Source: Fimbriosthenelais zetlandica
Lineage: Eukaryota
Reading direction: 5' to 3'
Length of the DNA: 64,000 bases
NCBI GenBank assembly: GCA_977030845.1
Contig: OZ365111.1
Location: 45,446,001 to 45,510,000 of the forward strand
This document shows, piece after piece, positions 1 through 64,000 of this stretch. The number at the start of each line of letters is the position of its first letter. The first letter of the stretch is position 1. The position numbers and the translations under genes are program-made. The notes below the pieces were generated by a model. The model was not told the DNA's origin. It worked only from the letters and a program-made list of their open reading frames with translations, and did no database searches.

Positions 1-13400: not shown

Positions 13401-16400
13401 AGTACCACACATGTTATTTCTCAAGGGATCATAAACAGAGATGGAGTGTTGATAGCAGATTATTTTTGTTTATGAAACCAAACTGAAGTACATAGCTGGC
13501 TAAGTGGCGATATAGTTAGTGTTTCACCTTCCCTATATGTTTTATAGTTAACTAGTTCATTGGTTGTTATTAATAACTAGTAAGACAGCAAGGAACATCT
13601 TATTAGACACACTGCCTTTTATAAAAATTAATATATATCTACATATTCCTCTTTATTCAAAGAACTTCTCCTGCTCATATATATGCTGATTTCAATTATC
13701 AACATAGTTATAGGGATAGCCACATGGAATTTAGCCAGGCCCGGTCGCAGACCAGTGGGAAAAGATATACCTGCATGTATACATCTTAAAGATTAATGCC
13801 TTGGGTATTTTTCGTTGAGTTGCTCCACTACCCCGGGGAGAATTCCAGCCCGGATTCCATTACATAAAACATACAAACACCTGAAGATCACGTGGCCACT
13901 TCTAAAGTTACATGCGGAAGTTTTCACAAGTTGCTGCTCATAAATCTTGTAACCAAATAACCCAGGAAATCGATACATATGGCCTGTTAGATGCCAATAT
14001 GACATAAATAGGAGATGTATACTTTAAAAGGTGGTTATCTTGAGCAATTGCTTCTAATTCTGGCACAGTGAAGGTATTGAAGTAATCATTTGTAGGCGTT
14101 AAAATCATTTTTAAATTGCAAACATTAGGCAAGACGTTAGGAGTGAATGCATATACCTAGAATATAAGAATATCAAGGATCTGTGCTACTTTATATAAGC
14201 AGAACTGTCTCACATGACAGAGCATTATTGTGAAATGTGCCCTGGGAAGCATTATGGTGTTGAATGGGATATCATCTATTGGGTGAGTTATATATGAAGG
14301 AAGCTGTGTAATACAATGAAGATCTATCCAACCTTTACCTGAACGTCTATGACATTTGTCACAAGCACACACATTGATAACTGCCCTTTAGAAGTAAAAA
14401 CATACATAGTCATGATACCCACCGCTCCACATTCCCCATAAAGTAAGACCTGAAAAGGTCAAAGGAAGTTTCATATTGCTTTAATATATGTACATATATA
14501 GGTCAGATAATTCAAGGGGATACATGTACTTCTGGGGGCTGTTCCCTACATATATATTCAATGGGCATATTGTGCTAAGTCTATGTGCTGAAACAGTCCC
14601 ATGCAAATGTAGCTATAATCTGTACAAAGCAAGCATGCAAATATTATTCATGGGCACCTATAGGGTATCCAGCCTTAAAGCAAAGAGCTGGACAGGACTG
14701 TGTTCCAGTGTCATGAATAGATAGAAGGTCAACCATGGGAACAGGCCGAGAAGATATAAAATGAAAGTACCTTCAAAGTTTTTCTGAATATCGATATATT
14801 GATAGTTCATTCTGATGCCTTTCGCCACATCTCATTGATTCTAATGGACTCGTTCCTTTGTCTTGATATTATCTCAGCAAAGCAATTTCTTACACCATCT
14901 ACCGGTGGCTTTGTCCTCGTACGGCACTCGACTAAATCCTGGATTTATTAGGGATTAGACCATCCAGGAGGATTATGGGGGGAACCAGTGGACACTTATA
15001 GCCTGCTCTAAGGACATGAGGTAATATACTTGTCTCAAGTGCAATGGGATCTTCAATGAACTGAATATGACCGCCTCTTAAAGAATCCCAGGATAACTTT
15101 TCATTTCCGTGCCAAAGCAGTATGCATTTGAAAGCGTTGGTAAAAACTATGGTAAAAAGTGCCAGCTGGACAGTTCACAGATATTAATTGGTGAATACCA
15201 GTCTTTTGTATTCAAGCCAGGCATATGTGAATTCCTATATTTAGGTGAGCTGTCAGTGGATTCCCTTTGGAACACTAGAGACCCCAGAGTTACTTTGCCA
15301 GGGAATGAATTGATGAAGGCTCTGTCACCAAGTAACTGCCTCTGTCGTCAGTGGAGTAGATGGAAAGGCACATGTTTAAATGTTCTTATATGCTTCTGCC
15401 CACCATTTTCCTGTCTATCGGGGGTCATGCAAGTCAACCCAACCCACCAATATCCTGCCCCTTGTGTTCCCTTAATCACTGTTTTATGCTGCCAATGCTT
15501 TAGGTCTAACAGACTGGATCTTTCTCGGAGGTAAGTAATTCTGCTTGCTATGGTGGGAATACTGGACACCCTGGCCTGGTCTTAATCTATCATTATCTTG
15601 GACCGAGTGGGCTGGCTTCGTGTGCAAAGTGACTGGTGGGGGATGGATGGGATGCTGAGACAGGCGGTGAGGGATGATGTGGTCCATTTGATGACTCCAT
15701 CATCGCCAACTGGTCGATCACAAAAGAAGAAAAATAAGGCCATGTAACCATTTGGTACTGAGCAAATCTTGCCATGTAAATAGTGCAAGAAGGATCGTCC
15801 GAGAACGAAAACCCAGACTACGTTTACAGGGAAAATATGTCGAACCTTTACAAAGAAAAAAAAACTGTCAGATGGGTAAAGAATGGGAGGGTGCAGTGAG
15901 TAGTTCCACAGCTGGCCATAGGTGGCCAGGCTCAATCTTAGGGGAGGAAATAAGACCACCTGTCAACAAGCCAATGAACTAACATTTATGTTACAGAAAC
16001 GGACCTCACACACTAAGCGGACAGAAGCCAATTTAACTGTCAGATTTGGCAGCTATCAGCAATTCCACCTGTCAGTTTGGGAACACACCAAACAAAGCAA
16101 CCGACGAAAAGTTTGCCCTTAATATTAAAAATATGGCTATCGGATCAAGACCAATTCATCAGCTTGAAAAAACATCGAATGCACTATTTTACACCGATTT
16201 TTCTGCTGCTCGAGTTGGTTGGTTTGGGTCTTTATGTTCCAGTGGGAATTATACAGGTTGAATTCAGCTTATGTATTCTCTTTTGCTAGACATTCCTGAG
16301 ATCTCCCATTACAAGTTAGAGACTGCGAAAAACATTATAGGCTTATACCCTGTGAATCAGAATTCCAAATCCCTAGCCACCTTACTCTTGCAACACATTG

Positions 16401-19400
16401 GATAGTATATTATAGCCTGACATATGTGGGGGAAAAAACTCCATGCCATATATACATTATACACTTTCAAAGCTAATACACTGATGCCAACATCGGTGTA
16501 ACATTTGTGGAGCAACATCTGAGCTGCATATTTCTATGCTTGAGTCTCTCTGCGGGCAGGTTACAGGCAATGGATTCTACACGGGGAAAGATCAGTGCTC
16601 TGAGCACATTATACATTCAGGCCTGGAAAGGATGCACCCGTGTGTGTGGCCAGCTTTGATCTGGCTATGCACGCAACACCCCTATCCCACATCCCGGGAG
16701 ATTTTCACACTGATTTTCCATCTTTGTGTACGCTCAATTGCTCCTACACTCGCCCACAATAGTACTTTAGTTGTATGGAAGTTGCAAGTAAATAGTTAAT
16801 CCTTCTCACTTCGATTATTTAAATGATTGTTCAAAATACTTTTATGCCATGGCGGGCGACCATTTTATGACAAAGATGAGATAACCCTAGCGATAGACAT
16901 GTGGTTATAGACCTATATTTGTTCAAAAACCTACCGCAATTTAATCCTATTCTTCGTATTCTTAATGAGGTATTAGCAACTAAAGTTTGTCCCATCAGGC
17001 GCTGTTTTTGTAAATATTTTTGAGGCATAAAAAAGTTAAATAACCTGAGGTTGACTATAATAAATGATAACATGATGAAAGTGTATAAAAATGTAGTAGT
17101 TGAAGACATTTAAAGTGATGCATTGCCTTGCATTGTCCTGTTTAATTATTAGCTACAGCCTATGAAGGATTATCCAATTTAATCAGGGTAATGGACCGTT
17201 TACAGTGCCTTCCTGATCTGACTCTTCCAGAAATTAATCTTTCCGTGACAAACAACATCCCCAGCCTTTCACCGAAGGGCCAACAAACCCATTTGTTCTG
17301 CATCAAATAGAGCTTTAATTTCCCTTTTAGATAGGCGAGGATGTAAAATGAGTTGTAGGCCTAGAGTGCGCGGCGATTGTGGCAGTGATGTTGATACCTC
17401 AAAGATGAGCATTTACACACCCAAACAGGCAGATAATCATCCCGTACTTATTGCTGTACTTATCAGTGCCGCAATACACAGCCTAATTGCTGCACTGGAT
17501 GTCCCCAGAGCCGTCTTACATTTCCCTTGATGCTAATGAAAAACGCATTTTTGTCAAAAAGATCCATTCACAGAGAAGCCGCAGCAGACGACTCGGCTTG
17601 GAATATTTTATCACGAAAACCAGGAGGGTGAGTCAGGCAACATAAAGGCAGTCCTGGCTATAGAAGTTCAGATACCCCCCGCTTCAAAAACAATTCTGTT
17701 TGCGTGCAGTTAACCCCATAAAAAGACCTCCAATCTGTACGAAGTATATTCAAAGGAGAAAAAAATCTTCCATCTCCCCAGTAGTACCTCTTACTCCTTA
17801 TGACATATAATCAATATGAGACAGAGCAATTTCTTTCTGTATTTGCTGGGAAAATGTTAGGAATAATTGGTTGGTTTTCCAGCAATGGAGATGAGTCTGG
17901 TCGCCCTCTCTGAGAAAGTCTGCCAAGCACTGACTCCAAAAGAGATTATTACCTACACAGGGACACGGCTCTTCCACATATTTCCCCTAAAATGTCGATA
18001 TTGACCTTGAGTCTTCATTTTCCTCATATATCAACCGCCCGATCCAAAGAAAGGGAAAACATCGGTCTTTTCAGTTTTCCCCGTGGCGTTCAATGCCCTC
18101 AATGTCAAACCTTGCAGGCAAATTGATTGATCGACAATCCTGTTAGTGCAATCCACGATTACGAGAATCGGGACCTGAATTGAATGTAATCGACAAGATG
18201 GTTATAGAAAGAGGTAGACCCAGCCTCTGTTCTTGTCAGTGAAGAATTAGGTGGAGAATCACCCAGACATGTCTATACACAGAGAAGAAAGCTCCTCTCC
18301 GCTCTTTCAAACAGTGTTCCAGGGTAAGGAGTATTTGGACATCCATCTCTGACACTTTGTTGGTGTTTCAGACATTACCTTATCAGAGAGGGAATAGGAA
18401 GAGTAGATAATCGTTGCCTCCTCCCTAAGCAGAGAGCAACTCTTGTAAAAGGGACCTTTCCTCTTTGTAAAAATCTAACATGACCGCCTTTTGTTGCATG
18501 CAGGTGGTGAAAGAACAGAGAGGCCCCGAGCATCCCGACAACCGAACCACACTTCCGATAGGCCATGAAACAAGCTTAAAAAAATATCCGAAAACACAAC
18601 ATTCTGTTGAAGCAATGTCCAACAGAACACCTTTAGATTGTAATAATGTAACAACACCCAATGCCAAAAAAAAAAGATTTAACAGCACAGGAATGAGCAA
18701 CGGACTCCAATCCTGCCAACTCAAACACAAACAAATGAAGCAAGAACATGCACTACTGCAATTGGATGCTGCCAGAGACAGACAATAGTGAGGCAGTTCT
18801 TTTCCCAGCAATTGCAGCGGTGAAATAAATCCCCGCTGGGAGACAATGCCTCGCTTGACATTGGTCCTCTTGATATCCAAGCAGTTGTTAAATGTTCTCA
18901 GGGCCTTACCCCAAAGAAATTCCCTAAGCCCCATTAACTAACAACGTGTTGGAATTCCCACACCGGTGCCAAAATCGATCGTACCGCAAATAACGAGAGA
19001 TTCCCACGTAATTCTGTTATTGTGGCAGGGTAATCCCCTAGACAAGTTTCTGACGACAGCAATTACCATTTTTCTTCGTCCCTCTGTAATGGAGCTTAGA
19101 AGAGTTATATGAGTCGTTAGAATGGGATGCTGTCTGTAGCTTCGTCGACAAAGGTCACTTTCACACATGCAGGACACTGTGTACAGCATTCTGAACTTAA
19201 AGGGTGCCATTCCATTTGCAAGGCAGCCCACCCTCCCCACCTGTTCTGATTCTTGTCTTCTTGCCCGAAGGGTTTAGACTATAACGTGACGAGGAAAGAT
19301 TTCAAGTAAATCGCAACAGCAATGATGATTCCTATGCAACATACTATAAATCAATGATATGCCGAACAGCATAATGCACACATCAATGCATAACTATTTG

Positions 19401-22400
19401 TCCATCCCGAGGAATTTCTGTAGCAAAAAATGGGGAAGTCATGGCTTACTTGAGAACCACAACGAGTGCCCAACCTCCCATCTCAGGGTTATCCACACTA
19501 TTGCTGCCCAGAAATAGCAATAAATAGTTTGGTGGAAATCAGTGGGGACAAGGGGGTACAAGGAGGGCTTGATTGCCTTCTAGCCAGCCCCATTCACCCC
19601 TATCGACCCACGTCTGAAATATTGGGCGAAAGATTCCGCTTGAAAGGTACTAAAAAATGTTCTGCTATATGAGTAGATCTGCACTGGCTCTCATTGACCC
19701 AGATTTTAGGCAAACCTATTTTAGTCCCCAATCCATCATCAGATAAGTGCACAAGAGGGTTTAGAGCTTTCTTTGCTTTCCAGAATCAGTCTCTTCAAAG
19801 GCAATGTGAATGAAAAAAATCGTTGAAAGAGATTAGAGTTTGTCTACAGTATTGTCCATAAAGGAGTCCTTTAAGTTAAGGATAGCAAGCAATTGAGGTA
19901 GACAAATGGGGCATTTTGCACTTAAGTTACATAATTATTATAGATGACACTAAACCTTATTTCAGGGGTATACTGAACTAGAAAAATTGAACATTTATCA
20001 TTCGTACTGCAACATAAGCATTCTAATTTTAGGCTTTTCTGAAAAATATGAAAGACACCTAATATCAAACCAAACCGAAATGTCATTTTGGTTAAGGCTT
20101 CCTGAATGCCATTTATGGTTCCAAATGTGTTCTACCCGAACAGGGAAACCCCACTAGGGCTCTTTGCCTTTTTGATTCTTGAATTTTTTTTCGCAGAGGT
20201 TTCTTGGAGGTTTCTTCCTTCTTGTTGTAGTGTTGCTACACACATTCAACAACCGAAAGAGACGCAAGTAGTGAAAACCCAATCAGCCTATTGATACCAG
20301 GAAGTTGTATTGAAAAGTCGCAAAGTAAAAATCCTTAGTGGAGTTTGCCCAATATAAGCCGCTAAAACAAATTATCCACACATGGCAAGAACGAGCAAGT
20401 CCTGCACTTGCTCACAAGTGTCATGAAAGAGACTGGCTCATCATTATTAACGTATGTCTCTACCATAAACAACAGGAACTAACTCCTTCCGCCCTGCTTT
20501 ACAGTGCAGAACGAGCCCGCTGAGACATGTCCTCGTGTGCACTGGAAGAAAATGAAGAGCCTCCCTTAAAAGACAGAGCCGATGGCGCTCTAAATTCAAA
20601 ACTACATTCTGGAAGCACTAGTAATTGCTCGGTCTCGCACACCTGAAGAGAAAACTTGATGATTCAAAATGAGAAAAATTCCCCATTTCCTAGGGGAATT
20701 GAAAACAAATCAAACTCGGTAATTAAACTGTCAAGATGGCGGTTTGAAATTAAACTGAATATGAAGCCTGAGATATCTGATGTTACCAGAGGGAAGCCCA
20801 TCATTTCAGTTCAATGAGCCTTCATATTGATTCCATGTCTTAATTGTGCTGTGAAAGGTCAGTGACAAAGCCTACTTGAGTGAAAGCAAACTGCCACAAG
20901 TAACGCTCAACCAGGCATCTGTCTATCTGTTAATGATAAAAGCAGTGGCAATGTGCTTAGGTGATTGAAGCGGGTATAGATCATTAACATATCTCTCTAC
21001 TTGACTGGGCCTCAGTGATGTGGAGGTTGTCTTTGACGTCACCAAGGCAATCAAATCCACCAATCACTCTATATCTTCCTCTTTTATGAAGGAAACCAGA
21101 TTCTATAGTAGGAAGACCAACGATAAGAAAAGCAGAACCCTCTTCTCTCTGCCTCTTGGTAACAACTATACTTTTTAACCCATCTTTTGTATTTTATTTC
21201 TCTCTCCGCCTCAATTCTAAAGACCCAAAGCCAAGAGATCATTTCTGGAGCCTGTCTTTGACAGTTTTAATTCAGTGAGAACCATGGTGGATCATTGACA
21301 GTGGCCGATCTTTTTCTCTCTAACTAAACACGGAGTGTCACTCGTCTATAAAGATTTTACCATCTTTGTTGACGTACTTCCGAAGGAGTTTGCTTCGTTG
21401 TAAGCACTCCGTGCTGAGGAATGTGACTGGGCAATATTGATTTAACAAGCTCCTTCCTCCCTCCTGGTTGTCTTTTATTGTCGGGATTTTCCACAGTAGT
21501 CATGACAATGCCGCTTCCAGTATTTCACCAGCCTCCTCTCAACACTTGGCACAACCAGCTTTTGTGCCTTAAGGCATATATATACTAAAGGTTGACTCTG
21601 GACTATACTGGATGGCATTTATGTGGGTCTGAGGTTTATTTGACAGATATACGTCCTTGATTGGTGGAATTCTCTTCTATCCTTTGGGTTGTCATTTTTG
21701 ACCACTGAATCTAGTCTAGTGGGTCCGGTTTTATTTAAAGCATTGTTATTTTTCTTGATAAAATGGCTTTATAAGGGACCAAGCTCTCCAGTATAGCATA
21801 TGAAGATTTGCTTTTAATAATTTGCTTTCAGTGTTGAAGAAATGTTCAAAAAATGAAATTTTTAGCAATATCATTAGTTGAAATATCGACCAACGATGCT
21901 TGGTGGATGTGCGAAGTTAGGGTCATAAGGACCTACCGAATCTATTCCCTTCTGACCTCTTAACTTCAACATATGACAGTGATTTTTGGCAGACATGTAC
22001 ATAGACACCGCACAAGCGAGCCCAGATGAAGCCATTATTTCCTACAATGGCTCCCTTAAGAAAATCTGGGAATCACACTGCACCTAGTGGGCTTAAGGTG
22101 AACTATATGGAGAGCATCCCTCCGCCTCCACCACTGTTGGTCCTGCTCACAACACAGAAGCTAACAAGGGCTTTCATTGAATTTTCCAGAATGGTTATCA
22201 CATTTGGCTCTGTGCTTTCGCCGTTGTTAATGCAATTTCCATACAAAAGTAATGCGACTGCTCAATATGTCAAGGCAGGTCTTGACTAGGCCTATACTAA
22301 AAACCTACATTATTTGATAAGACGATGAAATTGCTCCACCAGGTTTTATAACTGTTGACAGTATTGAATGTCATCAGTTAATTTGTAATTTTATATTCGT

Positions 22401-22720
22401 GTTACACAGTTAATTCAATCATCATTTTACTGCATTGAATAATTCATACTCCCGGGTCCTTTTCTAACTAGAATTGGACACACTGTCGTGTGATGTATCG
22501 AAGGCTATTTGTCAATTTAAATATACTAGGCCTATGTGTTAATTTAGTAGATTAAGTGATATGTAAATTTCTTTAGTTCCCTTTATTTTCTATGTTGATA
22601 AAATCCCTTTATGATGGTTTAAATCGTCATCAATCAAAAACTCGGACATGATTAATTGATCAGTTTTATTTCATTCAGTCTAGTGATGATTTTGTTGTTG
22701 TTAATTTTGTCTTTTTATGG

Positions 22721-22864
22721 TTAGCGACGAGAATACTCGATCAAATTGTACATATCGACTATTCATGACGATATTTGTCTACTACATTAATTATACATGA
22801 GTAGGTAAAGTAGAACATTCTTTCCTATTCTTGCTTAAAAATTCAAAGCGAAGTGACTAGTATA
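22721..22864 (+). repeat. Copy 1 of a diverged ~140-bp direct repeat (copy 2 at 23999-24142)
   Basis: GAGAATACTCGATCAAATTGTACATATCGACTATTCATGA...GACTAGTATA aligns with 23999-24142. Confidence 0.85.
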
Positions 22865-23222
22865 TTATTCCATTTCCAGAATATGAATTTGTGTGATCAG
22901 ATGAAAACGAGGGAAATAGTCCACGAGCCTCAGGGGGAGTTGCTATGTACACTCTGAAAATATAAAATGTTAAATGTTTGGCTGGATTAGAAATGTTAAT
23001 TGTGAATGTTGAATTTCGAAAAAGAAAATATAAAATAATTCGATTGAAAACCAGTTTAGATTTTTTTTCATTTTGGAATATCAATTAATCAATTAGATTT
23101 ATATAAATAAATCATAATTGAACCTTTCAATAGACTTGATCTTGACAAAACCTATCAATGCCAAGTATATAGGCCTAAGGCAAGGATGAGCCAGCATAAT
23201 TATAATATTATTTATGTCCACC

Positions 23223-23472
23223 TATAGAGGTTTTTCACGAGACGATCCGCCATTTTGGACGTATAGCACTGCACGTCTATAGGGTACATAGGGTACGTCC
23301 AAACAACATTCATGTACTTTGGAAACTTCTAGTGGGTTGTCTACTATTATTTCTAACTTTGTAAGGCAGTTTGTTTGAACGTAGACAACGTCGTAGACGT
23401 GCATTGCTATACATCCAAAATGGCGGATCGCCGTATTATGACGCCTGGGACGTCTCGTGAAAAACCTCTATA
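23223..23472. mobile_element. 250-bp MITE with long TIRs (PHIS superfamily, ISL2EU-like, tentative)
   Basis: Perfect 22-bp inverted repeat TATAGAGGTTTTTCACGAGACG / CGTCTCGTGAAAAACCTCTATA, plus a near-perfect inner pair GATCCGCCATTTTGGACGTATAGCA / TGCTATACATCCAAAATGGCGGATC. Ends read AT|AGAGG...CCTCT|AT. Confidence 0.85.
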
Positions 23473-23597
23473 CATGTGTACCCATAAATCAGTCACACTT
23501 ACAGTTTGACACTTACTTAGACTAAAACTCGGTTCCATATTAATATTATTGGAAAGGCTAAATAGAATCATATTTTTCTTAAACAGCGACGTGTGCA

Positions 23598-23827
23598 TAG
23601 GCCTATGTATCTTAGTGCCCTGAGTAGGCCTAGGACTAGGTCATCGACCAATTTGTATAGGCCTACAAGGTACAACAGTACAATGTTTACTGTATAGTCT
23701 ATGCTTTTAGCTATGACTCATCCTGAGACCTTAAACAATAATAACACGCCTTTACAGAGAATTCAAAGAGATAACATATTATTATAGCTCGAGCTCTATA
23801 ACTTACCTATATGTAGGCCTAGGCCTA
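23598..23827. repeat. Cluster of TAGGCCTA motifs (putative transposon excision footprints)
   Basis: TAGGCCTA at 23598, 23625 and 23658, and tandem TAGGCCTAGGCCTA at 23814-23827. Further copies at 22288, 22528 and 23171. Confidence 0.7.
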
Positions 23828-23998
23828 TGTATACAGTAATTAATCCAGATTGCGTGTAGGTGGCGTGTAGGTATATGTAAGTAGGTCAATTTTCCGACGC
23901 CATGCGGCAAATAAGGAACTAAACAGGTTGTAAAAATCCAAAATGGCGGATGGTCATTTTACTGTTCAAATAAAATTTTCAGAGCGAATACAAACCAT

Positions 23999-24168
23999 TT
24001 AGAGATGAGAATACTTGATCAAATTATACATATCGACTATTCATGATTATATTTGTCTACTCTATTAATTGTGCAGTAGTAGGTAATGTAGAACATTCTT
24101 TTCGAGCATTGTTTACAAATTGAAAAACGACTGACTAGTATAGTCGAAGGCCTGAATAGCCTTCGACA
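23999..24168 (+). repeat. Copy 2 of the ~140-bp direct repeat, ending in CTAG followed by a 9-bp GC-rich hairpin
   Basis: Homology to 22721-22864 ends at ACTAGTATA, followed by GTCGAAGGC-CTGAATA-GCCTTCGAC. Confidence 0.75.
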
Positions 24169-26169
24169 AAAAGCAGAAAAGAATTTATCCACTTCTATCT
24201 GAAAGTTATCGCTGCCATCCATCCCATGGAATGCCTTTAAGGAGTTGAAGAAGTTTCTCCTCAAAGCCAAGTGTCAGGATTTTAGTGACACCAACTAACA
24301 TAAGAGGTTGCTTGATACCTTTGAAAATCCACCTCTCAAATATTGAGATGCAGCCTATGCCAAGCTGAAGTAGTGACTTAATATGGTAGACATCGGTCCC
24401 CCCGGATGAGAGACAGTGATGGGCTTCTGAGCCTCAAGATCAGATTAGCTATGGCACTCAATCGATCAGTTTCACCAACTGGGTCCTACAGGAGTCTAGA
24501 TTACGAGACATAGGGGATCCCTGGACAGTAAGAGGAAACTTGACTAATTTGAGAAGTTTGGCTTGCCTTGCACGACAATGAAGTGCAATATTTTCCCATT
24601 AGACTGTCTGCTAAGGTAGACCCCATGCATGCATCGAAGAGAATAGCTGGGGCTAAAGCTGAAAAGCCACTGGCTAAAGAGGCTATTGTCTTCCAAGGAT
24701 TTTCCAATGGATAATGGAACTATTACAATATTGTACTTTTCCCAGTTGGCAAAGCACTAACCCTGTTCCAGCAGATGTGCTGAATTATGACAAGTCTATG
24801 GGGGACTCTATGTCTGGTCATATTCCTCCTGAAATAGCCCTGATAAACAGCTCAAATATGGCAACACAATGTTCATGCCAAAGTACCTAGTCAGGCCAAT
24901 CGGGTTTGGTGTGGGCATTACTTGGGCGTGGCCTATTTTCTCGGCCAATCAGGAGCTTGGAAATTAGGTTAAATTATGCTAATTTATGCGGAACCAGTGG
25001 AGCCTACTGGCCAAATAACTTTCATTTGAACATAATCCTTATTGATTACGTGCATTTTTACTACACAAAATATATATTCTTGCATAACAAGGCTCCGAGC
25101 TATACCGTGTGAACATTACTCATGAAGTCTTTCGCCTTTTTCATCATTAAATCTATTTTCAGTTCCTTCGGGGGCGGAAACACAATTTATCACCAACATT
25201 ATATCTCTGGAAATGATATATTACATCCGCAGAACAAGACAGCCAAATGAGGCTTTGCAAAATGCATTACGATGTGTAACATCTCATCAATCTTAAAGAT
25301 CGCACACGCAATGCTTGTTTTACACCTAGGTTCCATGACACTCACTATCTACTTCCATCCAATTATCTAAGTGTAGTGCACTGTTAAACCGTTTAAAATT
25401 GTGCTGGTTCCGTGGGCTTAATTATATACAATCAACCATCATTTTGAATATACCCGATTAAGTTACATTAATTTCAGAGAATCATTATGTTATTCAGTGA
25501 ATCTTGGGCCTCGGATTACCTCTGACCAAAAAGCAATTTCAGCACATCGCAGCGGACAAGACTGTCTATATGTTAGACAGGAAATGAAGCAAATTTGGAC
25601 CGCCACTTTCATGTTTGGCATGTCTTGGAGCACATAATTGGTAGGGATTATTACTTCCAGAATGAGAAGTTAACTTCTCGTTCTGGAAGAACTATAGTCT
25701 ACCAGATCCCAGGTCTCTCCCTTGCAAGAACCTTGAGACCGCCTTTTGGCTAGCCTTACCCTAGGTCCCTAGCTTTACAGTCGGTAGGTGTTTGATACCT
25801 TTCTCGTTACAAAACAGGCAAAATTCGCAAGGCTTTTGACGGTTGGTCAGCGAGGGGAGGTCCGTCCAGCCAAATCAGCTCCTTTGCTTCTTGCATTTTT
25901 GAGGTGTTTTCTGTAAGCGAGTCTAAAGTCGCACAGGGCCATTCGATGCTATTGGCCTGAAAGCACTGTGTACAAGCCACTTATATCTCACCTTTACGAC
26001 TTTAAACTCATTTAATGAAAACGGGTGACATATTGTTGGATGGAGGCTAGCAAACTTCATCATCGATCACTACATTAGTTTTAGTGCTTGGGCAAGTACA
26101 AGCATGTGCTACAATTAAACACATTTCATTTCCATCACTATGTAAAATTTCTAACAGGGGACTCACCAT

Positions 26170-26660
26170 CTCCATCCTTTTCCTCCTGCTTCCAATCATT
26201 CCTATAATAATCTCCTCTTTGAATTCTCTCATGCCCTTCTCTGAGTTCTCCCAGTCACCCTGTCTTACTTAGCCACTGTCCCATTCACTATACCACCCTC
26301 ACCCTCCCTTATACCTTCTCCTATACCATCTCTCCCATCCCCCATGTTCTCCACTGTCTCTTATATTCTCCCGAGCACACCATTTCCCTTTCCTCCAGCC
26401 ATCTCTCCCCTCTGTCCCTAACCCTGTGTCTCATCCCCTCCGAACCTCATCATCTCCTTTCTAATTGGGGTTTGTTTCATAAAATATTTTCAATAATTTA
26501 CTAATTTCTCGCATACTCTTATTTGGGGCAATTTTCATAAAATATTTCAGAATATTATCTGTCACCCTTTTGGGGACATTTTAACTACAACTATCACTTG
26601 CACCATCACCATATCTCTTTCTGTGTTTGGGGCATGTTTCATAAAAATATTTCCATACCT
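26170..26660. repeat. Pyrimidine-rich low-complexity tract followed by 3-4 copies of TTGGGG(N)4-6TTTCATAAAATATTT
   Basis: CT-rich tract at 26170-26460; repeated units near 26464, 26521, 26571 and 26627. Confidence 0.6.
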
Positions 26661-26809
26661 ACATACCTGCCCCCACCACACACACACTCACCTCAGTAAT
26701 TTCCAATACCCATCACCCTATTCGTAGCGTTATTAAATATTTCTACCACTATTTCCCATCTGTCATCTTACACCCTCCAAACAAAATTTAAGTTTAAAAT
26801 ATAAATAAA

Positions 26810-27148
26810 TTTTTTTTTTGGTGAGTTAGTCTTAGTCAACCGGATCCATTCACCCTGGCATATCAACCCTGGCAAGGCTACACACTTGATAACCAACTGA
26901 TCACTGTGGCGAATTGCTCCATGGCCGTACACACATATGATCAGTGCAAGTGTTCCACCTTTACGGATTGAACGCGGGCCCACGCAAATCAAGCTATGAT
27001 CAGAACGTGGGAGACTTCACCAGTCTTTCACTTGAAACTTACAGACGGGACCACTACCATGGCTGTTGTGGGGATTCGAACCCACGAGTCTGTTAAAACT
27101 TACATCAGACTACCAGCGCCCTTGACCACTGGGCCAACGAGAACAGCC
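26810..27148 (-). mobile_element. tRNA-derived SINE (~339 bp) with poly(A) tail
   Basis: Minus strand: A-box TGGCCCAGTGG (27126-27136), B-box GGTTCGAATCC (27072-27082), acceptor-like stem GGCTGTT/AACAGCC, D-stem GCCC/GGGC, ~250-bp body and A10 tail (T run 26810-26819). No intact anticodon arm; no TSD seen. Confidence 0.8.
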
Positions 27149-27347
27149 GTTAGAGGTAGTAAACCAAATGGTAATATTTCCAGAACCTCCCCAACCACGG
27201 AGGTTGATTATTCTACTGACCAGACACATTCAGCTGATACATTCGGTAGTTTTTAAAAGTTTTAAATTATGAATTGATATTAAATATATTTTCCTTTTCA
27301 CCGTCGCTTCTCATGTACCACAATTTGTTGAACACCAACAGATCCAA

Positions 27348-27428
27348 GCAGTCAGTGGCCGAATGGTTAAAGAGATGAACTCTCAATACGAGGGGCATGT
27401 CAAACTAGCTTCGATTCCTGCCATGTTC
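27348..27428 (+). pseudogene. Degenerate tRNA-Ser-like sequence (pseudogene or SINE head)
   Basis: GCAGTCAGTGGCCGAATGGTTAAAGAGATGAACT...TTCGATTCCTGCC aligns with metazoan tRNA-Ser (GTAGTCGTGGCCGAGTGGTTAAGGCGATGGACT...TTCGAATCCTGCC). The anticodon stem does not pair; a T7 run follows near 27439-27445. Confidence 0.55.
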
Positions 27429-30189
27429 CGCGTTTTCGCTTTTTTTCCAACTGCTTATTTATTCTAACTCCCTTAATTACTTGTATATTGTAAGGTGCCA
27501 TTTAGAGTAGTACAAGAACATGGGTTCGAATCCCAACAAGGTCATAATTTTTCTCTTTCAAACCAAATCCCCTCTTCTAACTCCCAAGCACGTTTTTTCA
27601 CCTAAAGTGAGCCCCAGACCAACATCTAATTCAGGTAATATATTTCGAGAGAAAAAACCTATGTCCTTACGTTTAGGCCTACTATGTTCATCTAGGTTAA
27701 AATCTCCTATCAACATGATTTTGCTCATTAGTAAATAATTCATCTCCTCCATTAAACTATATATTCATAAGACTATAAAGTTATTCTGGAAGTGTTTGAT
27801 GGGCCACATCATCAGCCTTGTTTGACTGGGCCAGACTTTCGACATGTAAAACCTTTGGACATTAGACACATTAGTCCATTCGCATGAGATTGGAGGGTAT
27901 GCTACAGAATGTGCGGTGTCAATAATGGAATATAGACGATTTTTTATGATAGATTATCGAAGAAAATATAAATATCGAAGAAAATCTATATCACTAAAAA
28001 TACGTATTTCTTACTCCTTGGCGTATTAAAATTCTACAACTTGAAAAGCAACCATGAAATTGTATAAGTAACAGTCATTACTAAGTAAAATACATATTAC
28101 TGTAAATAGAAGTTAAAGCTTAAAAATCTGTTCAGGACACTGTTTCAAAACGAATAGTTACCATAGACTTAGCATTGCTCATAATTTCTATTGAAACGTG
28201 ACCCAGATGTTAGCGTGACTACCATCTCACATCTGTCTTCTATTCCTATCAACACGCTTCCTCTTCCACCATTATAGAATGCCTGCTTTATATAATACCA
28301 CTATCTTTGATAATACTATTCAACATGTCCCTTTCCAGTATAGTTGTCCCCACCAAACCATACATCCTATATTTTCTTTCCTTCTGAAGGTCTCCACAGG
28401 ATCTCTTCACCCCCCACTTCCTATCCTCCTCAGCAACCACGAAAGGCATTTCCTCTCTGGACTCTGGCTTCCATTTATCAAAGGAAGCAATACCTTTTAC
28501 CTGCTTTTTAAACTAATTGCTTGCATAATGCCCCTTGAGATCACTTTCATTCTGTTGAACAGCCTTTAGTTCTATAATACATAGACTAAAGCAAGACTAT
28601 TACACATAACCAATTGAGCATCGTATTGTTGTCACTATGCATGGAAAATGTATTCTGTTTCATAAATCAGACTGATCTAGTTACAATGCACTGAGCCACA
28701 CCGCCGTGTACATGCAATGTGTCTAATTTCATGAACTGAATTCGAATGATTTCTTTTGGTTTCTTTATTACTGCATCCAATGGAAAGTTGTATCCCTTTA
28801 AGCTTTCCCTTTGTAACAAACAAGTGTGAAATACCAGTCAATATGATAGCCCACCTTGTAAGCCCATCCCGGTCTCCTACTTATCAAAAGCTATCACCTC
28901 CTCTGTCTTTTCTTGTCTGCCAGGCCTCGAGAAGAAGAAGAAGAAAGCATTGACCTGTTTTTGGAAAACAATTTCCCTCCCACTGGCAGCGTTGATAATT
29001 ATGTGTTTCCTCAGAGCTTGTAACAATTAACCATATGGCCACAGCACAAGGGGTCTGCTTGGCTGGCCGAGGGTGCAACTGAGATAAGCGCTGAACCTTC
29101 GCTGACGACATTCCATTCTCCCTCTCCCTTTTACCGAAACATGTTAAGAGTAATAGTAGTTAAGATGAATCTTCTTACATTACTTTGGGCTGGCATGATG
29201 CAGGCAAGGAAGAAGTGACTGTAGGTACCCCCTATTAGCCCCACTACTGCAAGAAAAGTACCTCAGCTATCTATCTTATATGAATGAAGTTTGGAAGTAG
29301 TATGCTGAAAGGTATAGCCTGGATCCATGTGGGCAGACAATGGGGGTATACCCTACTGAGTGACAGGGCTAGAACTCCTTCACGGTTAAGGGCAGGACTT
29401 CATCAAATCTATCTTCTCAATGAAGGGCCATATGGGTGGTCATGATCTCATCCACGCCGCATTCACAAATTGTCTGTGGATAATAATTGATTGTGGTCAT
29501 AATGAAGGACCAATCATAATAATGTCATTATGAAATCAATCATTTTTAGAATGTAAAGGGGAATGAACATCCTTGTCCTCGGAAAACATACAGCTCCCAG
29601 TCTCTGTATACCATACTGACAAGTAACAGTAATAGATCTGCAGAATGATTCTCGAGAGACCAAATCTGCAACTCTTCTCGAAGGGAAGGGATATGTTCCC
29701 ATGGGTGGACCCTTATTGTTGAAAAGAACATGGATGACATGTTCATAGGATGGAAGCTGTCAGTGCGTACGGTCCCACTTGGCACCTAAATCTTTGTCCT
29801 CCACTCCCTATTCACTGGACCTCATAAAATGCTGCCACTTACGATAATATTCAGATCGCAGACCCTGAAGCTTTAGGTGACATGCAATGTAGGCAATATT
29901 TCCACCTTGGGGAGTATCTCTCTTACAATGAAGTCTTGCAGGATTACTGCATACATCATGGGAAACCAACATAAGGATGGTGATAATTCTCTTCCAACAA
30001 ATGATTATAGTGGGTGTCAAGAGTGTAATTTATATATTTTTAGAACAGAAGTGTCGTTGTGAGATCATGTTATATTGCTTTATGTTCAAAAAGATAATCC
30101 GGGGATTTTTAAGGCTTATAATGACAAATTTTTTTTATTCGAAGACAAATTCGAACGATTTTTAAGCAGTTCATCGGCACATCAGCTAG

Positions 30190-30237
30190 GGGCCTGTTCC
30201 ATAGCCGTAGGCTAAAGCAGTGTTTTGAAACAAGTCC
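30190..30237. mobile_element. 48-bp micro-MITE of the CWG-flanked family
   Basis: TAG|GGGCCTGTTCCA...TGAAACAAGTCC|CAG; the body matches the reverse complement of 43184-43230. Confidence 0.6.
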
Positions 30238-30513
30238 CAGGTAATGGTTACCCACCACATCCACAGTTTAAAAAATAATCAAGTAAGAATGTTTCACAAT
30301 AAATTAGACCGGTTAATAAGAGAAATACCCTGCCAGATATGCTCTTCAAGCCTGGAGTGTGAATGACACTAATCAGGGTCTTGTTTTAACATGAATAATA
30401 GCTGGGACTGAAAAAACAGTATGTGTGTTAGAAGTGGGTGATGGAGGGGAGTTAAAACAGCATTTTTTGTTAATGATACATGACAACTGACTCTGCTTCT
30501 CCTTTTTTTCCAG

Positions 30514-30834
30514 TGTTCATACCAACCCACTTGCCTGCGTGAAAGCAAGGATAATGACAAAGAGGTGCAGCAATACATTTCTGAGTGGGGCACCGCCGGA
30601 AGGTCCTTCGACTGTCTGCACAACCCATCAAGGGATGACGAAGTAGTGCGAGCGGTGAGGGGTGACACACGACTGGTGCTACATTTGTTGCTCTGGCCAT
30701 TGCTTGTGCTAATATTATCTGGACTTGGATTCACCTTACCTTATATCATATGTGGCTGCCGTCACATATGTGACAAAAAGCCGGCCGGGAGCGTCGCCGT
30801 GCCACAGGCCGAGAATGCTGCACAAAAGGTATAA
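30514..30834 (+). CDS. KCNMB-like: BK channel beta-subunit-like protein, coding exon 2 (106 aa plus stop: rest of loop, TM2, C-terminal tail)
   Basis: Acceptor CCTTTTTTTCCAG| at 30513. Reads CSYQPTC...WGTAGRSFDCLHNPSRDDEVV...VLHLLLWP. Joining K|CSYQPTC recreates the family motif KCSYxPxC, and the joined loop has 8 Cys as in beta2-beta4. Confidence 0.9.
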   Translation, partial: CSYQPTCLRESKDNDKEVQQYISEWGTAGRSFDCLHNPSRDDEVVRAVRGDTRLVLHLLLWPLLVLILSGLGFTLPYIICGCRHICDKKPAGSVAVPQAENAAQKV

Positions 30835-33800
30835 TGGTCATCAGAGGCAGAGGAGAAGGTAGGGTCAGCCCTGACAAAGGCCACCCCGACACAGCATCCA
30901 TCATCTCTTGTGACATCTTTCCTGTGAATTACAGGCCAGGCTAAAGGTCCCCCCACAAGGTACAGGGGCTCTCATTCCATGGCCCTCTCATATCGCCTCC
31001 TCCACTGAGGACATAGCCATAGAACAATCTAGAATAAGATCATAATCTAGATCAATTTCATTGTAGACATGCATATATATGTGCATTAAGGGAATTGCTC
31101 ATTACCAATGTTTTTCTCTCTCATGGCTTCCTTTTTATGGCTTCTGGAACGGGTGGCTAATGAGGCACACCTCTGGACTTGTGCAAGCACTCGGACACTT
31201 TAATGTGCAACAATGACAAATGAGAAGAAAAGCGCTGAATGTGCGGGATGGTTTTTCACAGTCGGCTTTCAGAGGGAGCTCTGCTGGTGCTATTTGGCTG
31301 CGGGATAGTCTCTAAGGCTTATGTCCCTCATACCTGTTCTTGCTGCATGAACTTATGCTGACTCGACATTTTCATTTGAGCAACCGCATTGCTGATATAA
31401 CATAAGCACAAGTGGGTTCTGCAAAAGCCTCATCTTTAGTGTTAACTGAGAGAAAGGATGTGGTGCAGCTTGACGAAACAGGAAGAAAAAGCAGGGCCAT
31501 GTTAATTGCAGGGTGTTATCCTTTAAATAAATGGCTACGGGCATGCAATTCGTCCATGGATTCCAGGGGCTGGCCAAAGCCCTCTTACCTGAAGCTGATA
31601 TCGACCAATCAACATCGTTTCCATCTGATTACCATCAAAAGTGTCAATTATTTCCATGGGTTTAGATGCACACTAGACAAACCGATTGGAATTGGGGGTA
31701 GAAAAATGTAGTTTTAATTGATGCCCTTTACATGTGTACATCACAACTCTATTCAAAAGCTGATAAGAATATATTATGTTTAGCATGCTATGGACTTTAG
31801 ATATAAGTAATTTATTATTTAGTTATTTATTTCTGTAATTGCGTTCACTCTTTAACTGTTTGCTACATCTATATTGTATGGAGCATTATCGTACGTTGTA
31901 CATGGGTCTGATCTTGTAGGGGTTCCCATTGACAGGTACAGTGTAACAGTCACCATAAGTGACATGTCTTTGATAACTGATCTTTGATACTCATTTAATT
32001 TGAGAACAGGGTCTATAGATTGGAGGTTATTGAAGAAATATCATTCCTTGAGGTATTTTACATGATTGCAATTTTACGTTCAGTTTCCTCCAATTTACAC
32101 ATCCCTGTCACAAAGCAATCAAGTTTTCTGTTGTATTTCTCAATCAAATTTGTGATTCCAATGTGGAATATGTATCATCTATTCATACGATGTAAATCAT
32201 TTTTATCTGTTTCAACCTTTCCGCAAGATGGCACTTTTTTGACGTGCACCGATAAAAGGTATGCATTATATGAGTATGCGTTATTGGAGGGATCAAGGAA
32301 ATACTGTATTTCTAATAGTTAAGCAATTTCATCCGTAGAAGTTCCAGCTTGTTACATTGATATCCAGAGAAAACAAACTTCCTTTTATAACGTAATAATG
32401 CTAGTAGGAAAATAACGTGTTGAGGTTTACTGGGCCAACCAATTGACTAGTATGTTGTCTAAAATATATTATAGATATTTTACAATAATATTAACAAGAA
32501 ACATTTGGTACAAGAGGCTACATGCAGTTGAATAGGCTGTTGTACGATCAATATATAAAATAGTTGTCTGAAAAATATTGTACATATATGATAGAATCGA
32601 TAGGCTTGACATGTTGACCAGAATGTATAGTATTTTTGTAGTAACTTTGAAGTCTTGGATGCAATGTGTCATAATTCAGAAATGAAACTATAGCAATGTT
32701 GTAGCCTGAGGCAAAGCAAAAATGTTCTAGTTCGAAAAGTATGTATGAAAACGTTCACAAATTGCATCCATTTACGAACGAGGAGAGAGTCCTCTAACAT
32801 ACATGAATATTTCTCGGGCCTTTTTCATGACCATAATAGGGCTATGAGCTCATGCATGCAGTACAAATGCCATCTGAAATGCTCCTGCATGGAGCCAGTT
32901 CCAGAAATGACATATCCACTACTATGGGCTAACATAAGCAATTTAATGTAGTGCAAGTGAATCAGACCCTTCGTACTTGCAATTGTACGGCTAAATACAC
33001 ATTCGTACTGCAGTGCTTGGACAGGAGGACTTTAGAGCATTTTATGACAATAATTTTAAATATACTTGCCATAAGTAGACATGTACATTGGCCTTTTAGC
33101 CTGTGAGATGTTGTGTAAGTCAATATAATTTTTGTGATAAGAAGTAAACGGGAGAAAGTTGTATATTTGACATAAGTAAACTGATACCCACTGCCCGATC
33201 ATGCCGAAGTCAAAACACACTGCAAGCAAGGGTTTCTTAGTGATATTACTTTTATAGAAAATAGGCAATATATTATAACATTATCAAATTTATGAAAAAT
33301 ATTGATGAATTTAATATACATGTTTCCGATGTTTCAAATATATATACATGTATGCACACATGACTTCCTTGGATAATGAATACGATGGTTGACGGATACA
33401 TATCAGAAAATTTACTACACAAGCATCATGTCAAAAAATAAGTATAATAACTATTATGCATCCAAACATGCATTTAATTAACCGGGCTAAACTTATAGAT
33501 AATCACATGTTTGACATATAGGCAGGTCAGATTGTCTCCGTGAGACAGGGTGCCTGTTTCGGAAAAGAACTACATAAATGTATCAATGCTAATTCTATCG
33601 ATAATATATACGTTTTAAAATGGGATCCTGATATTTATGTTGTGAATTTCGGTTATTTTATTCATTTTAAAGAGAGTACAAGTTGAGGAATAATAGTTTA
33701 CAGCCCGATGGCAGCGAAAAAGCTGTCCTGTCATTGTCATTGGTAATTCTTACAGTATTATGATCTTATAGTTTGAATATTAATGCATTTTAAACATTAT

Positions 33801-35044
33801 ATAAACAATAAGTCTTTGTGTACCAGAGGATTTCATATTAAATGTATATACCTCTTGAAAAACAAGTAAGTATCTGTGAATGTGTATATAATTATGGTCT
33901 GCTGGTTAGGTTATGACCAGTCATATTAAGTTTTAGTCATCTTCAATTATACAATATATTGGTCCTATAATAGGTTTTTGTAAAAAACATAATTGTTATT
34001 TAAAAGATATTCAAGAGCTAAAATATAGGATGTAAAGTTATATATATTTGTGTACTCTCTGGCTTCATAAGAAAGATAAACTACATGAAATTCATTGTGT
34101 AGGACATAGGATGTTATTACCATCACTATTGAGATATTAGTTTTTTGGGACAGAGTTGGCCTTGCAGGATTCATGGTCTTACAAGTTAAAAAATCTCTAT
34201 CCAGTCTAATAGTAGGACCCTAATTCACTATTGATATATTTTTGCAGCTAAAGCTACTTTTACGGCATAGGGATGAAGTCATTCCTTCGAATGTGATAGT
34301 GGTTGAAAAATCCGGAGAAAAAAAACGATAGTCATATCATTAAAGTTTTTGGTTAATATAAGAAGTTTCTTTAACCTTCTGATTAAGCTATTTTTAATCA
34401 ATTTGGATTTACCTCCGGTTTGAATGACACTGACCGAAATTAATACAAATCTACAACAGATGCAGAAAGAGATAATATTCGAGAATCAAAGAGATAAGGT
34501 GGACTTCCAGAATTGAGTTTGACATGGATTTATGAGCATTTAATAGCCATGGTGGCTTGAAGTAGATTTGTGAATTTGGGTATAAAATGAAGGCATTTAT
34601 TTGGTTATTATTAGAAATTGTCAAAAAGAGCTATATATAACTGTTTTACTCCATTTTGTATGAGACATGTGCATAATATCAACTACATATATACATGTGT
34701 AATTATTTTAGTAAATGTTTTAGGATGTGCAATATTATATAATGTGAATACTCCAATTTAAAAAAAGCAATCAGTGAGAAATACCTTGTAAACTAGTGGC
34801 TATTACTTGTTGTCACGCCTCTTAACGCCATGATGGCAAAATGAGATAGTTTACATTGTATGAGTGTTTAATGTAAAAGAAAAGAAAACTGATCAATAAA
34901 TATTCAGAACAAGTCTTTGCTGATTTCAAGTTGTCCTGTAAAGGGTACTCCATTAGGGCTGTTTTTAATCATAGATGTGGCTCGACATGCCACAGACGTA
35001 ATGTCAAGACATTCCCGCAGTTACCGCAAGTGCCACCGCATCTG

Positions 35045-35114
35045 GGGCCTGTTTCAGCAGAAGAATCATTAGCAATGCTAAGTCTATGGGAAATTTTTAC
35101 GCTGAAACGGGCCC
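35045..35114. mobile_element. 70-bp MITE with identical CTG flanks
   Basis: CTG|GGGCCTGTTTCAGC ... GCTGAAACGGGCCC|CTG; 14-bp TIR with 1 mismatch. Confidence 0.8.
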
Positions 35115-35504
35115 CTGCACTGTGGCGCTGAAGTTAGCCACAAGGGCTAGTCATAAAAAAACGCAATACCCACAAGGAATAAAATTCACTGAAGCTACCC
35201 CATTAACAAACCTTGCAACATGTCCCAGTTAGTCGCTTGCAACATGTCTGCGGTAAGTCGCAATACACGTCTACGTATAGACATGTCTACATGGTTACAG
35301 TTAGACATGTCTACATGGTTAGACACAGTACACAGGTACCTTTATCACGGATACAAAGCATACCACATTATACACTGCATTAACACATTAGCATTAGGAC
35401 TCGAGCCCATTGGACATGAATGGCCCTGTTCTGTGACAGACACGCGGTACAATAGCCTATAGTAAGTCTATGGGCTGATATAGCACATGTTTCTCAGGTC
35501 CCTG

Positions 35505-35571
35505 GATCCCATTTCAAAGGGAATATTAGCCAAAGACTTAGCTTTGCTAATATTCCTTTTGAAACGGGCTC
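35505..35571. mobile_element. 67-bp hairpin MITE with identical CTG flanks
   Basis: CTG|GATCCCATTTCAAAGGGAATATTAGC ... GCTAATATTCCTTTTGAAACGGGCTC|CTG; 26-bp arms with 3 mismatches. Confidence 0.75.
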
Positions 35572-36190
35572 CTGAAGTCGCTGCTCAATCTGCTTCACCC
35601 TATAAATCTAAATAAATTAATATAAAACCCTATAGAACGTAAAAAGTGAAATAGCCGTGCATGGTGAGCCACAGGCAATTACAATCTGGAAATATCTCAT
35701 AACATTAAGGCACATAGGAGCCATGCATTAATTGATACAAGCAGGACTACACTGTTCATTTAACACCAGATAGCCCACTGTTTTAATCAGTACCGATGGT
35801 GATACACCAAATGGCTTGTTAAGAAACTATGTTGTTTAGTACCAAGCCACAGCCAAACATCTAAAATCAAGGTACTTAATAAGGCATTGGTAATACCATA
35901 TAAAATATATACAGGGCTTTTTTGATATTCCAAACAAGCAGCAAAAGAGGCGGCAGCTCCGTACTTCACCAATGTATCCCCTGAGGCGACAACAGGCTCA
36001 GCTGGAAACCATCAAACATGTTAATTAGTGCCGCGACAATGTCACATAAACATTGTCAGAAATTGGTGCCTGCATGCAAAAGACTTCCTTTATATAAGCA
36101 TGTTTTTATACTAAGGGCAATCAGAACTGGCATACTGCTAGTAATGATATCATCAGAGATATGATAATTAAGGAACAGAACAGAGGACTG

Positions 36191-36269
36191 GGGCCTGTTT
36201 GATAACAATGATGAGCTTATGCTTAACCGTTGGATGTATAAATGTATATTCCTGTACTAAAACAGGTTC
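36191..36269. mobile_element. 79-bp degenerate MITE with identical CTG flanks
   Basis: CTG|GGGCCTGTTTGA ... AAAACAGGTTC|CTG. Confidence 0.55.
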
Positions 36270-39200
36270 CTGGTGTCTGTTTCAAACCGAAAATTGGCCA
36301 CATCATCGGCGATCATTGCACCAAATGCTAAACCATTAAATACTGTGCAATAACAGAGCTTAGTATTGCTTTTGGAATGGTCTCCTTTAGTCTGGTAACG
36401 GACATGATCTTCAAAGGTCCAAGTCTCTTAAAGGGCCAGGTTTTCACTATTTGGTGTGGACATCACATTAGAATGCTTGTGGACCCGGCTCCCATGACTA
36501 CTCACTTCCTGCCTCCTCGACAACCTCCGGATCCAATCAATATAAACATATGACAGACGTAGAGGTACTTTTTTCCAAATCTGACTAAAAGTCTTATTTA
36601 AAATAAACCACCAACTGAACTTTTAGGGGCGTCTCATGACAGGTTAATGGAGCACAAAGTCTTCAGCCTTCTTATTTTACAAAATATGCCTGTCATGCAG
36701 ACCCCACTTGGCCGGGCCAATGCCCTAAGCACATCACTGCTTGGCAAATAAAAAACCATGACGTTTCCTTTTAGCCTGTCTCGGCCGGAACTTCACTTGA
36801 GCGAGTCACTTCCTAGACAAGACCCTTCTCCTTGTCAATGGTGCCCAACCTCCCAATCTCTTGCATCTTAATCACCATTCCCCAATGAGAAATGAGTGCA
36901 AAAGTAGAATAAGCAAGCGATCCTATTCAGGCTGATGAGCTAGGCAACTCGGCCGAACACATCAAGGTCTTGAACTTGGTAGTCCAAGGTTAGAACACCC
37001 CAACGTGCAGCAATGGTTCTCGTAGACCTATTTTTACTCTCAAGGTTGTCATTTATATTATGAAACACAAGTCTATAACTCAATGGGTGATATAGGTGGT
37101 TCTGCAATTGCTGAAGCCTTTAAGTAAAAAAAAAATATAAAGGTATGGTATATAATAATTGCATCGGTATGTCTGAAATAAATGCATTGTCTGCAGTACA
37201 GATGTTGGTCCACTCTGAATTTAATGCTTTCATATATGAAGCTCTGAACATCAAACAAGCTTTGAAGTTAATCTATGACCCACGGGAAACAAGCCTTTCT
37301 GATTATCTCCCCGATTTATGAAGCCTATTTCTATATTTGGAAAGAAAAACAAGCAGCTTCTGATTTCTATCAGGGCTCTTCTTGCATGCACTCTGATTGA
37401 CAATAACCCTTTAGACTACCTTGATAAGCTTTCAGATTCATTCCTCGGTATGAAAGCTTCAATTCAGTGATCATCAACAAAATTGGAATCAGAGATTCTT
37501 ATTAGGAGATCTTAAAGGCCTTGGATTCTTCGCTTTAATTGTCAACGTTGAAAGCAGTGGAACGTTGCAAATATTTTGCAAAAGAATTTCGTTAAATTGA
37601 TTATTGAAACCAGTGTCGCTTTTAATCGAAATGGGAGATGAAGGGAGATAGATAGATAGTTTGGGAGAGCAGCTGGTGGCCCGAGTGAATGCCAATGAAA
37701 GAATGATACCTTACACTGTCCAGGGATAAAATGACCAGGAAACTGAGCATGATGAATTTCCGGTCCAGGGTCGAGGCAAAGTTGAAACTTGTCTTGCTTG
37801 TTGCAAGCATCATTTCAGTTGCCTCATTGACCCAAGTTTACATGCTTTCACCCATCCCTTGACGAACAAGAAGGACATAAATAGGAAACGGATGGAGGAA
37901 AGTAGGAGTTTTGGGACGATTCATGAAAAGCAGAATACAGTACGTAGGATGATTGCAGCCCTACGAAAGTAAATTGGATTTCTGCGAGCTTCGTACAATG
38001 CACACCCTCTTCGGAAACGAGGTATCACGGTAGTCTCGTCATCTGCGAAGTCTCATACATTCGTCGCCGATGATTTTCCGGCGATACTGCGGGTATTATA
38101 GCTTAATTAAACCACAAAAAAAAGAAGGAAACAGTAGGAGAAAGTAGAAGGAAGGCCAAGAAGGTAGGAAGAGTAATTTGAGAGTCGATCTGCATTAATT
38201 ACAGAAAGAAACCACCTATAAATCAATCCTCTAAATCAATCCAAGAATATCGATGTGAGAGCAATTATCTGATTCCATGATACATGAAATTATATCCAAA
38301 TTTGAAGAAATTCCGATGGGAACAAATATTCCTCAGTAGGAAATTGGCCTTTCGAAGAATTCCAATCAACAATTGATGGATAACATAAACAGGACCCTTA
38401 TGGATTCATTAGTCATTTAATTAATGTTATCATCATCTGTCTTCAATTAGAAAAACGAGTAAAATGAAAAGTAACTCGCCAGACGCTAGGATTCTAAATA
38501 CTTGGGAGTCTTAATGACTAGTTTGAGCGATGGAGAAATGTTTCTTGAAAATTGGGCATGCAGGTGGAATCTGCTTAATCAAGGAGATAATTCGGCTTGG
38601 TAAAGAATCTCGGTTATTTACTGGTAAATAACAGCGATAAAATCGTTAAAATAATACAAGAATCATAAAAGAAATAACCAGAAAAATCCGAACATAACTC
38701 TTATATATAATTTATATGCCGAGAGTATTCAGTCATAGATATCATAGCAGAGTATTGGAACCCATATTGGAAGTGGCAGGAATCCAAACAGAAAAGAATG
38801 ATCCATGACTTTCCCCATCGCCCCTGGCCAATCCTTCATTGGCTTTGGATTCCAATGCATTAACTTGCAGCCTCTACAATGCATCTATCTGAATTCAACA
38901 AATCCTGCCATGGGCCTTTTTACATCGCTCAATCTCCAGGCATGATGCTGAATTCAGTGTGTTTTCTTTATCCATTAACATGGGCTGCTTATGGCATGCA
39001 TTTCTTAAATAAAACTGTTCACTTTAAGGACTTTTTCTCTGAGGGTAAAATTCTGATCAAATTATCCCCGAGCCAAAAACAGTCAACGACAAATCTTGCC
39101 AAGTGAGATGGCTGTAGGCGATCGACCAGGACACCGTTGTAAATCATTGTTCAGCATAATATGCTCTGACAGAAATTGTTACAGTGCCATCAATTGTCAT

Positions 39201-42200
39201 TTCCCTTTGTCTGATATCATCCATTCAAACCTCTTGATGCTTTTGAGACAAAAAGCCAAGCCAGCACATTCTGCAGCCGTTTCTAAAGATGGACGTTCGC
39301 TACCAATACAAATGCCAGAGGCGCAGTCAGCCAACTATTGAAAGTGGATGACGCGGGCCTTGCTCATTCCCTGTTATTTCACCCACTGAATAATGCTGAG
39401 AACAGAATGTTTCTTCAGTCATGACAGAATATCCCTTCCAGGCCCGATTTACAGATGACAAAATGGGCTCATTTTCCCTCCCCGCGCCTGTATTCTCCAA
39501 GATCAACTGGCTATAAGATAACGGCCCAATGGGCCAGCAGCTAAAAAGTAACACCCGGCGAAATCCTCTCTCTTTCTGCCTGCAACGGGCTTGAGGGCGT
39601 AAAAATGGCGCCATTGTATTGCCTCGAGGGACTATAATCAGTCAGGGAAGGTAACCCGAGAGAAGCATTGGTGAAGTACTCGTATCATATTTAAATATCA
39701 TATTTCACCAGCATTTTGTAATTCCAAAATGGGCATGTCGCGAACCGGGGAAAAACAATAATGCAGAGAATACTCCTACAACGATATGGGAAAAAACGCC
39801 CACAATGTGGAGGAAGAGGAGTATGGCAGTGAACAGAAGTAGATGAAGGAATAATTAGGAGCAATAGATTTATAATTATTGAGAAGATGTTGATAAGCAG
39901 GAGGACAAGGGCGTTATATAGGGCAGTATTCATTTGTAAAAAAAAAAAAAAAAAACTTTTCTGATGAACTTCTCTCCAAGCCTATGGCCATTATTCACTA
40001 GGAGACATCATAATTCCCCTTAGATTCTCTTAACACATTGCCGCAGCAAAGGACTTGCAAAGGAATAATACATCACCCTGATTGCTACTGAAGGGCAGTT
40101 TTTTCATGAAAAACTGATGTCTTGAGGGAGAGAGAGAGCTCTATTCTGTAATACGCCATATGTTGAGCCATGCATCTGTCTTACAGTCTGGTGATATATA
40201 CAGCCTTCCCCTTCATCATAAGTGAAACCCAGATTGATTTATTGCTTCGATATATCTCCGCACTATCTTTCTTCCAGAATGGTAGATATGCCATATAAAG
40301 GAACATTCTAGGAACCTTTCCCCCTTGCAACTCTCTAACAATATCCAATGTCACAAGGGCTTTTCAATAACAGACATTTCTGGATCATGCAGATGGCATG
40401 GTATTGAGTGACGGAAGTCTGAATGGCAGGCTCACTGTGCCTGCGACCCGGACAAGTGCAGGCAGATCACAAAGGGGCATTGAGATTTCACCAGAAAGAG
40501 ACTTTAGTATGCAGAGAGAGAAGCAAGTGATCTTAACCGAAGGCTCAACCAATGGCAGACTTGGAAATATATAACCCCTTTGACCTGAGCTCCACTCACG
40601 TTATGAATATTACAAAGCATATCCTGCTCCCGTGACACATTTGCCACAGGACCCTGGCTTATCAGCATTTTTTCATCTGCTTCAATGCTTTCCCTTGAGC
40701 GGTTGGGTCGTTGTCGGTTTTCTGGGCAAATCCCTTCACTGAGCCAGACAGGGATCAATATTGCTTTTAATGTGGGTGTGGGCAGAGCTTTCGTGACTAT
40801 CTTCAGGAGAGAACAGTCACATTTGCCACAGACGACAAAATAGTCCCGCGGGCAGAAGATCCCAAAGTGTGGGAACACGAATCGTAATCAATTGCATCTG
40901 AGTGATAAACATTTAGGGAACCTCCCTCTGAAGGTAGCTAAGCTCAGCGACCTTGAAACAGTGAGTTAAATAAGGACATGGACACTTCCACTGTCAGGGT
41001 CGATTTCTCAATATAGGATCAGATAGATGGGACGGCTTTGCTATAGGCAGGCCGAGGGGAAATTTTACAGATCGGGGAATGAATAGTGAAAGGATGTGGG
41101 CTGCTGGAAGAGGTTTATAGAGAGAGCAAACTGCTTTGATGATTCACTGAAGTGAGGACATACTGGCCATGTCTTTTTAGATAGCTTAATTAAGCTCTAA
41201 ACAAGTCTTAGAAACATGCTGCTTAATTTGTCCCATCCCAGGCGAAATCAGTCCCATCAGCAGAAGATTTGATAAGAATATTTGAGAGTTATGAAATGAC
41301 CCAAGAGTATTGAAATGACCCAAGGACCCATATTCGGATAGGGGACGGATTTCTAGTAGCATATCGTGGTGCTATACTCTTCTGTGGGTGTTTTGGGATG
41401 AGTGAGGGGTTATCTAATGTCATTAAACTCTCAGTCATGAGTGGATTCACCCCTACTGGAGCACAAAGGCACACATCTCAGGGATCAGGCCTGTCCAACA
41501 CGTACCTCGTTCAGTTTCGCAATGATTCTCCGGTGACCATTTCTTTTCGAATGAGCCACTGACGTTATGGCCGCATGTAAAAAAAATCCTTTGCCTGCAA
41601 CAAAGTTGAGGTGGCTTCATTATTGGAACATCGTGCTCATTACCATCTCATTTTATCCTCAAGGTTGCTGGATGCCCTTTAAAAAGCTTCATAGAGTCTC
41701 AATTAACAATATCTACAGACTCTTTCAAATGCAAACACTGACAATAGGTGTGGCCCGATTCCTGAGAGAGACCAGACTGGTCGTGTTGACTTGATTAATG
41801 AAATTTAAAGGAAGACCAGTGAAAAGTTCTCCCTTTTAAATTGGTCCAAGTGGGCTCTTTGTCTCCACCTGACATTCATTCAAGTCAAGAGGATCGTTTA
41901 TTCAAACGTGAAGATCTTTTTAAACGCCCACTCCTTGGATAAAATGATCCCAGTTAAAGACCACTCTTCTAGAAGCTGGTTGCTTGGCATTGGTTAACGA
42001 ACCTTTCATTCATCTATTATTATTTTCTTTTAAGTTGTTGTACGGGGAAGACTACCTCTGGGCAGCCATGTCCCAGAATGATATGGATATGAGGAAAGCA
42101 AAATGATGATACAATGATAAAATGAATCAATTCCGTGCATGCAGGCAAAGGCAGTGACTCTCTGGATTGAATATACCATCTATCTTTAGCAGAGGAACCT

Positions 42201-42849
42201 ATCAAAATTCCAAAATTCTCAAAAGAAAATCATATTAAATCCAACGCCAGGACTGGACATCCAATATCAAAGCAGAACAATTTTATGTTCTGCACAGAAT
42301 CGATCCCTGAATCAATTAAAAAAAAAAAATATATATATATAGGCAATATATAATCAGAGACAGTATCAAAGGCATATCTGACCTAGCCAGCTGTTTATCT
42401 TCACGATTAAATAGCTCCTTTTTAGTAGTGTCCTTTTCTGCTAGATTATTAGGGTACACAAACCCAGTCTCCCTGTTCAGTGATAGCCCTTCCCGGGGGC
42501 AGGATGACCGATCGATCATGAATAGAGACCATTTGACTGTGGCGATAAAGCACTCCATTGTGATTCACCATAGTTGCACAAAGCTGTCACAATCTTGGGC
42601 GTTCCCACTGCTATTGGTATAGAATATATAACCTCTCGAGCTGGAAAATGATCCCATTGAATACTGGCATCCATAGACGACACTTCCTAGATTACATTTT
42701 ACATGATTACCTCTTGATATTATTTTTGGTTGTTCCATACTAGGTGCCCACCACTAGCTACTGCTTACTTTGTTATGAAACAGGCCCCCAGATTAGTAAA
42801 TATTTGAATATCCCTTCCCAAACTTTTGTATTACCAGAATTGTTTTACT

Positions 42850-42984
42850 AATAAATACCAAAAGGTTCATGGTTTTGAAGATGCCATCCGTTCTGCCTGC
42901 AGACGTGAGATTACCAGAGCGAAGGCGGTGAGTGAGGGCTATAACGGATGACAATATTCAAAACCATGAACCTTTGGATTTATT
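42850..42984. mobile_element. 135-bp palindromic non-autonomous element
   Basis: ~40-bp arms including a perfect 19-bp AAAGGTTCATGGTTTTGAA / TTCAAAACCATGAACCTTT and an inner ATCCGTT / AACGGAT; GC-rich core containing GCGAAGGCGGTG. Confidence 0.75.
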
Positions 42985-43183
42985 TCATATTTGCCATAAA
43001 ACTGTCGTTTTCCTACCTAATGCGAGCGGGAAGAGCCGCCATCAATGGCCATGTTTGTGTGAAGCAGTATAATAAAGCCGTTTTCTGAGCGGCGTCATAA
43101 CAGACTAATCACCCATGGAATGCCAACGACATCATAACAGATTAACTATCCATGGAAAGCCAAAATGTAGACCCTAATTCCTG

Positions 43184-43256
43184 GGGCTTGTTTCATAACA
43201 AAGCTTTAGCCTATGGTTTTGAAACAGGGCAAAATGCCCTGTTTCAAAACCATAGG
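43184..43256. mobile_element. 47-bp micro-MITE fused to an inverted partial copy, giving a perfect 22-bp hairpin
   Basis: CCTATGGTTTTGAAACAGGGCA-AAA-TGCCCTGTTTCAAAACCATAGG at 43210-43256; left end CTG|GGGCTTGTTTCA. Confidence 0.75.
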
Positions 43257-46200
43257 TACTTTTAGGTACAATTTAGGTACTTAGGTCTATGTTATTTCAA
43301 TTGAAATGCTATGGTTGCGAGGACTACTTGTGGAGATCATAGAATACAGCAGACTGAATACGGATTTATCTATGGAATACGGGAATAAATATTCCACAGT
43401 TAGGGGAGAACGGAGGCCCAATGTTATTTGTGCCTGATAGCAATACATGTATCAGATTATGACATAAAGTGCAGTTTTCGCTCCTATATAATCATACAAC
43501 ACTAATGATATGCGATAATGTGTCATGGTCGTGTACGGGAATCTCTGAATCATGCTCCATATTCATCGAATCCTCCAGATTTTATCAATTTCAACTGTGC
43601 CGAGTGTAAAGCGCATGGAAGCATAAAGCCGGCAGACATCACTCCTGTTGGCCAGATTGGATCATTAGCTGCTTAGGTAACATGATTATTCTCTATATTT
43701 ACGAGGTGATATCTGCCTTTAATGCCAGCACCAAATGAATGTCTACTGCTGACGGACTCTCTAAACCTAACCAGCTAACCAAGGTCTGTGTGGGCCAGGT
43801 ATCCGGCTATACGAATGAATGATGTATTTAGCAGCACTGATGGTGGGAGACCTATAATGACAGGGAGGGCAATGAGACTAGAAATTCTTAGGAGACCCAA
43901 TCCCCAGTCAGTGACTGGGTTGCACCATGCTGCAGCAGCTTTCCCCCTTCTCTCAGATGATGGGGAGTCATCAGATTCTCTCTCTCTCCAAATGATGCTG
44001 AATCAGCGGTTTTAATCAGGGGAATGGACGCAAAATATCCTTTTGGGAAAACATTGATTTAGTGCGTTTAACACATTGCCATATCATAACTGTGTTGAAG
44101 TTAGGTAATATTTGTTTAGACTGATTGTTAATGTGATAAATAGCTGACGTTGGCATATATCGTGTTTTGGCTTGTGGCCATAGAAAGTCTTCTATCATGT
44201 AAGGCAATGAGTGCTTATAGAAGGGAGCCAGGGTATAGAGAAGCGACTTGGGAATATGGACGTCTGGAAGGGAACAGTCATACAAGCAATCTACAGGGCT
44301 TAATGTATTTCACATTCAAACATCCCCTTCACAATAATGTTTCTAAAAACTTGATGTTATCATATAATACATGTATATCAGCTCCACCTCAGGTTTAAAT
44401 AGGAAAGTAGCGATTGATTGTTGCAATGGATTTAAACAGCCTTATTCCTTTATGACCGGGCCTGCCGTAGTGTAAAGGGCCCGACCCCTTTAATCAGAAC
44501 TGTCCATCAAATTCTACTACTGTTTCCTTTATTCTTCATGGAGCTTCCTGCACAAGCCCCAGCTCAGAAAATATTGAACAAAATATATGATTCAGGCCAG
44601 CAGTTATTCAGTCTTTTCACCCATGAATCATCGATAAAACCTAGCATGTGGAAGGAAACTTGTAACCGAGCCATTTCATTTGTGAAAGTAGAAAGGCATG
44701 AGAAGAGTCCTTAAAAGCATCCATTAAATTGAAAAATTCGGCCCGGCTTAAAATGGGAGTAGATAGAGGTCTGCAGCCTTTCCATGCCTGCACTCTGCTC
44801 CCTCCCATTTGTGCTTCGGTGAGCATTGCCTTAGCCAACTCTGCTCCCTTTCCAAGCACCCCCACCCCGCCACCCAAAAAAAAGCACCGTGGAATACTCC
44901 TCCTTTTTCTAATCACTAGAAACCCTAGACTTTCAACAGCAGAGGCTGCATAAGGCCTGACTTAGCTTTCCCCTATCCGATCAGCCAACCAGCCCAGAGC
45001 TAAGTACACTGCCATAAAAAGCAGTTCCATATTTCCAGAACTTCCGGTAGGGCCCGATCAATCATCTTTTCCTTGCTCTAAGTGGATAGGCCAACAACCT
45101 GACACTAACCTCGTTCTCCCGGCGACCACTCTCTATCAAAAATTACACCCCCACTCCTCCCTGCCATAAACGTGAACAAGAGGGAGAAACTCGATACACA
45201 TTTTCTCCTCTCCGCTTCCTCAGCCTTCTCCTCTTCCGCCCACTATGGACGGCCAGCGAATTAGTTTCCTTCCCATTTGCCGGCTCCCAGCAAAGCGGAT
45301 GTGCGATTTTTACATCATATCGATATGGTTGAAGGATATCGAATCGTCTAAATGCACAGCCATGACCACTATTTCTCCCGGGGAAGCATTTATATGCTTC
45401 AGCAATAACATGTGGTAGAAAATAGAAAAGCTGTGATGGGAAAAGTTCCTTTTTATACTTTTTATACTTCCACGGCAATTGAGAACTTTAGTATCCAATA
45501 ATTGTATTGTTCCCACAATGAATTAGCTGAAAGGCTAGCTGAGGCGTAGAATTCAAGAAGTTGGGCATATCTAGGAGGAAAAATGAACTACTTGATTGCT
45601 CTCTGCAGAATAAAGAATTTGAGAATCCAATATAGCTTCCAGTTTCTAAATGTATGGGGACTCATATGAATGAAAGCTGAAGAATATGTTATGTCCATGT
45701 CTATTAATATCCCTACGTATAGAATTCATCGATAATGTAAAAAAAAACTAGAAAGGTTACCAACCAGACCGCCCAACTAAATTCTATATTCCAGCTTAAT
45801 ACATCCAGCAAGATTAATACATCCTGATTCGATCCTTTAAGTAAGATACATCGATTATAATCAGTATTAAAAACGTCCTTAAAGGAATATGCCTAGGTAT
45901 GATATGTGTCATTGCATTGCCTTGACAGCGGCAAGCTCAGTTTTCACAAAAAATGCTTGCCGCGTGGCTTCAGCGCTTGTCATGGACTTTTTGTCCGCAT
46001 TTCTCGGGGAGAAACTTAGCTCTTTGTGGCTTTGATCTCCCCCTGCGTCTTTCTGACGGGCGAGTATGACTTTTTGCTTTATTTAATTGAGTTCATTTTG
46101 ATGAGTGTCACATCCTCGATTGATCGTAGCGTCATCTGGCTATGATTGTTCTAATCAATGCATTCCTGTCTCGTGTTAATTTTTGAAAGTAGCTATCAGT

Positions 46201-47049
46201 CTTTTTTTTTCAAATCTAAGAACAAGTCGGAGACGGGAACTATGAATGCGTGCCTCTAATTTTATAATTTACTGTAATGATCGGTCCATTGCACAACCGA
46301 TTGTCGTCTATTCTCAATGGACAACAGTTGGTTGTGCAATGGGTTGATCATTTTATGATAAATGGTGGTGAATATTTGTTTAAAGGGATGCCAAACACTT
46401 GTTATAAAGTTATTTTCCCAGGTAGCTAAAAATAGTTGATTTTACTACAAATACGTATCCATTTGTCTCTGAGAAGTCTATGGACTCATGTCGCCCTTTG
46501 CAACTCGTTTCTGAGACAGGCCCCACGATAGGAACAACGTAATTCAGTGATATCGAATCATCATAAAAGGCTCCCTTTCCAGGTCCATCGACCAATCAAA
46601 AAGCCAGGCCTTGTAACTGCCTATCTAATCTTCTGATTGAGATAATTGACATTTTCTTTGCTGCAGCAGATGAGGCATTAATGTCCCCCAAAAATACCCG
46701 GATCAAATTATCCCGGGTCTCAGCATGGGGAAATTGATCCGGAGCAGTCGCCTTTCCTATTGGAGGAAACTAGATCACGTGTCTCATTGCTTTTTTCACG
46801 CACATTGGTCAAAGTGTCCAACCAACCCTGTGGATCTCATCCACTTTTTTTGTCGCCACATTTTTCAGATGGGGTTCGATCCTACATTATCTGCCAGTCT
46901 TTTATGTGGGAAATCCCTATATTAAGCCTTCTTTTGTATATATGGATTTTAAATAACATAAAATGCAGCAATCTGTCTCATCCAAGTCCCCTAAATCGAG
47001 GACAAGGCCTGTATCAGAGTCCATGGCAATACCATTTTGACTGCAGTTT

Positions 47050-47355
47050 TCCTACCAAATACATTGGCAAGAGAACCAAATACATTGGCAGGAGACATTT
47101 ATTGACAATACTTTGTTGATAAGGTACAATGGTACCAGCAGCGGGCAGGGTGTATACTGTGACAGCGAGAGGACTGACAGTAGGCGACATTTTGAGTATC
47201 TGTGACAGTCTGTGCACGACTGACAGTAGATTAGACCTACTGGATTTCCCTAATGGCAGCTAATGTCCAGTGGTATAATTGGCAGTATGGGCTACTGAAT
47301 TTGTGGGTAACAAAGGACTGTGACAGACAGGTCATGGACTGACAGTAGGCACCTG
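47050..47355. repeat. Degenerate short repeats
   Basis: ACCAAATACATTGGCA x2; GACTGACAGTAG x3; CTGTGACAG x3. Confidence 0.6.
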
Positions 47356-50300
47356 CATACAAGTATGACCACTGTCAAGTACTAGAGAGGTACTTCCTTA
47401 AGGCTTGGGCGAATAGGCCTGTATTGTAGATTTCAACCCAGACACCTCCCAATAAGGATATAATGTGGGCAAGCTATAGATAAAGTTTTATCTTTAGATA
47501 GAAGAGACAGTTATCTCCTGATAGCGGCCATAATTAATACATCAATGTCTCCCATCCCCTCCAGCTGGGTGACCACTCAGTGACACTGGTGACGATACTG
47601 ATTAGCTTTATTATCTCATATAAGACAAATGGCCACGTCTACAAGTCAAAAGTCATCAGTATTAATGACTCAAGGCAGGGAACTGGCAGTTCCACCTCCT
47701 TACGTGTTCTAATATTGATTATATGTCTTCAGAACATTTACCATTGTTTCAATCCTAGACAGTCTGACCACACAAATCACGATTAAAATGGATTTATTCC
47801 AGACTAAACAAGACTCGTTAAACCTAGTATTCCCGAGAGAAATCCAACTTTAAACTACTTTCTTCTCTTTCCGAAGGAGCAGCAAAGCTTGTTTCGTGTC
47901 CACAACATATATCAAGACTTGATAAAATATATGGAGAGGCCTTTCCTGTCCTTTCATCAATATTTGAGTGTGTCCGTAAACTGGCTGATATTTATTTGAA
48001 AAAGAACAGAGGACAAGTAATATGGACATACCAAGAAGTCCAAGAAGTAACCTTTAAAGCCAAAGGTTTGTCATTTCACATTGTCACAGGAGCTGTTGGC
48101 CACATGATGAATTTTAGTCATAAAACGAATATGATACCACTCAGATTTGTTCAGAATATTTCAGGCAGAAAATATTGTATTCTCTTGTTAAAACTTTTGC
48201 AATAAATTTTACATTATATTGTAAAGAATGGATGGAATGTGAGCACGGCAGAGCTCATAGTCATGTCTGTGAATAATTCCCTCTACAGACTCCAGTGGAT
48301 CAAAATGAATCCCTTGTATATTGGTTCAAGTCCACTTCATATTCGTATGCCAGATCACAATTCCCGCATTGCGACCTTCATTCCCTTTATCATATTATAC
48401 TCCCTCAATGTAAGGACGAGATAAACCTGCGCTGTGTGAGGAGGCATGCATTATAAGGATTGCAATGTCTACACAGTCTTGATGCGGAGACAAATGAAAG
48501 CATTATGGGAGCTGACAACCATAAATCTTGAAGGGCATTCTAGTTCCAAGTCCTAACAACATAACGGTCATGTGTAGGGACGCACTTGGCAGTTAGTTAT
48601 AGATCTTCTAACAATGATTGCTTTATCTGTAAGTGGAGAGGGCAGCAACTGTCCCCTTCTCATATCCATCATTATAGTGCATAAGGGGCCTGTTTCATAA
48701 TAAGAATGCGCTGAGCCAAGGTTCGGTTTGAGCTAATGCAATGCATTATGATCCCCAACTGGGGCAAATCTATTTCACAGGTCTGCGTATGTACAGACAT
48801 TCGTCCACTGATATTCATGAAATACGGCATATGGCGCAGGCATGTTTCATATCAAGGATGCACAAAGCCAATAAGCCATAGGTGTGGGCATTTCTTAAAA
48901 ATGCACTAAAAAAATACACTATTTAAAAAACAGGCCTGGCTAGGCCTGTTGAAAATCAATTTAAACTAAGTGAATAGAAAAGAAGTACTTTTTGACAAAC
49001 TGCATGGATTAACTTCTTATTGTTAGGATATATATCTGCCTTTACTTTCTAATTGGATTGTCTGCCTCCCCACGATGCTGTGCAACAATTTTGAGCTCGT
49101 TTAGACTAAATTGGAATTTCTGGCATGGCAAATAGGTCTCAGATGGCTGGCAGTAATGTCCACTAACTGCATCTTCATCATATCAAAATAACATTTTTGG
49201 ACATGCTACTCTGGCACAAATGCTAAATATAACATTAGTCAATAGTAAATTTATGGGAAGTGGGTATCCTGAATTCTCCTTATTCGGGCTTCTAATTTGC
49301 AACATAATGCAAAACGAATTCATGAATGTAGATGAGTACAAAAGCCCCAACAACCTGAATGTCAAAGGCGTTCATTCCACTAATGTGTGGCAACATTTTA
49401 TTTGGCTAACCGTGTAAGAAAATGGATTTGCACTTTCAATTCATTTTACTTGTTATTTTTTAACTTAGAGGGATTTGCTTGCGGAACAAATCAACACAGA
49501 TCCATCTTCTGAAATCAATCGAACTTGTGTTACGATTATCATTGCTGCTTGGAAGCTCAGCAAAAGCTAATTTTTCACTTCAATACCCTTAATTAACCAC
49601 TGTCTGATTAGCCACCAGTTCCCTTATTAGCTAATCCCATATTAAAGCCAAGACCCTTTCAAAACTTTAATTGGTCTCTGGCAATGTATTTGGCCAAAAT
49701 AATAGATTGGATTCTTCGAGAAGCTTTTGTTAGGAATACCAATCCTGCGAGGAGGCTGCAGGACATGTCATTAAATATCGCAAGTCCTGGCCCATTCACC
49801 GAGGTTTTCCCTTTCCCACTGGCTATATGGGTTTTGCAAGCATGGTATCAGGAACAGCAAAGGCAGTATAAGATATTTTTTGGCTGGGATAGCACATCAT
49901 TGGAAGGAATTTATTGAGTGTACCAAAGCTGCTAATACCTTCTTCGCTTTAATGTAAGGATGGGACCATTAGAATTGATTGGCCGCCGTCTGGAACCAAA
50001 GGAAACACCTCTCTGTGGCTTGGAGATAAAATGGTTATCGATCGTCTAAATTAAAAACTTCACATTTCCCAGAAAACGCTGACAGTATTTCTTCGATTGG
50101 GCTTTGATTTGGGAAAATTACTTGGTTTGTTGTTGAAGCCATTGCTGCTAAACTTTTGCATGCCACCCATGGGATATGAAATGTTTTACTTGAAAATCTT
50201 TTTTAAGGCATCTATAGTATATATACTCGTTGTGGTAGAGTATCATGCGACATACAAACTAGACCTAAAACCATTAATGACTTTAAGTGGTAGGACGTCT

Positions 50301-50797
50301 CAGAGGATGCTTTTACCATTTTCTTTATTTTAATGAGTTTATTACATGCTTCTAGCCCAGTATGACCAAATAAGGAAGGCCATCCCTGAAAACGTGTGAA
50401 ATGCAATTGGCGGGGAGCTTCAATAACTTGTGCACTGTCAGCAGTTTACTTCTTACTGAGGTAAATTGTAAAGAAACTATATCACCATTGCCAGCCATGT
50501 ACGAAGCACTCCCTCTATACAAGTGATGTGAAAGTGGCAGAAGGGATTTCAATTAAACATCCAAGTCTACACTATGCTGAAAAATGCACTATCTAAGGCC
50601 TTGACAAAAGAATGTTCAGCCTTTGTTTCCTCGTGCTTAATTGAAGTAAGATATTAAACTGGGCTTTTATCCGCGTACATGCTGAACGTTCTCGTAATAT
50701 TTTTATTGTAATATGCAATTTCATTTTAGATTTATTCCTTATGGCAACTGTAATATTGTACAAATTTTTTTTTAAAAAAGCGCTAGATCACAAGAAA

Positions 50798-50946
50798 CAG
50801 ATCCAGGAAGGGGGAGGGGGTGCAGGTGGATAAGGGGTAGATATATAGGTCCAGCCTTGTGGTAAAACAATTATTTGAGCGACAACTTAAGAAATAATTT
50901 TTGAAATGGGGGCTGACCCAATGGACGACCCCCTGGGCCCGCCCTT
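50798..50946. mobile_element. Degenerate Harbinger-type MITE remnant
   Basis: Left (C)AGATCCAGGAAGGGGG and right CCCCTGGGCCCGCCCT resemble GGGCGGATCCAGG-type termini. Confidence 0.35.
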
Positions 50947-53900
50947 GATCATTGAAGACCTATACTGATAGGCCAAGTTAGCTCCAATCAATTTTAACAT
51001 CTTTCTGGAGCCTCCCCTCCACAGTAAGGCCTTCCTAGGTTTTAGCCTTCTGGGCCATAAATAAAGTAAGATTGAGCTATCGGCAGGAGAGGGAGGGAGG
51101 ACCAGCGAAGCACAATTAATTATCCCTCACGCCAATCTAACCACCGTATAGCATATAGCACGACTGGTCCACACCAATCGGCACGCTAGTTTATGAATGG
51201 GACCCAAAAAGCATGCGACAAGGCAATGCACTTAGGTCAACCACCACGTCAGCCGGTCAAGGATTGCTCTCAAAGAGCAGCTCTTGCAGTGTTGGTTCCG
51301 GCTGGGCCCAGTTCAACTTTTCACCCAAAGCTCATTAGGGAGCAGGTCTTCTTCACCCATTGGTAGAGCTGCTGCTCAGAGCAGCTTTCTCTATACCTAT
51401 AGGCCAATTGTTAGCATGATGGATATGGCACATTATCATGAAGTAAAGGCATTCATCAGGTACGGGTTAATGTCACTCAGTGAAAATTCACCATGCACGT
51501 TAAATAACACCATCAAGCACACTTCACTGCTTGTGAAAGGTCTATTGGCATCGCCCGGATCAAGGCAATATCTCATGTGGGGAGGCAATCCAACAAACCT
51601 CTATTTTGGGGCTTTTATCAAGGCATTCTTCAACTGCGACTCAAATGGCATGCACTGTGGACTCCTAGTGAATGCTTGATTTTCTGAACGAATGAAAATA
51701 TTCAATCAAATGCATGCATGTCTATAATGGATATAGGGTGTTTTTTCATTGCTGTATTTTAGATTAGTACAGATATATTATGTGTGTCCACAATAAAATT
51801 AATATTATTTAATTGACTAAGCAATAACAATGGCAAACCCCCTACCCCAATCCTCCTTCCCTCTGGGAATTCTTGGTTAATTTTTACTTTACTAATTAGT
51901 AATTTCAAAAAACCATGAATTCTCCTCGGTTCGGACCCATATGTACATTCATGCGTACAACTTCTTAGCAAATTATTCAGCATTGATCTACGGTACAAAT
52001 GTGGTTCCTTGCAAGGATTCCTGATCTACATGATGTAGATCAGGAATAATCGGTGGAATATCCAGCTGCCACTGTAGGTTAGAAGCGGCTAATAGAAACA
52101 TAAAGTGTTAGTGACAGCCATATTATCAGCTGCAAAACTACCATGTCATGTTTGACTGTGGGCTTCAAGCTACTGGTTAAAAATACCACCAGTTCTACCT
52201 CTGTCAAATATAGGGTTTTCCTGTGGTGAATTAACTACCATCTGGTAAGATACACTGATACTTTAAACTGAAAAATGAAAATAAAACTTTAAAAAAGAAA
52301 GATTCAAATATTCCTTTTATGCTGATGGAAAATATTCCAAAACTGTTATGTAGGCCATGTATTAAATATTCTTATGTCGGGATGGAATTTGTTCCAGTCT
52401 GGATTCATTTTTGCTCTGGATCCAACCAAGAACAGTCACGCCCCTTGACATGTAGCCCAACCCCTCACGCTGCCCCAGTACAGCCATATTTTAAGCTCTA
52501 CGCGTCTCTCTGGTGGGTGGAGCGACCCTTTCATAATTTCCAGAGATCCCATTTCCCAATATTGCAAATAGATCTCACTTTGGGGAAATTGACGGTGCGC
52601 TGGGGGTGTTCTGTAGAGGTCAAAAAGGGCAAACGCTGCTTGGTGGGAATCATTGGAAATCTCAACGCCTGTATTTATGCCTGTTGGGGCATCTGGTGGC
52701 TAGGGACCTAACTACTGGGAATAGATCTATGTAAATTACTTTCCAGTACATTTCCATCCTTTATAAAGGAACAGCTCACCACAACCATGGTGTAGACTAG
52801 CTATCAGATATCAACTTTGAAGACCTTGAGCAATTTTCCATATTCAAGTCATCTTGTCACACTAAAATATTCATCTCAATCTCGAAGTGAGGGGAAACTA
52901 TAAGCTTTCAATGAAGGATATTATGGGAGATTAAAGGTGTATGGGACAACCCATAAAACATCATGGAATAAAAGACGTAAAATAACCTGAATGAGATGCA
53001 CTGAAATTTAACCATATGTGAGCATTTAAAAAAATATTTTCGCATAAAAATATCCCATTTTCAACTTACCCCTCGGCTCCCTTCACGATACCTCGTCCAT
53101 TATGTGCGATGCTTACTTCCCAGCTAGTGCTGCCAGCTGTAGGTGAATTAACAAAGGACATTTCCACCTGAAATGATAGTGAGAGTTAAGAATTCCATTA
53201 TGTCCTCAGGACAAAACATAATCTGCCTTTATCATATCTTAACAAAAATAGAATTTATTCCTATAGTTATATAGTCCATGCATGCATAATTTAACACAAC
53301 CCCTTTACTTCCTTAAACCCATTTACCTCATTATGCACCTAAGTATGTCCTCAAAAGAAAAAAATAGAACAATTTACTAAGTGGACTTTAATAAAAAAAA
53401 AAATTAAAAAAAATCGTTCATCTCAGTTCTCCCCCTTTGTGTATACCTTCAGTGTATTCCCTGTTATTCAATCCTTTTGGGCAAGCACAATGAGAGCTGC
53501 ACGCTCTGCTTGCGAAACACAGAGACTGCATTGGTGGTAATTTACTATTCCTGGTCTTCATACCTCACAAGGAAATGTCCCGGCAAATCACTCAATGATA
53601 GATGGGCTTATATGTCGAGTTTTACCCTTTCACAAAAAGAGCGCTTCCTTCATTTTATTCAGTGATCCATACTAAGTGAGAAAACCCGATAGTCCGCTCT
53701 AAAACCCTTCAAAATGTATATGAAAGGCCCTTCGCTATTAAGCCATACACTATTCGTTATGAATAGTTCCCCTCTCTATGGAAATTAGAGGCTATTGCGG
53801 GACAAGAAGACATTGTGCATATGGTCCGTAGATCCCATGGATCCACGTCTCCCTGTATAATAAATAAGTTCGGTCCAAGGTAGTAGAACTTGCTCCACTG

Positions 53901-53972
53901 CCTCTCACACCTGCAGGGAAAACTTTCAACAGAAAGATATACGTCTATCACACCTGACATTAGACTCTACAG

Positions 53973-54182
53973 GTGTGCAAAAGTTGGATCCCCATCGCTG
54001 TGAGAGTGACACACCGAGTGCCTGGTATGTATGTTTAAATATATATATATTCCTTTACCATGGGAAAGATATACACCCCCGGGACCCAGCTACAGTCAGT
54101 TTAGGGTTTGGACCACTGACCTCGGGTTAGACACCTCGGGTATGGATAATAATCTGTGCATGGAAAATACAGGGATCAGCAG
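53973..54182 (+). other. Candidate 5' UTR exon donors for the Ser/Pro-rich gene
   Basis: Donor-like CTG|GTATGT at 54024/54025 and CAG|GTAAGC at 54182/54183, about 2 kb upstream of the acceptor at 56143. No transcript data. Confidence 0.25.
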
Positions 54183-56150
54183 GTAAGCACAGAGGTAAAT
54201 ATACAGCCGGGGATGACTGAGATGGATGGATGCATGGATCTCATAACTTGGATCTCACAATGCTCCAGGTCAAATATGGCTCATGTATAACCATAATATT
54301 GCCAGTCACCTTATATGCAAGCTAAGGGAAACATCTCTTCAACAAGTATTTTACGAGTTCTTAACCTGAAATGGGACACACTTGCAATGCATTACTATCT
54401 ATAGAATGAAGAATCATAGCCAACCTTTCTGTGCCTAATAATTGCTGACAAAGTCTGGAATGAGAGACGGTTGTGTTTTTTGTCAAAGTGTCTAATTATC
54501 AGAAGTCTAGCTTACTCATTATGCATAATGTTAATTAATCACTTGTCTTCATTATTATTTTTATGTACCTATCACAGCCTTTATTTGTCTACAATAAAGA
54601 ATTCTTAGATACATACCACAGATAACGTTCGCAAAACTATTCGAAAATAGTAGCTTCTGTCAGGAGGAGATAAAATATTTGTGTAATTCTATGGGTAATA
54701 CTTGGAAGTCCCCCCGCCCCCGCCCCATTTTGTTTCTTTAGATTTTTAAGGTATTTCCATGGAAATTCTCTACCACCTCTCTGTGGTATAGTGACGACAA
54801 ATACTGTAGATACTTTTATAATCGCAATACCTTTAAACCTGTCTTCAGATAGAAGCTCAACTGTCAAAATTCTACTTGTATATCATAAAAGTGTCTACAT
54901 ATTGCTTTCTCTATACAGGAGCTCCGTTGAATGAGGTGCTATACTTGGCTATACTCTGGACACTTCATGCATGCCATGAGACCAAGTCTCCATTTTGTGA
55001 CCCATACGTTTATGGAAGGGCACCATCCCGTTAGCAGAAGAGATATGCCATGTGTACATGTCCAAGGATGTGTCCACAAATAAGACAGCCATAGCATGAA
55101 CTGGCAGACTTTGTGTACAAACAGTGGAAGAGTGACATAGATTTATATATTCACGCCAAAATCACTATTATATACTTCTTCACATAATATATAATACACT
55201 GACTGATATCTTTGAGGGAAAGAACCTTTGGATGAGCCATCAAGCACCTTTGATTTCATGCTGGATTTTCTGCTTCAAGTTCACACGGGTATGTATGGAA
55301 TCTTTGCCAAATGGATGGAAATCCAGATTCCAAGTACAAATTTGTATAGGTATAGACTACGACCTGAGCTAACAGGGGTGACTATCATGTTCGAGTAATA
55401 TGGAATACATTGTTCTCTTGCCCTTCTTCATTTAAATTAGAAAAAAATATTCTTAAACAGCTTTTCTTCCAGCCATTCACAAATGTTTTGTCAGGCTTTC
55501 CCGTACAGAAATTCACATCAGTTGAGCAACATAATTGTTGTGTGACAGTTACTTATGAGTTGACATGCATTCGGTGGAACATTTGGACACAGTTCAAATA
55601 TCCAACCTACTTGGGCAATTATCCGGTATGACCCGCACAATATTACTATGTCACTTTGAACAGGAGTGGGGTTCCAAATGTCAATTATCAGATAGACTTA
55701 GACCGTAATCATGCTCTCTTCCCTGGAGTTGAGAATTAATTTCATTCTATGGAATTTTAGAGTATCTCCATTCAGTGTGTTCAAAGGGAATTCAATAATA
55801 TGTACATATTCCTTGTTACAAATGAGTTCTAATCCAATTGGTCTATAGTTTTTTCAATGGATTTGTTTTGTTGCCAAATGCTATATTTATATGGAAGGAG
55901 GCCAAATCAATTACCATAGCGTGCTTATAAAAAGTGTCCTTTATATATAAAGTGTCCACATTGGGTTTCAAATACTTTCAAAATTATGTATTATCTCCCA
56001 TGAGTCCCATGTTCGTGACAATTACAGGCTAGAATAGGGGGTGAAATACTTGGGAGATCTTGCCCTTCGGCACTTTTAGTGTTCGAAAGCCCATGCTGTG
56101 CACTATCAACAGCGCCTAATATTGGATCCTTTCATTGCTCTAGGTAGGGC

Positions 56151-57110
56151 ATGGTGACACACTTACCCATCATGGAAACCAATGACCTCACCAGTGACAA
56201 TCCTGGGGACGCTTCAGGTAACCAAAGTAGCATCCCCCTCCGTAAGGCAAGCAGCCTTTCTAGGTTACCCACCCCTCACAGCCCAGTCCGCAGTCCTCCC
56301 ACCACGCCACAACCAAACAACAAATCAGGGATACCTTACGTCAAGTCTCCACTACTGGCCCCCACCACACTGATCCCTCCACCGAGGACAAAAAGAGACT
56401 CACTGCTGCGAGCATCCTCCTCAGTGCTATCTACTAGTACCACATCTCCCTCCTCCTCCCCATCACCCACAAAAACCTCCTATGAGGGCCTCAACTTCTC
56501 ATACTCCACCAAGGCGCAGGCTCCTGCGCCTCCAACCATGATTGCCAACTCATCCTCTTCCTCATCATCCTCCATTTTTTCAAAGCCATCTGTGAATACA
56601 AAACCCCGGAGTCCACTTATTGCTCAGAGACATAGCACCAGCTCGGGAGCAGCTCTTTCTTCTGGTGTTATTTCCCCATCGCCGAGGATGTCGCAGCGAT
56701 CGCCGCCAGCTGTGATGGCCAAGCCGCAAATGAGCCTCAACACCTCAACTCCTCAGAGACCGCCGCGTGAAAGGATACGATCCCATTCACCACCCAAATC
56801 ACCACAGTCAGATCAGGTGAAATCAACCTCCATACCTCAATCTCCACGCTCTCCATCCATCCCCCTGTCTCCACGAGTCCACTCACAATCACCAGTCCCT
56901 CCACCAAGATCGGAAACGTCCAAGCCAAGATCGCCCGTACCGCCAATAAGATCACCGCCTGCCTCCGACACTAAATCGCCACCTCCTCGACGACAGAGGG
57001 TGAGGGAAAGGACTCCTAGTCCTCCACCTACTCCACCCCCATCTACACCACCCTACCGGCCACCACCCCCACCTGAGGTGACCAGAGTGGTGCGGTCAGA
57101 GGCCAGACAG
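56151..57110 (+). CDS. First coding exon (320 aa) of an unidentified Ser/Pro/Arg-rich, probably disordered protein with SxIP motifs
   Basis: 960-bp stop-free GC-richer frame. Acceptor TTTCATTGCTCTAG| at 56143, in-frame TAG just upstream, GGCATGG start context, phase-0 donor CAG|GTGAGA at 57110/57111. No downstream coding exon found in the window. Confidence 0.85.
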
Positions 57111-60100
57111 GTGAGATAGTATTTTGTTATAAATCAAACTTTTACCTCATAATATTCATTAAATACCAAATAATCCCTCATCCGAATCATCCTCTTTTAT
57201 ATGCCTCTGTCTTGTCATTGATACATTCTTTAGAATGTCAGAGACTAGGCTAATTACACCATTATAATTTTGGTCAAATCACCCAGTTGAAAATAAATAT
57301 TTTAAATCGACATTAGTTTTAATTAGGCCTACAAAGCTTGGCACCCCTCGTTGTGTTGCTGCCTAACCAACAACTATATATTTGGCCAATATTTTAATAT
57401 TTTTTCTGAAGCAAAGATATTTAAGCAGTCTATTGGTAAATCATTGTCGTGTATTATAGCTAGCCTAGGTTGCTACATATTGAGATTTTGGTTGGCATCC
57501 AACTTGCCTCAGAATAACTGGCAAAATAGAAGGAAACTGATATTAGTGTTTTTATAATTGCCTGTTTTCCAATGGATGGATGTCTAAGAGTTAAGCAAAG
57601 CCACTTTGTTCTCTTGTTTCTCTCCTCTTCAAAGAACACTTGCTTCCTCTAATTTGTGCAATGTGATAGGTTCAGTTTCATTATGGTGTGCTCAATGTTT
57701 TCACTTTTGCCAACTAGTGTAATTGGGATTTGCTTGCCTGTTTGAGGTCACGTTATGAAAGTGGAGCATATTTAACCAGGATATGAACCTATAGTGCAAA
57801 CAAACTGTCATGATCTGCCATTACTCAAGTCAGGGTTTCTCTTTCAATCAGTCAAGTTTTTTTCTTTCTAAAATTTCAATGTTTGGAATTTTAATGAACT
57901 CAGATGTCAAAAGAAGGCGGGATTTTCTATTTTCCCTCCATTATACGATCTCGAAATGGTTGACATCGTATCAGGTTCGGGCCCATACGGTCTGGTGGAT
58001 TTGGCGATATTTTTTTTACCTTTCCAAAAGCTTTCAATTATCAGTCTCTTCTTAGTTCACTTGTAATTAATGTCCGGAATTTCCAAAGCAGTCCTTTAAT
58101 GTGTCAAGATGGAGATTTTAAAAAATCTTCTTTCACACTAACTTGAGGTATTTGACCTCTATTTTTTTATTTCTACATATTGTCAGTAAATTATTTTGGG
58201 CAAAACCTTGGCCTTAAATTTGCATATACTGTATATCTGCAATAGATCATACAGTATTCTTCAAAATCTTTTCCACCAGAACAAAGGTACATTTGTTTTT
58301 CCTTTCAAAACATGCATGCTACATATTATACAACAAACAGGCATCCCGTGAAGGTTATATTCTCAGACACCCAATCTTTTGATTGCCTATTTTGACAAGA
58401 CAGTGATCTTTGGTTTGGTATTTATGGTCCAGAAACAGAACCATCCATCTTAGAAACATCTGACTAGGTCAGGAGTTTTGTGGAAAGATAGATGTTGGTT
58501 ATAGAATATCTGTATTAACAACAGTCAAGGATCAGCAGGTGAGTTTGTGTACATACTGTCTGTATACTTTCTGATCTCAAGCTACTCTTGGGAATTTAGT
58601 CCAAGGAAGGCTACTTTGAAGTGTCTCGTTAGGCAAGATTCCCCAGTCAGTACTGGAAAGATCATAGCCGAGAAACTTCACTATATGTTGGGACTGGTAT
58701 ACATTTCATAAGCGATTCAAAAACAAGATTGAACTGATAAACTATGAAGGGGTTATAAATTCCAAGTAAGGATGCCACCTTGCCCTTGCTGTTGAATTAA
58801 ATATTTGATAATAAAATCAGATATACGTACATCTGGTACAAGCAGAGTTGGCACATGCTTATCTTGTACAAGACAAGTGGGCTGTTTCCAGTCAGGGTCA
58901 TTCACAGGTCTGAGTGGAAATCCATTAGTACATAACTTCCTTCCTGCTTCCTGAACCCAGCCAGCATGTTAACAATTCAAAACATTGCGCATGAATATTA
59001 TTCCTAAGAAAAGTGCTTCCAATCCCATACAATCTCCGATATTTTTGTAGCTTTTTGCCTCAGAAAAACTCCATGGAAAATTTCTATAAATGTATTCTGT
59101 TTCACTTTTTTTTTTTTTTTTTTACAGAACTTGTTATAGGCCTGTTTGGGAACTTTGTATGATTTATAGCAAACTAAAAAGACATTTTTACTTCCGCTGT
59201 AAAAATCTGGTTCATGAGGAATCATATTTCATACATGTACTGTAGGTATACCCGTTTTCATGGCTGCTCAATTTTGCAACTGAACTGAAAGTAATGTTCT
59301 TGCTAGGTTCTGTAACATCATCCAAAGAACCTATATAATATAGGCTGTGTTAACACGGACCGGGAAAGGTATATAAGCGGTGGGTGTCTATGAGGTTTCA
59401 CTTTAATAAGCATATAGTCATGGCTGGGGTGAGTGTGAAGACCATGACAGCTGTCATGACGGCCAGGCAGATTAATGTAGGTGGGAGAACACCCTGCTCC
59501 CTTCCTACATCACTCATATTATGGCGAGAGACTATACCAGGAATGAAAAATGCCCCCAAGCATTTTTGAACTCAGAAGGTTTATCATTCGGGTAAATCAT
59601 AGTTTGTCGGAGGTACCTGGGACTATATTATATAGATCTATACATGTATTAGGCCTATATGTTTAATTTCTGCTACTGTGCAAATATTCACGAGAAGAAG
59701 CGCATAATATTACGAGAGGAAGCGCATAAGCTTGGAATTGATACGTTTTTGAAAGTTAAAATTTATAAAAGACTAAGAGCAAACTTAGTGATCTTTTCTA
59801 AATGACATTCGCAAATTATAACAATATAGTCAAATAGAAAATATGCAGGCTCTTAAGGACGATAAAAAAAACGTGGGCTTCCTCTTTCAAAACTGACAGG
59901 ATTATTAGATTGATTTTGAAACAAGGTCATTCTATGATGACATCTCTGTTCTGACAAGAGCTCGGTGGGCATATTTCACAATAGAATGATTGTCTGTTGA
60001 GATGAGAGAAAATTACACCTGTTACAGTGTCATCTCATGTGTGACCTCTCCATGGGTATCTAATAATAGGTGAGGAATCCTCACTTATTCTGGGAGCCCC

Positions 60101-60160
60101 TTATGTTGTCCTTAAATTGTATCGTTATTAATATTATAAATGGGATATATTCTCTTTTTG

Positions 60161-60715
60161 TAGCCTAGTCGTTTCCGATTCCTTGAGTTGCATGTAGCCT
60201 AATTTTAACAAAGATAAAAAATTAAAATTCATAGCATGCGTAGGCCCTACGTATTTCCACATGGTCACTCTTGCGAGTCATTAGGCAACACAAGGTTGAT
60301 ATATAAATAGGATTTTTAAGGTGAAAATTTTCTCACAAATCAAATTAACGATTAGGCCTACCGAATTTTTTTCCAGAAAAAATAATAGGCCTACATAGGC
60401 TATAGAGATAGGCCTACCTCATAAGATAGGGATATAGGCCTAAACCTAAATGAACCTTTTCTATATCGTTTAGACTCGCAATTTCCAACGTTTTCTTATT
60501 TATTCTGTCTGTGACATATACGTGAGTGGATTCGTAATGTAATGTGTGTTTCTTATGGGTGAAAAGCTCATGTTCAATATAGAGAGGCTTGGAAACAGCA
60601 TTGTTTACAGGACGGTAGGCTAATAGGCTAGGCCTATAGCCTAGGCCTTTAGAACTCAAATAATCGGAAACGATTGCAAAAAGGAAAGATATCCCATAAT
60701 AGGCCTATTAGGCTA
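60161..60715. repeat. Dense cluster of TAGGCCTA/TAGGCTA/TAGCCTA motifs (putative excision footprints)
   Basis: TAGGCCTA x6 (60353, 60386, 60409, 60435, 60629, 60700), TAGGCTA x4 (60396, 60616, 60624, 60709) and TAGCCTA x3 (60161, 60195, 60637) in 555 bp. Confidence 0.75.
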
Positions 60716-60750
60716 TGCTAAATATGCTGAAAATTTACCCATGATCTCAC

Positions 60751-61021
60751 TAAAGCGCGTTCTACACTGCACCGATTTATGATCTGATGACTGATCAGAT
60801 TAAAATCTGATAAGCAAAATCTGCCCCCAAATCGCATGAGATCTGACATGCACAGGTCTATGAGAGAATCATCGCGATGATGATCTTATCTTCATACATA
60901 CGCCCCCTAGGCCTACACATTATGCCGATTTTTAATCTTACTTCAATTTGATCTGATGAGACCGTTAAGATCATGAAACTGCACCCCAGATCGGTGTAGG
61001 CCTAGTGTAGAACTCGCTTTA
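60751..61021. mobile_element. 271-bp MITE (Harbinger-like TIR)
   Basis: TAAAGCGCGTTCTACACT / AGTGTAGAACTCGCTTTA, 18 bp with 1 mismatch. The arms extend to CACCGAT / ATCGGTG once a 6-bp insert in the right arm is removed. Confidence 0.85.
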
Positions 61022-61075
61022 CACCGCAAGAAATCCTCGCCACTTAGGGCCTATGCGGCAAAAATGGGAACTAAA

Positions 61076-61259
61076 GCTAAGGATTTTCAGCCGACGTTTT
61101 GTTTGTAGATCAAAGAAAGCTCCTAAATGGGCCAAAATTGAAATCAGTCGATAGATTTACATGGAGAGTTTATTGCTTCCAAGAGAACAAAGCTAAGTTG
61201 TCTGTGTAAGCCTGTATGGGAGATAATAGAAGCAGTGAGCGATAATAGGGGTTTTGGCC
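61076..61259 (+). repeat. Diverged ~180-bp direct repeat, copy 1 (copy 2 at 63214-63392)
   Basis: Shared blocks ATTTTCAG..TTTGTAGATC..GAAATCAGTCG.TAGATTTACAT..GTGAGCGATAATAGGGG.TTTGGCC. Confidence 0.85.
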
Positions 61260-61504
61260 TCTATTTGTTGCTGCCACCTTGTGCGTAGCGAGTGAACTGA
61301 GCTCCACCTCGCCTTTACTTCAGCGGGAAACCACAAGGTGGCAGCTCTGATCCTAGCCGCCACCATCAGCTGAGCTGAGTAGCCTACATGACTCACCTCA
61401 TGCACCGTCAATATTTACCCTTGACAGAGTATTGAGACGGGCAGAGCTTTATAAACTGTGCGTGCGTGTGGTGTGTGGTGTGATGATGATGATAGCTTTA
61501 ACGT

Positions 61505-62236
61505 CAGTAGGCCTAGGAGAAAATATAGTTGTATAGATCTGGGTGGTGGCGCCACTGTTTTTGTAGTCTGTTTTTAAAGCTATTGATGGTGTCTGCCGTA
61601 ACAGTTTCTTCTGATAAATTGTTCCAGTTATTAACTATCCTGTTTGCAAAAAAATGTGATCTTATGCCAGTTGATCCATGCATATATATAGTTTTAGCCC
61701 ATGTCCCCTGGTCGAATAGGTGTTGTTAAGTTGCTGTATCATCAGTTTGTTGGGACAATCATTAGGCCTACATCGCACATTTTGACAGAAAGAGTTAAGA
61801 CCATGTACCAACTTATATGTTTGTATCATGTCAGTTCTTAATCTTCTGTATCTTAGAGTCGGGAGTTTTAGTCTTTCAAGACGCTCAGGATAGCTAAGCT
61901 CTCTTATTTCTGGGACAATTTTGGTTGCACGTCTCTGCACTCTCTCAATGGCGTCTGCGTCTCTTTTCAGCCATGGGTACCATATACTACTCGCATATTC
62001 CAGATGTGGTCTAACCATGGCTTTGTAAAGATCGAGGAATACATCTGTCGTCATGTGCTTAAAGGTGTGTCTAAGGCACTGGTACCGTTCCATGCTTTGG
62101 CTTAATTTCAGTCAACGCAATCACATCAAACTTATGTACAAATGCTAAGGTCCGCAATTCATCGATTTTACATAACAGTGAATTATCTACATTGGCATAT
62201 ACTGCGTGCAAATTTGATTTCCTACTCTCGTTTATT
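61505..62236 (-). pseudogene. CR1 ORF2 remnant: ~50 aa of endonuclease fused to the ~190-aa C-terminal region; the RT catalytic core is deleted
   Basis: Junction near 62078-62085; 2-nt frameshift in the TA run near 61682-61693; premature stop at the TAGGCCTA at 61508-61515. Confidence 0.85.
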
Positions 62237-62237
62237 C

Positions 62238-63112
62238 TTATTCCACTTCCACCCTTTCCACTATCTGGTCCTGCTTGATGTAATAGGCCTATCCCTCAGC
62301 ATCCTCAGCTGTATCCTCAAGTTTTTTGAACACTCTCTCTGTTTCTTAGTGAGGTCTGGTCTAATATACACATTGTTGTAATAGTGGTTCTGGGGGTCTC
62401 GGAGGTTCTTGGTCTGAGACAAAATCTGTTTCCTGTCAGCTGCTGAGTTGAATGTCACACCCAACAGTCGCGGTCTCTCTCCTACTTCCCTGCCTAGTCT
62501 TGTTGCCTTTGTGAGGAGTGGTTTTAGGTTAAATACGTCTTGAAACATTCCACTAACCTGTGCTATCTCCTCTGCTTCCGTCATATTTCCCGTATCAATA
62601 AGTCCACTGATCACAAGGTTCAGTTTCTTACTTTCAATTTAGGCTCTCTCTGATATTTCTTCTCTCACTATAGCTGCGAGGTTGACTCCACTGGCCTTGG
62701 TCGCCTCAGTCGCTCCCTCCACCCTTGCACTCTCTAGGGCTTTAGGCCTAACCCTTGTATCCAAAGCCATTAGATCCTTTTTGTCTGCCTTCTCCTCCAG
62801 TGCGGTTTTCATTTCAGAAAGTTGTCGAAGTACCTGGTCAAGTTTTTCAATGACTGTATTCAGTTTTGAATTGCCCTGGTCCTGTGTAGTATCTCTGTTT
62901 CCATTGTCATTGTTTGTATCCCGCCCACTCGCCTTACTTGTGTCGTCTGCCTGGCTTCTGTTTACATTGGAAGCGTCCTTGGCTACGGCCCTGGTCGCCT
63001 GTTGATCGTAGGCCTACACAAATTCATCATTCTTAGCCCGTGCACCCCTATTTCTCCGATCTTTCCTTTCTAGACTGTCACTCCTATCATTAGCGTTAAT
63101 TTGATGCGTCAT
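62238..63112 (-). pseudogene. CR1 ORF1 (coiled coil plus RRM-like domain), disrupted
   Basis: ATG at 63112; stops at 63016 (TAG within TAGGCCTA) and near 62640 (TAA); frameshift near 62290 before YYIKQDQIVERVEVE*. Confidence 0.85.
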
Positions 63113-63206
63113 TTTCACTTGTTGGTAGGTAAGATATCCAAAATATCCTAGTTGTTGGTCCAAGCTAATCGTAAACACCGCCACTCCACACTCCACACGC
63201 ATGCGC

Positions 63207-63427
63207 GGGCGTCGCTAGGAATTTTCAGACGGCGTTTGTAGATCTAGGAAAGCACCTACAATAGCCAAGATCGAAATCAGTCGGTAGATTTACATTGAAA
63301 ATCTATTGCATCCGAAAGAACAGAGCTACGCTGCCTGTAAACCTGTAAACGGCGAGAGTGTTTTGTTGTGAGCGATAATAGGGGCTTTGGCCGATGGGTC
63401 AGAACGAGCACCCGTCCGGTGGCGCCC
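63207..63427. mobile_element. Harbinger-like MITE containing copy 2 of the ~180-bp repeat
   Basis: Weak termini GGGCGTCGCTAGGA / TCCGGTGGCGCCC; the body matches 61076-61259. Confidence 0.4.
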
Positions 63428-63630
63428 TCGCCCTATATGACCAGTCGTTTAGGTCTTGGCCCACCAAATGTTTTATCTCTATGTTTATAGCCAAAAATGT
63501 TTATATTCAAAATATTGCCGCACAACTTACCTGAATTAGGCCTATATAAAGGTAGGTTGACCCTCAAATTTTCGCGCAGCACCAGGTGGTTTGTTTGTAA
63601 ACCCATCCTCCACCACGTGGTCTTTGCAGT

Positions 63631-64000
63631 AACATCTGACCCTTCCATCTCAAGATCTGGCACTTCCTCCCCCAAATCTGATCATTTCAGCTCCAGATTG
63701 GGCCCTTCCCGCTCAATATCTGATCCTTCCTGATGTGGCCCTTCCTTCCCATTGTGAGGCCCTCCCTGTCCAATATCAGGCCTTTTTAGCTCAAAATCTG
63801 GCCATTACATCTCAAGATCTGCCCTTCCAGCTCAAGATCTGACCCGTCCAGCTCAACATCTGACCCTTCCAGCTCAACATCTGACCCTTCCAGCTCAACA
63901 TCTGACATTTTGACGCCATTTCCTGACCAGGATCTGGCCATTTCAGCTCAGGATCTGGCCATTGCAGCTCAGGATCTGGCCATTTCAGCTCAGGATCTGG
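63631..64000. repeat. 21-bp-period minisatellite, running off the window edge
   Basis: CAGCTCAACATCTGACCCTTC units at 63849, 63870 and 63891; GGATCTGGCCATTTCAGCTCA-type units from about 63930; more diverged units upstream. Confidence 0.9.

Follow-up and report, generated by a model that had tools for sequence, protein, structure and literature searches.

A TA-GGCC-TA octamer as a putative excision footprint of a TA-targeting transposon, clustered within and around a CR1-like retrotransposon copy

An excision footprint of the Tc1/mariner type is a textbook kind of event. The footprint of Minos measures 6 bp, made up of four terminal nucleotides plus TA, and since the ends of Minos are not self-complementary, two alternative scars result. 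Footprints of Tc1/mariner elements consist of TA, the first or last two to four terminal nucleotides of the element and a further TA, and they are formed via 3' overhangs and NHEJ (PMC6943129). Those of Sleeping Beauty read TACAGTA or TACTGTA (PMC6943129; PMC2874221), and the typical Tc1 scar is +4 (PMC13148408). On a larger scale, cut-and-paste excision and the repair that accompanies it are presented, in two papers on rice, as generating small mutations throughout the genome (PMC5023962, Wicker et al. 2016; PMC4423477, Roffler and Wicker 2015). The locus described here is a 64-kb window, by which we mean the whole stretch of DNA that was analysed, and it carries many copies of a single octamer, TAGGCCTA.

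The octamer is an eight-letter palindrome and has the form TA-GGCC-TA at all 26 of its sites in the window. Dinucleotide shuffles yielded 0.88 +/- 0.95 copies (5 at most), an excess of approximately 28-fold, and an order-3 Markov model, from which about 1.2 copies were expected, placed TAGGCCTA first by excess among all 65,536 octamers. Five sites had been singled out in the original prediction, at 61508, 61763, 62284, 62743 and 63009; all five were found at these coordinates, and its base-composition expectation of 0.02 octamers in 1.5 kb agreed with our recomputed value. The flanking sequences differed at each of the 26 sites, and a self-BLAST of the window returned 0 matches crossing any of them, indicating that the sites represent independent events rather than one repeat that had been copied. 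When all 16 TA-NNNN-TA palindromes were compared, strong enrichment was seen for GGCC alone, and the process is therefore sequence-specific and not a general maker of palindromes. The analogous CA/TG palindrome, TACATGTA, was moderately enriched (8 observed versus 1.4-2.0 expected), and its sites did not share the TAGGCCTA hotspots. In 20 kb from each of two other invertebrate genomes with related LINEs the octamer count was 0, a weak control given that 30 kb of the window also contain 0.

Two stretches that together make up 9% of the window hold 23 of the 26 octamers. Fourteen sites fall within 3.2 kb and a 29.6-kb stretch has none; when 26 sites were placed at random on the TA dinucleotides of the window in 20,000 trials, either figure was reached in 0 of the 20,000 simulations. 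Motif scanning located a hotspot at 60161..61052, in non-LINE DNA adjoining a LINE copy. This hotspot contains eight octamers (60353, 60386, 60409, 60435, 60629, 60700, 60908 and 60997), six 7-mers (three TAGGCTA and three TAGCCTA), two 9-mers (60241 and 61045) and chained forms with a common TA at 60606-60650. A further octamer of the same cluster lies just past the 5' side of the LINE at 63537..63544. The second cluster, at 22287..23827, comprises nine octamers and includes a stacked form, TAGGCCTAGGCCTA, at 23814; in this stacked form, as in the chain at 60606-60650, the TA of an earlier scar had been used again.

Abundance had been claimed for the octamer and for both of the 7-mers that are one nucleotide shorter. 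This held for the octamer (26 observed, 0.9 expected), but TAGGCTA and TAGCCTA were merely two-fold enriched window-wide (14 observed versus approximately 7 expected). The 9-mers with one additional nucleotide, TAGGCCCTA and TAGGGCCTA, were observed twice (0.4 expected) and the 10-mer TAGGCGCCTA 0 times, while TAGGTA/TACCTA, at 26 observed and 25-29 expected, were not enriched. Eight of the 14 7-mers lay inside the two octamer clusters, where approximately 0.6 would be expected, as did 2 of the 2 9-mers; variants that lack or gain one nucleotide and co-cluster with the octamer in this manner fit the expectation of imprecise end joining. We detected no flank preference beyond the TA, the bases outside both TAs being unconstrained and uncorrelated. 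Single-substitution variants (12 classes, or 24 sequences with their reverse complements) numbered 23 against 21.4 expected, with no decayed tail, and since point-mutated copies are not in excess, the scars must be either recent in origin or under conservation. The scars are sequence-specific, independent, clustered and undecayed. The perfect uniformity of the octamers might by itself raise the suspicion of an assembly, polishing or library artefact, but this explanation appears very improbable in view of the TA duplication, the unique contexts, the variants of -1 and +1 nt, the stacked forms and a spread that is regional rather than even; moreover, TAGGCCTA matches no adapter or ligation-junction sequence known to us.

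The LINE copy that carries five of the scars is an internally deleted, CR1-like non-LTR retrotransposon at 61440..63112 on the minus strand, delineated from its translation and from homologues of ORF1 and ORF2. ORF1 can be translated in one frame (63112->62261). It is followed by the N-terminus of the endonuclease, amounting to the first ~45 codons (62211->62071), which is joined directly to the C-terminal ~200 codons of ORF2 (62093->61513, from translation and homologues), and then by a microsatellite-like 3' tail (61500->61440). The RT core is missing from this copy owing to the internal deletion. A full-library HMMER search with the conserved domain of ORF1 recovered 1009 relatives at E<=0.001, and ORF1 homologues were ~43% identical within that domain and ~29-36% identical overall. 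The database search with the ORF2 C-terminal piece yielded 60 relatives, which were 36-69% identical to it (47-66% in the case of the 16 that were aligned), and in other genomes RVT_1 ORFs lay immediately upstream of these relatives where the context was seen. On the homology of ORF1 and ORF2, together with the microsatellite-like tail, the scar-carrying sequence is a non-LTR retrotransposon. The label CR1-like is provisional with respect to clades such as L2 and Rex1, and follows from what we take to be the conserved ORF2 C-terminal motif.

All of the coding contexts named in the original prediction were recovered upon translation, namely V-stop-AY at 63009, RVRPKALE at 62743, FS-stop-AY-stop at 61508, RCRPNDC at 61763 and, in a shifted frame, G-stop-AYYIK at 62284. 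As outgroups for these sites we used cross-species homologues, which are not copies of the same subfamily. At 61763..61770 the octamer adds Arg-Pro within a conserved C-x2-C-P motif, giving R-C-[R-P]-N-D-C-P-N-K-L-M in the window. The motif is retained in eight homologues as C-x-x-C-P-x-K-x-M, and for these alignment A1 (MAFFT) has a two-residue gap precisely at the R-P encoded by AGGCCT. The same was seen at the level of DNA, where a 924-bp contig coding for the closest relative (L001) has TGT GTG AAA TGC CCT and the window has TGT [AGGCCT] AAT GAT TGT CCC. At 61508..61515 the octamer breaks up the conserved FSY-stop terminus, falling in the final ORF2 codon. Here I-F-S-[stop-A]-Y-stop in the window stands opposite a terminal FSY in P0001 and P0008, the closest homologues, and TTC TCG TAT TGA in L001 corresponds to TTC TCC [TAGGCC] TAC TGA. 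Measured against these outgroups, 61763 and 61508 proved to be 6-bp insertions at a single TA, and the proposed change from TA to TA-GGCC-TA as a gain of 6 bp in LINE coding sequence was thus borne out at both.

The three octamers in ORF1 are less readily compared with outgroups. The octamer at 63009..63016 (NDEFV-stop-AYDQQ) leaves the frame unchanged on either side and supplies, with its TAG, the earliest stop of ORF1; this is consistent with a 6-bp insertion. None of the ORF1 relatives provided an alignable homologue for the N-terminal region around it. The frame-neutral octamer at 62743..62750, RV[RP]KALE, lies in the coiled-coil part of ORF1, in which no alignment with ORF1 homologues was possible. 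The octamer at 62284..62291, near the ORF1 C-terminus, falls in a frame-shifted stretch, G[stop-A]YYIKQDQIVE. Homologue tails confirmed frame 1 (Y-Y-I-K-Q-D-Q-I-V-E) as the true C-terminus, and their spacing, P-G-K-x-aromatic-x-I-K, was compatible both with and without the 6 bp. The TAG at this site could also be a mutated AAG. Besides the five scars, the LINE coding sequence has two frameshifts and a single stop that arose by substitution. The TAGGCCTA scar is the commonest indel type in this copy, accounting for five indel events out of a minimum of seven. Since TAG is present on both strands of the scar, an insertion into coding sequence adds two codons and, in one of the three frames of either strand, a stop; two of the five LINE scars had placed a TAG stop in the reading frame.

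A non-LINE site could be evaluated with an internal control, an inverted repeat within the hotspot (60751..61021; arm pairs I1 and I9). Its left arm (60751-60776) reads CTACAC-TG-CACCGAT and its right arm (60990-61021), when reverse-complemented, reads CTACAC-TAGGCCTA-CACCGAT. By comparison of the two arms, the octamer at 60997 is a 6-bp gain, with TG rather than TA in the other arm. Hence, as judged from these alignments, 3 of the 3 sites that could be compared with an outgroup sequence (61763, 61508 and 60997) are 6-bp gains at TA or TG. Two further pairs of in-window paralogues, 61101-61259/63234-63392 and 22721-22864/23999-24142, contained no octamer sites.

The octamers might have been inherited from a non-autonomous, internally deleted master copy instead of having been gained at the locus. 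A deletion derivative needs no intact ORFs, so that such a master could bear stops; moreover, the best hits reach 66% identity at most, and the window's own proteins have no database record. We nevertheless consider inheritance from a master copy unlikely, as the locus is a hotspot and the flanking non-LINE DNA bears the same scars at a density that is equal or higher (8 in 0.65 kb, compared with 5 in the 1.7 kb of the LINE). Even if a master copy were the source, 61763 and 61508 would stay 6-bp insertions with respect to the ancestral LINE. Because the non-LINE flanks are scarred at least as densely, we favour acquisition in place, and the five LINE scars would then have arisen within a local hotspot or trail that spans the non-LINE flanks.

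Another possibility is that TAGGCCTA is a putative functional palindromic site, bound for example by a protein of transposase origin or by a factor acting as a dimer, and held by selection in regulatory DNA. Conservation would be compatible with the count of point-mutated variants (23 versus 21.4) and a regulatory role with the strong clustering. However, selection leaves unexplained why the whole motif should arrive as a 6-bp insertion at TA, or why it should be present in a decaying LINE in which it creates stops, and the variants of -1 and +1 nt in the clusters resemble repair noise and not constrained sites. A selected binding site therefore seems to us a rather improbable origin for the octamers.

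We think it probable, though by no means assured, that TAGGCCTA is what remains after the excision of a transposon that targets TA and has GG(CC) termini, a cause that we infer from the form and distribution of the scars. The source would be a cut-and-paste element of the Tc1/mariner/pogo type, or of another family that duplicates a 2-bp TA, with putative ends 5'-GG(CC)...(GG)CC-3'. Upon insertion the donor would duplicate a pre-existing TA. Upon excision, the non-transferred strand would be cut a few bases within the element, so that terminal bases would protrude from each flank as a short 3' overhang, and end joining would then close the gap as TA-GGCC-TA, for a net gain of six bases (GGCC and the second TA). 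With a stagger of 4 nt, the self-complementary GGCC overhangs could be ligated without processing, which would yield one near-invariant octamer. Two other routes would also be workable, namely 2+2 nt derived from GG...CC ends, or 3-nt GGC overhangs with GC microhomology. Annealing of GGC overhangs through their GC, the route put forward in the original prediction, is possible but not required, as the 4-nt GGCC and 2+2-nt routes are at least as simple. The 7-mers, which would be the canonical product of a 3-nt, Sleeping-Beauty-like reaction, are a minority relative to the octamer. Models with a stagger of 2, 3 or 4 nt are all accommodated by the data.

There are several possible phases for the six-base insert (GGCCTA, TAGGCC, or AGGCCT between T and A), and for this reason TA duplication is not a unique reading; an element that inserts without target duplication is formally possible. 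This ambiguity is one point in favour of a motif written without excision, either by a nuclease that cuts at TA with repair by a fixed tetranucleotide, or by a non-duplicating insertion between T and A that leaves AGG/CCT. The window has no donor, and the scars are highly uniform and highly local, as such a process might also predict. We know of no precedent, however, for the template-free addition of a fixed GGCC. Against motif writing stands also the TA-NNNN-TA architecture, which is the exact form of a Tc1/mariner footprint (PMC6943129), and we accordingly give it little credence.

For the excision footprint, the donor itself was sought in several ways. No TA/GG...CC/TA pairs with a TIR score of at least 11 were present in the 64-kb window, no sequence was shared after TAGG in the window as would be expected of a recurrent element end, a scan of the window for TA-flanked TIRs of any terminus revealed no GG-ended element, and tblastn with one Tc1-like protein from another genome identified no Tc1-like transposase remnant in the window. 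As to the footprint reading as a whole, its architecture conforms to the Tc1/mariner rule (PMC6943129), and with no donor in the window it is from the scars that we infer the element. For 64 kb to contain 26 scars and 0 donors, the donors must be few and very mobile, or else now lost, which counts against the excision reading. More tentatively, and at a little under an even chance, we propose that identical TAGGCCTA scars are being, or very recently were, written in the germline by a putative transposon that targets TA or by a nuclease of transposon origin, and that they form the locally dominant class of small insertions. Under this proposal, the dense and undecayed trails point to re-insertion at very short range and to cohesive 4-nt GGCC ends. 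The clustering observed here is tighter than that of any Tc1/mariner local hopping known to us; this, too, counts against the excision reading, as does the position of the TACATGTA sites away from the hotspots.

If the excision-footprint reading is correct, the scars amount to a mutational signature of stereotyped sequence, left by a single transposon family, that can be counted directly from k-mers. This signature would carry its own timing signal, in the proportion of intact versus decayed scars, as well as a record of the element's past positions. The locus would then offer a clean natural system for germline end joining at transposase-made breaks and for local hopping over hundreds of bases, and the scars would provide a gauge of the share that cut-and-paste elements have in the small-indel load of a genome.

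Among elements with similar ends, the termini of PIF/Harbinger-PHIS transposons likewise start with GG or GGCC, and mPing is a PIF/Harbinger element with GG(CC) termini. The window contains GG-ended MITEs of the NuwaI-type PHIS group, with the TIR GGGCCTGTTTCA (for example at 35045-35117) and a 3-bp CWG duplication. PHIS elements duplicate a 3-bp target, TWA or CWG (PMC4482050), and because of this 3-bp duplication PHIS MITEs cannot yield TA-flanked scars; PIF/Harbinger (PHIS) elements were rejected as the source, given that the scars have TA only and no conserved third base. Another parallel is Minos, which shares the +6 TA-NNNN-TA scar and by implication a 4-nt stagger. For the superfamily, the range is given as 2-4 nt (PMC6943129). 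In contrast to Minos, GGCC ends here would yield one palindromic scar by simple ligation. Canonical Tc1/mariner elements (Sleeping Beauty with TACAGTA/TACTGTA, and Tc1 with +4) resemble the present locus in the duplicated TA, the trapped terminal bases and the minor variants from imprecise joining, whereas the scar at this locus has a GGCC centre, is palindromic at +6, ranks as the top octamer and forms dense trails. To our knowledge, no Tc1/mariner family has a scar that is the top octamer in dense trails, and the GGCC scar, the lack of a known donor, the rank as top octamer at ~28-fold, the tight trails and the absence of decay lie outside the cases known to us. Our search of the literature on the motif and on genome-wide excision scars found no paper describing TAGGCCTA scars or their scale. 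The rice work remains the comparison at the scale of a genome; in rice, excision by elements of many families produces heterogeneous outcomes, whereas here one invariant octamer dominates the k-mer spectrum.

The first two stop codons in ORF1 of the internally deleted CR1-like LINE differ in character. The second is a TAA at 62639-62641, where homologues carry Asp or Glu at the aligned position; the surrounding residues read …SERA*IESKK… against …SERQDIEARR… in a homologue. The TAA is an ordinary point mutation, unlike the stop at 63009, which is carried by a copy of TAGGCCTA, the octamer read as a 6-bp scar at TA.

This octamer is entirely absent from 27682-57323, which amounts to 29.6 kb of the window. 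The scar-free stretch terminates shortly past a Ser/Pro-rich open reading frame of 322 codons on the plus strand (56151-57119), for which a Pfam search returned no match and which may represent the final exon of a gene. Scars are likewise absent from the tandem arrays at 63634-64000, which have units of 21 bp and 42 bp, with 89-96% matches in the 21-bp arrays, and which continue past the window end.

Diverged direct repeats, one pair per cluster, bracket both scar clusters: one pair lies at 22721-22864 and 23999-24142 (145 bp, 83% identity), the other at 61101-61259 and 63234-63392 (163 bp, 77% identity). The first cluster contains a 250-bp MITE (23223-23472) that is flanked by TA, has terminal inverted repeats of 20 bp without a mismatch (TAGAGGTTTTTCACGAGACG) and is itself scar-free. 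Another element, of 1.2 kb (1964-3184), has 27-bp terminal inverted repeats with 1 mismatch and TA on both sides.

A counterpart of the scar octamer is TACATGTA, a TA-CA-TG-TA palindrome of the form expected if TA-target elements end CA...TG. The window holds 8 copies against 1.4-2.0 expected (1769, 3636, 14521, 33345, 43444, 44368, 59232 and 59641), and these 8 sites showed no co-clustering with the TAGGCCTA hotspots.

Finally, several small MITEs constitute one family: their terminal repeat is GGGCCTGTTTCA, and their target duplication, CWG, is 3 bp long. One 73-bp copy, at 35045-35117, has CTG at either side, and further members lie near 7534, 30192, 35569, 42785, 43186 and 48688. Allowing at most one mismatch, TGAAACAGGC was found 27 times in the window, compared with 4.65 expected. 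Within the PHIS superfamily, the GGGCCTGTTTCA MITEs match the NuwaI group (PMC4482050).
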